Below, one piece after another: positions 1 through 64,000 of a stretch of DNA of 64,000 nt. Position numbers and translations under genes: made by a program. The notes beneath the pieces were generated by a model. That model saw only the letters and a list, made by a program, of their open reading frames with translations. It ran no database searches and had not been told where the DNA came from. Position 1 is the stretch's first letter. The number at the start of each line of letters is the position of its first letter. Origin of the DNA: Candidatus Hodarchaeota archaeon (GTDB lineage Archaea > Asgardarchaeota > Heimdallarchaeia > Hodarchaeales > Hodarchaeaceae); the NCBI GenBank assembly GCA_016840035.1, contig JAEOTC010000038.1:1-64000 (forward strand), read 5' to 3'.

Positions 1-145
1 TCGGGTTTAGAGAATATAAAACCACGAATGGACCCTCAAATTCAACATTAGAAATTTGTGCGTTAGGGGGTAAAGCATTAATTAGGTCAGCTTTCAAATG
101 ATCAATTGCTAATTCACGGCTATACTTCGGAAGTTTTTTGGCCAT
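1..145 (-). CDS. fttA: beta-CASP ribonuclease aCPSF1/FttA, N-terminal part (runs off the window)
   Basis: Manual translation from ATG at 145: MAKKLPKYSRELAIDHLKADLINALPPNAQISNVEFEGPFVVLYSLNP. The IS.VEFEGP..V.Y..NP pattern is the aCPSF1 KH N-terminus. Confidence 0.8.
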   Translation of the reverse strand, partial: MAKKLPKYSRELAIDHLKADLINALPPNAQISNVEFEGPFVVLYSLNP

Positions 146-650
146 TCATCTTTCGATCCTTTAGATTTAGTTTTCTTTTTTTTATATGTAAGAATTACCC
201 AATTCTGTGCATTTCTCTCAGTTAATCCACTTTTAGAACACTATCCGATTTTTTAAGAGTGAATCTCCTTTATTACCAAATTTTTAATTTGGATCTTTAA
301 CCAGAGAGGGTTAAATATTTCTTATAATCATGAATTCTTGTGATATTCTGATTGATTGGGAAAATCTTAATATAATGAGGTGAAGGGGAATTTCTGAACT
401 TCTTTTATTGCTTAATGTTAAGATCGAAAAGTATATTCCGATCTAGCTCTAATTTCGTACCTTATGAGTATGATACAAATTTAGGAAATATTAGAATGGA
501 TACAAAAAACCATTACAAGATTTAACATAATTCCCCGAAGAGAAATTTGATTCTTCGCTTTAAATTCCTCTATTCTCTCCCCCGCACACAGGAGTTTTTA
601 AGGATTGCGTCATTATTCTTATAAAGGCGAGGTTAAGGGTTAGATTCACA

Positions 651-1730
651 ATGCCGGGATCAGAAATTCTAGAATCGATCGTACCAAGATCAATAATAAT
701 TGGAAATTCTATTCTTGATAAAATCCCGCAAATAATTAAATCTCTAAGATTTAAACCAAAAGTAATGGTTTTTACAGGACCTAAAACTCGCCATATTATT
801 GGAAATGATGTATTTTCAATATTAGAAAAGGGAAACATTTCCTTCGATTCCTTAATCATCGAAGAAGCTTCCATTGAAGCAGCTAATACTTATCAAGACT
901 CAGTGAATGATAATGGGTCGAATTTGATAATTTGTGCTGGAGGGGGAAGAGTAATTGAAATAGGAAAATTCTGTTCTTTTAAAGCCAATCAAAAGACTGA
1001 ATTGATCTCTGTACCAACAACAGCATCACATGACGGAATAGCTTCTCCATTCATTTTTTTAAATGATCCTACGGAAAAATATATTGGAGAAAGTAGGCCT
1101 CCTGTCGCGATTATTGCAGATATTGATAAAATAATTCAACACCCCGATTTGCCTCGCTATCTGGCAGCAGGCGTAGGAGACACGGTTGGAAAGATGACCG
1201 CCATTTGGGATTGGAGATATGCTCATAGAATTAAATCAGTGAAATTCTCACGTTTTGTCGGGGGAGTATTACAAAGTGCGGATTCATTATTTCAGAACCA
1301 AGTATCAGAAGCACTGGTAGATCAAGAAAATGCAATTAAAGTCGTTTTAAAAGCTTTATTAATAGCAGGAGTTCTTATGGGAACTTCTAATGATATCAGA
1401 GTTGGATATGGATCAGAACATCTTTTTTCTCAAGCTTTACACTCAGAAACACCAAATAAAGATATACTTCATGGGGAACGAGTAGCCCTAGGGACAATTC
1501 TAATGGCCAAATTACAAGGCCAAGATTATCAACAAATCATAAAGATATTGGATTCCGCTGGTTGCCCTACCTGTATAGACGACCTTGAGGATGAAATTGA
1601 ACCAGAAGCAGTAATAAGAGCATTACAAAGAGCACATGAAGTGGATTCAATATATACAATTTTAGGTGAAACAGGTTTATCGAAAAAAGCAGCAGAAACA
1701 CTTGCAATACAAACAAATGTAATTTCCTGA
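651..1730 (+). CDS. egsA: sn-glycerol-1-phosphate dehydrogenase
   Basis: GGGRVIE, PTTASHDGIASP, GSEHLFS and HGERVALG motifs. Confidence 0.9.
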   Translation: MPGSEILESIVPRSIIIGNSILDKIPQIIKSLRFKPKVMVFTGPKTRHIIGNDVFSILEKGNISFDSLIIEEASIEAANTYQDSVNDNGSNLIICAGGGRVIEIGKFCSFKANQKTELISVPTTASHDGIASPFIFLNDPTEKYIGESRPPVAIIADIDKIIQHPDLPRYLAAGVGDTVGKMTAIWDWRYAHRIKSVKFSRFVGGVLQSADSLFQNQVSEALVDQENAIKVVLKALLIAGVLMGTSNDIRVGYGSEHLFSQALHSETPNKDILHGERVALGTILMAKLQGQDYQQIIKILDSAGCPTCIDDLEDEIEPEAVIRALQRAHEVDSIYTILGETGLSKKAAETLAIQTNVIS

Positions 1731-1818
1731 AATGAACATATATATCTCAAAGTTGAGGATATTGTCTAGTTGTATTTTTTAAGTCAAATTCCCAATAATC
1801 AATTAATGGAGATTAAGG

Positions 1819-2550
1819 ATGAACACAAAAACTGAGAGCCCAGTTGTTGGTATAATAATAAGTTTATTTACCGATACAGGGCCTCAAGTAGTTTTGAACT
1901 CCGCTGAAACTCATGTATCAGAAGATCAAGCATTTAATCTTTCAATTCGCATAATGACGCTTATAGGTGAAGGGATCAGTGAGGATATTTTTGGTCCATT
2001 ACCAATTCCTTCAAATGAAGAATTCCTATGTTTAGCATATGCCTTTTTTGTCAAATCGACGTTTACAACTGATCCTCGTCTAAAGAAAAGACCTTCTGTT
2101 ATTTGCATCGTTTTCAAAAGACAACTCAAACGAATTGTGTCACACGCTCATGGACTCATCTTTTCCTATTTATCAAATGTTACCCCAGAATTATTTAGAA
2201 CCGAAGACGATTTTAAAACTGTGAAGATGAGAGAAATCGATACTCGTTTGACTGCTTTAATAAGTACAAATCCCATAAGAATATATCGAGTTTCCAGGGA
2301 CACACTTGTTGAACATATTGACCCAATTATGATTCCATCCGATGCCTATGTTGTCGCAGATCTTGAGAAAAAGACTCTTTTCGTTTTGTATGATCAACAT
2401 CTATCTCCTGTCCAGAAAAGAAATGTAAGTATAATGATTGACGGGTTGAATGGGAAAGAATATCGACGTGGTTTTAATAAGAGAATAGTCGATTCTGAAG
2501 AAGAAAAAGAACAATTACTGAACTTCTTCGGATTAGCAAAAAATTTGTAA
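1819..2550 (+). CDS. hypothetical protein, possible uDENN/longin-like N-terminus plus gelsolin-like C-terminus
   Basis: 243 aa. N-terminal IIISLFTDTGPQVV; C-terminal RIYRV..SDAYVVAD..TLFVLY..SPVQKR..EEEKEQLLNFFG. Confidence 0.5.
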   Translation: MNTKTESPVVGIIISLFTDTGPQVVLNSAETHVSEDQAFNLSIRIMTLIGEGISEDIFGPLPIPSNEEFLCLAYAFFVKSTFTTDPRLKKRPSVICIVFKRQLKRIVSHAHGLIFSYLSNVTPELFRTEDDFKTVKMREIDTRLTALISTNPIRIYRVSRDTLVEHIDPIMIPSDAYVVADLEKKTLFVLYDQHLSPVQKRNVSIMIDGLNGKEYRRGFNKRIVDSEEEKEQLLNFFGLAKNL

Positions 2551-2563
2551 CGAGGTATTATTT

Positions 2564-2950
2564 TTGGAACTACCAAGTGCTTATGGGATAGAGCTATCGA
2601 GCTTTATAGATTTGGTTCGCTTAATCACGAGTTCAAGTCCAGATAGACCATCTACCATTTTTAAATGGAAAACAACTGATGATACTTACAATTATGGTTC
2701 TTTTGCCATTTTTCCTGGATACTTTGATTATCGTGCTTTACCAGTACTTTTCTATATAACAGTTGAATCTGAACTTGAAAATGAAGGACAAGGATTAGTA
2801 CGCTATGATTTACAAAAATCTGATGACCAGATCACGTTTTTAAAATTTCTAAAAGAGCAAGATTTAGAAAATGCTCATACGGGGTTAATCCGTTTTATTC
2901 CAATAATAAATCTCAAATCAGCCCCCACGATCTTTACTGACCTAGCTTGA
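2564..2950 (+). CDS. hypothetical protein
   Basis: 128 aa ORF tightly packed between co-oriented genes. Confidence 0.65.
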   Translation: MELPSAYGIELSSFIDLVRLITSSSPDRPSTIFKWKTTDDTYNYGSFAIFPGYFDYRALPVLFYITVESELENEGQGLVRYDLQKSDDQITFLKFLKEQDLENAHTGLIRFIPIINLKSAPTIFTDLA

Positions 2951-2960
2951 GGAAACTCGA

Positions 2961-3740
2961 ATGCTTATTGAAGGGAGTATTGTTAGGGCTGTTGAAATAT
3001 CTGACAAAAACCCCAAAGCTTGGATATTCAGGCTAAATAATGGAGGAGAATATTCAACTCATCTAGGAAGAATTGACCATGACAGGATCATCGGATCAAA
3101 ATATGGAAGCATAATCAATCTCACCAAAGGGAAAATAATCATTCTGAAACCTACTCCTAGGGAATTCATTCGTTCTTTTTCGCTTAAAACGCAGATAATG
3201 TACGAAGATGATTGTGCAATAGCCTGTAGTGTGGCTGGAATCGGAAATGGTATGAGAGTTGGGGAAGCAGGAACTGGTTCAGGTGCTTTAACAACTTTTC
3301 TTGCTTGGGCAGTCGCTCCTGATGGACATGTCTATTCTTTCGATAATAATGAAAAGCATCTGAACAATGCGAGGCAGAATCTCCAATTGACCGGGTTACA
3401 AGATAATATTACCTTGAAACTCCACGACATTAGAGAATCAGTCGATATTCCTGAACTTGATGCGTTTTTTTTGGATTTTTCCACCCCTTATGAAGCTATT
3501 AACTCAGTTACTAGAAATCTTAAAAGTGGGGGTCATTTAGTATGTTTTGTGCCTAATTGGGGTCAAGTAGAACAGATTATTGAAGTAATAAATCTGAACC
3601 CCGAACTAATTTTACAAAGAGTCTTCGAAATAAATAAACGAGATTTCAATGTCAACCCAAAAAAACATATAATGCGACCCAAATTCAGGTCTATTGTGTA
3701 TTCGGGAATACTGATTCACGCCATAAAGATTCTTTCCTAG
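2961..3740 (+). CDS. trmI: tRNA (adenine-N1)-methyltransferase TrmI/GCD14
   Basis: THLGRIDH, QIMYEDD, EAGTGSGALT and FFLD motifs. Confidence 0.9.
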   Translation: MLIEGSIVRAVEISDKNPKAWIFRLNNGGEYSTHLGRIDHDRIIGSKYGSIINLTKGKIIILKPTPREFIRSFSLKTQIMYEDDCAIACSVAGIGNGMRVGEAGTGSGALTTFLAWAVAPDGHVYSFDNNEKHLNNARQNLQLTGLQDNITLKLHDIRESVDIPELDAFFLDFSTPYEAINSVTRNLKSGGHLVCFVPNWGQVEQIIEVINLNPELILQRVFEINKRDFNVNPKKHIMRPKFRSIVYSGILIHAIKILS

Positions 3741-3755
3741 CTTTGAGATGCCATT

Positions 3756-4664
3756 ATGATCTATATTCCAAAGGAAGTATATCGAAATTTTCTCCAATTT
3801 GCACTCGAAAATGCAAATCCTTTAGATAGGTCACGAAATTGGAGAGAATGTATAGGTTTAATTCTTGGTCGAATTAAAGGGGAGGAAGTGATTGTGACAG
3901 ATATTATACCAATAGGCTCGGGTTCATCAGTTTTTGTGGATATAAGTGATTATGAAAAAGTTTTTTCTTTGATTTCATTTGATCGAATTGATCAGGGAGA
4001 AGTAATTGTAGGTTGGGCACATACACACCCAGGATTGGGATTATTTTTCTCAGGAACAGATATTGGAACTCAAATAACGTATCAAAGTATGCATTCTTTA
4101 TCCTTTGGATTAGTTCTTGATCCAACTAAAGTAAACTCTAGATCACCTGGATTCAATATTTATAGAGTAGACTCAGTTTCTTCACAACCTTATACAATTG
4201 ACTATCAATTTACAGAAGAATTTAGCTTTCTTTCAGTATATAATCAACTTGCACACGAATTATATGATATTGCAATTCCATTTATTGAAATAAAACCCGA
4301 GTTAACAGCAGTTAATGTGTTAACCTGGAAAAATATTACTCTTACATTAGAAGAATCTTCTAATATTGAACAAAATCAATTGTTTACAGTTAAACTTATT
4401 TTAAATATGCCCCGTTCCCAGTTCTTTCGAGTTACTTATAAAACGAAGGTCTACAACGCGACAACAAATTATATGTTGAATAATGAGGAATCTCAGGAAT
4501 ACTTCCATGAATCGTTTGATTCAGGCACATTAGCTACATTTTCTTTCGGTTTTAACAGCCCCAATCGGGCTATAGTACAATTAGTTGATATGAAAATTAC
4601 TGATTATAACCAAAAGTATTTTGATGCTCCAGCTATGGGAATTGAAGTATCCCCTGAAGATTAG
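3756..4664 (+). CDS. JAMM/MPN+ metalloprotease with C-terminal extension
   Basis: ECIGLILG...GWAHTHPGLGLFFSGTD (E-HxH-S-D JAMM motif). Confidence 0.85.
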   Translation: MIYIPKEVYRNFLQFALENANPLDRSRNWRECIGLILGRIKGEEVIVTDIIPIGSGSSVFVDISDYEKVFSLISFDRIDQGEVIVGWAHTHPGLGLFFSGTDIGTQITYQSMHSLSFGLVLDPTKVNSRSPGFNIYRVDSVSSQPYTIDYQFTEEFSFLSVYNQLAHELYDIAIPFIEIKPELTAVNVLTWKNITLTLEESSNIEQNQLFTVKLILNMPRSQFFRVTYKTKVYNATTNYMLNNEESQEYFHESFDSGTLATFSFGFNSPNRAIVQLVDMKITDYNQKYFDAPAMGIEVSPED

Positions 4665-4668
4665 AACC

Positions 4669-5472
4669 TTAATCTTCTAAGTTTTTATACTTTCGATTAC
4701 CATATATGCCTAGCAACACAAAAGCACAAAAAATAAAGAATACACCATAGAATAACACAAATAGAATGTATGGGGGTTCTGGTAAACTCTCTACAAATTC
4801 GAAGGACATATTTTGGGAAAAGAACACGTTCTTTACTGTCTTATCCCCATCAAAAATATGGTAATGGAGTCTAAAAGCAAATTTGTAATTCCCATATGTA
4901 GGTAAAGGTAACTGATCAATGATTAGAAGTTCAGACTTTGAGGAATTTGGAGGTAGAACTAACTCTTCTGGGATGTCTGATTGATAATCGCGCCGCACGG
5001 CTGTTGTTAGATTGTCGGTTTCACCTGTGAGTACTTCATATACTTCTACAGCAAAGCTATGGATCACAATCGATTCATCGTTCCCGATAATGGTAGTATA
5101 CGAAGCATTTACACGTAGCTTAGAGTTATTGACAAGTTGTGGAGTCAACGTAGTCTGGCCAGTTGTAGGCTCATCCAAAATTAATTCTTCCAATGTAACA
5201 AACTCTCCATCCTTTTCCACCTCAAGATTTACTTGTTGGATTTTAATCAGATGAGGTTCGGTTTGCGCTCTTGCACCATCAACCTGAATCATCTTAGGCT
5301 GAGTAAATGGCATTATTCCTAAAGAAAGTACTGTTACAAATACGATGAGACTTGGTTGGATGATTTTACGTATCATGGGGCGCACCGATCTATATACTCT
5401 TTGAAGAGAATCTTTTTTTGTCGTTAAGACTGAAAGGTTCTTTTTTTGATTCCGACTATATCTTTTATGCAC
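4669..5472 (-). CDS. membrane-anchored hypothetical protein
   Basis: N-terminal hydrophobic segment and C-terminal TM helix with basic tail; start uncertain. Confidence 0.65.
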   Translation of the reverse strand: MHKRYSRNQKKNLSVLTTKKDSLQRVYRSVRPMIRKIIQPSLIVFVTVLSLGIMPFTQPKMIQVDGARAQTEPHLIKIQQVNLEVEKDGEFVTLEELILDEPTTGQTTLTPQLVNNSKLRVNASYTTIIGNDESIVIHSFAVEVYEVLTGETDNLTTAVRRDYQSDIPEELVLPPNSSKSELLIIDQLPLPTYGNYKFAFRLHYHIFDGDKTVKNVFFSQNMSFEFVESLPEPPYILFVLFYGVFFIFCAFVLLGIYGNRKYKNLED

Positions 5473-5484
5473 TTTTGTTGGTAC

Positions 5485-6108
5485 TTAGCTCTCTTCATCA
5501 AAGATTATGGAACTCAATCTATTTCTTATTGCCTCTTTTCTACGGTCAAAAATCGCGTTAAAGGTGTTATTAACCATTAAAGGACCCTTTTGAACAATAA
5601 CCCCTCCATTTGTAAGATCATGTTCAGAAGAAGTGACATTGAGTTTAGTAGATGTTCCCGTTTTCTTTGCTATTTCTGATTCTAGGGAATTCGTATTAAT
5701 AGATTGTACATCACTAGGGTGTAAGGAAATCGTCATTTCTCCGCCCTCTAAAATCGAACAACTTACTACTATTAAATCAGTAAGAGAATTTGAATACCTC
5801 TGGTCTTTTTGTTCTCGCATTTCTTTTATTCTGTAAATACTGTTCTCAAATATCTCTTGAACCAAGGATTCTTTGAGATTTTCGAGGTCAATCTTATTCT
5901 TAATCCGTATTCGCGATAATTCTCTTTGAACCTCGATTTCTTGTCTTGAGATTTTTTCTTGTTCTATTTTTTCTTTTAATTCCGAATTCTTACTTCTTGC
6001 TTGATTTAAAATCTCATCGGCTTCTTTCTTTGCTTCTTTCAGGATGGTTTCTGCACTGTTTTGTGCATCCTGTAGTATCTCTTGCTCCAACTGTTGAATA
6101 TCTGACAT
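5485..6108 (-). CDS. A/V-type ATP synthase subunit E family
   Basis: Coiled-coil N-terminus; GGVIV...VNNTFNAIF C-terminal motif. Confidence 0.8.
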   Translation of the reverse strand: MSDIQQLEQEILQDAQNSAETILKEAKKEADEILNQARSKNSELKEKIEQEKISRQEIEVQRELSRIRIKNKIDLENLKESLVQEIFENSIYRIKEMREQKDQRYSNSLTDLIVVSCSILEGGEMTISLHPSDVQSINTNSLESEIAKKTGTSTKLNVTSSEHDLTNGGVIVQKGPLMVNNTFNAIFDRRKEAIRNRLSSIIFDEES

Positions 6109-6145
6109 GTTTCTCTATCCTCTAAATATCCACACCATTTAGACA

Positions 6146-7177
6146 TCAATCAAGTCTCATAATCGGATAATTCTCTTCTAGAAGATCCTCTATTGTCTGC
6201 TTAATTGCATTTTGAGCATTTGAAATTTCTTCCTCTGAAAAGAATTTATTCAACTCCTTTATTATCATATAATTTGGGTCTTTTTGATTCCCATTCGATA
6301 AAATCTGGTAAATTTCTCTCTCAATTAAGCCTCTTGAGAATTTATCCTTTAAGATGTCGAATATAATTTCGTGAGCTATCAATATTTTTAATTCGTTTTG
6401 GTCAATCCTATTTATTACTTCCGTAGTAAATACTAAGACTGAAAAATCATCTTTAACTTGACTAGTAGCATCTAATGAAAAAACAGAGATGTAAGATGGT
6501 TCAAACCGATTTTCTAGGGCTGTTCGAAATATATATGGTTTAACTGAAATACGATATCGATTGGAAATTCGTGCAGAAAATTCTCTGAGATTGGATTGTA
6601 TTGTAACTAAAGCCGCCTTTGCTTTCCTTAACTCATTCAGGTATTGCATAGATTCTTTCGAAATATCTTCAATTACCTTAATTACTGGAAAGATTTGAAT
6701 CCCTGTTCGAACTTTCATTCTCATCTGGACCTCGATCTTCTCTGTGAAGTCTTCATACGGAATAATATCCTGATCTCTTTGTCTTAGAAGAGGGAGATTT
6801 TTAATGTCATTAAATGCTAATACCTCTGATTCAGATACTGAATTGTCTTCACAATAGATATACTTCAGAACAGCAGAAAAGTATTCCATCCCAGTCGATA
6901 ATGCGCTTGAATCTAAGGCTTTAAAAACTGGAATCGAGAAAACAATAATTAAAAATTTCTCTTCATTTTCTTCAGTTAAATGAAAATAAAACGGACTTAC
7001 TTTCTGGTTTTCTAACTGGATTAATCCATTAATACCATAAAATCGAACTTGTTCGATAACATCAAGTAAATTAGAATATTGTAGTGTTACTCTCTCAAAC
7101 TCGATTGCCATCCATTCTTCAATAGTTAAACGAAGTTGAAATTGTTGGGTCGGTGGAATCTTCTGGTGAGTGCTCAT
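6146..7177 (-). CDS. hypothetical protein
   Basis: 343 aa ORF; ELKILIAHEII resembles an incomplete zincin motif. Confidence 0.7.
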   Translation of the reverse strand: MSTHQKIPPTQQFQLRLTIEEWMAIEFERVTLQYSNLLDVIEQVRFYGINGLIQLENQKVSPFYFHLTEENEEKFLIIVFSIPVFKALDSSALSTGMEYFSAVLKYIYCEDNSVSESEVLAFNDIKNLPLLRQRDQDIIPYEDFTEKIEVQMRMKVRTGIQIFPVIKVIEDISKESMQYLNELRKAKAALVTIQSNLREFSARISNRYRISVKPYIFRTALENRFEPSYISVFSLDATSQVKDDFSVLVFTTEVINRIDQNELKILIAHEIIFDILKDKFSRGLIEREIYQILSNGNQKDPNYMIIKELNKFFSEEEISNAQNAIKQTIEDLLEENYPIMRLD

Positions 7178-7223
7178 TCTATTAGAAAAGAGGTTGAGGA
7201 GCTAATAAAAAAATTACTCCCCA

Positions 7224-8246
7224 TCAATATCGTTGACTTGCTCGTTGATATGCTACCCAAAAAAGGAACATAAAAATAGCGAATGCCATAAAAATGGCAC
7301 TAGATCGACTTATGGTTTCCAGAGCACCAGAAGCAAAATTCACAAGCTGAAAAAGGACCAATGTCAACCATCCAACAATACTCGTGTCACGACTTGTTAG
7401 TAATCCTTTCCAGTACCGGATGATAAGTAATAAAACTCCTAGAATTACCACCGCAATATGTATCCAACCCAAAAATCCTTCAAAACTCTCAGTGAAGAAT
7501 AAAAATAAGGTTTCAAAAATGATAAAGCAGCCTAAAGAAATTAAGGTTATTAGTAGTTCTGGAATGTTCACATCACGGTCAACCTGTTGCGCTCCCTCAT
7601 ATACTAAATATATAGCTCCTCCAATTGTAGCCGAATCCGCTAGAATAAGAGCAGATGTATATAACACATCAATTCGAGATGTCCAGTACTCAATAAGCTG
7701 CACGAAAAAGGAAAAAATTCCTGACTGGGAACCTAAAGGATCATATCCAAAATAGAAACCGATTACAACCATTAATGGTAAGGGAAGATAAATTAAAGTC
7801 AATAGTCTAGTTTTCCGTTGATTAGAGAATATTTTCCCTTCTTCCTTCCATCCAAAAAGGTAGACTGCTATAAAATACCCACCAAAAAGTGATAAAATTG
7901 GTGCTAGAATTGGAAATAGGAAAACAATTCCGAGGATGAAATTAAATCCATAAAAAGCTTTGATTGTAGTAGGTAATCGCCAAACTTCACGGCCAAATGT
8001 TTCATAAGCATCACCTATTTGATATCTTTTACCGTAGGTCCAAAAAAATAAGGGAACAGCCATGACAAGGGGTCCAATTCCGTAAACAATGAAATCGGAA
8101 ATAAAGATCAATTCAGGGTCATTTAAAAACCAAATTACACCTCCTACAAATATGAAAGATAATAAATAGAAGTAAACTGGTATTAAAATGAACTGTAGTA
8201 GGACTACTAACCGTCCATAATGAATATAGCTTTCGTACTCACTCAA
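7224..8246 (-). CDS. polytopic membrane protein
   Basis: About 9 hydrophobic segments. Confidence 0.75.
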   Translation of the reverse strand: MSEYESYIHYGRLVVLLQFILIPVYFYLLSFIFVGGVIWFLNDPELIFISDFIVYGIGPLVMAVPLFFWTYGKRYQIGDAYETFGREVWRLPTTIKAFYGFNFILGIVFLFPILAPILSLFGGYFIAVYLFGWKEEGKIFSNQRKTRLLTLIYLPLPLMVVIGFYFGYDPLGSQSGIFSFFVQLIEYWTSRIDVLYTSALILADSATIGGAIYLVYEGAQQVDRDVNIPELLITLISLGCFIIFETLFLFFTESFEGFLGWIHIAVVILGVLLLIIRYWKGLLTSRDTSIVGWLTLVLFQLVNFASGALETISRSSAIFMAFAIFMFLFWVAYQRASQRY

Positions 8247-8404
8247 AAAAACATCAACTCTAAAATACTGACACTCTTGCTAGATTGAGTGGATGACACC
8301 TCTTAAAAATGTATCTTAAGAGCTATTTTGAATCCTATCCTATCAACCAGTTTTTTATTTCAGTTCCAAATGCGCTCAAAATAGTCTAAATGGGAGTTTG
8401 ACTA

Positions 8405-8716
8405 ATGGTAGATGAAAAAGCAAAAGAAAATTTTCCTTATCATTCCGATTATTATCACTTAATAAAAGGTAAAACCATTTCAAGACGTGGTCGTTGGTGG
8501 ACAGCGGTTTTACTCGTTCAATCCGTTGATGACGCTGAAAAAAGGATAGTCGTCATTCAAAGGTGGCAAAAAAGGAATAAAGCAGATCCTGATGCCGAGG
8601 GTAAAATGTCAAGTTATTGGGCTCAAGCGAAATCGTTTAATCTGAATTCAAGTAAACCATGGGAGGTTCTAAGGGAGACAGTTGAAGAATGGTTATCAAA
8701 GAATGATTGGAAATAA
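8405..8716 (+). CDS. small Trp-rich hypothetical protein
   Basis: 103 aa ORF with an SD-like GGGAG upstream. Confidence 0.65.
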   Translation: MVDEKAKENFPYHSDYYHLIKGKTISRRGRWWTAVLLVQSVDDAEKRIVVIQRWQKRNKADPDAEGKMSSYWAQAKSFNLNSSKPWEVLRETVEEWLSKNDWK

Positions 8717-8744
8717 TGAAAAGAGGAAAATTCGGTATTCCTCA

Positions 8745-10076
8745 TTATACAATTTTGATATATTCATAGGCTTTAATCTTTGACTCAAAACCATAATGGA
8801 TATTTTGGAATTCAGTTCTGAAACCTGATACCTCCTTGGCTACTACAAGTGGATCTTTCTTATCTACAAGAACAGCTTTAAAAAATTCTGCAATAGTGAC
8901 CATATCTGATTCTTTCATACCCAATCGAGTAATTTCCTGGGTTCCGATTCGAATTCCTCCTGGATTCAAATAATTACGCTTTTCTAAAATATCCCAAGGT
9001 AATAAATTTCGGTTTGCTACAATATGTGCTTTCTCGAGTCTTTGTTCAACATCAGCACCTAATCCAATTGTATCTTGGAAGTTAGTAATATCGACTAACA
9101 ATGTATGAGATTCGGTAAAACCTTTATCTGGACAAACAACTTGAAATCCTCTTTCATATAATGCTTGACCTAATGCCTTTGCATTAAGAATTATTTGTTT
9201 AGAGTATGCTTCTCCAAATCTTATGAATTCTGCAGCTGCTACAGCAAGACCTGCAACATGCATCAAATGATGATTTGAAGTCATCCCAGGAAAAGCTGCT
9301 GCTTTAATTTGATCCGCTAGTTCTTCTTGAGAAGCTATCACTATTCCTTTCTGAGGTCCGGGGAAAGTTTTATGTGTAGACATAGTCATTGTATCTGTTC
9401 CTTCCTTTATGGGATCTTGAAATTGTTTTCCAGCAATTAATCCTGCTACATGTGCAGCATCATAATTTACATGCGCACCAACCTCATGAGAGATTGGGAT
9501 TAGCTCCTTGAGAGGATGGGGAAAAAGAAAAACACTTGCACCAAATTGAACGAGTCTCGGTTTTTTCTCACGAATTGCTTTTATTGCGGCATCAACATCG
9601 ATATTTAGCCCATAACGATCAAAAGGAATGTAATCAACATCTAATCGTGAAACAGCACCTGCTGTTCCTCCAATAAACGAACCGGATTTTGCAGAAAGAG
9701 GTCCAGAGCTAATATGTCCTCCTACCGGAATCGAAATAGCCATCATCTTATCATGAGCTTTCGTAAAAGCAGTATAGACAGTAAGATTTGCAACAACCCC
9801 AGATATCGGACGAGCATCAATAAAAGGTGCTTTATAGAGCTCCTTCAAGAGCTTCAAAGTAAGCTCTTCCATATCATCAAAATACTCATTCCCTGGATAG
9901 ACCCGTTCTCCTATCCACCCCTCTGCATATCTATGTGCTAAATCAGAAATCGCAGCTTCTCTTACTGCAGGGCTTGTTAGGTTTTCTGAAGCAATTAAAG
10001 GAATGGCATTATTCCAATAATTATGGTGAGCCTCGAGTATACTCCGAATTTTCTTAAAAGTTGGATCATCAGTCAA
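8745..10076 (-). CDS. glyA: serine hydroxymethyltransferase
   Basis: LIASEN, RYAEG, YDAAH, STHKTFPGPQ (PLP lysine), GIRIGT. Confidence 0.97.
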   Translation of the reverse strand: MTDDPTFKKIRSILEAHHNYWNNAIPLIASENLTSPAVREAAISDLAHRYAEGWIGERVYPGNEYFDDMEELTLKLLKELYKAPFIDARPISGVVANLTVYTAFTKAHDKMMAISIPVGGHISSGPLSAKSGSFIGGTAGAVSRLDVDYIPFDRYGLNIDVDAAIKAIREKKPRLVQFGASVFLFPHPLKELIPISHEVGAHVNYDAAHVAGLIAGKQFQDPIKEGTDTMTMSTHKTFPGPQKGIVIASQEELADQIKAAAFPGMTSNHHLMHVAGLAVAAAEFIRFGEAYSKQIILNAKALGQALYERGFQVVCPDKGFTESHTLLVDITNFQDTIGLGADVEQRLEKAHIVANRNLLPWDILEKRNYLNPGGIRIGTQEITRLGMKESDMVTIAEFFKAVLVDKKDPLVVAKEVSGFRTEFQNIHYGFESKIKAYEYIKIV

Positions 10077-10270
10077 TTTTATTCCACACGTATTCTACTA
10101 TTTGTAAAAGTAATTAATAATAATTCTAAAAAAAATTTCTTAATAATTATACTTACCTCCGAAGGCCATTAATTGAAAAAGATTGTTCCTTAATAGCAAG
10201 TTAAACCCAAGTTTTTACAAGAATCTTGCTGGTAGGATTAAAACAATACAATAATAAGTTGTGAGAATCA

Positions 10271-11419
10271 ATGAAAACACAATTATATGATTGGCATGTA
10301 GAAAATGGAGACATTGTTGACTTCGCAGGCTTCAAGATGCCTATAATGTACACTTCCATAATTGAGGAGCATCTAGCAGTTAGAAATACAGTTGGTATCT
10401 TTGATGTTTCTCATATGGGTCGAATGTGGATTCAAGGTGAAGATTCCGAGAAATTCCTTAACGTTCTAGTACCACGTGACCTCTCGAAAACCGCTGTAGG
10501 TAGAGCTTCCTACACCTTCATGCTTAATGAACAGGGGGGCTTTCGGGACGATTTAGTATTCGAGAGGGTTGATGAAAATAAATGGTTGCTTGTATGGAAT
10601 GCTGGAAACTATAGTAAAATAATACATTGGATCAATTCAAATTCAAAATTGATTCAAAATTTTCATAAACTTGATGTTTTATTTGAAAATATCTCTCAAT
10701 CCTCTGCAATGTATGCTTTACAAGGTCCTAAGGCAGAAACTCTCTTAAAGCGCGTTTTACCGGAAGATTTATCTCCACCCAAATCTTGGAGCATTTTACA
10801 AACGATGATTGACGGCTGTGATGTAATCATTTCCGGAACTGGGTATTCAGGAGAATCTGGATACGAAATAATTATTCTGAATACAACCAAAGCAGATAAT
10901 CAAAAAGCAGTCAAAGTATGGATGAAACTACTTCAAGAAGGCGCTGAATTTGCTATCAAACCATGTGGATTAGGGGCGCGTGATTCACTTAGATTAGAGG
11001 CAGGATATCATCTCTATGGAAATGATATCTCAGAAGATATTAATCCACACGAAGCAGAGTTATTTTTTCCCCCATTTATACATATGAACAAACCATACTT
11101 TGTAGGAAAATCTCAACTAGAAAATTTGAAGGATAAACCTCTTAAAAAAATACGTGTAGGTTTGATTTCTTTGAAAAAGGGTCCTAATCCCCGTCCCGGT
11201 TTGAAACTATATAAAGATGGAACGGAAATAGGTATTATTTCTTCTGGGGGCTTTTCTCCACTCTTGAATATCGGAATCGGAATGGGATACATCCTTCCAG
11301 AGCATAACACCGAGGGCACACTAATTCAGTTCCAAGTCAGAGAGAAAATGCATGATTTGAAAATTAAGAAATATCCTTTGTACGACCCAGATAAGTTTGG
11401 AAAATCACGGAAAGTATGA
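10271..11419 (+). CDS. gcvT: glycine cleavage aminomethyltransferase T
   Basis: FDVSHMG, ALQGP, TGYSGESGYE, GLGARDSLRLEAG. Confidence 0.96.
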   Translation: MKTQLYDWHVENGDIVDFAGFKMPIMYTSIIEEHLAVRNTVGIFDVSHMGRMWIQGEDSEKFLNVLVPRDLSKTAVGRASYTFMLNEQGGFRDDLVFERVDENKWLLVWNAGNYSKIIHWINSNSKLIQNFHKLDVLFENISQSSAMYALQGPKAETLLKRVLPEDLSPPKSWSILQTMIDGCDVIISGTGYSGESGYEIIILNTTKADNQKAVKVWMKLLQEGAEFAIKPCGLGARDSLRLEAGYHLYGNDISEDINPHEAELFFPPFIHMNKPYFVGKSQLENLKDKPLKKIRVGLISLKKGPNPRPGLKLYKDGTEIGIISSGGFSPLLNIGIGMGYILPEHNTEGTLIQFQVREKMHDLKIKKYPLYDPDKFGKSRKV

Positions 11420-11422
11420 AAA

Positions 11423-14400
11423 TTACTTCTTTTTCTTCTTTGCTTTAGTCTTCTTACCCGATTCCCCAGATATTGATCCAAGTTCAGATAAGGCATCTGA
11501 AAATAAGTCAATCAAGTCTGGGGGTTTAACCTCGGCCGGTTTAGAAGATTCTGATTCGGGTATTTCTTCATAAGCAACTTCAGGAATGCCAAAAATCTCA
11601 TTAGTATCACTTGATTCATCTTCTGCTAAGGAATCTACCACAGAATCAAAGGTACTAGTGACATCCTTATCAAAAAGACTTTTAGTCTCTTCAAACGGTT
11701 TAGTTTCCTGTCTGGGAGGGATAATGCTTTCTGTATCAACTAAGGCCTTTTCCAATTCCTGTAGACCAGGGAGCTGTTGTTTTTGTAAACTCTCTGCATC
11801 AGGTTCCAGCTGAAGGGACTTGAGTTGAGTTGGTTTTACAACTTCCTCTTTTTTAGGTTGAAAAGTTGACTCCAAGTCGCTTAGATCTGGTGTACCTGTT
11901 GTCTCCTCAACAAAACTGGGTGAAATTGCAGGTTTCGGTTCAGAAATTATGTCTGGGGTGGAGGTTGTAGCATCTTTCTTTAATAAACGCCCGAAAGCAT
12001 CTACTTCCCATTCTTCCTCACTTGTAGATGTATCTTTTTGCGATAATGAACGAAGGACATCAGCTCCTCTTACCTTGGTATCCCCACGAGAGCTAAAAAG
12101 TGTAGTAACCTCATCATCTGATAGAGTAATCCCCTCTTTAGTTATCTGAGTCTGGTCAGGAAGAATCTCATCTTCCATCGTGGGAGAGGTTAATGTTGAT
12201 TCTTCAGGAGTCGGATCTCGGGAAAATAGACTTGAAAGTTCCGCATCACTAAGGGTAGTAGAGGTAATTTCTCCATCTTTTTTGAGAGGAATTTCTAAAA
12301 CTTCGTCACTAATTTGCGGTTGTGCGGTTAAAGCTGGTTCTTCCTGCACTGTATCTCTGGATTGAGGCTCTGGTTCGTGTGTCAGAGGTGGAGCCCCAAA
12401 AGGATCTGGTAATGGGGATTCAGGTTTAATACCTTTTATAACATCTATAATCTCATCTTCTTCTATAACTTCAGGAGCAGTAGGTTGTTCTATTTGTGGT
12501 TCTTCGGCATGAGTAATTATTTCAGATGTATCAACCAATGTAGGCGTCGGTAGTTTCTCGGTTTCAATTTCAATTTGATCTTTCAAAGGTTGAGATTTCA
12601 AGAAACTGCTCCGTGCTTCTGTTAACCGTTTAAATTCCTTTTTGAACTTCTTAGGTTGAATTCTTAGATCATCAATATGTTGTTGTATCTTATCAACTTT
12701 TTCTGAATCTTTTTGATCAGAAACATAGTTTAACATGAATACAAGTGAACCACCTATTTCATCAGAGCGATTAATCATATTTGCTAATTTACTAGTATAT
12801 TCCAAATATCTAAAGACTAGATCCAAATTATCGGTTGAGATTGCTGTATCGATGACATCACAGCTAGTTGTGAAGAGTGCATCCAAATCCTCTAATTCTT
12901 CTAGTTTCTCTATTGTCTGTTGAAAAGCAGTTAAAACAGAATCATCGGAGATGCTGCAAAGATGTTTTGTAAGGAGTGCTAACAGCTTTGCTTCGTGTTT
13001 TTTTGCCTTAAACTTGTTACATATATAAATTCCCCTCTCAAATGTACGAATAGCTCTTTTGGGGGTAGAAGATTGAGTAGCTAGGTTGTAATAAATATCA
13101 ACCACCCCATCAAAGTCATTAGCTCCCCTGAGATAATCAGCTGCAAGGTATGCATATTCAGAAGCTAGGTCAGGATTCTCTTCAGCAACCATCTGAGCGA
13201 ATCTCTGGCAAACATGGGCACCAAGTTGATTCTTTTCCGCAACAAGTTCAGGATTTGTAACAATTTGCTGGATTAAACTATCTAAATACTCTCTTGCTTT
13301 TTCAATATTAGCTTTATTAACCAGGTTCTGAATAAAGGTGAGTGAATGCTCAACAATATCAGAAAAGGGGAGACTTGACCTCTCAGACATTATGGACATT
13401 AATTTAATGGCTTCAGCAGCGAAACCAAACTCTACAAGCTTACCTGTGTATTTGAATACAAGTTTATCGCCAGGATCAACGAGAGCACTGCCATATACAA
13501 GATTAACCAGGGAAATGATGCCATCAGAGGCCTCATAAGTTAAAGCAGACGAAGATATCAAATTATCATAGAATTTTTCAGAATACTTAATGTATTCATC
13601 GAGTGGAGGTGATAGAACTTCATTTACAACAATGAGTAAGGAGACATCGGGAAATTTTGATAAGAGAGGATCTACTACCTTCTTTGTTATTTTCTTAAAA
13701 TCATCTTTTACAGAATGGATTTGTATGATCTTACGGAATATCTTAAGGGACGGTTCTTTTACTTGAATAAAAGTAATGCTAAAAATCATGTGAAGAAATT
13801 CAAGGGCTTTTTCTGGTTTGGTGTCATCCTCAAATAAAGCAGCTACATCAAGTGCAAATTTTATTGCGGAATTGTAGTCTTCATTATCAAGAGAAATCTT
13901 TGCATATTCTTTTATCGATTGGATTGCGATTTTATATTGTTGGTGAGTTTTACCAAATCTAAAAATCAGATCGGTCATTTTAGCTGCATCTTCAAATTGA
14001 TCAAATTCCAAAAATCGATTTCGCATTTTTCCAAGATATTTGATGACATCAGGGATGCTCCCAGAACTTTCTATATATCGAGCATTTTGTACACTGAAAA
14101 TATAAGCATCTTGAAACATTCCTTGATCTAACTGTCTATCGATAATACTCGAAACAATTGAAATGCACTTCTTATATTCCTCTTTCTCCTCGTATTCTTT
14201 TAGAATAATGTCTGTAATTTTCTGTGATAACTCCACTGAATAATCAAGGAGCTCTTCTTGATATTTCACTAACACTTGAAGTGCGCCTTGCTCATCTCCC
14301 ATTCGTTTATAGGCCTCTGAGGTTTCAAAAACATACTTTTGTACAAGATCAACTCTTTGAGTGTGTTCTAATAAATGATCAAGAAAACGACCAATTGAGT

Positions 14401-17014
14401 CAATAGCTCTTGTAAAATCGTTTTGTTTACCTTGGAGAACTACTAGTTGATCCAGAATATGGGCAGCTCTATCAATTTCATTGTTACCCAAAAGCTCATT
14501 AATGAATTTTTGCAGCAGTTCATAATCAATTTGATCTGATTGGAGCATTAAACTCGCAATATAACGGATATATTCAAAAATCATATCACGATGGTCATAC
14601 TCTCTGAGTTTGTCAATAAATTGGCAACAGAACTTCACTACATCTTTTATCTTCTTTGTTTCTAACAAACGAGATAATTCTAGGTTGATCATTTCTTGAG
14701 CAGTAAGAACAGCCTGACTCACAAGCATTTCATCAACATATTTCAAAACAATTTTTTCTCTCTTCTTTGGATCCTCAATAGTTTGAAGAGCAGTCTGTAT
14801 AAATGATTTTGATCGATCTTTCATTCCTAATTTGCCTAATAAATCACCCATCGCTAATTGTTTTTCTATCCGACGAGAATCGTCATCTTTGTAGGCCTTC
14901 CCGATTAGATTTTCGACAAATTGGAGATAATTCTTTGCTGCTTCACTTTCATTTAAGTCTGCAAGACCTCTTACGACACCAAGACTAAAATCAACAGCTT
15001 CTTCAACTTTATTCAATTCATAGTACAATTTAATAGCTTGATTACTAAGTTCACATGCTTTTACATATGTTTCAGTGTCCATAAGTGCATCTGCAGCTTC
15101 TAAAGTAATTTCTAATGCTTTCTCCTTCTTCCCTTGGGTTTCAAGTGTCAGAATTAGGCGATTAATATAGCGTTGGTAATGGGTTTTCTCCTTCGCAGCC
15201 TTAAGTAAATTTGTTGTTTCCTCTAATGTACTCATTATTTCGAAATTAGCCTTTCTTTCTTCTTGAACACCAAGCGCAATATCGATTAAGAAAATAATGT
15301 CATCCATGAACCCATCCTTTTGCCCTGCTGCAAACGAATCCTCACTAGCGCTAATCTCTTTAATAGCAAAGTGTGCATATCGAAGAGCATTTTCCCACAT
15401 AACTACGGGTAATCGAGCATGTTTATAGAATTCTGCTTGTTTCTTTGCTAAAAGTAAGATAGTTGATATTGAATCTGGTGAAATTTTTTCCGATAAATAG
15501 TGATCTAACACTAAATCACATAAATTGGCCGCATTTAGGTGTTTATTTTGATCAGCAAGCATTTCTATGGATTCGAAAACAAATTCAACGGAAGTATCTA
15601 AATCAATGGCTAGTAAATCCGATGTGATTTCAGATTGAATCTTAACTACTTTAGAGTCTTTATTTTGATCAACGAAAAATTGGATAAGCTTTCTTCCAAA
15701 TCGCAAAATACCTTTAGAGTTCTTTTCTTTGCGGAAGCGTCTTAATAAAACCTCTGTGATTTTTGATGCAGCTTTGAGATTTCCCTCTTTCTCTTTCTGT
15801 TCAATAATTTGTAAGAAATGGCCAACTGCTACATTAATTATAATCTGATCCATTGGTTTCTTTGAGAGAGCCCCAATAGTTTGAAAGATTAGTTCTGAAG
15901 CATCATACAAATAGCTGAATGATATCTGAGGGATTTCTTGATTAATTAATCGTGCGATTTCATCCTGATCTATAGTAATCTCTGTGGGAGTGGATATAGT
16001 ACCATCAGACTTTCGGAAACGTAAAAACCAAGAATCAAATTTTCTAAGGATTATACATTCTACTCCTCCAGAATGGGAAATTTCCACTTCCTTGACTGGT
16101 AAGGGTTGTCCGACTTCTACAACTTCTTTCACTTTTACTATAAATTTATCAAAATCTTCAGCTTTACTGAATTCAGACATGTCAAATTCAGACAAATCAA
16201 CAAGTGTGACTTCATCTTGTTCTACTGAAGGGGTTTCTTGCGATGAAGAGAATATTTTAGGATCATCAACATCAACTATACTATCCATTTGAGGTATGGA
16301 AACAGAATCTTCTGATTCAAGTCTTTCTGGTTTTAGTACTAACGATTCAATTCGTTCTGCAGAATCATAAATTGCTGAAAATGATAGAAAATCGATTCCA
16401 GATTCACTAATCAATTCTACAAGCTTATCTTGGTTTACTTCCTCTTTTGAGTAGACTTTTCGTATGAGTAATTCTTCACCTCTAGACAATACAACTGCGT
16501 ATTTTCCCTCTGGAGTGTAATAGATTGAAGCAAAACCTGATTTCGAGTGTAACATCTCGATTCGTGTAAGCTGCTTATCACCAGGAGGAATTGTCAATAT
16601 TTTACTTGTTATTTTTGTTGTTTTTTCATGAATAACTTCCTCCTCTTCTTCAGATGTTGAGTCAGTAATGATTCCAAACTTTTCAGTCATTTCGTTAACA
16701 GGTTGGGTCACAGGAGTCGAATCAGCAGTATCTTCTATCGAGAAAGCCTGAAATTCATCTTTAATAGTTGTAACTAGTAGATCGGCTATATCAAAAATAG
16801 CAGAGAAACTAAAAAATTCCACTCCGGCTTCACTAAGGAGATCTACCATTCGGTCCTGGTCGAGTTTGGCTGGAGAGAGAGAAGAAGAGTTAATTTGTCT
16901 ATCATTTTGGAAAAAATTTAATACATATCGTTCTCCACTTTCTCTAATCTCGACTTCAACCCCAGAAGTAGAAGGAAGCTCTAACCGAATCAGTTTTTCG
17001 TCTCGGGTTGCCAT
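11423..17014 (-). CDS. giant 1863 aa protein: three N-terminal repeats, alpha-solenoid core, acidic disordered tail
   Basis: Long uninterrupted ORF; SFSAIFD/SFSAIYD/SFSYLYD repeats; helical TPR/SNAP-like periodicity. Confidence 0.8.
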   Translation of the reverse strand: MATRDEKLIRLELPSTSGVEVEIRESGERYVLNFFQNDRQINSSSLSPAKLDQDRMVDLLSEAGVEFFSFSAIFDIADLLVTTIKDEFQAFSIEDTADSTPVTQPVNEMTEKFGIITDSTSEEEEEVIHEKTTKITSKILTIPPGDKQLTRIEMLHSKSGFASIYYTPEGKYAVVLSRGEELLIRKVYSKEEVNQDKLVELISESGIDFLSFSAIYDSAERIESLVLKPERLESEDSVSIPQMDSIVDVDDPKIFSSSQETPSVEQDEVTLVDLSEFDMSEFSKAEDFDKFIVKVKEVVEVGQPLPVKEVEISHSGGVECIILRKFDSWFLRFRKSDGTISTPTEITIDQDEIARLINQEIPQISFSYLYDASELIFQTIGALSKKPMDQIIINVAVGHFLQIIEQKEKEGNLKAASKITEVLLRRFRKEKNSKGILRFGRKLIQFFVDQNKDSKVVKIQSEITSDLLAIDLDTSVEFVFESIEMLADQNKHLNAANLCDLVLDHYLSEKISPDSISTILLLAKKQAEFYKHARLPVVMWENALRYAHFAIKEISASEDSFAAGQKDGFMDDIIFLIDIALGVQEERKANFEIMSTLEETTNLLKAAKEKTHYQRYINRLILTLETQGKKEKALEITLEAADALMDTETYVKACELSNQAIKLYYELNKVEEAVDFSLGVVRGLADLNESEAAKNYLQFVENLIGKAYKDDDSRRIEKQLAMGDLLGKLGMKDRSKSFIQTALQTIEDPKKREKIVLKYVDEMLVSQAVLTAQEMINLELSRLLETKKIKDVVKFCCQFIDKLREYDHRDMIFEYIRYIASLMLQSDQIDYELLQKFINELLGNNEIDRAAHILDQLVVLQGKQNDFTRAIDSIGRFLDHLLEHTQRVDLVQKYVFETSEAYKRMGDEQGALQVLVKYQEELLDYSVELSQKITDIILKEYEEKEEYKKCISIVSSIIDRQLDQGMFQDAYIFSVQNARYIESSGSIPDVIKYLGKMRNRFLEFDQFEDAAKMTDLIFRFGKTHQQYKIAIQSIKEYAKISLDNEDYNSAIKFALDVAALFEDDTKPEKALEFLHMIFSITFIQVKEPSLKIFRKIIQIHSVKDDFKKITKKVVDPLLSKFPDVSLLIVVNEVLSPPLDEYIKYSEKFYDNLISSSALTYEASDGIISLVNLVYGSALVDPGDKLVFKYTGKLVEFGFAAEAIKLMSIMSERSSLPFSDIVEHSLTFIQNLVNKANIEKAREYLDSLIQQIVTNPELVAEKNQLGAHVCQRFAQMVAEENPDLASEYAYLAADYLRGANDFDGVVDIYYNLATQSSTPKRAIRTFERGIYICNKFKAKKHEAKLLALLTKHLCSISDDSVLTAFQQTIEKLEELEDLDALFTTSCDVIDTAISTDNLDLVFRYLEYTSKLANMINRSDEIGGSLVFMLNYVSDQKDSEKVDKIQQHIDDLRIQPKKFKKEFKRLTEARSSFLKSQPLKDQIEIETEKLPTPTLVDTSEIITHAEEPQIEQPTAPEVIEEDEIIDVIKGIKPESPLPDPFGAPPLTHEPEPQSRDTVQEEPALTAQPQISDEVLEIPLKKDGEITSTTLSDAELSSLFSRDPTPEESTLTSPTMEDEILPDQTQITKEGITLSDDEVTTLFSSRGDTKVRGADVLRSLSQKDTSTSEEEWEVDAFGRLLKKDATTSTPDIISEPKPAISPSFVEETTGTPDLSDLESTFQPKKEEVVKPTQLKSLQLEPDAESLQKQQLPGLQELEKALVDTESIIPPRQETKPFEETKSLFDKDVTSTFDSVVDSLAEDESSDTNEIFGIPEVAYEEIPESESSKPAEVKPPDLIDLFSDALSELGSISGESGKKTKAKKKKK

Positions 17015-17312
17015 AAGTAATCGTTCATCCTATGAGATTTATCATATAATGTCTCTTCTAAAAGATTTTCTAATTCTCAAGAATGTTATTATATGTATAG
17101 AGTTGTTTTCTGATAAGTAAGTGTTTAATTTAAGAAAATGATCAGAACTCTTAATTTCTTTCCTTACTCTATGTGTGTCCTAGATTTATGTACCTAGGGT
17201 TTCAGTACTATTCATTAAAATACGATTTAAGAAATATAATGACTGATAATGAGGTTAAGAACTAGATAATACGTAAATTACTTTCCAAAGTGAGTAAGAC
17301 CTCGAAATCAAT

Positions 17313-18575
17313 TTATTCTATTGATTTCTCAACGAAGATTTGAATTAAATTGATGATGGTCTCAACTGACTTTTCCAAAGCAATAACAGGTACAAATTCT
17401 TTCTTGCTATGAAAATTCATTGCTCCAGAGAAAATATTTGGAGTTGGTAAACCCTGATAACTCAAACGAGCTCCGTCAGTTCCTCCACGAATTACTTTTT
17501 TGATAACAGGAATACCTGAACGCTTAATCGCTTCCTCTGCATACTCCATCAGCTCGGGCACCTCATCGATTTTATACTTCATATTCTTGTAAGATTCTTT
17601 TATTGTCAATTTAATTTTAGCAGAGGGATATTTTTTCTGGATTTCATCTGTAAAATCCTTTACTTCTTGAATTTTCTCTTGAAGAATTGTATAATCGAAA
17701 TCACGAATAATAAACTTTATTTTTGCTTCGTTCACGGAGCCACTAATTACATAGGGGTGATAGTATCCCTCATATCCTTCTGTCATCTCAGGAGATTCAT
17801 TAACAGGGAATAACTGTATAAGATCTGACAGAATTCTAATTGCATTTACCATTTTATCTTTTGCATATCCAGGGTGACAATTAAAGCCAGAAATTAAAAT
17901 ATCACCACCTGCGGCATTGAAAGTTTCTGATTCCAGTACTCCCATCTCATCCCCATCAATCGTATACCCGTAATCCGCATTTAAAGATTCTACATCAAGG
18001 CCATCAACTCCACGACCGACCTCTTCATCTGGAGTAAAAACAATCTTAATTGTTCCATGTTTAATTTCGGGATTAGATTTCAATTTGGAGATTGAGGCCA
18101 TAATTGCAGCAATTCCAGCTTTGTCATCTCCACCCAATAATGTTGTACCATCAGAAGTCACAATATCACTTCCAATAAACTTTAGCAATGCAGGTGTTTC
18201 TTGGGGAGAGATTACAAGATCAGGATTATTTAAAAGTTGGATATCTCCTCCCTGATAATTTTTCACGATTTGTGGCTTAACATTTTCGCCAGATTCTTCG
18301 GGAGAAGTGTCTAAATGACCCAAAAAACAGATTATTGGAATCTTTTGGGCTTCTTCATCTGAGAGATTTGAAGGAATTGTTGCTATAACATAGCAGTTCT
18401 CTGTTAAGACAGTATCAGCTATACCTAAATCTTTTAGCTCTTGGACGAGAATTTTCGCTAGATTAAATTGATGTTTTGTACTCGGAATAGATTTCTCATC
18501 TTCCTTACTTGTTGTATGGATTTTAACATACTTTAAAAATCGATCTAAGACATCTGAAGTCATTAATACCACCAT
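17313..18575 (-). CDS. pepT: peptidase T (M20B)
   Basis: HLDTS, DGTTLLGGDDKAG, FTPDEEVG, IRGGTDG, NFHS. Confidence 0.95.
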   Translation of the reverse strand: MVVLMTSDVLDRFLKYVKIHTTSKEDEKSIPSTKHQFNLAKILVQELKDLGIADTVLTENCYVIATIPSNLSDEEAQKIPIICFLGHLDTSPEESGENVKPQIVKNYQGGDIQLLNNPDLVISPQETPALLKFIGSDIVTSDGTTLLGGDDKAGIAAIMASISKLKSNPEIKHGTIKIVFTPDEEVGRGVDGLDVESLNADYGYTIDGDEMGVLESETFNAAGGDILISGFNCHPGYAKDKMVNAIRILSDLIQLFPVNESPEMTEGYEGYYHPYVISGSVNEAKIKFIIRDFDYTILQEKIQEVKDFTDEIQKKYPSAKIKLTIKESYKNMKYKIDEVPELMEYAEEAIKRSGIPVIKKVIRGGTDGARLSYQGLPTPNIFSGAMNFHSKKEFVPVIALEKSVETIINLIQIFVEKSIE

Positions 18576-18650
18576 TGAGAAATGAGAAAATAGAGAATTT
18601 AATTCTTATAGATGAGGTAAAAAAGAAAAAAAGGGAGGAAAACTTTGATT

Positions 18651-19373
18651 CTAACTTCCACGAGTTACGGGGAGGTGTGGAAGAAGTAAGGCGGCCAATA
18701 AGCCAATTTCACGGTTTTGAGTGTACACAACGCCAGGGCCTGTATATCTGATCACGACACCCTCTCCACCAAGCATGAAACTCTTTCGACCACCTACTTT
18801 TGAAACTTTATGCTCAATTCCTGCTTGATAAGCCATCATCACGCCATTATCTACAACAAACTCTTGACCTGGTTCTAATTCGTGACGTTCAACGTATCCA
18901 TAACCCCCAATCCAAACATCACCATCAGCTTCCGCCATGATTTTGGTTAACATGAGTCCTTCACCTCCTAAAACTCCTTTAAAACCCCCAAATTTAGAGG
19001 TTACCCCAATACTCGTAGTCCCACAAATATAAGCATCGCGACTGAGAACCCATTCTTCACCTTGCTTTAAATGAAGATGAACTATATCACCTGGTGCACC
19101 ATGTGCGAATGCAACAACTCCAGGTGGAGAACCATCAGAAATTGAGAAGAAATTCTGAAACATCGATTCACCGGAGAATTTTCGCTTTAAACCTCTCATA
19201 ACTCCGCCAGCTGATTTAGTTTCCATGTTCACATGGCCATCCATGTATACCATTGCTCCTCCTTCAGCACGAACCTTTTGACCTGGATTGTCAATCGTAA
19301 TTTTAACTACTGCAAAAGCAGGATCCCCAACTACCTCATATTTTAAAAAAGATGTGTCTTTATTGATTGTCAT
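18651..19373 (-). CDS. AIM24/TIGR00266 family protein
   Basis: AEGGAM, SGESMF, GGEGL, VVDNG, GPGVVYTQ. Confidence 0.9.
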   Translation of the reverse strand: MTINKDTSFLKYEVVGDPAFAVVKITIDNPGQKVRAEGGAMVYMDGHVNMETKSAGGVMRGLKRKFSGESMFQNFFSISDGSPPGVVAFAHGAPGDIVHLHLKQGEEWVLSRDAYICGTTSIGVTSKFGGFKGVLGGEGLMLTKIMAEADGDVWIGGYGYVERHELEPGQEFVVDNGVMMAYQAGIEHKVSKVGGRKSFMLGGEGVVIRYTGPGVVYTQNREIGLLAALLLPHLPVTRGS

Positions 19374-19480
19374 TATTTTTCACTTAATATTTCCTTGAAT
19401 TTTTATTTTAATGAACAAATCTATTCATTCAATTTCCGTTCTATTCTGATTAAAAGCTGTACTAAAACGGAAAACGAAAA

Positions 19481-20149
19481 TTACGTTAAAATTTGGAAAC
19501 GCATGCTTAAATCGTTTAAAATTGTATTAAAATCTGAGAAGATATAAAATTGCATCTTGTTCTTCATACAAAGTCTCGATAACTCGGAATCCTTTACAGA
19601 ATAAACTATATCCGCTTTCTTTGCCGCATAAAAATCCCCACTCCCGTCTCCTATATAGAGAACATTATATCCTTTCTCTTGATAGTCAAGAACAAGATCC
19701 TCTTTAAAATTCCGAGAAATTTCATGCTTTTTTGTTGGGAACTCAAATGAGATCCCCGTTGAAGTATATTTGCTAATACCAGAAACAATTGGAATATGAT
19801 TTTTCGTTTCTATTTTATTCAGAAAGAACTCAATTATAAAATCCAATCCAGCTGATACAATCATTAAAGGAATGCTAAATTCTTCGCAGAATAATGCGAG
19901 TTTATTAAAGGATGGTCGAAAAACTATCTTTGAATCAAGTACCTTCAATATGGTTTCACGAGGAACTTTTAGTGTAGAAAATTGTTTTGTTAAACACTCC
20001 TCAAGAGTTATTTCTCCCTTTAGGAGTTGATTGTCATATTTCCTCCAATTTCCTGAACCATATAGATTCAGGATAAGAAGTGCAGTATCTTCTATTACAA
20101 TTGTTCCATCGAAGTCAGAAAGTATAACATATTTTGGCATCGGCAACAA
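19481..20149 (-). CDS. MtnX-like HAD-IB phosphatase
   Basis: DFDGTI, IVSAG, YIGDGSGD. Confidence 0.88.
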   Translation of the reverse strand: MLPMPKYVILSDFDGTIVIEDTALLILNLYGSGNWRKYDNQLLKGEITLEECLTKQFSTLKVPRETILKVLDSKIVFRPSFNKLALFCEEFSIPLMIVSAGLDFIIEFFLNKIETKNHIPIVSGISKYTSTGISFEFPTKKHEISRNFKEDLVLDYQEKGYNVLYIGDGSGDFYAAKKADIVYSVKDSELSRLCMKNKMQFYIFSDFNTILNDLSMRFQILT

Positions 20150-20175
20150 ATTTCAATCGTGATTTTAAATTGGCC

Positions 20176-21600
20176 TCAATCATAAGGCATTCGTTTGCCA
20201 GCTAGATACTCCTTATGATGGTCTTTAACTAACATCAGAAAGAATAATCCGATTATGTATATTATTCCCAGTACTACAAAGCCAACTCGGTAAGAGGTAG
20301 GTATGCTTCCAGTAATTTCTTGAGTAATAGATAATACTGCAGCAAAAATTGACATACCAATGGCACTTCCACCTTTATTCACCAATTTACTAAAGCCGAA
20401 ATATTGGCCAACCTTATCTTCCGGGGCTAGTTCAATAACCATTTGACGATTTGCTACCCAAGTAGAGCCTTGTGCTCCTCCAATAATTAATGCTGCTAGA
20501 AATAGTAGTATAAGCCAAACAGTCCCCATATTCGGATCATTCGTATCTGCAAGTATGGCAATAATAAGTGCAAATAAATATCCAATTCCTACGACAAGAA
20601 ACGCCATTTTTGGGCCTCTTTTATCTGATACAGGCCCGATAGCAAGTGTTAAGACACTCGCTCCAATGACTCCAACAAAAATCAACACGAGGGGCATCTC
20701 CCCTGAAAGTCCCCAGGCATCCTCGGCAGCTGGTAGCATATACGTGATTATTGTATTAACAACATCAACCGTTAGTATCCATCCGATCATAAATAACAGC
20801 ATATCTCGATAGGTGACAACTTCTTTAGCGGTGGATTTTAATTCATTAAAGGCGCTTTTGAATACACCAAGAGTGGATTGAGACTCTTTTTTTGTTCTTT
20901 CAGTTACCCAAAGAAAGGGAATTGCCGTAATCAAAAATGCTAAAGCGCATATCAGCCACATCCATTGAAAGTCTCCGAGTACGATCTGGTCAAATGGGAT
21001 TACTTCTCCTCCCTTATCAAGTGGTGCACTTAATGGGACTCCGTCTTCGCTTAAAGGGGTATGTGCTGATATTCCGACAATTGGGAGAAGAAACAAGATT
21101 GCTATGGCAATGAATGATCCTACATATCCAATAGCTATCCCAATTGCTGATACATTCCCGATTTCATCCTCTGCACAGATATGGGGAATCATAGCGTCAT
21201 AAAAAAGGTTCCCCCACTGGTAGGTAATATTTGCTAGGATAAATAGGAAAAAAGCAATCCAAAAATTCGTGAAGAAAAAAACAATACCTGAAGTTAGGAT
21301 ACAGAGAGTTCCTAATAAGACAACTTTGCTCTTCCTTTCCCCGCTTTTGTCACTTAAAGCTCCCATAAACGGTATTGTAATGGCTACAAATATTGTTGAA
21401 ATCGATCCTGCTAGTCCAGCAAGAAAATTCGACTCACTCCAGCTTAAACCTTGTTGCATACCGAGTAAAGTAAAAAATTTAATCACTGTTAATGAAACAA
21501 TACCCATAGAGAAGATAGTATTTGCTAAATCATACATAGACCATAGTAATACATTCCCACGGGTAGAACGTTTATTTATTAGAGCTGTACTTGTAGACAT
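20176..21600 (-). CDS. MFS transporter (UMF1/Atg22-like)
   Basis: WSMYDLAN, GALSDK, FYDAMIP, GYVGS; about 12 TM helices. Confidence 0.88.
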   Translation of the reverse strand: MSTSTALINKRSTRGNVLLWSMYDLANTIFSMGIVSLTVIKFFTLLGMQQGLSWSESNFLAGLAGSISTIFVAITIPFMGALSDKSGERKSKVVLLGTLCILTSGIVFFFTNFWIAFFLFILANITYQWGNLFYDAMIPHICAEDEIGNVSAIGIAIGYVGSFIAIAILFLLPIVGISAHTPLSEDGVPLSAPLDKGGEVIPFDQIVLGDFQWMWLICALAFLITAIPFLWVTERTKKESQSTLGVFKSAFNELKSTAKEVVTYRDMLLFMIGWILTVDVVNTIITYMLPAAEDAWGLSGEMPLVLIFVGVIGASVLTLAIGPVSDKRGPKMAFLVVGIGYLFALIIAILADTNDPNMGTVWLILLFLAALIIGGAQGSTWVANRQMVIELAPEDKVGQYFGFSKLVNKGGSAIGMSIFAAVLSITQEITGSIPTSYRVGFVVLGIIYIIGLFFLMLVKDHHKEYLAGKRMPYD

Positions 21601-21673
21601 GATTCAATCTTCCAGTTTGAGTATCGGCACTTGGTTTTGTTATAAAGTTTTTTAGAATAAAATCTAAAGATGG

Positions 21674-23443
21674 ATGAGAGAAATAGTTAAAAAATTTCCC
21701 CAAAGGATGGACGCACGAATGAACGAATATCCAGCCACTGTGAACGTCTCCCCTCCACACGGACACTCACCCATGTATGTTATGCACAAATTTTTTGGGA
21801 GAAAACAAGAAAGACTGATCAATCATTATATAAGGACATTTACACAAGACGAGGGAGAAATTGTCTTAGATCCATTTTGTGGGAGCGGAGTTACCTTAGG
21901 TGAAACCCTAAGACTAAAAAGGAAGGCTATAGGAGTAGATATTAATCCTATTTCCGTATTTGTTACAAGAAATACACTCACCTTTATTTCTGGAAAAAAA
22001 ATCTTAGAGGAATTTAAAGCAATAGAAAATGACTTAAAAAATGAAATTTCCAATTTATATAAAACTACATGCTCTAAATGTGGAAAAAAAGTTACAGCAA
22101 TTTGTTTTTCTTGGCAAGATTCTAACCTATACGATAAACGCTACTTCTGCTCTCAAGATGGTAAGAGAGTAGAAAAAACAGACTTTAAAGATATTGAACA
22201 GTACAATGGAATTAGAAGTTATTTTGAAAACGAGTTTAATAATCTTAATGAATCCAGTACTTATTGGTTTCCTAAAAATCCTCTCTATTACTCTAATGGG
22301 AGGGCTTTTCTTAAGAAGGAGAGGTATAATCATATACATGAACTTTTCACGAAAAGGAACATAGCAAGTCTTGCCTTACTTCTTCATAGAATTAACCAGA
22401 TATCTCCACAAGACCTTCGGAGTTCCTTTCTCTTTGCTTTTTCTAGTATGGTCCACCTAGCTTCGAAGATGACCCCAGTCAGGCCAACAAGACCTTTTAG
22501 TTCTTCTTGGATTCAACCGAGTTACTGGTATTGCCCTCATAATATGGAATCAAATGTTTGGGAGCTATTTGAGCGTGCCATCATCGGTAAACAGGGATTA
22601 TTAAAGGCAAAACGGGATTTAAATAGAAAAATACAGAATATTAAAAAAGTAAACACTTTTTCTGAGCTAGAAACATCCCCTAATCCAACCTATTTTCTGA
22701 TCAATACTGATATTACAAGATTAACTCAAATTCCTGAGAATTCAGTCGATTACGTAATTACTGATCCTCCTTATGGACATTCCATTCAATATGGTGAGCT
22801 ACTATATCTATGGGGATCATGGTTGAATGTTGTGAACGATTACAATGAGACTTTTCAGGATGAAATTATAATTAACCATAGACAAGACAAGAGTATTTCT
22901 GAATATGAATCACTGTTGAAACTGGCTTTAAATAAGATATATCTGACTCTGAAACCAGATAAATTCTGTACAATCACATTTCATAGTCCAAATCTCACAA
23001 TTCGAAATCTATTATATCGTTCAGCAATTCAGACTGGATTTATTTTTGATGAACTTGTCTTTCATGCCCCAGCACGAGCATCAGCTAAAAGTCTTCTTCA
23101 ACCTGCAGGATCTCAACAAGGAGATTTCTTCTTTCACTTTAAAAAGCCATTAAAGAAATTAAAACAAGTATTCCAACCTATTACAGGAGAAGAGCTAGAA
23201 AAATGGATAGTGGAAATCGTTAAAGATATCATAGTTAAGGAAGAAAATCCCTTGCCTTATAATCAAATACAAAATAAATTAGATCCGTTTTTATATGAAA
23301 AATTGTATAAATCCAAACTTCTGTTGAATTTCAATCCTAAGGAAGTTAAAAAAACTTTAAAGAAATACATTGGTATAGAATTTTCACTTTTCGAGAACCC
23401 AGATGGTAAATCTAAGAATGATATTCTTTGGGGGCTTGTTTGA
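21674..23443 (+). CDS. DNA amino-methyltransferase (N6A/N4C)
   Basis: LDPFCGSG (motif I), TDPPY (motif IV), CxxC insert. Confidence 0.88.
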   Translation: MREIVKKFPQRMDARMNEYPATVNVSPPHGHSPMYVMHKFFGRKQERLINHYIRTFTQDEGEIVLDPFCGSGVTLGETLRLKRKAIGVDINPISVFVTRNTLTFISGKKILEEFKAIENDLKNEISNLYKTTCSKCGKKVTAICFSWQDSNLYDKRYFCSQDGKRVEKTDFKDIEQYNGIRSYFENEFNNLNESSTYWFPKNPLYYSNGRAFLKKERYNHIHELFTKRNIASLALLLHRINQISPQDLRSSFLFAFSSMVHLASKMTPVRPTRPFSSSWIQPSYWYCPHNMESNVWELFERAIIGKQGLLKAKRDLNRKIQNIKKVNTFSELETSPNPTYFLINTDITRLTQIPENSVDYVITDPPYGHSIQYGELLYLWGSWLNVVNDYNETFQDEIIINHRQDKSISEYESLLKLALNKIYLTLKPDKFCTITFHSPNLTIRNLLYRSAIQTGFIFDELVFHAPARASAKSLLQPAGSQQGDFFFHFKKPLKKLKQVFQPITGEELEKWIVEIVKDIIVKEENPLPYNQIQNKLDPFLYEKLYKSKLLLNFNPKEVKKTLKKYIGIEFSLFENPDGKSKNDILWGLV

Positions 23444-23548
23444 TGAGGGTTCAAGCTCGAAGATTACAGTTTTGTTCAGAAACTAATTAATAAAATATCA
23501 ACGATACATATTTTTATCAACAAAATTGCCTTCTATTTTGATATTCTA

Positions 23549-24127
23549 TTGAAGGTTATGATATGGAATGGAAATAATATGTCACTGGACCTTAACCACG
23601 TCATAGATGATTTTAATAAGTCTGGATTAGACAAATTGATAGAAAAATTAGATCACGTAGCTTACAGAGTGAAAAGGGGAGAACGATTAACCACTATGCA
23701 AGCTATGATGAATTTACTACCTTATCGCGAGTTCAAGAACTTCAAAATCATCAAAGCAGATGCAATTACTACATGTATTAAGCTTCATGAGACCCTCCCT
23801 GTAATAGTAATTTCTGAAGGACTCAGTGAAGATTCCATTGTGGAAAAATATTGTCAAAAATATGGATCGCGTGTCCATCATTTAGCCTACTTGGTCAAAG
23901 ATATAGAAAAAGTCGTAGAAATTCAAAAATCCCGAGGAGTGGAGTTTACAAGCGATCAGGTTATTGGTAGCGTATCAGAAGGCATAAAGCAAATTTTTAC
24001 AATGCCAACAGAGACCACAAATCACATCGTTGAATATATCCAACGTTTTGGAGATTTTGATGGATTTTTCACTCCAAGTAATGTGGAAAACTTGATGATC
24101 TCTACTGCTAAGCTTGGAGAAGCATGA
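23549..24127 (+). CDS. VOC/glyoxalase family (HPPD-like) protein
   Basis: LDHVA, VHHLAY, KQIFT, EYIQR metal-ligand motifs. Confidence 0.8.
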   Translation: MKVMIWNGNNMSLDLNHVIDDFNKSGLDKLIEKLDHVAYRVKRGERLTTMQAMMNLLPYREFKNFKIIKADAITTCIKLHETLPVIVISEGLSEDSIVEKYCQKYGSRVHHLAYLVKDIEKVVEIQKSRGVEFTSDQVIGSVSEGIKQIFTMPTETTNHIVEYIQRFGDFDGFFTPSNVENLMISTAKLGEA

Positions 24128-24151
24128 TCACGTCTGAATGAAAATAATGGA

Positions 24152-25255
24152 TTGACATATCTTATGGTAGAGCACGAACACTGGGCAATCTTTGTTGAAG
24201 GAGAGGAGGTAAAATGGACATTTGGGGATCCTAAAGAGGATTTTCAACAAATTGTTGTCGATTTTTTAAAAGGTCTTAGGTCGTTCGGGGAAGAACTCTT
24301 CGGCGAAGGGATTGCTAGTATCACCTTTGATCTTCCTCAATATTCAGGTACGAAAACAGCCGAAATATTCATTGTTTCACTTCATAATCATTTTTATTTT
24401 ATTATCAGCAATCCCGCAACTACTCTGATGTTAATATCTTCAAAAGAAGGTATTCCTTTCAATATCAAGGAAGTAATGACTGCAGTTCTGGTGGGACAGC
24501 TCTCAATTTTATATGCTACCAGTATTGAAGATGTGAACGAGAAAGACAAATATAGAATTACGAAGCAATTCCAAAACATAATCCTTGATATCAACCCAAT
24601 TTATATTGAGAATAACAAGGTAGAAACCATAGTCGGGAAATCTGGAACAAATTTTGGTATTCTATCATTAGAAGAATGTATGCTATTCCATTATTTCTTA
24701 AGAAAGAAAGCAGAACAGGCTGATTATATTTCTCCGACGAGTTGGTGTTTAATCTCTCATCAAGATGGAGGAGACATTCCCTTTTCCTATAATGTTGAAG
24801 ATGATGTGCTACTCGGTGGATATTTTGCCGCAATCATTGGCCTATTATCAACATTATTTAACTCCAAACCACGATTCCTTGCTTTTGGGAGTTCTAGTAT
24901 AAGAAAACTACGTTTCATTTATGGAAACGAATTTTTTATGGCGATTGATAAGAGATTCATGCTTGATCTCCTTCTAACTCGCAAATTCCAGAAACAATTC
25001 TTTGAATCAAGCTATTCAGTGATTAAAGATATCGCGATTGGAATAAAAGATCTAATTATAGAGGAAATATTACAGCTAAGCGAGGAAAAACTTAGGGTGT
25101 TTTCAGCAGAAGATTTACTAGATTTGTACATTGGAGAAACAACAGAAACTATGACCTTCGCATTTGGGGATGATGAGGAAGATTCAGAACTACTTCGAGA
25201 AGAACAAATTAATCAATTACTAAGAGTTTGGGGAAGACTCTTGACAGAATTATGA
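24152..25255 (+). CDS. hypothetical protein with putative tandem longin-like domains
   Basis: DFLKGLRSFGEELFG and LLGGYFAAIIGLLSTLF helices, each flanked by beta strands. Confidence 0.55.
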   Translation: MTYLMVEHEHWAIFVEGEEVKWTFGDPKEDFQQIVVDFLKGLRSFGEELFGEGIASITFDLPQYSGTKTAEIFIVSLHNHFYFIISNPATTLMLISSKEGIPFNIKEVMTAVLVGQLSILYATSIEDVNEKDKYRITKQFQNIILDINPIYIENNKVETIVGKSGTNFGILSLEECMLFHYFLRKKAEQADYISPTSWCLISHQDGGDIPFSYNVEDDVLLGGYFAAIIGLLSTLFNSKPRFLAFGSSSIRKLRFIYGNEFFMAIDKRFMLDLLLTRKFQKQFFESSYSVIKDIAIGIKDLIIEEILQLSEEKLRVFSAEDLLDLYIGETTETMTFAFGDDEEDSELLREEQINQLLRVWGRLLTEL

Positions 25256-25290
25256 GATCAGCCTTTCTATTACTAGGGAGAAAAAATGGA

Positions 25291-25839
25291 TTAGTCTAAT
25301 TCTACATCACATGAACCTTGAGTTGTAGATATAAAGGATTTTGACTTGGAAATTAGAGACTGTAAAAACTGAGTTAATTTTTCCCTATTGAGAGTCTTAA
25401 ATTCATGAAGGGAGAGATTCAGATTGGCTAGATCGTCATTGATAGCACTTTGTGTCTCGGAATCAATTTTACCTATACTAATGAAAACTGGTTGTACGTC
25501 TACAGTGTCATAAAGATGTTTAAATAGTGCATAATCTCTTTTTACTTCATTGAAGTATTTTATATCCATTTTGTCGAAGATGTAGATCATACCAATTGAA
25601 CCATGGAAATCTCTCAAACGAGAATTATTGATTTGGCTTTCCAAGTGCAATCTTTTAAGATGAAGTCGAACTAAAACGCTATTAATTTCAATTCGTCTCT
25701 CGGTGAGGGAATTCGATTGAAGTGAATTTACCTCAATGTCTCCTAACTCTAACATGAAATTCCTAACTAATTCGGGAGGAGAGCCAGCTATTGAAATCTT
25801 AAAAGGAAATTCTCTTCTAAGCATAAGAAGAACAACCAA
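25291..25839 (-). CDS. degenerate Ras-like small GTPase fold protein
   Basis: FKISIAG, HGSIGMIYIFD, SIGKID; lacks the GKS/T P-loop. Confidence 0.55.
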   Translation of the reverse strand: MVVLLMLRREFPFKISIAGSPPELVRNFMLELGDIEVNSLQSNSLTERRIEINSVLVRLHLKRLHLESQINNSRLRDFHGSIGMIYIFDKMDIKYFNEVKRDYALFKHLYDTVDVQPVFISIGKIDSETQSAINDDLANLNLSLHEFKTLNREKLTQFLQSLISKSKSFISTTQGSCDVELD

Positions 25840-25900
25840 TTAGTTATCTTAAGAAGAATTTCTTTGGAATTCCGAATTAATTTCTTATTGAATCGTAAAG

Positions 25901-26176
25901 TTAACAACATTGGCTAGACTTCTCAGGTAAATGGAGAATCTTACGAATTTTTTTACGAACCACGCTTGACACACACCCACATCCGTGAGGGTGAGCTAGT
26001 ATTGCATCTTGGGGACATTGTAGTGCGCATGCTCCACATTCAATACACTTCTTCTCCTCGATTATTTCTGCTTTATTATCTTTATTTAAAGTAATAATTT
26101 GATGTGGACAAACATCTAAGCACCAAGAACATCCATTACATCGCTCTACAAATATGACTGCAACCATTTCTATCAC
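25901..26176 (-). CDS. 2x[4Fe-4S] ferredoxin, HgcB-like
   Basis: CNGCSWCLDVCP, CIECGACALQCP, GCGC and terminal CC. Confidence 0.85.
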   Translation of the reverse strand: MIEMVAVIFVERCNGCSWCLDVCPHQIITLNKDNKAEIIEEKKCIECGACALQCPQDAILAHPHGCGCVSSVVRKKIRKILHLPEKSSQCC

Positions 26177-26179
26177 ATC

Positions 26180-27850
26180 TCAAACTAATAGGTGTTTAAT
26201 ATCATTTTCAATTAGTGGTATGATTATTGCTATAAGACAAAGTATCACTGCGGGTATCATAAATAATGTGAGGTCACTTTCAACATCTAGATGATTTGTA
26301 TAAGGTGTATTTCCAGCAAGATCTAGAACTATGAATATACTTACCACAGATGTCAGAGCTATCCAAAATATTACCGTGAACAATGAATCAGTTTTTCCTT
26401 GTGTAATTAGGAGGAGAATCGTCCCAAAGATATTAAGTGTTGCCATCACAAGGCCCTTCTTAAAGAAAGAGGATGTGAAATCGAAAAATGGATAAAACCA
26501 GATAAATGCAAAATTTGTCACCAATCCAATAATTAAGAGCTGTAAAACAACAACAACCCAAAATGAGGTCAAAGGAATTTGTATAACCGCTAAAATTCCA
26601 AGAATCAATAATAAGGGTAAGAAAAGAACACAACCGACGAAAAAAGCGTGTTGAATTCCCATAAGAGTTCTAAAGGGAACATTAAATGTGATTCTGGAGC
26701 TTTCAGGTTCTTTAGTGTATAATTTCAAGAAGGAATTTATATCTCCGATATCTACAGGCCCAAAATTAGGTTTCCATCCAGCTTTAGCCAATACTTTGCG
26801 ATCTACTCCCGTTGCTGACAGTTGGGGTAAAATAAGTGAAGAATGATCAATATGATCTCTGAGATTAAATAATCTAATTGCTTCTAATATTTGTGTATGC
26901 GTAAAATGGCCTCCGCCTGCGGCACACCAGACATTGATACCATCAGAATCAATGATCAACAAAAAACAATCAATTTTTTCTTTACAAAGTGTATTATAGA
27001 CCGAATTCACAGTCCAATAGTAATTCGCGGTTACAATTACTGGTGAAGATCTTTGAGGAGTCCCAATTCGATATAATCCAGGTATGATACTTTTTCGTGT
27101 GAATATTCCATTGATAATGCAGTATCCCGTCTTAAGTCGTGGAAACTGGCCAAGAAGAGATTCCAAGGAAGAATATTCTGTAGTTATTGCGGAGGTATCT
27201 TTCAGTTTTGTTACTTCAAACAATTTCACGGTATTCTTTTTATACAACAGAGTGTATTCAAAAAGGTGAGAAAGCTTTCTTTCTAGGTTCTTAACCGGAG
27301 ATGTTGAAGATATGTCTTTGAAGATGGATATCTGATCACGTACGAAATTAGAAGTGGAAAACTTAAGTTTAGAGAATCTAGATACCGGAGTAGTGTCAGC
27401 TGCAAGATAAAATATTCCTTCATCTTTAAGAAATTGATCGATTTGTTTTAAGAATAACTTTTGTTGTAAAGATGAAAATTCAGAGAGTGCAAATGTAGAA
27501 ATTATAAAATCAAACTTTCCAGAGCTCCCTAAACGCTCAATAATTGAACTTGAGAGAAAATTACCTTGAAGAAATTCAACCCTAGTACTTTCTTGCCTTG
27601 CTGTCTCTTTTGCGAAGTCTATCATTTCCTCTGAGATGTCAATAGCAATAACCTCATGGCCTTGCTGCGCAAGATCAAGTGATAAACGTCCAGTTCCAGA
27701 ACCAATCTCAAGCACACGTCCCTGCTTACTAATTCTAGATTTTATCACGTCGTATATTAATTCGGCCTCTGGAAATTTCTTTTTAAACTCCAGATCATAA
27801 GTTTGAGGATCTTTTTCCAAAGCTTTCATATAAACAAGAGACATGGTCAA
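26180..27850 (-). CDS. class I SAM methyltransferase fused to HgcA-like corrinoid and TM domain
   Basis: LEIGSGTG; PGLYRIG, PVIVTANY, GINVWCAAGGG, LILPQLSATGV, FGPV; about 5 C-terminal TM helices. Confidence 0.85.
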   Translation of the reverse strand: MTMSLVYMKALEKDPQTYDLEFKKKFPEAELIYDVIKSRISKQGRVLEIGSGTGRLSLDLAQQGHEVIAIDISEEMIDFAKETARQESTRVEFLQGNFLSSSIIERLGSSGKFDFIISTFALSEFSSLQQKLFLKQIDQFLKDEGIFYLAADTTPVSRFSKLKFSTSNFVRDQISIFKDISSTSPVKNLERKLSHLFEYTLLYKKNTVKLFEVTKLKDTSAITTEYSSLESLLGQFPRLKTGYCIINGIFTRKSIIPGLYRIGTPQRSSPVIVTANYYWTVNSVYNTLCKEKIDCFLLIIDSDGINVWCAAGGGHFTHTQILEAIRLFNLRDHIDHSSLILPQLSATGVDRKVLAKAGWKPNFGPVDIGDINSFLKLYTKEPESSRITFNVPFRTLMGIQHAFFVGCVLFLPLLLILGILAVIQIPLTSFWVVVVLQLLIIGLVTNFAFIWFYPFFDFTSSFFKKGLVMATLNIFGTILLLITQGKTDSLFTVIFWIALTSVVSIFIVLDLAGNTPYTNHLDVESDLTLFMIPAVILCLIAIIIPLIENDIKHLLV

Positions 27851-27953
27851 ACAAGAGGAGAAATGCCTCCATAGTTAAATAATTGTAGTTAGATAAAAAC
27901 AATCTAGACATTACTTCAGTACATCTCTAAAGGGATTTATCAATATTTTTTTT

Positions 27954-28535
27954 CTAATCTAATTCCTTAATCGCATTATACCGGTAACAATTTGTTACAT
28001 GATCATTAACCATACCTATCGACTGCATATAGGCATAACAAATAGTAGGCCCTACAAAATTAAACCCACGCTTCTTTAGATCTTTACTAATTTCTTCTGA
28101 AAGGGGAGTCGATGCAGGAAGCTCAGAAAGTGATTTGAAACGATTATGAATCGGTTTAAATTTCACAAAGGACCAAATATATTCGTTAAAAGAATTAAAC
28201 TCTTTTTGTACTTCAATGAACATCTGTGCATTATTAATTGCACTCTTTACTTTCAGTTTATTTCGTATGATTCCTTTGTCTTCTATTAGGCGGGAGAAAT
28301 CCTGATCTGTAAATTGAGCTACCTTTAGAACGTCAAAATTAGCGAATGCTTTACGGTACCCATTCCGACGTTTTAAGATGGTTGCCCAACTTAACCCAGC
28401 TTGTGCTCCTTCCAATATCAATAATTCAAATAATTCCAGGTCATCATGTACAGGTACTCCCCATTCTTTATCATGATAATCACGCATTAGCTTATCCTCT
28501 CCGGCCCATTCACATCGTTCTACCTTCTTACCCAC
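27954..28535 (-). CDS. tag: DNA-3-methyladenine glycosylase I
   Basis: RCEWA, YHDKEWG, LEGAQAGLSW, FVGPT, GMVNDH..C. Confidence 0.95.
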   Translation of the reverse strand: MGKKVERCEWAGEDKLMRDYHDKEWGVPVHDDLELFELLILEGAQAGLSWATILKRRNGYRKAFANFDVLKVAQFTDQDFSRLIEDKGIIRNKLKVKSAINNAQMFIEVQKEFNSFNEYIWSFVKFKPIHNRFKSLSELPASTPLSEEISKDLKKRGFNFVGPTICYAYMQSIGMVNDHVTNCYRYNAIKELD

Positions 28536-28704
28536 TTTTAGTCACCTAAATCTCTGATATCTGTTCTTTCCTCTTGGTTATAATCGTATCCAAGCAACAA
28601 AGCATACAGACAACAGCTAGAGTTAAATAAAAAGTATCAAAGGATCATTCATATCGTCCCCCATAACAATATCAGAAACCATCAATTATAGAGCGGTTGT
28701 AGCA

Positions 28705-29574
28705 ATGAGTGATTTCTTTAATTTGGTAAATAACAAGCAAGAAAATGCAAAAAACATTTTCGTCCTCGGAATATCATGGGATAAATCATCCTCTTATCGG
28801 CTAGGTGCTCTCAAAGGTCCTAATTATATTAGAAACTCTACATCATCACAAATTTACAATAGTTTTACTGAAACAGGGATTGACTTATCTCAACGATGGA
28901 ATGTGATCGATCTAGGAAATATCAATACAGCGTTTGAGGACCTTGATAAACTTATAACTAACATTCGTGACCGAATTGTTGAACATAGGAGTAAAGAACC
29001 AATTTTCTTTTTAGGAGGGGATCATTTAGTTACATACCTCTGTCTACATGCACTAAATCCTAAAAATACGGGTATAATCTATTTTGACGCTCACCCAGAT
29101 CTTTATGAAAACTATGAAGGTGACAAATTTTCGCACGCTTGTGTATTACAGCGAGTGTTCGAGTATACGGACATTATGCCTCATAACCTTGTTCAAATTG
29201 GGATTAGGGCATCCACAAAACCTCAAAGGGATTTTTCCGAAGAAAATGGAATTCTTGTTTATTCTAGAAAGGAAGCACAAAAACTAGAGTTAGAGAAAAT
29301 TAAGAATCAGATCAAAGAAAAACTTGGACATCTGGAACAGATATATGTATCATTTGATATGGATGTTTTAGATCCAGCTTTTGCACCTGGAGTTGGAAAT
29401 CCCGAACCAGCAGGACTTTCAACGTCTAATATTATAGATTTGATTCATGAACTAAGAGGATTGCCAATCAAATTCTTTGATATAGTCGAAGTAAATCCAA
29501 CTCATGATTATTCTAATATTACCGCGTGTGCTGCAGCTAAAATAATTAAAGAAATGTTAGGAGTAATTCCTTAA
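28705..29574 (+). CDS. speB: agmatinase (ureohydrolase)
   Basis: GGDH, DAHPD, SHA, DMDVLDP. Confidence 0.88.
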   Translation: MSDFFNLVNNKQENAKNIFVLGISWDKSSSYRLGALKGPNYIRNSTSSQIYNSFTETGIDLSQRWNVIDLGNINTAFEDLDKLITNIRDRIVEHRSKEPIFFLGGDHLVTYLCLHALNPKNTGIIYFDAHPDLYENYEGDKFSHACVLQRVFEYTDIMPHNLVQIGIRASTKPQRDFSEENGILVYSRKEAQKLELEKIKNQIKEKLGHLEQIYVSFDMDVLDPAFAPGVGNPEPAGLSTSNIIDLIHELRGLPIKFFDIVEVNPTHDYSNITACAAAKIIKEMLGVIP

Positions 29575-29622
29575 CTCATTAAGGGTTTAGATTTTAAACA
29601 GAACTGTTCAAGTGTAATTGAA

Positions 29623-30201
29623 TTGTCAATCCCGTTGAAAATCAAAGTAAAGGTAATTTATTTTCTGAATGAAGAGTTTTCATCCCAAGAAACAGTCATT
29701 GTAGAAAAAAAACGATCAGAATCTATGTTGCACATAGTTCTCAAGCTCTTCGCATTATTATATTTCTTTAAAAGCACCCATCAGTTAATTTTAGAGCCAA
29801 AAGTGCGAGTTCGGGGTTTTAGACCTGATTTAGTCTCATATAGACCTTCAGAAATTCCCAGTGAGGTCGAACCTGAAGTTGACCTTTGGATTGAATGTAA
29901 GAAAGTTAAAATCTCGAAACTAAAGACCCTTGCACAATATTTGCCTTTTTCACAGATATATTGGTTCCACTTAGATCATATGTTGAGAAAGAAAAGAATT
30001 GACCTTGAAGGATTATCAGAGATAGAAATAATTGGTGTTAATATTACTAAAAGAGATCTTGCAATTCTTGAGAATAGTTTAATTACTCAATCCCCAATTT
30101 GGAACGTAAAACAAGATGGAGGTTCAAATATTACTATTACCACGCTGAATTCAGAAATCTGTATAGAATTTATAAATATCAAGACGAAAAGTGATCACTG
30201 A
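29623..30201 (+). CDS. YaeQ-like PD-(D/E)XK fold protein
   Basis: SESMLHIVLK, RPDL, LWIECK. Confidence 0.6.
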   Translation: MSIPLKIKVKVIYFLNEEFSSQETVIVEKKRSESMLHIVLKLFALLYFFKSTHQLILEPKVRVRGFRPDLVSYRPSEIPSEVEPEVDLWIECKKVKISKLKTLAQYLPFSQIYWFHLDHMLRKKRIDLEGLSEIEIIGVNITKRDLAILENSLITQSPIWNVKQDGGSNITITTLNSEICIEFINIKTKSDH

Positions 30202-30208
30202 TATAATT

Positions 30209-31309
30209 TTACATAGTTTTTGAGTAAAGACCTCTGGTTGCTTGGAGAATCTGTGCATCTGTTAGGATATGAGTATCAACAATGAATTGATCAACAGACC
30301 CTATTGGATATCTAACTCCATCTAGTGGAGGTATAATCAGTTTTCTAAGCTCATTTTTGATTTTTTGAGTATTTATGATCATTTGATCCCGTGAAAAGAA
30401 TTGAGTGGCATTTACGCTAATTTTTGGTGTAATTTGCAGGGAATTTTGGTAATCAAGAAGAACAAGATAAGCTTCGGTTAATAAATTCTCACGTTTTCTC
30501 CAATTGTCTTGGGTTAAAATTTCAAGAAGTATAGGTTGAAGATCAGTGGCAATTGGGAGAAAAGAAAAGGCAAATCCAAACCATTTTGAATATGGAACAT
30601 AGGTTTTACATAAAATAAATGCTAATCTAATTATATATCTTACAAGTCTAGTAGCAACCAGCCTAGACCCCAAATCGTCTCCTTTAGGAGCAGAACGGCC
30701 AACAAACGCCATTTCTTCCGAAATATGGTCCCACTCCGAGAGTATCTTGAAGTACCATACATTCTCAGGATAATAAGAAAAATACTTTCTGACCTTAGGA
30801 AGTTCTCCAAGAGATTGGTGAAATATTTTTCCAGCTGTTAATTCAAGTAGTCTTTGTTCTGGCAGAATTAACCAATCTATATCAGTTAAGTTGGTAGAAT
30901 CAATGCAAAGTACCTTTCGTAGGTATGAATTGACAGTAAAAATATCCACACGATGATTTACAAGACCCTCAGATGTTGGTTCGAGAAACTGGTTCATATT
31001 ATCATTTGGATCAGGTTTACTCCAGTGAGTTGAATATCCTTGAATACTATATGGGAGTTTCTGCCGTAGAAGTAAATCTATCTTCTGATGAAGACTATGA
31101 TAGTCGGTTTCTGAAAGGAATAACTGTAATCGCGGACCCCAGTGATGATCTGATGATATATGATCATCAAATCCTAGAACTTCAGACCCTGGGCCGATTA
31201 ATGATGCATCATATTGTAATAACGGATAGTATTTTTCTAAAAGGGGTTTAAGGGCGTCTTCAAAGAAAATCTGGCTCAATTTTAAACCTTGGATAAAAGA
31301 GGGACTCAT
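30209..31309 (-). CDS. DUF4037 nucleotidyltransferase-like protein
   Basis: GPGSEVLGFDDHISSDHHWGPR, YYPENVW, PYSKW. Confidence 0.85.
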   Translation of the reverse strand: MSPSFIQGLKLSQIFFEDALKPLLEKYYPLLQYDASLIGPGSEVLGFDDHISSDHHWGPRLQLFLSETDYHSLHQKIDLLLRQKLPYSIQGYSTHWSKPDPNDNMNQFLEPTSEGLVNHRVDIFTVNSYLRKVLCIDSTNLTDIDWLILPEQRLLELTAGKIFHQSLGELPKVRKYFSYYPENVWYFKILSEWDHISEEMAFVGRSAPKGDDLGSRLVATRLVRYIIRLAFILCKTYVPYSKWFGFAFSFLPIATDLQPILLEILTQDNWRKRENLLTEAYLVLLDYQNSLQITPKISVNATQFFSRDQMIINTQKIKNELRKLIIPPLDGVRYPIGSVDQFIVDTHILTDAQILQATRGLYSKTM

Positions 31310-31788
31310 AAATTAGCATTTCACTTCAGAGAGAAAAACTTTCAGATGAGAGAAAACTAAAGGTGGTGATTGAAAGTAAAAGTATATAGTCTATAACGCA
31401 GCTAAAACCTGTAAAACACAATTTTCTATTTGAAAACGACATAATTTTATGTTAAAGGGCTTACATCTTTAACAAATTTGGATTCATTTAGTATTCGTGA
31501 CTTTCAGTCTTCTTATACTGATTATATTATATAAATACCCAAGTATTTTGGAGTCTTTGCATGAAAAATGGGGATTTTCCGAAAATGAACTTCTCAAATT
31601 CGGTTTGACGCTCCTTCACTTATAAAACCCTATTATCAAAATAACTACACTTACTTTCTACCGAACACGACCATGGGAACTCTTCTCTGACAGAATCACG
31701 ATCAAGAAGAGATGATTGTTGAAATACTTTGGAAAATTTCTTTTATTAAATTGGTCGTCTCAGTACTTATCATTAATCTTTCAGAGTA

Positions 31789-32049
31789 TTAGAATTCTAT
31801 ATTATCTACCCTTTTACGAATCAATGTCTGAAGATCTTTCAAAGATTGACTACTCTCAGAAGTTTTTGAGGGTTGAATTTGACGAAATTTTTCTATCAAC
31901 AGTTTCTCTTCAGTGGTCACTCTCATGATGATATTCTTTGGATTTTCTGAGGTAAATCTACCTTTATTGTCTCTTTTCTGACTGTTCATTCTAGATAGCC
32001 TTCTTTGAATCCTCGTTACACGGATATTTCTGACAATCAAGTGAATCAT
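31789..32049 (-). CDS. small hypothetical protein with KRDNKGRF motif
   Basis: Short ORF divergent from the DUF1257 operon; start uncertain. Confidence 0.4.
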   Translation of the reverse strand: MIHLIVRNIRVTRIQRRLSRMNSQKRDNKGRFTSENPKNIIMRVTTEEKLLIEKFRQIQPSKTSESSQSLKDLQTLIRKRVDNIEF

Positions 32050-32408
32050 GTAATTATTTTTCGTTTATTTATATACTTCTTAGAAGATACCGTGGGGTGT
32101 CCCCATGGGGGGGAATCTGGGCCCAAGATGCGCTTTGAATGGGAGAGGTTAGTGAAAATGACAAACTTGTTCAAGAAAAAGAAAAAAATCATCTTAACAT
32201 TTTATTTTTCCGTGTTACACGGAGTAATAATCATCAGAAAATTTACTATCAGGTATCATATCAGATTTATGTTCTGAGTGCTCAATCAGTTCATTTGAAA
32301 CATATACTTTGCTTGAAAAATTGTTCATACTACTAACTTGGGGGGTCTGTGGACTTATCAACACTTTCTCACTTCTTTTTGAGTGTAACAATTTGAGGAG
32401 AAATAAAT

Positions 32409-32810
32409 ATGTCTCATTTTACAAGAATAAAAACGAAAATCACAGATCGAAGTTGTTTATTGAAGACTCTAAAAAATCTACAATATACCGTAGAAGAAGA
32501 TTCTACAATACGAGGATATAATCGAAGAACCCGAAAGGGGGATATTGTTATTAAAACGAATGGAGAATTCGATGTAGGATTTATTAAAGGTAAAGACTCG
32601 TCCTACCAAATTCTCGCTGATTGGTATGGAGCTACCGCCGCAATAGGGAAAAATCGAAGAGAATTTGCGAACGAAGTTCAGAAGGAGTATGCAGTTACTA
32701 AAGTATTAAGTGAGCTTCGCAAAAAGGGTTATCGAATCAGATCCCGATATATTAATGAGATTGGTGAAATAAAACTTCTAGTTGTCAAACGAGGGTGGGT
32801 AGGCCGATGA
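32409..32810 (+). CDS. DUF1257 (Ycf35-like) protein
   Basis: MSHFTRIKT, DVGF, LADW, QKEYA. Confidence 0.88.
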   Translation: MSHFTRIKTKITDRSCLLKTLKNLQYTVEEDSTIRGYNRRTRKGDIVIKTNGEFDVGFIKGKDSSYQILADWYGATAAIGKNRREFANEVQKEYAVTKVLSELRKKGYRIRSRYINEIGEIKLLVVKRGWVGR

Positions 32811-33013
32811 GTGCAGAAAACATTGAACTAGAAATCACTATTGATGAGAAGGGTAATATCAGTTATACTGTGAATGGAGTAAAGGGTAATTCTTGCACTG
32901 AAACTACAAAATTTCTTGATGAAGCTCTTGGGGAAGTAGCAAAAAGAGACTTCAAACGAGAATACTACGAACATCCTGTCGACGTCACTAATCGAGTTAC
33001 AACAAGAAAGTAA
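32807..33013 (+). CDS. DUF2997 protein
   Basis: ITIDEKGNI..VNGVKGNSC..T..L..ALG..EYY; ATGA overlap with the upstream stop. Confidence 0.85.
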   Translation: MSAENIELEITIDEKGNISYTVNGVKGNSCTETTKFLDEALGEVAKRDFKREYYEHPVDVTNRVTTRK

Positions 33014-33032
33014 CCTCCTCACGACACAGGCG

Positions 33033-34571
33033 ATGATTATGACTGACTTAAGTGAGGATCAACAGAAGAAAGTTGATATTCTAATTCGAGCACGTTATCC
33101 TCTCATCTATATTACCTCTTGGGAAGAAGAAAGGGTAGCTGTTATGTTAAACACACTTGCCATGAAAGCTGAAAAGCAATTAATTATTTGGAGTACGACG
33201 GAGGGATTTTCTGACTTCTCTGGTAGAAAAATGGATGGTGAATCAGTCGATCCCTTTGCAGCACTAACTTACATTACTGATTATCAAAGGCCAGCAATAT
33301 TTATGTTGAAAGACTTTCATCCGTTTATGAAAGATCCAGTAGTTATTCGGAAACTCCGGGATCTAAAAGTTCATCTTAATGCTTTGAAAAAAACGTGTGT
33401 ACTTGTATCTCCAGTTTTAGAAGTGCCTATTGAACTAGAAAAATTAATAAATGTCGTAGATTTTGATTTTCCATCCTTAGAATTGCTTGATACCGTTTTA
33501 GAAGGAATAATTGAACCATTAAGAACGAATTTCCTAGTGGATGTAAGTTTGACCGAGGAAGAGAGGGAAACTGTTTTAAAATCTGCCCTAGGACTCACCG
33601 TTGATGAAGCAGAAAATGTATTTGCTAAATCACTTGTTGAAGTAAAACGATTTGATCCAGCAATAATTATTCAAGAAAAGGAGCAAATAATCCGTAAATC
33701 GGGAATATTAGAATATTATCACTCAAATGAACACTTTGATAATATTGGAGGATTAGAATACTTAAAAGAGTGGTTAACCATTCGTAATCGGGGGTTTACT
33801 GAAAAGGCAAGAGAATATGGTCTTCCCTTTCCCTCTGGTTTGATGTTGATAGGTATTCCTGGGACAGGAAAATCGCTTACTGCACAGGCGGTTGCTTCCT
33901 TATGGAAGTTACCCCTATTAAGATTTGATGTCGGAAAGGTTTTTGGTGGTATTGTAGGTGAGAGTGAGCGAAACGTTCGCAATGCAATTAAGACAGCTGA
34001 GTCTGTATCTCCTTCAATACTCTGGATTGATGAAATTGAGAAGGGGTTTGCTGGGGTACAATCAAGTAACCAAACAGATGCCGGAACAACGAGTCGAGTC
34101 TTTGGTACGTTTATTACCTGGTTACAGGAAAAGAAGAAACCAGTTTTTGTTATAGCTACAGCCAATAATGTCAGTCAACTACCACCAGAACTTATGAGAA
34201 AAGGACGTTTTGATGAAATCTTCTTTCTAGATCTTCCCTCTCCAAAAGAACGTGAGGATATATTTTCTATTCACATCAGAAAAAGAAATCGTCAAATTGA
34301 GAATTTTGATATGAAAACACTTGTTGGCTTGAGCAAAGGGTACTCTGGAGCAGAGATCGAACAGACAATCGTTACTGCAATGTTTGAGGCTTTTTCTGAA
34401 GATCGGGAGGTCGAAACAACGGACATGATGAATGCGTTAGAAGATATGGTACCTTTATCACGTTTTATGAAGGAAGAAATTACTTCCTTACGTACTTGGG
34501 CTCAAGCACGCGCACGATTGGCTTCAAAAGCGGAACAACAGAAAAAATCCACCATAAAAATCGAGATTTGA
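33033..34571 (+). CDS. Ycf46-like AAA+ ATPase
   Basis: [43 protein letters not shown]. Confidence 0.92.
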
Positions 34572-34799
34572 GATTAATGTTATATGATTGATTTATCAAA
34601 TCAACCAGGTAGAAAATTCTCAGATTGGTAAGGTTTTTTCTGCAGAATAGTCCTTCGACTTAAGGATTGATGGATTAATTATTCGAACTGGCTTTTAAAT
34701 GGAGGAATTTCGCCACATTCTCAATTTTTAAATAAGTCTAAAAAATTAGTATTCATTGAAGCAACCTGAGTCAAAGATCCTTGAAGGTTGGAATGAACT

Positions 34800-35363
34800 A
34801 TGTCTAAAAATATTTGTCAAAATTGTGGAGCAATAGGAGCAATAGATGATTTATTTTGCCAAGAATGTGGATCAAAATTTGTAATTCAAGATAAATCAGT
34901 CTATTATGATTCTAATTCTCGTGTTAGGGAGTATAAAGGTTACATTCAAATTATTGGAATTATAGAAGCAATATTCGGAGTATTCGCAATGTTTATTGCA
35001 GGTCTTCTCATATTAGTTGCAGCATTACTACCTGTTATTGCCACCTCAGAGACCTTTATGTCAGAAAATGAAGCGATGACATGGCATCCGATATTACCTG
35101 GTTCAGAAGGGCAAATCGGAAACTCATCTGGGATTTTTCTGTTTGTGTTACTTGTTCTAGGTTTTGTAGCCCTATTTATACTAGCATATGGTATTCTCGC
35201 TATTATTAACGGTCGTAGATTAATGAGTTATCGAAGAAGTGGACATTCAGGTTCAATGGTGATCAGCGTACTAAGTTTGCTGGCCATGCCCATGGGAACC
35301 ATTTTCGGAATTTTTAGTCTGTATATCCTAACCCGTCCAGAAGTTGATCAGATTCTCTCTTGA
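34800..35363 (+). CDS. zinc-ribbon membrane protein
   Basis: CQNCG..FCQECG plus TM helices; PMGTIFGI. Confidence 0.8.
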   Translation: MSKNICQNCGAIGAIDDLFCQECGSKFVIQDKSVYYDSNSRVREYKGYIQIIGIIEAIFGVFAMFIAGLLILVAALLPVIATSETFMSENEAMTWHPILPGSEGQIGNSSGIFLFVLLVLGFVALFILAYGILAIINGRRLMSYRRSGHSGSMVISVLSLLAMPMGTIFGIFSLYILTRPEVDQILS

Positions 35364-35423
35364 ACAGTGAACAGAGATTCTTTCTCTTCACCATTTTCTT
35401 TATAATAAAAAATATACTCAGGT

Positions 35424-35610
35424 TTAGAGCTTGATCCTCATCCTTCTCATAAATTCCTTTCCTCCCATTTTATTCCAAAACCCTATTGATTGAGGATTAT
35501 TACTGGCTACTGTTAATTCGACATGATTCACTTGAAAGGTCTTAAACCAGGTGCAAATTGAGTCAAAAAGTTTTGTTCCGATTCCTTGTCTTTTATAACC
35601 CGAATCCACA
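35424..35610 (-). pseudogene. C-terminal fragment of a GNAT acetyltransferase
   Basis: VDSGYKRQGIGTKL..LTVASNN..FWNKMG; the N-terminal half is missing and replaced by palindrome-rich DNA. Confidence 0.7.
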
Positions 35611-35779
35611 TTCTTCTTCATTGGGGTACCCCTCGGAGTATACTTAATCCTTCGAAGGTCCCCCTGGAAGGGAACACAGGTAGTCATTAATGATTCGGAT
35701 AATGTTGAATAATCACTTATGAGAAAAAAAGAAAAGAGTGAAAGAGTAGGCCTTGATGATGCTAACGGAGCTGAATAGG

Positions 35780-36748
35780 CTAGCTAATATTATTAGCAAG
35801 TTTAAAGCCAAGTACTTGCCAAGCAAGGACATCTTTAATCATGATATTCGCCGTTGATATAGGATCTTTCCTGATAAGACGTCTAAGACCATTCATGACT
35901 CCTAGCATTATACGTATCTCAGGTTTGAGTAATTTAAATTCAGGAATAATCGGATTAATTTCTCGCATTGCTGTAGTATAGATGAAATCTTGATCATCGA
36001 GTTTCCCTTCCGAGTGTGCTTTACTAAATATCTCCCACATCTGGTTAAAAACATGTTCAGCCTCATCTAAAACAGTTTTTGCTTCATTGTCTATGATACA
36101 ACCAAAATGACATAAACTAATGGTATTATAATCAATATTTTTAAGTTTTTGAATTGTAGAATGGAAATCTTTCTTATTACAAAACGGAGGTAAAATCGGA
36201 GGTAAATATGCGTTATCGCCAGCTTTCATACCGATTGCATCCCCGACAAAGATGTTTTTATTCCTTTCATCGAGGATGGAGATGTGATCGGAAATATGTC
36301 CAGGTGTGTGATAAATCTTTAGAGAGATCCCACCAAGATCAACAGTGTTTCCCTCACTCAAGGGGGTTACATCCTTGATATTCTGAAAACTCCCCTTTTG
36401 ATCAAAAACGTTGTTAAATGACTGATCTTCAAGCAAAGGAATAGCCTCAGTATGGGCAAAAACCTCAATTGCTTTCTGTTCTTTTAACGCTCTTTGTCTT
36501 AATATGGGAACTCCCTGACAATGGTCCCAATGAGAGTGTGTCAGGATAATATAATCTGGGGGAAAGGCGTCTAGCTGCTTTAATGCTTTAATAATCCGTG
36601 GTGCGCCTGATCGTGTCCCACTATCAATTAAACAAGACTTCTCTGCTTGAACTAAATATACTCCTCCCGCGCCTGCAACATCAACATAGCCAAAATCAAT
36701 TAGAGTGGTATTGGAATTTATAGGTCCTGGTATCCTCATTCCAGTCAA
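35780..36748 (-). CDS. metallo-beta-lactamase fold hydrolase
   Basis: THSHWDH, TPGH, GD, HFG. Confidence 0.9.
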   Translation of the reverse strand: MTGMRIPGPINSNTTLIDFGYVDVAGAGGVYLVQAEKSCLIDSGTRSGAPRIIKALKQLDAFPPDYIILTHSHWDHCQGVPILRQRALKEQKAIEVFAHTEAIPLLEDQSFNNVFDQKGSFQNIKDVTPLSEGNTVDLGGISLKIYHTPGHISDHISILDERNKNIFVGDAIGMKAGDNAYLPPILPPFCNKKDFHSTIQKLKNIDYNTISLCHFGCIIDNEAKTVLDEAEHVFNQMWEIFSKAHSEGKLDDQDFIYTTAMREINPIIPEFKLLKPEIRIMLGVMNGLRRLIRKDPISTANIMIKDVLAWQVLGFKLANNIS

Positions 36749-37015
36749 AATTTCTCCTCCTTAAACATAAAACATTAGAAATTTGGTTATCAAAATCCAC
36801 TCATGGAATTTAACCTATATAAAACTTGGGAACAAATTGCTTTTCATGGGATCAGAGATAATCTTGACACATTTTCTTACCCAAAAAGCTATACTCATGG
36901 GTGGGGTAATTCTTGACCAGAGACTCCCCAAATGATTGTAACGGAACAAAAAAGAGAATAAAAGCAGCTGCACCTGCTACTAGCCCACGAAGAAAATCCA
37001 TCTTAACCAAAGCAT

Positions 37016-38479
37016 CTATTTCCTGTGATCTGAATAGAGAGATTTAATATACTCAATAGGGGGTTTCCAATCATCAGGAAGAGGACTTTTATAGGGGGTC
37101 CGAGTGATCTTTTTGTTAAATTCGCTTTTTGCTTGTAATACTAGCTCAGGATTGGTAAATAATTCAAAACTAGCTAGAGCTAATACTTTTGCTGCATATA
37201 ACATCCCTTTATGTCCAATACTCATTCCTGCTTGGGCAACAAGTTGCCAAGAATGGCCAGGTGTCCCTAATATCGTACAAGTGGTTGCAAATTGGGCTAA
37301 AGGTGTAACCCAGCTTACATCCCCTACATCTGTAGAACCAGGTAGCGTTACACCCCTACTTACAAGAGGTATAACTGTCTTATGTAATTTAACTCCTCTT
37401 AATTTCTCTAACTCTTTCTGCATATCGATAGGGTAAGTTGCAAGAATTCTGTCGAAATAACCTTTCTCAAAAGTTTTGATAATACTATCAGCATAATCCT
37501 GATCACTTTGATCGTACGTTGGTGATCCGATCTGGTTCATCTTTTCATAAAGCAAGTCTTCTAGCGTAAGATTTGGGAGAAGGTTCGCTGATCCTCCCTG
37601 AAAGTCAATTTCAACTTCTGTTTCTGTCATAAGAGCGGCTCCCTTTGCTACTTTGACAACACGAGGATAGATCTCTGCCAATTGGTCAAGCTTAGCAGCT
37701 CTTACGAAATACCATACTGCAGCTTCATCTGGTACAATATTGGGAGCTTGTCCACCTTTTGTGATGATATAGTGTAGTCTTGCATCTGGTATAAGATGTT
37801 CCCTTAAATAATTACACCCCACATTCATTAATTCTACTGCATCAAGAGCTGATCTTCCATGATATGGATCAGCAGCTGCATGAGCAGTTTTTCCTTTGAA
37901 ATTAAAGACGACAGAGTAAATTGCCTGAAAATTGGTTGTTACTACCATGTTAAAATCCCATGGATGCCAAGTCAAAGATATATCAACATCAGAAAACGCT
38001 CCAGCTTTCACCATCCCCCCTTTTGCATCCACATTCTCTTCTGCCGGACAGCCATAATATCGAATAGTTCCTTGAAAATCACCATTATCAAATGACTCTT
38101 TCAATGCTAAACACGCTGTAAGTCCTGCAACTCCTAATAAATTATGACCACAACCATGTCCAGGTGCACCTTCTTCAAAGGGCTTTTTTATTGGATCAGA
38201 CGTTTGACTAAGCCCAGGCAGTGCATCAAATTCTCCTAATATTGCTACAACAGGTTTACTTGTTCCATGACTTGCTATAAAAGCAGTAGGCATACCTGCT
38301 ATGCCTTGTTCAATCGTAAAGCCAGCTTCTTTTAATGTCTCTATTAAGAGATGGGAGGATTTTTCTTCTAATAATCCAATCTCTGCAAATCTCCATATAC
38401 TATCACTAATTTCAATGAATTTCTCTTTATTCTTTTCAATCCAATCTAGAAAATCCAAAGGCAAACCAATGACCTCCAA
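37016..38479 (-). CDS. M20 amidohydrolase, AbgB-like
   Basis: EFDALPG, GHGCGHN, GCPAEE, WHP, GSTDVGDVSW, GHSWQ. Confidence 0.92.
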   Translation of the reverse strand: MEVIGLPLDFLDWIEKNKEKFIEISDSIWRFAEIGLLEEKSSHLLIETLKEAGFTIEQGIAGMPTAFIASHGTSKPVVAILGEFDALPGLSQTSDPIKKPFEEGAPGHGCGHNLLGVAGLTACLALKESFDNGDFQGTIRYYGCPAEENVDAKGGMVKAGAFSDVDISLTWHPWDFNMVVTTNFQAIYSVVFNFKGKTAHAAADPYHGRSALDAVELMNVGCNYLREHLIPDARLHYIITKGGQAPNIVPDEAAVWYFVRAAKLDQLAEIYPRVVKVAKGAALMTETEVEIDFQGGSANLLPNLTLEDLLYEKMNQIGSPTYDQSDQDYADSIIKTFEKGYFDRILATYPIDMQKELEKLRGVKLHKTVIPLVSRGVTLPGSTDVGDVSWVTPLAQFATTCTILGTPGHSWQLVAQAGMSIGHKGMLYAAKVLALASFELFTNPELVLQAKSEFNKKITRTPYKSPLPDDWKPPIEYIKSLYSDHRK

Positions 38480-38653
38480 TTATGCTAATACAACAATTCA
38501 ATTGCAACGATATCACAATTTATCTTTGTTATTATATTCGAAATTGAAAGTACAGGTTTAAGATGAGAGAATATAGAAAAAAAGGAAAAGATGGTTGCTA
38601 GCTCTAAATACGAAAGTAGAATCCAGATCAAACCAAGAATGTATAAAGAAAAT

Positions 38654-39028
38654 TTAGTGGACGACTAAACTAGTTCCACAATTAGGACAAAATTTGGCTT
38701 GGGCAGTATTTTGGGTACCACATTTGATACAAAAGTTAGCGATTTGTCCAACTGGAGCTTGAGGAACGGGTTGAGCACCTGCGTAATATTGTTGACGAGG
38801 TTTGTTCTGGTAACGGATCGGTTCAATAATCCAATAGTATAAAGGACCACCAACCATAATGATAAAACCTACAAAGACCATCAACATCCAGATAGGATTA
38901 AGTAACGAGGAATCATAGCTTTGACCATATTCTTGTTTTCCAATAAAACTTAAAGCAGCAAAAATCGAAGCAACTAACCAAAAACCAAAACCAAAAATCC
39001 CAACACCAAATCCGCGTAAAAAACGCAT
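38654..39028 (-). CDS. small membrane protein with C-terminal zinc ribbon
   Basis: Probable start MRFLRG; two TM helices; FCIKCG..FCPNCG. Confidence 0.75.
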   Translation of the reverse strand: MRFLRGFGVGIFGFGFWLVASIFAALSFIGKQEYGQSYDSSLLNPIWMLMVFVGFIIMVGGPLYYWIIEPIRYQNKPRQQYYAGAQPVPQAPVGQIANFCIKCGTQNTAQAKFCPNCGTSLVVH

Positions 39029-39210
39029 TTCCTCATCATCCTCAAGTTTAGGTTTGTAACAAGTGGGGCTTATAAAAAGGTTTGGAGGGAAGGGGAAAAA
39101 AACCAAAAAAATATGTTGACCTTCGACTTCAAATTGTGAGTATAAATGGTGAAAAAGGAATCCAATTTGGATAAAATCTGTAAAATACCAACCAAACTCC
39201 CCAAAACAGA

Positions 39211-39286
39211 AAAAATGAAAAGAGATGCCGTTTAAACGGTAATCTCAATGCTTAGCTCACGTACCAGCTCTTTGTAGTGATATCTC
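39211..39286 (-). repeat. displaced tfb 3'-end copy 1
   Basis: Encodes RYHYKELVRELSIEITV* plus T-tract; 45/55 nt match to tfb 53991-54045. Confidence 0.9.
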
Positions 39287-39392
39287 CCTAGTAGGGTGAG
39301 GAATACGAAAACAAGAAGGAATTGAAGACTTCGTTTCCTCCCAAAGTATTTTGAATGATTACATAACTGATTCCAGTATTATCCGCTGACTG

Positions 39393-40253
39393 GTGAATGA
39401 TATGTGTAAATACTGCTATCAACACACTCGGAAAATGTGGTATCTCGAAAAAGAATCCTTTGATATTAGATCAGGTAGATTCATGAAAATATTGCCAGGT
39501 AGATTCAGAGAACTGTGGTATAATTTTTACGCTCCTAAGTTACAATCGTTTGTTGATGGAACTACTGGTGACATTGGAGCGAATCCTGATCGTGAACCGT
39601 ACAAGGGTTTACAAAAGATGTTTTACAATTATTTCGCAAAGAACTTTTTAGGTGGTCAGGTCGTTAGCTCCCTCGATGAAATGATGCAAGTCCTTGATCA
39701 AGCAGAAGATATTTTTGTTTCATATTGTTCTTGTAAAAAAACCGCTGGCGGGGGAGAAGATTATCGATGCCTTTTTCTTAATCACAACGCCCGATTTACT
39801 AGAAAACGGCAACTCCAAGGGAAAACAAACAATGAAGGACGTTTCATCGACAAAGATGAAGCAAAAGAAGTAATTCAAGAAAAACGTCGTTTAGGTCATT
39901 ATGGCACAGTTCTGTGGGGATTACGACCGAAAGTAGATTGCATTTGTAATTGTGACCAATATTGTGCGGGTTTATACACTCCCGAAATACGATGGGGATT
40001 ACTACCCTCCTTCACTATTTCTGTAATCGTCGATTCTGATAAATGTGATTCTGATTGTACAGTATGCCTTGATCTTTGTTACCCAAAAGCCATTACAAAA
40101 AATGAGGACGGATTAGTGACTTCAATAGATAATTATCTATGTATAGGCTGTAATCTGTGTGTTGAGAATTGTCCAAATGGAGTTTATGATTCTCAACCAC
40201 GTAAGATATATTATGACGCTTCTATTGGTAAAAAACGCGTATTAGAATATTGA
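39393..40253 (+). CDS. 4Fe-4S dicluster domain protein
   Basis: CSCKK, CICNC, CTVCLDLC, CIGCNLCVENCP. Confidence 0.85.
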   Translation: MNDMCKYCYQHTRKMWYLEKESFDIRSGRFMKILPGRFRELWYNFYAPKLQSFVDGTTGDIGANPDREPYKGLQKMFYNYFAKNFLGGQVVSSLDEMMQVLDQAEDIFVSYCSCKKTAGGGEDYRCLFLNHNARFTRKRQLQGKTNNEGRFIDKDEAKEVIQEKRRLGHYGTVLWGLRPKVDCICNCDQYCAGLYTPEIRWGLLPSFTISVIVDSDKCDSDCTVCLDLCYPKAITKNEDGLVTSIDNYLCIGCNLCVENCPNGVYDSQPRKIYYDASIGKKRVLEY

Positions 40254-40290
40254 TGAAACTATAACAGAATGAGATAAAAACAACAAGATG

Positions 40291-40378
40291 AAAAAGAAAG
40301 GAGATACCGCCTAGACGGTAATCTCAATGTTTAGCTTGCGTACGAGTTCTTTATAGCGATTTCTCACGGTTACTTCGG
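40291..40378 (-). repeat. displaced tfb 3'-end copy 2
   Basis: 79/88 nt identical to 53971-54058; encodes EVTVRNRYKELVRKLNIEITV*. Confidence 0.95.
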
Positions 40379-40469
40379 AAAATCCGAACAGCTATGCAAG
40401 TATCTCAAGGGTAGAGAGATGAGAAGATAAAGTTTATAAGATCTGAAGACTCCTAGAAATAGGATAAGT

Positions 40470-41063
40470 ATGAAAAAAAATAACCGATGTCTTCTTCAGC
40501 TTGTCATTCTAATAGTACTTATCTTGAATCTAATGACAGGGTTAAAACTAATCCGAGGAGGAGAGATGAAAAGGGATCAACTCGTCCAAGTCGAATTATT
40601 ACTATTTCTAAAGGCTGTTCCCATGGAAGATTATCCTACAGCGGTTTTCAGTGGAATTGAAGACTATCAGGTTTGGACTGGAAATGTAACGGTCAATGGC
40701 TCAGTCGCTACAAATAATGACCTCAAAGAAGCAGTTGTGACCCTCAAAAATCGAACGTCAACATTTCTTCACACGAATTTAACGCTAACTAAAGATACGG
40801 ACTACTTAGGTCCGAAAAATCTAGCCTACTTATTCGAAGTAACACTTAATAGTAATGAATATCCAAATGGGTCGTATACATTGTTTTTTCATTTTCTAGA
40901 TACCAAAGGTGCCGGAATGATTTATCATTGGGACATCAGGATAGCTAATGCTTCAGATCATCTCTCTCCAGCAATAGGCCTCCCTCTGAGTTTCCTCACA
41001 CTGTTTTCTATTATTACCATTCGTCGAAAAGTTCCACGACTATTCAAGGAAGAGAAAAAATAA
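40470..41063 (+). CDS. secreted, C-terminally anchored hypothetical protein
   Basis: Signal peptide-like N-terminus, beta-rich core, TM helix with RRK tail. Confidence 0.75.
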   Translation: MKKNNRCLLQLVILIVLILNLMTGLKLIRGGEMKRDQLVQVELLLFLKAVPMEDYPTAVFSGIEDYQVWTGNVTVNGSVATNNDLKEAVVTLKNRTSTFLHTNLTLTKDTDYLGPKNLAYLFEVTLNSNEYPNGSYTLFFHFLDTKGAGMIYHWDIRIANASDHLSPAIGLPLSFLTLFSIITIRRKVPRLFKEEKK

Positions 41064-41120
41064 AGGAGAGAATACCTAGACGGTTATCTCAATACTAAGC
41101 TTACGTACAAGCTCTTTATA
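41055..41120 (-). repeat. displaced tfb 3'-end copy 3
   Basis: Encodes YKELVRKLSIEITV*, identical in protein, with 7 synonymous differences in 45 nt. Confidence 0.92.
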
Positions 41121-41244
41121 AATGGAGTTCTCAATCTTTTATTATGTACTTGCACTTCGGCATGATTTCAGTCAGTTTTGAATGAGAATCCTGAAAAGGA
41201 TATAGTGAGGAAATTTTTCAAATCACGAAATACTCCATTCTTAT

Positions 41245-41451
41245 ATGCGTGAAGGAGGGATAATTGAACATTTGTACTATTCTCCAATATATATAGGAAA
41301 TTATCCTGATGGGGACTGGAATGAATCATATGAGCTTCACGATTATATAGGGGGTTATATTATGGGTGGAATGAACCCCACATGGTATTTGCATCCTGAT
41401 ACAGAGAACAGAGTTTATAAAAATCTAGATCAATGGGATGGACCTATTTAA
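41245..41451 (+). pseudogene. short gene fragment
   Basis: 68 aa ORF directly after a tfb repeat; looks 5'-truncated. Confidence 0.35.
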
Positions 41452-41698
41452 TGATCTTTAAAAGAGAGCTCATTTAAATTTAAAAAAAGAGAATAATAAC
41501 TATAATTTGTAGGGTTAATTAACCATATGTTCACATTTCAAATACAAAATAGTTCTCGTGGAAATCGTAAAAATGTGTGATTAATGCATTATATGATAAG
41601 TATAAAAGCAAATAAAGGACTAGAAATTACTAGTTTTTTTCAGTTAACTGAAAAAAATAAGAATTCAGTAAAAAAGACTTGAATGAGCTGAAAACAAG

Positions 41699-42763
41699 AT
41701 GAAAAGGGGAAAAAGAGGATATTATCTATTATTAGTGAATCTGAGTCTGGGGTTATTACTATTACTAAGTGGATGCACGCTATTACCAACGAGTGAACCA
41801 GAGGAGATATTATCATTTGATCCAAATACTGCAACCATATATAATCCGAAAACAAACATTTCAGAGAGTTTTTATGTCAGGAACATGAACAGGAGTGGTA
41901 GTACTTTCTACCATGAAGATCAAATGAAAATTATAGTCGGAGTAAGAGATTCTAAAGGACTTCCAGGAGTAGCTGTGAATTTACATTTGAGAGTTATCTT
42001 TGACTGGTATGGAAATACAGATATTGTAAATTTAACAGAAGAATTCGGCCTCAAAATGACCACTAATCAATCAGGAGCGGTGTGTTTGATTTGTACATAT
42101 AATCAATATACATGGCCTCAAGGGTCTTATACCACTGAAGGAATACTTGAGATTTCTTCTTCTCAGCTAAATAATACAAGAGGATCCTCTGGAAAGCTAG
42201 ATTTTACCTATTATCATAAAGAAATCACACGAAATTCAACAGTAGAGGGGGGGATAGCAGTTATAAATGCTTTAGAAAAAATGAATCTGATAGAAGAAGC
42301 CAGTTTACTCGGTGGGGAAGACAACCTATACCCAAACTGGAATAGTCAATATTATGAATACTACGATATTAATCAAGTAATATTAAACCAATCTACCATT
42401 GAATTCTATACTAATTATCGCCAGCAACCAAGAGTTGAAGTCTACTATGTAGCATGGACAATCCTGTACGAAGAAACGAATTTAACATACAATATCATCA
42501 GAAATAACTGGAGTACATATATTGGGGAAGATTATGGATCTTTACTGATCAGTGATGAATATCTTGGAGAGAATTGGCTAATAACTGAACCAATCACAAA
42601 AGTAAATCTTACAACAGGTTGGTTAGTCATGCAAATTTTATATATTGATTCATTCCAAGAACCACTAAACGGTTGGACAAGAGTAGTTTATCAAGTTAGC
42701 CTTGTAACCATAGATATGCAACTTCGATGGTTATTATCTAGTTCCTTTACAGCAATAGCCTAA
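41699..42763 (+). CDS. putative lipoprotein / surface glycoprotein
   Basis: Basic and hydrophobic N-terminus ending LLSGC; many NxS/T sequons. Confidence 0.75.
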   Translation: MKRGKRGYYLLLVNLSLGLLLLLSGCTLLPTSEPEEILSFDPNTATIYNPKTNISESFYVRNMNRSGSTFYHEDQMKIIVGVRDSKGLPGVAVNLHLRVIFDWYGNTDIVNLTEEFGLKMTTNQSGAVCLICTYNQYTWPQGSYTTEGILEISSSQLNNTRGSSGKLDFTYYHKEITRNSTVEGGIAVINALEKMNLIEEASLLGGEDNLYPNWNSQYYEYYDINQVILNQSTIEFYTNYRQQPRVEVYYVAWTILYEETNLTYNIIRNNWSTYIGEDYGSLLISDEYLGENWLITEPITKVNLTTGWLVMQILYIDSFQEPLNGWTRVVYQVSLVTIDMQLRWLLSSSFTAIA

Positions 42764-42945
42764 AAATTCGGAATTAACTGAAGATACTTGAACTAAACAT
42801 TAATATGCGTGTTAACCGAGAGGACTGAAAAATTCCACATTTCTAGTAAGAAATCTTTTTTTTCCTTTATAGACTCGGGAGAATTGTTGAAACTGAAGAA
42901 TGAAACCTTGGATATGTGATTTAATCCCTTCCACCCAAAACGAGA

Positions 42946-43018
42946 AAAAAGAAAGGAAATCCCGTCTAGGCGGTAATTTCGACACTAAGTTTGCGTACGA
43001 GCTCTTTGTAGCGATTTC
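42946..43018 (-). repeat. displaced tfb 3'-end copy 4
   Basis: 66/73 nt identical to 53971-54043; encodes NRYKELVRKLSVEITA*. Confidence 0.95.
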
Positions 43019-43170
43019 ACAAAGTAAGTTCATGTTTAGAATAAGAATACAACAATTAAGATATTTAATTGTTGAAAATCAAATCCTTCATTAATTCACT
43101 ATCGAATAGAAAATCACAAATAGGAGAGAGTAGATGTGAAATACGCTTCCTTTTGAGGGATGAGATAAAC

Positions 43171-44142
43171 ATGAATGATATAGAATTGCTGCTAGTTTTT
43201 GGTATTACAATACTCATTTCGTCAGGAATTACCTTTTTTATCCTCAGGTATTTCTTTGCTACACGACTGAAAGGTATAGAAAAATCATCTGATACAATCT
43301 CTAAAATATCTGAGGGAATGGTTCAACAATCTAATAGCTTCATTGATCTAATGAAAAACAGTCTTAATACGCTACAGACGGACGTAATGGGACAATTAAA
43401 AGAATTACGGGAAATGTCTCGGGATCTTCAGACTACTCAAAAAGATACTCAGAGCTCTTTCGAAAAATTTGTCAGTTTAGTACGTATGCGTCCCCAAACA
43501 AAAGGCGAAGTAGGAGAAGGTATCGTACGTTGGGTATTAAGTTCATTACCAGCAAATTCATGGAAAGAGCAAGTAACAATCTCCGGAGGACGGGTAGATT
43601 TTATAGTATATTTACCACCAGATCAAGAAAAAGTTCTCATTGATTCAAAATTTAGCTTTCCAACAGAATTATTAGAATCCGATAATCTAGTTGCTGCTGA
43701 CCAACAAACCATCAACAAAATTAATCGAGGGATAATCAAGAGAAGTAAAGAACTCGAGAAATATTTAGTCCCAGAGAATACAAATATCGGTTTTTTACTC
43801 ATGTACATTCCAGATATACTATTTTCCTACCTATCTGATACCACATTTAAAGAATTGACAGGGAAGAAAATTATTCCAGTTAATGTGTCAGGTCTTTTAT
43901 CAACTTTATTGATAATTTCCCGTCAAATTCAAGTATTTCGAATTGGCGAGGCTATTTCGCGTTTAGAATCAATCAAAACAACTTTCGACAGTGAAATTGA
44001 TGCTATTCAGAAGATAACTAAAACAAGTAAAGGTCAACTTCAGAAAGCACTCACAAACGTCGAAAAAATCGATGTTCAACTTGATTCCACTCGACGGAAG
44101 ATTTTTAGAGAGTTTGGATTAATTGAAGAAGAGAGTACTTAG
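43171..44142 (+). CDS. RmuC family protein
   Basis: TM helix, coiled coil, KGEVGE, RVDFIVYLP, IDSKF, LMYIP; start moved to ATG 43171. Confidence 0.82.
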   Translation: MNDIELLLVFGITILISSGITFFILRYFFATRLKGIEKSSDTISKISEGMVQQSNSFIDLMKNSLNTLQTDVMGQLKELREMSRDLQTTQKDTQSSFEKFVSLVRMRPQTKGEVGEGIVRWVLSSLPANSWKEQVTISGGRVDFIVYLPPDQEKVLIDSKFSFPTELLESDNLVAADQQTINKINRGIIKRSKELEKYLVPENTNIGFLLMYIPDILFSYLSDTTFKELTGKKIIPVNVSGLLSTLLIISRQIQVFRIGEAISRLESIKTTFDSEIDAIQKITKTSKGQLQKALTNVEKIDVQLDSTRRKIFREFGLIEEEST

Positions 44143-44159
44143 GATTAAAGAGAAGGCTG

Positions 44160-44957
44160 GTGAATTTAATGAGTAATTTGAAAGATAAATCAAAAATTTG
44201 TCCATATTATCAAAAACCATGCTTATTAGAGAAGTGTCTTGCCTACAGTGGTGAGACTTGCCTAATTATTCCTTTGGGGAGATTAGAAAGGGAAACTACT
44301 ACAAAAGTGCCTGTAATCCTCAAGACTAAATCCATAAAAGAATTAGCAGAAAAACTTGCTGATTATTATTTGGAAAAATATCCCGATGGAGAAAATTATC
44401 GATATACTGACACTTCCCTTTTCTGGAGCAATAGAATTGGAGTGAAAGAAATCTATAACCTCCCTTCGGACATCCAAGAAAAGATTCAAGATGTGGAAAG
44501 ACTTGCAGAGGACATAACAGAAGATAGGAAAATCCCCGAAGAATTAAAGAGCCAAAAACCTGAGAAGATAGCAGAAAACATGGTCAAATGGGCAGAAAAA
44601 AATTTTGATATCACTAGATATGTATATTTTAGAAAATACTGGGGATCCAAAGGATTGCCCGAATCTTATTATTTTTCAGATAGATATCGGCCGAAAGCTG
44701 AAAAATGTGAGTTACTGGCTGAACAAAAATTAGAGGAAATTCGTGAAAAGAGAAAGAAGGAGAAAAAAGAGAAAGAGAAACAGCAAGCATTAGCTGAAAT
44801 CGATAATATCATTAAATGGTTAAAAGAGAAACGGTTGGTGAAGCTCTCAAAAGCGAATTTAAAGCTTTATTTTTCTGAAATAGGTATGAAGGTCTCTCCC
44901 ACTAATCGTCAGAATGTATACATAAGGGTAAATGAAATTTTAAAACAAGAAAAATAG
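44160..44957 (+). CDS. hypothetical protein with Cys-rich N-terminus
   Basis: CPY..PCL.EKC..Y...C; internal repeat LAEKLADY..FWS / IAENMVKW..YWG. Confidence 0.7.
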   Translation: MNLMSNLKDKSKICPYYQKPCLLEKCLAYSGETCLIIPLGRLERETTTKVPVILKTKSIKELAEKLADYYLEKYPDGENYRYTDTSLFWSNRIGVKEIYNLPSDIQEKIQDVERLAEDITEDRKIPEELKSQKPEKIAENMVKWAEKNFDITRYVYFRKYWGSKGLPESYYFSDRYRPKAEKCELLAEQKLEEIREKRKKEKKEKEKQQALAEIDNIIKWLKEKRLVKLSKANLKLYFSEIGMKVSPTNRQNVYIRVNEILKQEK

Positions 44958-45013
44958 GGGGCTAAGTGATAAAAGTGATAGACCTAGAAATTTATAGCGA
45001 TGGAGGGTATTAA

Positions 45014-45874
45014 TTGAGGAAAACTCGAAATAAGAGAAGTACAAGTTTACTATTAATTTATATTGCCATCAATCTTGGTTTAATTCTCCCAATGGGAGTA
45101 TCAAACGCACTAACCACGAATAGAACACAGAATGAATATACACGAACATTTACTTGTAATAAAGACGCGTATGTAGACTCTTCGAACCCAACTTCAAACT
45201 ATGCTAATGCAGATTTAGAGGTTTCAAACTCATCATATCGAGCAAGACGTTCTTATCTATCCTTCGAAATTCAAGACCTACCTTCAGATGCTGATATAAA
45301 AGAGGTAACATTCGGATTAAGCGTGAAATTCTTGCCTTATGATGACCATACCGTTCCATTAGATATTTGGAAAACAACTTACTTTGATGAAGATATCGTT
45401 ACTTGGGAAAATTGTCCTCAAAGAACTGTTCTCATGATACAAGTCGATATTGCTGAAAATAAACGCTGGAGCATTCCACTGGAAAACCATGGCATTACTG
45501 GAAATTTAAATCTCTATATTTGCTTATCCACCGATCTCGACAACTCTGCACCCATTACATTCGATTCTAGAGATGATATGTGGAATCCACCAAGAGTAGC
45601 AGTTACTTTCGAAGCATTATCCATCGATGAAAGTCCAAATGGAACAGTAGACTTAGTGATATTCCTAATTTTACTTGGTCCAATTGGAGGAATTGGATTA
45701 GCAATATTTCTAATGGTGAGAAAATCAAATAAGAGAAAAACAAGTTTTAGTATTGTATATCAAGAACCGAGAATTTCTCAAAAATCCGTAACTATAGACC
45801 AATTTTGTGGCCAATGCGGTGCTCCTCTGGATTCGACGAATGTTTTCTGTCCGTCCTGTGGGAAGAAACAGTGA
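45014..45874 (+). CDS. DNRLRE-like domain, TM helix and zinc ribbon protein
   Basis: DAYVDSSNPTSNY, RRSYLSF, VTWENCP, FDSRD..PRV; FCGQCG..FCPSCG. Confidence 0.8.
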   Translation: MRKTRNKRSTSLLLIYIAINLGLILPMGVSNALTTNRTQNEYTRTFTCNKDAYVDSSNPTSNYANADLEVSNSSYRARRSYLSFEIQDLPSDADIKEVTFGLSVKFLPYDDHTVPLDIWKTTYFDEDIVTWENCPQRTVLMIQVDIAENKRWSIPLENHGITGNLNLYICLSTDLDNSAPITFDSRDDMWNPPRVAVTFEALSIDESPNGTVDLVIFLILLGPIGGIGLAIFLMVRKSNKRKTSFSIVYQEPRISQKSVTIDQFCGQCGAPLDSTNVFCPSCGKKQ

Positions 45875-45914
45875 GGATATACTTCTTCGTGAGAAGTTAA
45901 AACTGGGTGAAATT

Positions 45915-47036
45915 TTGAATAGAACTAATCTCATGAAACTATTTCAGCTCGAGGATAACCAGGAAATTTTTGATTTAGCCCTTACTCCAAAATCGTGTGG
46001 TGGAGGTGACGAATTCAAACTTTTAGCCCTTTATGGGGATAAAATCATTGACTTAGCTCTGATCATTGATTTTTCAAATCAAGGATTCACAAATACGGGA
46101 GTAATCTCACCTGCTATTGATAGCTTTCATAATGAAGATGCTCTCAACGCACTAGGAAGATATCTAGAAATCGATCATTTGATGAATCCACTTGATAAAT
46201 CCAAACCGATCTCAGATGGTGATGTGAAAGAAGGAGTAGAAGCTCTTATAGGAGCAGCATATCAAAAACATGGATTAACCACATGTATCAAAATTGTTCA
46301 ACGTCTATACGAACAATCGGAATCTTTTTCTACAAAACCGGGAGAGGAAAAAGCTACTATCCTGACGGAAAACTTGGTAGGGATGTTACAAGAGTGGTTA
46401 GCAAGCCAAGGCCTTGGAATACCTGTTTATGAAGGGATACGAGTTGGAGGAACTAATGACAATCCATTATGGAGATGTCAAGTTTCATTTGAATATCATG
46501 GAGAAAAAGTCAAGGAGAAAAGTGATATTTTTTCCAATAAAAGACTCGCTAAGAAGAATGCAGCCCAGAAAGCATTGGTTGCATTAGGAATAAGGAAAGA
46601 TAATGTAAGCAGAGTTTTTGGGTCGATTCAGGAGGTGAAAATTCCTGAAACAGCAACTCAATCTCTCCAAGAACGAGAAATTCTCTTTACCAAAGGAGGG
46701 AGGGGAGGGCATTTTATCACAGGAGAGATACAACTAACAACTCAAACGGGTGAAACTGTCTTAGAATGGGCAGAAAAGAAGATAAAAAAGAATCCTTATG
46801 GAAGCTTGATTCTCCTAAGTGCACGTTTAGAGGAAATAAGTGGATCTTCTTGGTCAACTTCCTTGGAGGATCAGGAGCTAATTCTACTAAATATTGTTAT
46901 TGAAGACATGCCCTATTTTGAAATAGGAAAAGGAAAGTCAAAAACAAAAGCTAGAAAAGATGCTGCGCAAAAAATAATAAGATCATCTAATCTTATCAAA
47001 TGGATTGCTCAAAAATATTCAACCATACTAATCTGA
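45915..47036 (+). CDS. RNase III-like nuclease with two dsRNA-binding domains
   Basis: LALYGD, EGVEALIGA; dsRBD motifs LQEW..NKRLAKKNAAQKAL and GKGKSKTKARKDAAQK; start inferred from GGTGA SD. Confidence 0.8.
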   Translation: MNRTNLMKLFQLEDNQEIFDLALTPKSCGGGDEFKLLALYGDKIIDLALIIDFSNQGFTNTGVISPAIDSFHNEDALNALGRYLEIDHLMNPLDKSKPISDGDVKEGVEALIGAAYQKHGLTTCIKIVQRLYEQSESFSTKPGEEKATILTENLVGMLQEWLASQGLGIPVYEGIRVGGTNDNPLWRCQVSFEYHGEKVKEKSDIFSNKRLAKKNAAQKALVALGIRKDNVSRVFGSIQEVKIPETATQSLQEREILFTKGGRGGHFITGEIQLTTQTGETVLEWAEKKIKKNPYGSLILLSARLEEISGSSWSTSLEDQELILLNIVIEDMPYFEIGKGKSKTKARKDAAQKIIRSSNLIKWIAQKYSTILI

Positions 47037-47042
47037 AAATGT

Positions 47043-47114
47043 AAAAATTAAGGAGATACCATTTGATTGGTAATTTTCATACTAAACTTATGTATGAGCC
47101 CTTTGTAGCGATTT
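47043..47114 (-). repeat. displaced tfb 3'-end copy 5 (most decayed)
   Basis: AAGGAGATACC..GGTAAT..GAGCCCTTTGTAGCGATTT aligns without gaps to the tfb end; the stop codon is lost. Confidence 0.8.
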
Positions 47115-47374
47115 ACCAAGTAACTCCAATCACTGTTACTCGTTTAAGTCAGAAGGGTACAATATTTTCTTCCTGTGTGGAGAAACAATGGAAGATAAAA
47201 AAGTAAATAGCAATTAGCAAAAAAGGGAGAATTCTGTTGAGAATGTGGAAATTATGTTTTAAGATGGAGTTGAAGTAATCGCAAACAGAGAAGACCAGTT
47301 TAAGGGAGAAATATATTGATCCGTTTCCCGTACTCTTAGCATTAAGCATTCTACTAATTGTTATATATATAATA

Positions 47375-48115
47375 ATGCTAATTAATCCTTCAATTTATGA
47401 TCTACTAGAAATGAACAGATCAAATCCCTTTAGTATATTAACTAGTCTATTAATCCATGATCTAGATAATTCAGCACATTTAAGCGTGAATTTGGGGGCA
47501 TTATGGATTTTTGGTTATATTGTAAATATCCAGACAAATCGATTTCGAATGCTAATAACTTTCTTCGTATGTGGTGTATTAGCAAATATATCTACGGTGA
47601 TTTTTTCAGATTTAATAAACCACCTATTTTCTACTACATTCACAAATTGGGCTGTTTCTTCTAGACATTGGATCGGAGAGAATTTACGTGTTGTTCCATC
47701 ACCAAACGGAGGAGGAGCTTCAGACGGATTGATGGGGCTAGGAGGATTTGCTCTCGCTTTAGCTATTGACTTTTTAATTATTAATTTACATGAAGCTTAT
47801 AGAATCAGCCGTAATTCAACCAATAAATACCTAATAATACTAATTGATCGTCTGAATCAGTCAATTGTGGATACCTGTGTAAATTGTGTTGGGATTCTAG
47901 GAATTTTAGTTCTTTGGGCAGGATTAATTATGGATCTTGAAATGTTTTATTATGTTTTAACTTTTAATTACGCAGCAGCAAACGGAGAACTGTTATCTTA
48001 CCCGACATCAGACGGGCATCCGTTACTAGCCCATGCTTTTGGAGGATTGATAGGATTTATCATCGGGATCTATTATACTCGGTTCTTTCAAAAGGGGATA
48101 AGAAACTCCAATTGA
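47375..48115 (+). CDS. rhomboid family intramembrane serine protease
   Basis: H....HLSVN, GASDG, AHAFGGLIG. Confidence 0.82.
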   Translation: MLINPSIYDLLEMNRSNPFSILTSLLIHDLDNSAHLSVNLGALWIFGYIVNIQTNRFRMLITFFVCGVLANISTVIFSDLINHLFSTTFTNWAVSSRHWIGENLRVVPSPNGGGASDGLMGLGGFALALAIDFLIINLHEAYRISRNSTNKYLIILIDRLNQSIVDTCVNCVGILGILVLWAGLIMDLEMFYYVLTFNYAAANGELLSYPTSDGHPLLAHAFGGLIGFIIGIYYTRFFQKGIRNSN

Positions 48116-48185
48116 CATGAGAGTGAAATACAAACAAGAAAAAGATGAGGGGAATACTTTACTTTGGAAAGACTTCCAATCAAAC

Positions 48186-50042
48186 TCAGAAGGATTGGAA
48201 TCGGTTCCTTAAGACTGCACGAAGGTTTCTGAAAGAGCGAAACAGCTGCAAATTCGGAAGATGATGTTGATTGAACATGGCACGATTATCAAGAATTAAC
48301 CCTGTGGCTTGATCTACTTCAGAGCGAATAGCACGCCCCAAACACTGGCGGACCTGTGTGAAGAGATAGCGTTCTATTAACGTCCATTTAACAAAATGGA
48401 GATGACGATAACGGTTAAAATAGAGTCTATAAAGCAAATTGTACACCGGAGTGGGTGCTGGAAAGGGTAAGCCTATTAAAATCACCATTCGTACACGACT
48501 TCGGCCAGTTTGAGGATCTCGAACTTCGACTCCTTCACTAAACTTCCCGCCATAAACTGCAAGCACCACACTTGGGTCCCCATTCATTAATTCAGAGAGG
48601 AATGTAATCTGACCCTTTCTAGGTTCACGATAGAGAGACAGTTTTTCATTCAAATGCTCTTCTAAAAGTGGAAATAAGTCATCAAGAAACTCATAGGACG
48701 GGACAAAAACCCAGGTATGATCAGGAATTTCAAGTGCGACCTCCTTCACAGTTTTTGCACACCAACGCAGGAACTTCTTTGTACGATTACGATGAGAACT
48801 ACTCACCTGCGGATGAATAAATGCAGCCACAAGTAATTGCTGAATACGCGATTTAGGAGTAGGAACGTGGTGCAAATGGTACATATTCCACGGTTTTTTT
48901 TTTAATCCATAATAATGCGAGTAATATTTGAGATATTGAAAAGTGGCAGAAAACAGCACTGTCCGGGAGAACTGCCGATTCACATATTCAAAGATTTTCG
49001 ATGGATAGGGATCGAGTTGAACTAATCCTTCCTCCGTGTTCACCCAATATCGGCCTTGACGCTCAACAAAAGAGCGCACAGCCAGTAAAGCTTCTAGATC
49101 GAGAGGAGAAAGAGAATATCGAATACCTTTCTGATGAAGGAACGAATCGATTTGAGCTAGATAAGAACGATCAAGAGTTGGGGGACGTTTAACATACCCA
49201 TACTTTCGCTGGCATAGATTTTGCAGAATTTGCACAACAGGAAAAGCTCCGATTGACTCAACCAACGAAAGTTGTTTCCGAGTGACTGTAGCCTCTATTG
49301 TTGGCCCAAAATTGTGAGCTTCATCAATAATAGCGAATCTATGACTCCAACGAAAACCATAATCATGCGCTTTCCAGGTGAATCGAGACAGGGAGCGCTG
49401 GAGAGAGTGAGATTCCAAATATCCCTGCGGGAGTAATATAATATTAGCCTGAGGAAGCAAACGTCGGATGACTTGAGCAGGACAGCCATAGGGAGTGAGA
49501 AGCTCCTGAAAACCGGCAAATGATGAAGGACAGTGCTGGAGGGATATTTGAGGAAGAATCTCTCTTAGAGAGGATAACGGTAAAAAACGAGTTTTTTTCT
49601 TTCGAGGACAATGAAAACAGTCATTTTCAGGAGGTAAAGGACAGAGATCTTTGCTAGCGATCAAAGGAAGTAAGGTTAACTTGTCTGCCGGAGGGTTAGA
49701 GTAATATTCTTTCAGAGTTTTGAGAAACACTGATCTAAGTTGTGCTTTGGTTTTAGAAAAACACCAGAGTTGATATTCACCGGTCTTCATCAGATCCCAG
49801 AAGGCAGAAAACGCGGTGACGGATTTACCAAACCCAGTGTAGGCATTAATCGCAATTCGGGGATAAGCAGCAATTAAAGCTAGGACCTGTGCCTGACCAC
49901 GACGAAAGGAGGGAAAAGGAAAATGCTGGCGAATTTCAGGGGGCAATTCTTCATCCTTGAAAGACGAATGAGCCGCACCTGCTTTAAAAGCATCTGAATA
50001 ATAGATAAAAATTCCCTCAAGAAGGTTTTCCCGTATACACAT
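48186..50042 (-). CDS. Rad3/XPD/DinG family Fe-S helicase
   Basis: FRRGQ, AYTGFGKS, Cys cluster, IIDEAHN, SAT, GKFSEGV, GLPFP, QCLGRAIR. Confidence 0.9.
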   Translation of the reverse strand: MCIRENLLEGIFIYYSDAFKAGAAHSSFKDEELPPEIRQHFPFPSFRRGQAQVLALIAAYPRIAINAYTGFGKSVTAFSAFWDLMKTGEYQLWCFSKTKAQLRSVFLKTLKEYYSNPPADKLTLLPLIASKDLCPLPPENDCFHCPRKKKTRFLPLSSLREILPQISLQHCPSSFAGFQELLTPYGCPAQVIRRLLPQANIILLPQGYLESHSLQRSLSRFTWKAHDYGFRWSHRFAIIDEAHNFGPTIEATVTRKQLSLVESIGAFPVVQILQNLCQRKYGYVKRPPTLDRSYLAQIDSFLHQKGIRYSLSPLDLEALLAVRSFVERQGRYWVNTEEGLVQLDPYPSKIFEYVNRQFSRTVLFSATFQYLKYYSHYYGLKKKPWNMYHLHHVPTPKSRIQQLLVAAFIHPQVSSSHRNRTKKFLRWCAKTVKEVALEIPDHTWVFVPSYEFLDDLFPLLEEHLNEKLSLYREPRKGQITFLSELMNGDPSVVLAVYGGKFSEGVEVRDPQTGRSRVRMVILIGLPFPAPTPVYNLLYRLYFNRYRHLHFVKWTLIERYLFTQVRQCLGRAIRSEVDQATGLILDNRAMFNQHHLPNLQLFRSFRNLRAVLRNRFQSF

Positions 50043-50817
50043 GAGGAGTCAAAGGTTTGGAAGCTTTTTTCTTCCTCTTTTTTGACCGAAATTCTCGAAA
50101 ATAACCCCTGAATTCTACCACTTGATCATAGATCTTGTGTGTCCACGAATTTTGCCAGAAACGAATCCGATGTTCTTTGTGTTTTAATTTCGTAATATAA
50201 CAGAAATAGGGAAAGGCCTCCCAGGGGTGGGTTTGAAGCAACTTATCGAGATCCCCACGAAGAGTAACGAGAAAACCCATCTGTTTAAAGGAAGCGAGGG
50301 TAGCAAAACCCCTCAATCCACTCGGGGGAAGAAAACAGGTATCATATCCGTCAAAAACTAAAGCTGTAAGCATAGGATGTCTAAGAATAGGTTTGAAAAA
50401 TTCACGGTCGAAACTCTTGGCAAATAAAGTGTGTTTATCAATTCGACTTAGATAAGAGGTGGGAAGTTGCTTTTGAGATCGGAAATTAAGGACACGAAGA
50501 ATACGTTGAACCTGATAATCCTCATTGAAATCGTAATACAAAATTTGCCATGGTTTTGGACTGCTCAAGAGGCAGGAGGCAACGAGTTGAGCAAGAAACA
50601 GGCTTTTTCCAGCGTTTTCCGGACCAGCAATGATAATGGGCCATTGCCAGAACCAGCCACCTCGCCATGTTCGATCCAAAGACTGTAAGTACGTAGGGAT
50701 CGGTTTACGTGGAGGAAGGGAACTATCGCACGGAACAGCATGTTTAATAACTTGGGATAACAAATCATCTAAAGACTCGGAGTCATTCCTAGATGAGAGA
50801 GGTTTTTGAGAAACCAA
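50017..50817 (-). CDS. divergent RecA/RadB-like ATPase
   Basis: IPTYLQSLDRTWRGG, GPENAGKS, LYYDFNE, LVFDG. Confidence 0.75.
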   Translation of the reverse strand: MVSQKPLSSRNDSESLDDLLSQVIKHAVPCDSSLPPRKPIPTYLQSLDRTWRGGWFWQWPIIIAGPENAGKSLFLAQLVASCLLSSPKPWQILYYDFNEDYQVQRILRVLNFRSQKQLPTSYLSRIDKHTLFAKSFDREFFKPILRHPMLTALVFDGYDTCFLPPSGLRGFATLASFKQMGFLVTLRGDLDKLLQTHPWEAFPYFCYITKLKHKEHRIRFWQNSWTHKIYDQVVEFRGYFREFRSKKRKKKASKPLTPHVYTGKPS

Positions 50818-50916
50818 AAATATACACCTTCCATTTACTAGATATCGGGTTGTCCCCTTTTATATCTGAAAAGATCTAGAAAATTGGAAGAGGACCCAAG
50901 CTCAAGTACTTTTGAA

Positions 50917-50923
50917 TATATAA
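50917..50923 (+). promoter_or_regulatory. putative TATA box for the structured RNA / LAGLIDADG transcript
   Basis: TATATAA just upstream of the hairpin-dense region; a divergent TATAAAA lies at 50858-50864 on the minus strand. Confidence 0.45.
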
Positions 50924-50944
50924 GGGAGGGGCAGAATCTAGTAC

Positions 50945-51815
50945 GGTTCTCTCTTTAGTACCATTCAGGCAGCTATAGTAGGTGAGAATTGTGAATGACC
51001 ACTCACAATGATCTTCACATACGTAGCGAAAAAGTGCTAGTCGCTAGCATTTGCCTTGCACTTGCTTAAAGAGGCAGGTGGATAAACAAACACGGTTGAA
51101 AACCGATGTTGGCAAGTGAAACACGAGAAAGTAAGAGGAAAACTATCCAGTTATGGCAAACTGGAAAATTTAGTCATATTTTGTTCGTGAATGAACTGGC
51201 CCTGTTTCCTCAGAAGAATCAGGTAGATAAGGTTCAAGAATCAGATCAATTAAACCTGGTTCAAGGTACGGATACGAAAACACAAAGAACGCGGAATCCG
51301 CAAAGACAAACAATAACCCCAATCCAATACCCACCAGTATACCCTCTTCAACTGGGAAATACTGGCCTTGTCGACTCTCCAAGGTGGATCGAGTCACACG
51401 ACAAGCAATTCTTTACGAAGGAAACGAAAACCCCACACGAAGGGAAAATGGAACAATACCCAAAAGAACAACACCAGCGTTTAATAACAAAACAACCATA
51501 TTCGACTTACACTCACGGTCAGGAAGAGACGCGGAAGTGTGTGTCAGTCAAGCGGAGTGTATCCACTCAAAACCATATCCAACTACCACGGGAAAGCATC
51601 CCTCCCAAGGGTGCTAGGCCTCAGAAGAGATGTGTCGTAAGACAGGTCTCTTCTGAGGATCCCACGAATATGGGCCCTTGTCATGGTGACATGACCAGGG
51701 TAGGTAGATACTCTACCCAAGGTGAACTGACGATGTCACAAACCAACCCTCTTCCTACGGAAGGAGGGGCGCAGGCCCCACTTCCTGACCGTGTCATCAC
51801 GGGGCAAAACGCCCC
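50945..51815 (+). ncRNA. candidate large structured RNA
   Basis: More than 15 consecutive hairpins with G-U pairs on the + strand, GUAA and GUGA tetraloops, A-rich linkers. Confidence 0.6.
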
Positions 51816-53214
51816 ATGGCCGGTCGTCCCCGAAGAGTACACCTTCCAGGAGGTGTCTCTTTGGGAGTTTACCAATCTCTATGTCCTGTTGGGCAAAGAC
51901 GATTGGATTACCCTGTCAACATTGTTGCAGGGAATCAATCTCTCGGCAATAAGTCGAGAGATTGGGATAGGCGTATCCGTCCTATCCAACATTCGAGAAT
52001 CCCCCGATCAAACGATCGCGGTGGCGAATCTCGAACATCTCTGCCACTATGCAGGGATGGATCTTTCACAGGTCGAGCGAAACGCGCGAGCGGTTCGTTT
52101 TTCTAAACGAGGTGACCTGGAGTACCTCAAATTTCCATTCGTCATGGATATTTATGCCTGGCGAGTCCTTTGTCACATTGCTGGAGATGGTAATGTGCAT
52201 TTTCGCAAGTATCCTGATCTCCGGTGGATTCAACTCCCCGAGCATCAGGATCCAATGCGGACTCTTCTATCCAATCTGAGTCGTGATCCAACAATTGATT
52301 ACGAACGGATGATATATCCTAAGACATTAGCTTATGCTATCTTGGGAACCATTCGAGGGATCACATTCCGTGACCTTCGGACCCCTTCATTCATACAATT
52401 TGTACTTGATTTACCCAGTCGCTATCGTGATTGGAAAGTACAATTCCTTGCCGCTTTCATCGTAGATGATGGATGTATTGGTGAGGACATATCTATTTCT
52501 CAGAAGGATGAACGAGTCCTTCGCCTCATCATGCAACTATGTGATCAGTTGGGATATGATCATTCCCCGCTATATCCAAGTAAGCGTGATGGAGTAAATA
52601 ACTTTCAGTTACGTCAGGAAGGAATTCAAGCCTTCTTATATGATGTAGCGCCCCTTTATGCACGTGATCCACTTCTAGGTCTCTGGCATAAGCATACACA
52701 ACTCTTAACTGTTGCTAGTTCTTTTTCTTCAGAAAGAAAACTAGATCAAAAGTTATCTGTTCATGTGTGCACCACTATCCTTCAGATTTTGGAGGATGGA
52801 ACTATCTATTCCACGGATGAACTGCGTGTTCATCCAGCTCTTCAAGTTTATCTTGAAGGGTACCCATCCTATGTTTTAAACAGAAGATTGGGAATTCTCC
52901 ATCGTTCTATGAATCTCATTCATGAGGACATCAAGAACAATGGAACCTCTTACCGGCCTAAACGCTGGTATGTTCCTCGTTGTACTACTTCAGAACACTT
53001 GATTCAAGTGTTTCATGCGAAGTACAACAATCGTGCTCATCCACAATCCTACAAACGTAGGAACATTACTTCTCAGATGGTAGAGGACGCCATTGAGGAA
53101 CTTAGTGCGCAGGGGGTCAAACCTAGTGCACTAAATGTCTCTCGTTTCATAGGGTGCTCGAAAAAGCAGCTCTATAAACGAAAAGACTTACGGGTGTACT
53201 TCATTGGTAAATGA
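51733..53214 (+). CDS. freestanding double-motif LAGLIDADG endonuclease-like protein with HTH domains
   Basis: VLCHIAGDG and FLAAFIVDDG; N-terminal XRE-like HTH (LSAISREIGIGVSVLSNIRE); C-terminal HTH; GGTGA SD at 51721 (frame open from 51106). Confidence 0.75.
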   Translation: MSQTNPLPTEGGAQAPLPDRVITGQNAPWPVVPEEYTFQEVSLWEFTNLYVLLGKDDWITLSTLLQGINLSAISREIGIGVSVLSNIRESPDQTIAVANLEHLCHYAGMDLSQVERNARAVRFSKRGDLEYLKFPFVMDIYAWRVLCHIAGDGNVHFRKYPDLRWIQLPEHQDPMRTLLSNLSRDPTIDYERMIYPKTLAYAILGTIRGITFRDLRTPSFIQFVLDLPSRYRDWKVQFLAAFIVDDGCIGEDISISQKDERVLRLIMQLCDQLGYDHSPLYPSKRDGVNNFQLRQEGIQAFLYDVAPLYARDPLLGLWHKHTQLLTVASSFSSERKLDQKLSVHVCTTILQILEDGTIYSTDELRVHPALQVYLEGYPSYVLNRRLGILHRSMNLIHEDIKNNGTSYRPKRWYVPRCTTSEHLIQVFHAKYNNRAHPQSYKRRNITSQMVEDAIEELSAQGVKPSALNVSRFIGCSKKQLYKRKDLRVYFIGK

Positions 53215-53250
53215 AGTCACTCCCATTCCCTTCTCTTTTTTTTTCATAAC

Positions 53251-53838
53251 TCAAACTTGATACGGAAGACTAGTTTCATCAAGTTTTACGATCTCATTTC
53301 CACTAATTGACCATGAGAACCTCTCACATGCTTCTTTGAAAACAACATCTGTTACTAGAAAATCCAGAATTCCTGAATCTTTACTAGAATCAAGGATTTT
53401 AACTTTTTTCCTTCGGGTCCACTCACGAAGTATTTTGATATCCTCAGTTAACTCCATAAGTTTTTGGAGAATCTCATCAAGAGGACGACATACATCAATT
53501 GCATATTTAAACGAGATGTAAAAGTGAATTGGTGTGCGAAACAAAGAGACTGGAGATTCTTGAGTAAAATGGTTTTTAATGGAATTTTCCACAAATCTCG
53601 CATCTTGAAGAGAGAGGGGGTTTTTTAGAGATCGAGATCCGTCATTATTCTTTTTGATTTGCACAATTACTTCTTGAACGAAGTCCTGGTTATTTATTGA
53701 AGGAAATCCATCAAAAATTAGTCTTTTACTTGTAAAATCAGTATAGTTTATTTGTGTGTATCTATCCTTGATTGCAAGAGGTGTATCTGAATAATTTTGA
53801 TTTTTAATCTCATTAGGGTTTTGTTCATCTTCTTCCAC
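53251..53838 (-). CDS. hypothetical protein
   Basis: 195 aa ORF with GGAGG SD. Confidence 0.7.
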   Translation of the reverse strand: MEEDEQNPNEIKNQNYSDTPLAIKDRYTQINYTDFTSKRLIFDGFPSINNQDFVQEVIVQIKKNNDGSRSLKNPLSLQDARFVENSIKNHFTQESPVSLFRTPIHFYISFKYAIDVCRPLDEILQKLMELTEDIKILREWTRRKKVKILDSSKDSGILDFLVTDVVFKEACERFSWSISGNEIVKLDETSLPYQV

Positions 53839-53969
53839 ATATTTACCTCCTTAGAGTCAATAAACGTGAAGGATTTTTAGAAACCCAAGTTCATTAGATT
53901 GTTAAATCCTAACAAAAAAGAAGAACATAATGAAATTAAGAAAAAAAGAATCCAAGCAATTATTATAAT

Positions 53970-53981
53970 AAAAAAGAAAGG
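53970..53981 (-). terminator. T-rich terminator of tfb
   Basis: CCTTTCTTTTTT just after the tfb stop; a similar tract is kept in each repeat copy. Confidence 0.55.
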
Positions 53982-53990
53982 AGATCCCGT

Positions 53991-55004
53991 CTAGACGGTA
54001 ATCTCGATACTTAGCTTGCGCACGAGCTCTTTGTAGCGATTTCTCACGGTAACTTCGGTAACGTGAGCGACCTCTGATATTTCCCGCTGTGTCCGTCGTT
54101 CTCCGTTGATTATCCCGCTGATATAGATTGCTGCGGCTGCTAGGCCGGTTGGGTCTTTTCCTGCTGTCAATCCTCCGGCTTTTGCGCGTTTTAGGATTTC
54201 TGCGGCTTTTCGTTGACAGACTCCTGATAATCGTAATTCTGTCCCAAACCGTACCAGATAATCTATGGGGCTTGCGAGGGGGATATTCAGGTATAATTCC
54301 CTGAGTAATAAGCGGTAACATCTGCCCAGTTCTTTTTTTGTGATTCGTGATTCTTTTGCGATCTCATCGAGTGTTCTGGGTACCCGGCGTACGCGTGCGG
54401 ATGCATAGATGGTTGCTGCGACCATCGCTTCTATGGAGCGTCCTCGTACTAAGCGTTTTTCTATGGCTTTTCGATAGATTATTGCTGAGGTTTCTTTTAC
54501 ATTGCGTGGTATTCCGAGTTGTGAGGCTAATCGATCCATTTCTGACATGGCGAATGCCAGATTTCTATCCATTGAGCTATGGACTCTTGTTCGTATTTGC
54601 CATTTTCGTAATCGATAGATTTGTGCTCGTCGTGAGGCTGTGAGTTTGTTGCCAAACGTATCTCGGTTTTCATATCCTATAATTGTTGATAAGCCTTTAT
54701 CATGTACTGAAAATGTGCTAGGTGATCCTACACGACTGCGTTTATCGCGTTCTTCGCTATTGAACGCACGCCATTCGGGTCCTTCATCTATTAATCGTGT
54801 TTCCAGTACGTAACCACATTTTTCACAGATTAGTTCGCCTCGATTTTCGTCGGCGACGATATCTGTGGATCCACAGTTTTTACATTCGAGGATTTCTTCC
54901 TCATCATCTACCTGGCCTTTTTTCTGTGGTTTTGCTTTTGCTTCTTTCATAAGTGCCATTCCTGAGCGTTCCTTCTCAAACTTGTGATTGCCTGGTCGGG
55001 GCAT
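53991..55004 (-). CDS. tfb: transcription initiation factor B
   Basis: Zn ribbon, GPEWRAF, RLRKWQ, GRSIE, GKDPTGLAAA, TQREISEVAHVTEVTVRNRYKEL. Confidence 0.98.
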   Translation of the reverse strand: MPRPGNHKFEKERSGMALMKEAKAKPQKKGQVDDEEEILECKNCGSTDIVADENRGELICEKCGYVLETRLIDEGPEWRAFNSEERDKRSRVGSPSTFSVHDKGLSTIIGYENRDTFGNKLTASRRAQIYRLRKWQIRTRVHSSMDRNLAFAMSEMDRLASQLGIPRNVKETSAIIYRKAIEKRLVRGRSIEAMVAATIYASARVRRVPRTLDEIAKESRITKKELGRCYRLLLRELYLNIPLASPIDYLVRFGTELRLSGVCQRKAAEILKRAKAGGLTAGKDPTGLAAAAIYISGIINGERRTQREISEVAHVTEVTVRNRYKELVRKLSIEITV

Positions 55005-55174
55005 TAGCGTTCCTTATTGGGAATCTATTCTCGTTTCGATAGCGCGCTCTCACTTCTGTGCGACAAATAACTGCGAGAGTGTGTTCTTTCTTACTAAAAG
55101 ACTGGGGAAAATTAATTGCCACCTAGGGTGAGCGCCTGACCTCAATCACCACTAATCTCAAAGGCTTTTTCCTC

Positions 55175-55191
55175 CTTTATAAGCCTTTTCG
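55175..55191 (-). promoter_or_regulatory. putative BRE-TATA for tfb
   Basis: Minus strand reads CGAAAAGGCTTATAAAG. Confidence 0.4.
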
Positions 55192-55450
55192 CAAGACTTA
55201 TATATGATTTCCCTTATGCCGGGGGCCCCATTTTCCCTGTCCCTCCTTGTTTGCACTTCTTCTGTTGACTTTTTTAAGCAATTCGTTTTTCCCTGTATTT
55301 TCTTGTTATTTTTGTAATTTATTACTTGTTTAACTAGAGAAATCCTTCGTTAAACGAGTGAGTATCTTGAATTATACCTCGAATGAAAAAACCTCAATAC
55401 ATACCTTCTAACTTCAACATCTTCAAGCAATAATAAATTATTTCCTTTCA

Positions 55451-56782
55451 ATGCATTTCCCTTTAATTGAGAAGACCGTGACAAAACCAAGCGTTAATCC
55501 TCCTATTACCCTAATTCCGGAGGAAGCTTCATCAATCCAAAATAGAAAACCAACTATTTATGGAGTAGCTATCGGGAAGGATACAGGACATTTTATTGTC
55601 GCCACTTACTCACAAATCTACGCTGTATTTGTTGCTGCATCTCCTCTTCTCCTTTCAATCATCACAAGCATCAGAAATCTTATTCAACTTACTGTTCAAA
55701 TGCCTTTTGGTAGATTAAGTGACAGATATGGTAGAAAACCATTCTTGACCATGGGTCTATTTATTTCAGCCCTAACGAGCTTTATAATTCCAATGATTTC
55801 GAATCCTCTTATCCTACTTATCGCTATAATCATTTATTCCCTAGCTTTTAGTATATTTTCACCTTCTTGGATTGCCCTCTTAGGTGATTCGTCTCATGAA
55901 ACAACTAGAGGTTCTTATATTGGACGTATTACAACAATAACGGTTATTTTCACGATGTTCGTCTTTCTGATCTCAGGTTGGGTAATACCCTTTCTTACAC
56001 AAGATGAAGCCTCTCAATATTCTATCATTTATTCTATCGCAGGATTTGGCTTTCTCTTCGCAGGTATTATTACATTCTTCTTCCTGCACGAAACACATGC
56101 TGGAAATAAATCAGAAAGTGAAATCCATACTCTCCCCACAAATGGGACTACTAATAAATTTTTGGCAAAGTTCTCCATTCATAACATCTTTGCTCCTTTT
56201 CGAGAAAATCCAACGTTCACTCGCTTTGTGATCATTAGTGCATTGATGGATTTTAGTATGTCCACAGGATGGCCTCTCTTCAGCTTTATTCGTCAACGCT
56301 ATGCAACACCCAGTCAATTCAGTTTTCTCTGGGCTGTTCATATGGCATGCCAGATCTTTTCTTTATCCATCGGAGGCAAAGTAATTGACAAATATGGAAA
56401 GAAAATTGGATTTAATGGACGAAGAATTATGTTCTTGATCCCATTGGTACTTTTCTTTGCCCGAGATTGGGTACAACTGGCAATTGGGAATTTTATTGGA
56501 GGAATTGGATATGGGCTATACTTTATCACAGCCACTGCTTACATCATTGATTCCGCTCCAGAGGAATCCAAAGGAAGATATATTGGTATATACCAGCTTG
56601 TCATGGGACTTTCAACCTTTCTCGGTTCCTTTGCTATGGGCGTGGTTGCTGAAATCCTTATCCCAATTTTAGGAAAATGGTCTGCGATCTATTCACTTGT
56701 ATTAGTTGTTGTGATTTTACGATTTTTGGGAGGAATTGCCTTTTATTTTGTTGATGAACCATCTAAACCAACTTCCAATTAG
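55451..56782 (+). CDS. MFS transporter
   Basis: GRLSDRYGRK; about 12 TM helices. Confidence 0.9.
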   Translation: MHFPLIEKTVTKPSVNPPITLIPEEASSIQNRKPTIYGVAIGKDTGHFIVATYSQIYAVFVAASPLLLSIITSIRNLIQLTVQMPFGRLSDRYGRKPFLTMGLFISALTSFIIPMISNPLILLIAIIIYSLAFSIFSPSWIALLGDSSHETTRGSYIGRITTITVIFTMFVFLISGWVIPFLTQDEASQYSIIYSIAGFGFLFAGIITFFFLHETHAGNKSESEIHTLPTNGTTNKFLAKFSIHNIFAPFRENPTFTRFVIISALMDFSMSTGWPLFSFIRQRYATPSQFSFLWAVHMACQIFSLSIGGKVIDKYGKKIGFNGRRIMFLIPLVLFFARDWVQLAIGNFIGGIGYGLYFITATAYIIDSAPEESKGRYIGIYQLVMGLSTFLGSFAMGVVAEILIPILGKWSAIYSLVLVVVILRFLGGIAFYFVDEPSKPTSN

Positions 56783-56884
56783 TTTCATACAAAATCAAAG
56801 AAATCGATTATACCCATCCAAAGTTTAAAATATCGATCAAATCTACTTTGGGGGTATATTCAGAAAATTTCTAGGTGATCACGT

Positions 56885-57490
56885 TTGGAGTCAGAAGAGG
56901 ACAGAAAGAGAGCTTATGATGAAAGGTTGATTGTTAAAGAGTCAGCTTTGGATTTATTAGGCCATTTTTCAACAGCTGCTGCTATCTTAGCAGGATTTTT
57001 CTTAACAGCGGCAATTTTCTTGGTTTCAGTAAATGCTGAACGACTTGGTTCCGCTCAATACAGTTTCCTAGATGAACCGATTGGGGATCAATTTGGTCTT
57101 ACTGAAATCCTACGTCAATGGTTACCAGATTCTTTTGTTACGAATTATTGGCCTAATCATTATTCTTATATGTTAATAATCTTTATCATTCTATTCTTAC
57201 TCGCTATGTTTTCTTATGCCTGTTATATTCAGGCTGGGTTATCTCATATGAAAGTTCTCGAAGGAAAAAGCAGTTCCCTTAATCGTGTTTGGTTTTGGCA
57301 AAAATGGGGGTTGCGTATCTTAATCTTAGGCTTGATCGCTGCATTCATCAGTCTACCTTGGGCTATTCTTCGCTTTGCTTTTGAACATGCCTTTTCTTGG
57401 ACTATCGTTCTCCTTTCTATTGTACTCATCTGTGGCTTGATTCTTGGAATTGGTATCAAGCTGATAAATATCCGAAGGATGAGCCACTGA
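56885..57490 (+). CDS. membrane protein
   Basis: Four TM helices. Confidence 0.7.
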   Translation: MESEEDRKRAYDERLIVKESALDLLGHFSTAAAILAGFFLTAAIFLVSVNAERLGSAQYSFLDEPIGDQFGLTEILRQWLPDSFVTNYWPNHYSYMLIIFIILFLLAMFSYACYIQAGLSHMKVLEGKSSSLNRVWFWQKWGLRILILGLIAAFISLPWAILRFAFEHAFSWTIVLLSIVLICGLILGIGIKLINIRRMSH

Positions 57491-57537
57491 TCAGTTGAAT
57501 AACCAGATTTATCTATACAGTTCAAGAGATTACGGTA

Positions 57538-58815
57538 ATGGCACCAAATATCCGTCACCAATTATTAGCCTTTATGTCAATATCTCATTTTATTCATCAT
57601 GTGCTATTGTATGCGTTCCCTGCTTTAATTATCCTTATCATTAATGACATTCCTCTCACTTATCTCGAAATGGGAATATTAGGTTCTCTTCCGTCTTTGA
57701 TTATGGCCTTTACCTCTCCCGCAATCGGTTATTTAGGAAAAAAGGCACGAAAAGGATTTTTCATTGTTCTCATCGGTGTCTTTTTCTTTGCTGTGTCTAG
57801 TTTTTGTATCTCGATTGCTAATGACTTCTTAGGATTGTTTTTAGGGAATATTATTCTTGGATTTGGTTGCACTACATATCATCCCGTAGGTTTGGGTGTT
57901 TCGGCGAATTCTTTTTCAGATCGTAACCGTGGTAAGGCCATGGCTATAAACCATGCCGCTGGAGTGATTGGAACTGCAGTCAGCCCATTTAGTACGCTAT
58001 CATTGGCATTGTTTGTTTTGACTTGGCGATGGACTTTCTTTTTATTAGGTTTGGTCTGTATATTTCTTGCCATTGTTCTTCTTATATGGATGTTTTTCCA
58101 GAAATTAATAACTCGTTTTGAAACCTTAGTATCACTAAAGGAGAAACAGAATTCCCAAAGTGAAACAATGAAGAACTCTTCGATTCGGCATTCACCTCAT
58201 AGAAACTGGATTTTAACGAGTTTAGCTCTTATAATCATAATTAGTGCAATGCGAGGGGGAGTCTATCGATCTGTTAGTTATTTTACCACTACTTTACTCC
58301 GAAACTTCTATGATTTTGATGCTTTCATGGCTGGAGGAATAACCAGTTTTATTCTTTTATTAGGATCTATGTCTGATATTTATGGCGCTGTCAATTCAGA
58401 TAGAATGGGGCCACGCGGAAGAATTAGAATTATCCTTATTTCTGCATTAATCTCAAGTTTGGCTATTACTAGCCTTATTGTATTTACAGTTAGCTTTACG
58501 GATGTTTTAATGATTATCCTCGGATTCTCCGTATTTGCTATAGGATTTTATCTTGCAGGAGGAACATTGCAAGCATTACAAGTTGATCTCGTTCCTGTGG
58601 GAGATAGAACGTTTTTCTACTCGCTCGTTTTTTCCCTAGGTCTCGTTGTTAGTTCCTTTTCCCCTACAATCTTTGGAGCACTACTGGATGAATTTAATTC
58701 TCCTGTGGGTGGATTACTCTTTATGTTAAGTTTAATGGTAATATCTTTTATTATAACAGAGATGTTTCGTCGACGAATTCCGTTTGCGGAGAAGAACCAA
58801 TTATTTTCTAATTAA
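57538..58815 (+). CDS. MFS transporter (Fsr-like)
   Basis: SHFIHH, YHPVG, RGKAMAIN. Confidence 0.88.
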   Translation: MAPNIRHQLLAFMSISHFIHHVLLYAFPALIILIINDIPLTYLEMGILGSLPSLIMAFTSPAIGYLGKKARKGFFIVLIGVFFFAVSSFCISIANDFLGLFLGNIILGFGCTTYHPVGLGVSANSFSDRNRGKAMAINHAAGVIGTAVSPFSTLSLALFVLTWRWTFFLLGLVCIFLAIVLLIWMFFQKLITRFETLVSLKEKQNSQSETMKNSSIRHSPHRNWILTSLALIIIISAMRGGVYRSVSYFTTTLLRNFYDFDAFMAGGITSFILLLGSMSDIYGAVNSDRMGPRGRIRIILISALISSLAITSLIVFTVSFTDVLMIILGFSVFAIGFYLAGGTLQALQVDLVPVGDRTFFYSLVFSLGLVVSSFSPTIFGALLDEFNSPVGGLLFMLSLMVISFIITEMFRRRIPFAEKNQLFSN

Positions 58816-59586
58816 TTATATATAATAACTGGGTCCTCGTGAGGATTCATCATCTGAACCACCCTCTGCTTCCTCTGCTTGATGTAATAAATCATTTTTC
58901 TGAACAGCTTCCTCAATAATTCCATCAAGGTCTTCATATTTATAATCAAGAGAGAAAAGTTTTGCTAATCGTTTAAGGAGATTTTTGCTAGCTAATGGAT
59001 CTGTACCGACTAGAGTTAATTTCCCAAGTAATCCAAAACTCCGTAATCCCTTCTCCGCAGCTAAAGCTGAGAAGACTCCTACTGCTCCTGTTATTTCTCC
59101 TCCCTTTAAAGGTGTGATTTCAAACCCTTCTAACCACTTCATGGTTTCTTCGTTATAACCAAATGCAGCGACTTCTGGTCCTTCTTCTAATGCCCTGAGT
59201 CCTCCCAAACACACAACAGTCTTTGCTTTCAACTCAATGACAAAATCTAGAACTTCATTCAAGACCTGTATAATTCCGATATCATGGGGTTGCGCATCAC
59301 CTGTTAATATCAATAGATTCGGAGTTGTTTTTGTGATTGCGTAGATTTCCATTCGTGCCAGTTGCCCTACTCCCTGGTCATTATCAATCTGCACCACAGG
59401 TGGGAAGAATGAACTGTATACACGGGCAATTTCGACGCCATTAAATTGATCGATTAAAAAATTGGCTGCGATCTTTCCTATTAACCCCATACCGGGTAAT
59501 CCTTGAATAACAACTGTATCAGGCTTTAGATCTACTTCGGTAAGTTTATGGAAGTAGCTGAAAGAATTTCCATTCGATTGACTCAA
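58816..59586 (-). CDS. proteasome assembly chaperone, PAC2 family
   Basis: GLPGMGLIGKIA, TGDAQP, LGG, DP.AS; C-terminal YYI (HbYX-like). Confidence 0.9.
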   Translation of the reverse strand: MSQSNGNSFSYFHKLTEVDLKPDTVVIQGLPGMGLIGKIAANFLIDQFNGVEIARVYSSFFPPVVQIDNDQGVGQLARMEIYAITKTTPNLLILTGDAQPHDIGIIQVLNEVLDFVIELKAKTVVCLGGLRALEEGPEVAAFGYNEETMKWLEGFEITPLKGGEITGAVGVFSALAAEKGLRSFGLLGKLTLVGTDPLASKNLLKRLAKLFSLDYKYEDLDGIIEEAVQKNDLLHQAEEAEGGSDDESSRGPSYYI

Positions 59587-59718
59587 TATAGTACCTCAAT
59601 TACTAATTCGTTCTCAACATTTTATTGACTAGGTTGCGGAAAAACGAGTGAATCCCACACAGAAAAGGGAATGATAAAGAGATTGAGTCGTTTTCCAAGA
59701 AATATTGATTTTTATCTC

Positions 59719-60684
59719 CTAATAATCGAGGGGAGGACCATCACGAATACCTTGAGGAGTGATATGATAGACTGCTTCTCTTTCAGCTAATTCGGGTGAA
59801 TCAAATATACGAGCAATACGTGCAGTTCCCCTTGATTTACGTAATAGGATTCTATGAGTAGGTCTATGACCCCATGCAAATCCCAATGCAGGTTCCAAAT
59901 TTTGTGCTCCTGAGAATAGATTATCAGGGTTACTAAGAATTTGATTTGTAGTTATAATAGCTAGTTTGTAGCTATCTGCTAATCGTTGAAGAGTTTCCGC
60001 ATGAGCCATAAGCGTCTGTTGACGTCTTGGAAGGTTCTCTTTCCCAGGAAATTCGGCGCGGAAATGTGATGCCATAGAGTCGATGACTACTAATCGAATA
60101 TTGTTTTCCTCAATGATTTTGTCTGCATTCTTGATCAACTGAATCTGGTGATCTGAATTATAAGCACGACTCACAAAGATATTGTTTAAGAATATTTTTG
60201 GATCATCTGTAAACGAATATGCCATTTCGGCTACCCTTGCGGGAGCAAATGTATTTTCTGTGTCAACAAAGAGAGCTTTTCCTTCTAATCCTCCTTCTTC
60301 TACGCTTCGTTGAACATTTAGACATAATTGAAATGATATTTGTGTTTTTCCGGTTGCAAATGCTCCACTAAATTCTGTAATGGATCCAACAGTAATTCCT
60401 CCTCCCAAGATGTCATCAAGTGATTGTGAAGAGGTGGTAATTCTAGGTTTTGTTAACTCTTGCTTCAATAGTGATGCTGCTGTTGTTGGTTGGTTCATTC
60501 CAATGACTTTTCTTGCTTGATTCACTGCTCGTTCTGCAGATGACTTACTTACTTCGCAGCGTTCCATTACTTCACTTGGAGGAGTCGCAGCTAGCGCCAT
60601 TAGACTAGGAAACTCTTCCTCAAGTCGGCCTCGAAGCTCTTTTGCTACATTTAACTGAGTGAAATCATTTGTCTTGCTCATCAT
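59719..60684 (-). CDS. radA: RadA/Rad51 family recombinase
   Basis: N-terminal HhH, LDDILGGG, GAFATGKTQ, DTENTF, HFRAEF, TNQ, DSPEL. Confidence 0.82.
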   Translation of the reverse strand: MMSKTNDFTQLNVAKELRGRLEEEFPSLMALAATPPSEVMERCEVSKSSAERAVNQARKVIGMNQPTTAASLLKQELTKPRITTSSQSLDDILGGGITVGSITEFSGAFATGKTQISFQLCLNVQRSVEEGGLEGKALFVDTENTFAPARVAEMAYSFTDDPKIFLNNIFVSRAYNSDHQIQLIKNADKIIEENNIRLVVIDSMASHFRAEFPGKENLPRRQQTLMAHAETLQRLADSYKLAIITTNQILSNPDNLFSGAQNLEPALGFAWGHRPTHRILLRKSRGTARIARIFDSPELAEREAVYHITPQGIRDGPPLDY

Positions 60685-60782
60685 TCATCCTTTCAATGGA
60701 ACCAGTTATTATTTCCAAAATATGAGTATTAAGTCTCCTTAGGTTGAGGAAATTTCTTCTTACGCTATATTAGGTTTTCTCT

Positions 60783-61694
60783 CTACCGACGTATTTTTGT
60801 CATCAGGTAGTCAACTATTTTTTCAGCGACATTAATATTGGGATTCGCTATTTCAAACGCTTTCCACCCAGGACAGGCATTTACTTCAAGAACATACATC
60901 CCATTTGGTGTAGGAAATAGGTCGATTCCAGCCACTTCAATCTTTATTCTTTCGACTATTTGATGAACTAATTCTTCATCTTCCGTTGATAATGTATATG
61001 CTTCACAATTTGCTCCAAGGGCAAAATTTGTTCTCCATTCTCCTGTTAAAGCAGTTCGTTTCATACTCCCAATTATTTCGTTTCCTATGGAAAATACTCG
61101 TATATCGGCGGAGGGGGGAGCTTTATGCGGAGGCCCAGTTTGAAGATATTCTTGAATCATAATTGGTTCAGAGGATCGCATGAACAATGATTCAATTATT
61201 TCCTCAGCAGCTTTTGAATTGTAAGCCAACAGTGTTCCACTTCCCTGTGTTGCATCAGGTAGTTTGATTACCAATGGGAATTTGAAAGCTTTTAACAGTT
61301 GGTCTATCTGGAATGCGTTATTTATCAAGATCGTTTTTGGCAATTGGACCCCTTTAATCTTTGAGATGGTTTGATAGCACCGAAATTTATCCCGAGAAAG
61401 GAATAGCGCTTCTGCGGAGAGAGTACTTGGTATATCCATCAGTTCGAAGTGCTTCAGGCATAATACACCTAAATTTGTTTGTGATCTGCCTATACGTGGA
61501 ATAACCCCCAAAAGAGGGTGTAGTGATTGGTTTGCGAACCTAGCATCAGCTCCAGTAGAGCTAATTAGGGGAAAAACATATTGTGTAGAAAGGAAAACAC
61601 CAGAAACATCGTTTCTTTTATTTATGTCCTTTAGTAATTCGGTTGTCGGGAAATAATCCTTATTTCGACTTAGGACACCTATTTGTCTTGCCAG
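60783..61694 (-). CDS. RimK family ATP-grasp ligase
   Basis: VIPRIG, RDKF, IQEYL, WRTNF, LEVNACPG; the frame extends to a CTG at 61694, giving IGVLSRN. Confidence 0.85.
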   Translation of the reverse strand: MARQIGVLSRNKDYFPTTELLKDINKRNDVSGVFLSTQYVFPLISSTGADARFANQSLHPLLGVIPRIGRSQTNLGVLCLKHFELMDIPSTLSAEALFLSRDKFRCYQTISKIKGVQLPKTILINNAFQIDQLLKAFKFPLVIKLPDATQGSGTLLAYNSKAAEEIIESLFMRSSEPIMIQEYLQTGPPHKAPPSADIRVFSIGNEIIGSMKRTALTGEWRTNFALGANCEAYTLSTEDEELVHQIVERIKIEVAGIDLFPTPNGMYVLEVNACPGWKAFEIANPNINVAEKIVDYLMTKIRR

Positions 61695-61713
61695 ACTTGA
61701 ATGCCTCCTTAGA

Positions 61714-61821
61714 TAGCCCCGCTCAGATTCGAACTGAGGTCAGAGAGAATTTCCACATAGCTTATACCGAATAAACTGATGTCATAGAACTCTCTATGAT
61801 GGACCACTACACTACGGGGCT
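61714..61821 (-). tRNA. tRNA with Gln-type body and 35-nt BHB intron; predicted spliced anticodon CUA
   Basis: AGCCCCG/CGGGGCU acceptor, CUCAG-UUCGAAU-CUGAG T arm, GAGAG/CUCUC anticodon stem, canonical BHB. Confidence 0.85.
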
Positions 61822-61825
61822 GAAA

Positions 61826-62029
61826 TTAACGAATTGGGCTTGAAAAAGTCAGAATATCGTCAATAAGTTCCACGTGTGTTATTAACATCCTTCTGCAGCA
61901 GTATCGTTTCAATTCAAAAGAATCGAGTAACTCTGATGCTTCTTTACCTGCTTTCAAACCATCTAAAAAATCATCATAATACTGAGCAATAACTTTACCG
62001 CAGGTATAACATCGGATTGGAATCATCAT
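61826..62029 (-). CDS. rpoN: RNA polymerase subunit Rpo10 (N)
   Basis: IPIRCYTCGK, RYCCRRM. Confidence 0.97.
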   Translation of the reverse strand: MMIPIRCYTCGKVIAQYYDDFLDGLKAGKEASELLDSFELKRYCCRRMLITHVELIDDILTFSSPIR

Positions 62030-62045
62030 GGTTATTGATCACCCT

Positions 62046-62699
62046 TTAGAATCCATCATCACTCATGGGACGGCGGCCGCGTGGAGCTCTAAACAATTCT
62101 ACTCGCATTTGAGCATCTTTCTCGGGTGTTAATTCTCCACGTTCACGGAGTATCTCCTTAGTTAATAACCAAAAGATCATTGCTAATGAATTGCGTCCTT
62201 TGTTGTTGCATGGAATTGCTAGATCGATATTCTTTATTGTATTATCAGTATCGACCAACGATATCACTGGTATTCCCATTCGATATGCTTCTTTAAGCGC
62301 TTGATGATCAAAATGAGGATCAGTGATCAAAATGCTTGTTGGTTCAACGAAATTATAGCGTCCTTTAATATTTGGATTTGTAAAAATTCCTGGAATGAAT
62401 CTTCCAGTAATCGGAACGGCACCGGTCACTTTGCAGAACATTTCTACAGGATAAATTCCGTACGCTCTAACGCTGCATGCTGCTACTCGTGACATATCTT
62501 GACGAGCAAGGAATTTTGCTGCTGTACGGATTCGATCATCAGTTTTATGGACATCTAATACATATAGACCATCACTTCGTGTCCGATAAATTGCCCAATC
62601 CATGCTTTTCATTCCGCTGGAGGTTCCTATATGGACACCAGCCTTCAGATAATCTTCTAGAGGGGTGAGCAACTCTTCTTCTTGTGTAGGGGTTGTCAT
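62046..62699 (-). CDS. rps2: 30S ribosomal protein uS2
   Basis: AGVHIG, GRFIPG.FTN, TDP..DHQA, DTDN, PCNNKG. Confidence 0.97.
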   Translation of the reverse strand: MTTPTQEEELLTPLEDYLKAGVHIGTSSGMKSMDWAIYRTRSDGLYVLDVHKTDDRIRTAAKFLARQDMSRVAACSVRAYGIYPVEMFCKVTGAVPITGRFIPGIFTNPNIKGRYNFVEPTSILITDPHFDHQALKEAYRMGIPVISLVDTDNTIKNIDLAIPCNNKGRNSLAMIFWLLTKEILRERGELTPEKDAQMRVELFRAPRGRRPMSDDGF

Positions 62700-62806
62700 T
62701 TGAAGAAATTCCTTATTTTATCAATCCTTTCTGCGTTTAAGTGACAGTTACCCTAGTAAAAAACGATGTTAAGAAGTTTTGTAGATGTCTTTTTGAGGTG
62801 GAACTA

Positions 62807-63598
62807 TCAAGAAAAGAAATTGAATTCAATCGTTTTTTGCTCTGAATCAGCCCAAGAGGCTTTCTTTGACTTCACCATTAATTTCATTATTATTTGTAAA
62901 TCCTTAGGGGGTAGTGATGACCAAGTTTGGTTCATTTTGACCATGTCGTATAGAGTTACCATCTCAAATCCATTTTGGAAGCTGTAATTAAATATTTCTT
63001 CTGCAAAAGAATTTAGGGTCTTCCAATATACTCGAAGGCGCGTTTCGTCTGTGTCCCACCATGTGGCTTTTTCCTGTTCAATCAAATATTCGGAAATGGC
63101 TTTGAGTTGCGGGATCGAGAGTTTTTTATGGAGAATTCCATTTTGAAAGGGATAGACCAAACTAATTTCTTGAAGGTCAAGAATATGCTGATTCAAAACT
63201 CTTGCGAATGCAAGTAAAAAGTCTCCCCATGTGATTAGCCATTGTTGTTTTAACTCTGGATCTTCTGGGATCATCCAACGCCAAGGTTTCGATACCCAGC
63301 CTGGTAATATTGGCTTAACATTTGGATGAACAGTTCCAGGTTTTAACTCTGAGATGGATATTCTCTCTACTGGCTTGGTTACCACTTTTTCGACTGTTAA
63401 TGTTCTAGATGGAACTTGAATTTGTGGTAAAGTATGGGTTATTGTTTCTTTCTCAAACTTTGGTGTTTCAACCTTAGATGGGGCGGAAGAATCCGTAGTT
63501 ACATCTTGAAGGACTTCTTCAAGGACATCAATATTACTTTTTTTCTTCTCGACCTTTTCCTTCTTTCGTTGTAATTCTGCCATCCAAGAACAACTCAA
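62807..63598 (-). CDS. ESCRT-II Vps25-like protein with N-terminal extension
   Basis: WGDFLL, PFQNG..KKL, ATWWD..VYWK..FAEEI, VTLYDM winged-helix pattern. Confidence 0.8.
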   Translation of the reverse strand: MSCSWMAELQRKKEKVEKKKSNIDVLEEVLQDVTTDSSAPSKVETPKFEKETITHTLPQIQVPSRTLTVEKVVTKPVERISISELKPGTVHPNVKPILPGWVSKPWRWMIPEDPELKQQWLITWGDFLLAFARVLNQHILDLQEISLVYPFQNGILHKKLSIPQLKAISEYLIEQEKATWWDTDETRLRVYWKTLNSFAEEIFNYSFQNGFEMVTLYDMVKMNQTWSSLPPKDLQIIMKLMVKSKKASWADSEQKTIEFNFFS

Positions 63599-63625
63599 AA
63601 TCCGATAAATGTAGAAGGACTCTCT

Positions 63626-64000
63626 TTATCCACCAAATTTATCTCGCCAATCATCATATCGTGCAAGTTCACTAGGAGCTACAGAAGGCCGAATATGTAT
63701 CATTGCATTATGAAAGTCTGTTGCTGTTGGAGCTCGTACTTGAACACTCATGTCTGTTAGTGCTCCCTCTGCATCTAATTCTCTAATTGGCTGCATTAAC
63801 GATTCACGACATAATAGTGCAATATCTGCCGCAGTATATCCTCCAGTGATTTCAGCTAATGCTCTGAAATCCACATCCGTATCTACTGGTACTCCTTTGG
63901 TATGGATTGAAAACATCACTTCCCTAGCCTCCTTGGTTGGAAGTGTCACATAAACACGCCGCTCAAATCTTCTTCGCATTGCAGCATCAATATCCCAAGG
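63626..64000 (-). CDS. Vps4/CdvC-like AAA ATPase, C-terminal part
   Basis: PWDIDAAMRRRFERRVYVTLP, MQPIRE, RPSV..YDDW..KFG; adjacent to Vps25. Confidence 0.85.
   Translation of the reverse strand, partial: PWDIDAAMRRRFERRVYVTLPTKEAREVMFSIHTKGVPVDTDVDFRALAEITGGYTAADIALLCRESLMQPIRELDAEGALTDMSVQVRAPTATDFHNAMIHIRPSVAPSELARYDDWRDKFGG

Follow-up and report, generated by a model that had tools for sequence, protein, structure and literature searches.

Introduction

Suppressor tRNAs are normally laboratory alleles, or come from organisms and phages in which a stop codon has been rewritten. The supE-type suppressors (glnV44/supE44 of E. coli and the SUP70-type alleles of yeast) are tRNA-Gln(CUG) molecules whose anticodon has become CUA. 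In ciliates and stop-recoded phages, a tRNA-Gln(CUA/UUA) reads a reassigned stop codon that lies in frame throughout the genes, and eRF1/RF is adapted or bypassed. The tRNA-Pyl of archaea has a compact architecture of its own, with a long anticodon stem, a tiny D loop and a 3-nt variable loop.

Ciliate codes have been documented (PMC4967479). In M. acetivorans, UAG means both stop and Pyl (PMC12626013), and in the Asgard Sifarchaeia Pyl is found alongside 21% UAG stops (PMC9723677). In Lokiarchaeia and Thorarchaeia, which lack Pyl genes, orphan 'tRNAPyl' genes have been reported to which no role has been assigned (PMC9723677; PMC12626013), while Sun et al. reported none of them in Heimdallarchaeia (PMC9723677). 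Ordinary archaeal tRNA-Gln is the substrate of transamidation, in which a non-discriminating GluRS (ND-GluRS) is followed by GatDE (PMC2943598, PMC2978374, PMC9499178). According to reviews, archaea make Gln-tRNA only by an indirect route, and G73 is the bacterial discriminator (PMC9499178, PMC8762117); A73 is the signature of archaeal tRNA-Gln (PMC9499178).

Our search of the literature found no natural archaeal CUA tRNA other than tRNA-Pyl. Full-text searches turned up neither a description of an archaeal CUA tRNA derived from tRNA-Gln nor a paper that pairs GlnRS with Heimdallarchaeota, and a preprint on Asgard tRNA introns makes no mention of CUA, Gln or suppressors (bioRxiv 10.64898/2026.10.13.758758).

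In this study, we analysed a 64,000-nt stretch of DNA from a Candidatus Hodarchaeota archaeon (the window), which contains a tRNA gene with a Gln-type body and the anticodon triplet CTA. The supE-type suppressor appears to be functionally the closest system. In both cases tRNA-Gln(CUG) has undergone G36>A, a second gene covers CAG, and UAG is still a stop. The supE-type tRNAs are laboratory or rare alleles that have a purine at position 37 and are charged by GlnRS, whereas the Hodarchaeales tRNA is fixed in six wild species, has two origins, carries U37 and an intron, and appears to belong to the GluRS and GatDE pathway and not to the genome's own GlnRS. It shares A1-U72, A73 and standard D and T loops with the transamidation tRNA-Gln and is the ortholog of nine CUG genes; unlike that tRNA, it has CUA in place of YUG and U37 in place of G37, and its hosts lack the standard amidotransferase, GatDE type I (GatDE-I), and have a divergent paralog. 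Like tRNA-Pyl in archaea, it is a CUA tRNA coexisting with UAG stops, and UAG would be ambiguous. Unlike tRNA-Pyl, it is found without PylS and PylD, has an ordinary tRNA-Gln body and descends visibly from tRNA-Gln(CUG). With the ciliate and phage tRNAs it has in common a stop-reading anticodon on a Gln tRNA, but neither in-frame stop codons nor adaptation of aRF1 was seen in the genomes examined here.

Structure and splicing of the tRNA gene

The gene and its neighbours lie on the minus strand, with the following features (coordinates of the window):

61714..61821, minus strand: pre-tRNA gene, 108 nt, archaeal tRNA-Gln-type body with one intron
61784..61821, minus strand: 5' exon, 38 nt, tRNA positions 1-37 including 20a, 3' end UUCUAU
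61785..61787, minus strand: anticodon CTA (TAG on the plus strand; CTG in the CUG-type orthologs), from ortholog alignment and pattern scan
61784, minus strand: position 37, U (G in all CUG orthologs), from the alignment
61749..61783, minus strand: 37/38 intron, 35 nt, with an hBHBh' motif, from a pair check on 15 orthologs
61714..61748, minus strand: 3' exon, 35 nt, positions 38-73, the last base being discriminator A73
61826..62029, minus strand: rpoN, RNA polymerase subunit N (Pfam PF01194, E 1e-26)
62046..62699, minus strand: rps2, ribosomal protein S2, upstream syntenic anchor (Pfam PF00318; synteny in L001-L014 and L019)
60783..61511, minus strand: RimK-type ATP-grasp gene, downstream syntenic anchor (Pfam PF08443, E 2e-39)
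59719..60684, minus strand: radA, Rad51/RadA recombinase, further anchor (Pfam PF08423, E 2e-73)

The Pfam matches for rps2, rpoN and the RimK-type ATP-grasp gene bear out the rps2-rpoN-tRNA-rimK neighbourhood described in an earlier sequence-only reading of this DNA. The stop codon of rpoN (TAA) lies only 4 nt upstream of tRNA position 1, which makes co-transcription likely. ESCRT-II and Vps4 genes are also present in the neighbourhood of the locus. The S2 protein of the locus shares 95-99% identity with those of Candidatus Hodarchaeota and Heimdallarchaeota MAGs (B3_Heim, YT2_004). The genome of the window (G000; relatives are numbered in the same way) has a size of 4.3 Mb, a GC content of 36% and a completeness of 87%. 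Standard tools detected ~20 tRNAs in it, a low count that is consistent with the heavy and unusual interruption of Asgard tRNA genes (bioRxiv 10.64898/2026.10.13.758758).

Read on the minus strand, the acceptor stem is AGCCCCG/CGGGGCU with A1-U72, followed by U8 and A9; the discriminator is A73, and CCA is not encoded. The D stem is GUGU/UCAU, in which U13.U22 is unpaired, and the D loop (AGUGGUCCA) contains GG. The T arm is CUCAG-UUCGAAU-CUGAG and the variable loop has 4 nt. These features, together with synteny to tRNA-Gln(CUG) orthologs, establish the Gln-type body that had been proposed. The body is also, as proposed, not Pyl-like: the anticodon stem has 5 bp, the D loop 9 nt and the T loop is standard.

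The two strands of the anticodon stem (GAGAG/CUCUC) are separated by 42 nt. The order along the arm is GAGAG UUCU AUG ACAU ... AUGU GGAA AUU CUCUC, giving a BHB with a 4-bp central helix (UUCU/GGAA), 3-nt bulges (AUG and AUU) and a 4-bp inner helix (ACAU/AUGU). Checking the pairs explicitly, within the tRNA frame, showed that 13/13 pairs of the arm's helices are standard. RNAfold minimum free energy structures of isolated anticodon arms slipped in register in the AU-rich helices and did not reproduce the BHB, and the explicit pair check was used instead. The arrangement is that of a canonical archaeal BHB, with 3-nt bulges, a 4-bp helix and a restored 7-nt loop, in a frame common to the 15 orthologs. 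If each bulge is cleaved behind its second base, 35 nt are removed and the loop becomes UUCUAUU, with the anticodon CUA at 61787..61785 and U37 at 61784. ARAGORN in intron mode agreed (cta, intron of 35 nt), and the 73-mer obtained by splicing the window sequence with a script forms a flawless cloverleaf. The earlier reading was right about the clean BHB and the CUA anticodon after canonical splicing. With default ARAGORN and with Rfam in gathering and E-value modes, no match was obtained at the tRNA locus, because of the intron. For the same reason, the tool of Sun et al. would overlook this gene. ARAGORN placed the intron oddly in several of the orthologs scored as CUG and labelled them 'cta', 'ctt' or 'aaa'; read in the BHB frame, the miscalled orthologs are CUG, except L002, which is CUA.

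A sequence error had been listed among the possible explanations of the CUA triplet. Contigs from two DNA runs, possibly from the genome's own source samples, span the site with 0 differences, and CUA is present in six species, which excludes an error. Two runs labelled metatranscriptomic yielded nothing over this stretch. Another explanation is that the mature tRNA still reads CAG, either through editing or G-like modification of A36 or through non-canonical or stacked splicing that restores CUG. Nothing observed supports this directly, and what makes odd processing conceivable is the interruption of Asgard tRNA genes (bioRxiv 10.64898/2026.10.13.758758). However, all six CUA genes have the standard 37/38 BHB, and neither junction offers a conserved G. 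The 3' bulge begins with A in all six, so a cut displaced by 1-2 bases would still yield CUA. The change of G37 to U, which evolved together with the anticodon, would be needless if CUG were restored. We know of no activity that edits A36. A mature tRNA that reads CAG is very improbable on these grounds, and the gene very probably encodes a selected, functional tRNA with the mature anticodon CUA.

Distribution, origins and selection of the CUA form

We searched the DNA of 60 relatives with the gene. The results showed full-length matches, including the intron, in 14 congeneric genomes, and the order rps2-rpoN-tRNA-rimK-radA is kept in 15 genomes, of which 6 have CTA and 9 have CTG. The orthologous locus accordingly carries CUA in five species besides that of the window and CUG in nine. 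The sequence TTCTAT (CUA, U37) is found in G000, G002, G004, G014, G020 and G005, and TTCTGG or CTCTGG (CUG, G37) in the other nine. Placed in the tRNA frame, all 15 orthologs share the architecture of a 37/38 intron, with a stem of 5 bp, a central helix of 4 bp and bulges of 3 nt. Judged by synteny, the CUA tRNA is thus orthologous to the archaeal-type tRNA-Gln(CUG), with A1-U72 and A73, and the exons of the two forms hardly differ. A pattern scan for a Gln body with CTA was positive in 6/83 Heimdallarchaeia genomes, all of one genus.

In the six species, the loop has changed from YUCUGGN to UUCUAUN through G36>A and G37>U. The U37 that had been called atypical is present in all six CUA genes, as opposed to G37 in the CUG orthologs. 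Efficient suppressors typically carry a purine at position 37, which supports the A36-U pair, and a pyrimidine there weakens decoding in the anticodon loop. Among the features of an amber suppressor, CUA in an otherwise sound elongator body is present and the purine at 37 is absent. U37 is also what a tRNA selected not to decode well would show.

We then placed the two forms on a tree of three flanking proteins. Five CUA species formed one tight group, and the sixth, G005, was sister to the CUG species G019 with support of 98/98. The exons and the intron of the G005 gene also resemble those of G019. A single CUA clade was rejected by the AU test (p=0.0008) at a cost of 30 log-likelihood units, and the minimum number of CUA changes on the tree is 2. 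The position of G005 as sister to a CUG species indicates that the double change G36A and G37U arose twice.

Within the five-species CUA clade, identity is 95.9% in the exons, 64% in the intron and 79.5% in the 200-nt 3' flank. The exon changes that occurred keep pairing: one species has a compensatory A27-U43, and two have G10-C25 in place of G10.U25. Exons far more conserved than intron and flank, together with the pairing kept, indicate that the gene is not decaying, and the CUA tRNA gene is under purifying selection. In G006 and G011 the tRNA at the same locus has been deleted, and in G018 it is a degenerate pseudogene, which shows that the locus tRNA is dispensable in the genus. These three losses are what a neutral relic would lead one to expect, that is, a tRNA made redundant by the arrival of GlnRS, mutated in its anticodon and decaying without function. 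The conservation of the CUA-clade exons relative to intron and flank argues against such a relic, as do the compensatory stem change in one species, the intact helices, T loop, D loop and spliceable BHB in six species, and the occurrence of an identical double change twice. We consider a neutral relic improbable.

UAG as a stop codon in the host genomes

We examined the use of TAG in G000. TAG terminates 22% of ORFs of at least 150-200 aa, confirming that it is a real stop in the host. The next in-frame stop after TAG follows at a median of 8-9 codons, the same as after TAA and TGA. The share of TAG among stops is 22% in G000 and 26% (n=105) in G005, both CUA genomes, and 19% in G012 and 18% in G019, both CUG genomes; in this comparison of two CUA with two CUG species, TAG is not depleted in the CUA genomes. 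In G000, the 30 codons downstream of TAG showed no excess coding potential relative to those downstream of other stops. Backup stops were not enriched after TAG, and the +4 base was not altered.

Pairs of ORFs joined by TAG were translated with TAG as Q, and in 0/10 of them did a Pfam domain span the TAG. Each TAG-joined candidate proved to be either two neighbouring genes or a complete protein with non-coding sequence behind it. We also compared 585 ORFs from two CUG-type relatives with G000 by tblastn; ~280 had orthologs, amounting to ~7% of genes compared. No in-frame TAG in a real gene was found among the ~280 aligned orthologs, and the stops inside the HSPs all traced to antisense or pseudo-frames or to overhanging N termini. 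Nor did TAG-containing ORFs form a cluster that would mark a recoded island. The aRF1 gene is single-copy in each genome, and its stop-recognition (N-domain) motifs are identical between CUA and CUG genomes. PylS and PylD are absent from G000, where TIGR02367 and TIGR03911 gave sub-threshold matches only (28 and 26 bits).

The genetic code is unchanged in these organisms, and UAG is an ordinary, frequent stop. Genome-wide reassignment of UAG was rejected, given the frequent TAG stops, the lack of in-frame TAG and the unchanged aRF1; a Pyl system was rejected as well, given the missing PylS and PylD and a tRNA body that is not Pyl-like. The earlier view that genome-wide recoding was unlikely therefore stands. 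What speaks for recoding of UAG to Gln or Pyl, across the genome or in a sizeable gene set, is the existence of the CUA tRNA and the label 'tRNA-Pyl' that ARAGORN gives it from the anticodon alone. Against it are the 22% share of TAG among stops with extensions like those of TAA and TGA, the lack of TAG-spanning domains, in-frame TAGs and a recoded island, the unchanged aRF1 and the missing Pyl genes, and such recoding is scarcely credible. Recoding of a handful of specific target genes may occur, the ortholog comparison having covered ~7% of genes. In archaea that use Pyl, stop-codon compensation is not universal and UAG is read both ways (PMC12626013), and the Sifarchaeia keep frequent UAG stops together with Pyl (PMC9723677), so the absence of a genomic footprint is no proof that the CUA tRNA is inactive.

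Glutamine tRNAs and synthetases of the genus

The question of whether ordinary Gln tRNAs exist elsewhere in the genome was answered by a survey of the genus, which showed two families of Gln tRNA. The archaeal type has A73 and no CCA, and consists of the rpoN-locus gene, joined in many species by a UUG gene that lies at another site and contains an intron. The other type has G73 and is a tandem pair of UUG and CUG genes; in G000 the pair occupies C69:67594-67821, and CCA is encoded by each of the two genes. Exactly three Gln-type tRNAs are present in G000, namely G73-UUG, G73-CUG and A73-CUA. In the CUA clade, the rpoN-locus gene is the sole archaeal-type (A73) Gln tRNA remaining. The archaeal-type UUG gene, intact in genomes with GatDE-I, is missing in the CUA clade; the copy of G019 has mismatches in its acceptor stem, and that of G006 has A1.G72 as its first pair.

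The G73 pair adjoins the GlnRS gene in G000, G002, G014, G012 and G019. The GlnRS, which scored 691 bits against a cut-off of 426 bits, lies ~600 nt from the pair. The GlnRS of G019 has 66% identity to that of G000 and scored 677 bits with the P. aeruginosa enzyme, 637 with that of E. coli and 438 with human GlnRS. To judge by these comparisons, the GlnRS of the genus is of the bacterial type. With GlnRS and its own G73 UUG and CUG pair covering CAA and CAG, the CUA-locus tRNA is redundant for CAG.

Two types of GluRS were found, 30% identical to each other, of which type B occurs in G002, G014, G005 and G001; no GluRS gene was found in the 87%-complete assembly of G000. G001 combines type B with GatDE-I and has no Gln tRNAs other than those with A73; from this, type B is presumably non-discriminating.

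GatDE paralogs and the fate of the locus tRNA

GatDE is present in the genus as two paralogs at different loci. Members of GatDE-I are 61-72% identical to one another, and members of GatDE-II 75-92% in GatD and 57-80% in GatE, whereas type I and type II are only 35-43% identical. GatD-II retains asparaginase-type catalytic motifs. In GatE-II, 78/98 invariant residues are kept in the catalytic half and 2/30 in the last quarter, and Pfam no longer detects the GatB_Yqey and GAD domains. In known GatE, this last-quarter tail binds tRNA. By these counts, GatE-II has kept the catalytic cradle, and its tRNA-binding tail is remodelled. Among 400 Asgard genomes, the type II tail was found in 8, all of one genus: the six CUA genomes, G019 and G006. 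G019 has both paralogs, with an intact GatDE-I found by direct tblastn in addition to GatDE-II.

We compared the GatDE type with the state of the locus tRNA. GatDE-I is present in G001, G003, G008, G009, G012, G013, G016, G019 and G021, and the locus tRNA is CUG in 9/9 of them. GatDE-I was not found in 9 genomes, in which the locus tRNA is CUA (6 genomes), deleted (G006 and G011) or a pseudogene (G018). The CUA form occurs only where GatDE-II is present; G011 and G018, which have no GatDE at all, have lost the locus tRNA. The state of the locus tRNA tracks the GatDE type, in a pattern that is suggestive and not statistically established, as it amounts to 2-4 phylogenetically independent contrasts and a sign test is not significant.

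Discussion

The sequence-only reading had offered a weak amber suppressor, an edited tRNA, a repurposed tRNA-like RNA and a sequence error as explanations. Its account of the gene's anatomy and its rejection of genome-wide recoding stood up, and the sequence error fell away. Among its alternatives, the weak amber suppressor now appears to be the leading reading and the repurposed tRNA-like RNA the main rival.

We tentatively favour the view that the tRNA is a weak, natural suppressor of amber codons that is charged through the indirect pathway; in its full form, this reading falls slightly short of even odds. A bacterial-type GlnRS with its own G73 tRNA-Gln(UUG) and tRNA-Gln(CUG) would have taken over the decoding of CAA and CAG, and the standard GatDE (type I) would subsequently have been lost in some lineages. 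The CUG tRNA of the old pathway would then have become a liability, since ND-GluRS would charge it with Glu, to be misplaced at CAG. Such a tRNA could be deleted, could decay or could shift to CUA. Among the anticodons one step from CUG, UUG would keep the problem, and CUC would suit its codon only as long as the tRNA bore Glu instead of Gln; CUA would be the only one that reads no sense codon.

The shifted tRNA would still be glutamylated by the archaeal non-discriminating GluRS. In GatDE-tRNA structures, recognition depends on the D loop and the first base pair rather than on the anticodon. With a GatDE that does not read the anticodon and an ND-GluRS that lacks the loop reading base 36, it is plausible that the CUA tRNA is still glutamylated. 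Such an ND-GluRS, without the G36-recognition loop of GlnRS, has been described in M. thermautotrophicus (PMC2978374). The divergent GatDE-II would probably then amidate the Glu-tRNA to Gln-tRNA(CUA). For the Hodarchaeales CUA tRNA, glutamylation by ND-GluRS followed by amidation by GatDE is thus plausible, in view of the missing G36 loop and of a GatDE that is divergent but has its catalytic part intact. Gln-tRNA(CUA) would be a poor competitor of aRF1, because the pyrimidine at 37 weakens decoding, and would cause low-level or conditional amber read-through with insertion of Gln. Against this reading, TAG usage, the sequence after TAG, the aligned orthologs and aRF1 bear no mark of suppression, U37 would suit a tRNA that decodes badly, the GatDE association comprises 2-4 independent contrasts, and the GluRS gene of G000 is missing from its assembly.

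The main rival is a decoding-silent tRNA that is retained for a job other than reading codons, its anticodon parked on a stop codon and further disabled by U37, so that it would misread no sense codon while staying folded and chargeable. The job could be that of substrate or activator of GatDE-II, or lie in another tRNA-dependent process. Several observations fit this reading: adaptation to suppression is not seen in the genome, both CUA lineages acquired a pyrimidine at 37 in parallel, the CUA form is kept only with GatDE-II and the locus tRNA is deleted or decayed where GatDE is wholly absent, and no other A73 Gln tRNA is left in the CUA clade. However, G006 has GatDE-II without the locus tRNA, and G019 has GatDE-II alongside the CUG form. 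GatDE-II may instead serve the G73 tRNAs, and Gln-tRNA(CUA), once formed, would have no obvious destination except the ribosome. Such a role for tRNA-Gln also lacks an archaeal precedent; to our knowledge, no non-translational role of tRNA-Gln is known in archaea. We regard a silent tRNA as possible, though on balance unlikely.

An extension of the weak-suppressor reading, which we consider doubtful, is that the CUA tRNA and GatDE-II form an emerging dedicated pair for decoding UAG, an orthogonal, tRNA-dependent route that would insert Gln or a Glu-derived residue in few genes or under certain conditions. If true, stop-codon capture would have been caught at an early stage, reached twice independently, among the archaea most closely related to eukaryotes.

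In this genus, a Gln tRNA has moved onto UAG and been selected in six wild species, twice, while UAG stays a common stop. The genus also provides a rare natural experiment in aminoacylation, in which a bacterial-type GlnRS module stands beside the archaeal GluRS/GatDE route. GluRS and GatDE are each present as two paralogs, and whether the old tRNA-Gln was retained, was deleted, decayed or became amber follows the amidotransferase present. If the CUA tRNA is not decoding, it would point to a non-translational use of a tRNA. If it is charged and decoding, it would be a living intermediate of stop-codon capture and a ready-made orthogonal tRNA/enzyme set.

The rpoN-locus tRNA and its neighbourhood

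The rps2-rpoN-tRNA unit of the genome that carries the window (G000) lies directly downstream of two genes on the minus strand, both eukaryote-signature genes of the kind that Asgard archaea typically carry:

62807-63598 and 63626-63979 of the window (minus strand): an ESCRT-II subunit gene and a Vps4 C-terminal/AAA-lid gene

Comparison of this locus with congeneric genomes revealed a clean deletion of the orthologous tRNA downstream of rpoN in two species (L075 in G011; L077 in G006), and in a third genome (L076 in G018) only a degenerate remnant with a destroyed T arm was present at this position. In G010, the candidate ortholog L044 (C1:3963581-3963689) is an A73 tRNA-Gln(CUG) whose position 33, near-universally U in tRNAs, appears to be C (loop CCCUGGA).

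GlnRS and its tRNA-Gln pair

A bacterial-type GlnRS and two further tRNA-Gln genes were found in G000, outside the window:

C69:65401-66975: GlnRS (TIGR00440, 691 bits)
C69:67594-67821: tandem tRNA-Gln(UUG) and tRNA-Gln(CUG), adjoining GlnRS

Both tandem genes have a G73 discriminator, which is bacterial-style, and an encoded CCA, and the UUG gene contains a D-loop intron. The GlnRS ortholog of the congener G019 scored 677 bits against P. aeruginosa GlnRS versus 438 against the human enzyme. GlnRS was also detected above the cut-off in other Heimdallarchaeia families; reviews describe the enzyme as absent from archaea (PMC9499178, PMC8762117).

Elsewhere in G000 (C71:6372-6508), ARAGORN reported a 'tRNA-SeC(tca)' interrupted by a 48-nt intron; this is probably a false call rather than a tRNA that reads opal codons.

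GatDE and GluRS types

A divergent GatE-GatD operon, designated type II, was identified in G000:

C111:13268-16553 (locus L062:4269-7554): type II GatE-GatD operon

Its products share only 35-43% identity with the standard GatDE (type I) of congeners, and its C-terminal tRNA-binding tail is remodelled. Of 400 Asgard genomes, 8 have type II; in G019 both types are present and intact. GluRS likewise occurs as two types within this one genus, about 30% identical to each other (loci L105-L112), with G002, G014, G005 and G001 in one group and G012, G008, G010 and G009 in the other; the 87% complete G000 assembly yielded no GluRS gene.

Release factor aRF1

A partial second copy of aRF1 lies at a contig end in G000, accompanied by an identical tRNA-Gly(UCC):

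C125:1-812 and C233:7394-8712: the two aRF1/tRNA-Gly(UCC) regions

This duplication appears to reflect redundancy in the assembly or overlapping strains rather than a second release factor. We aligned aRF1 from 11 genomes (G000 C233:7394-8614 and loci L173-L182), and the results showed that the N-domain motif is TATNIRS, not the usual NIKS, and that it is invariant across the genus, whatever the state of the rpoN-locus tRNA.
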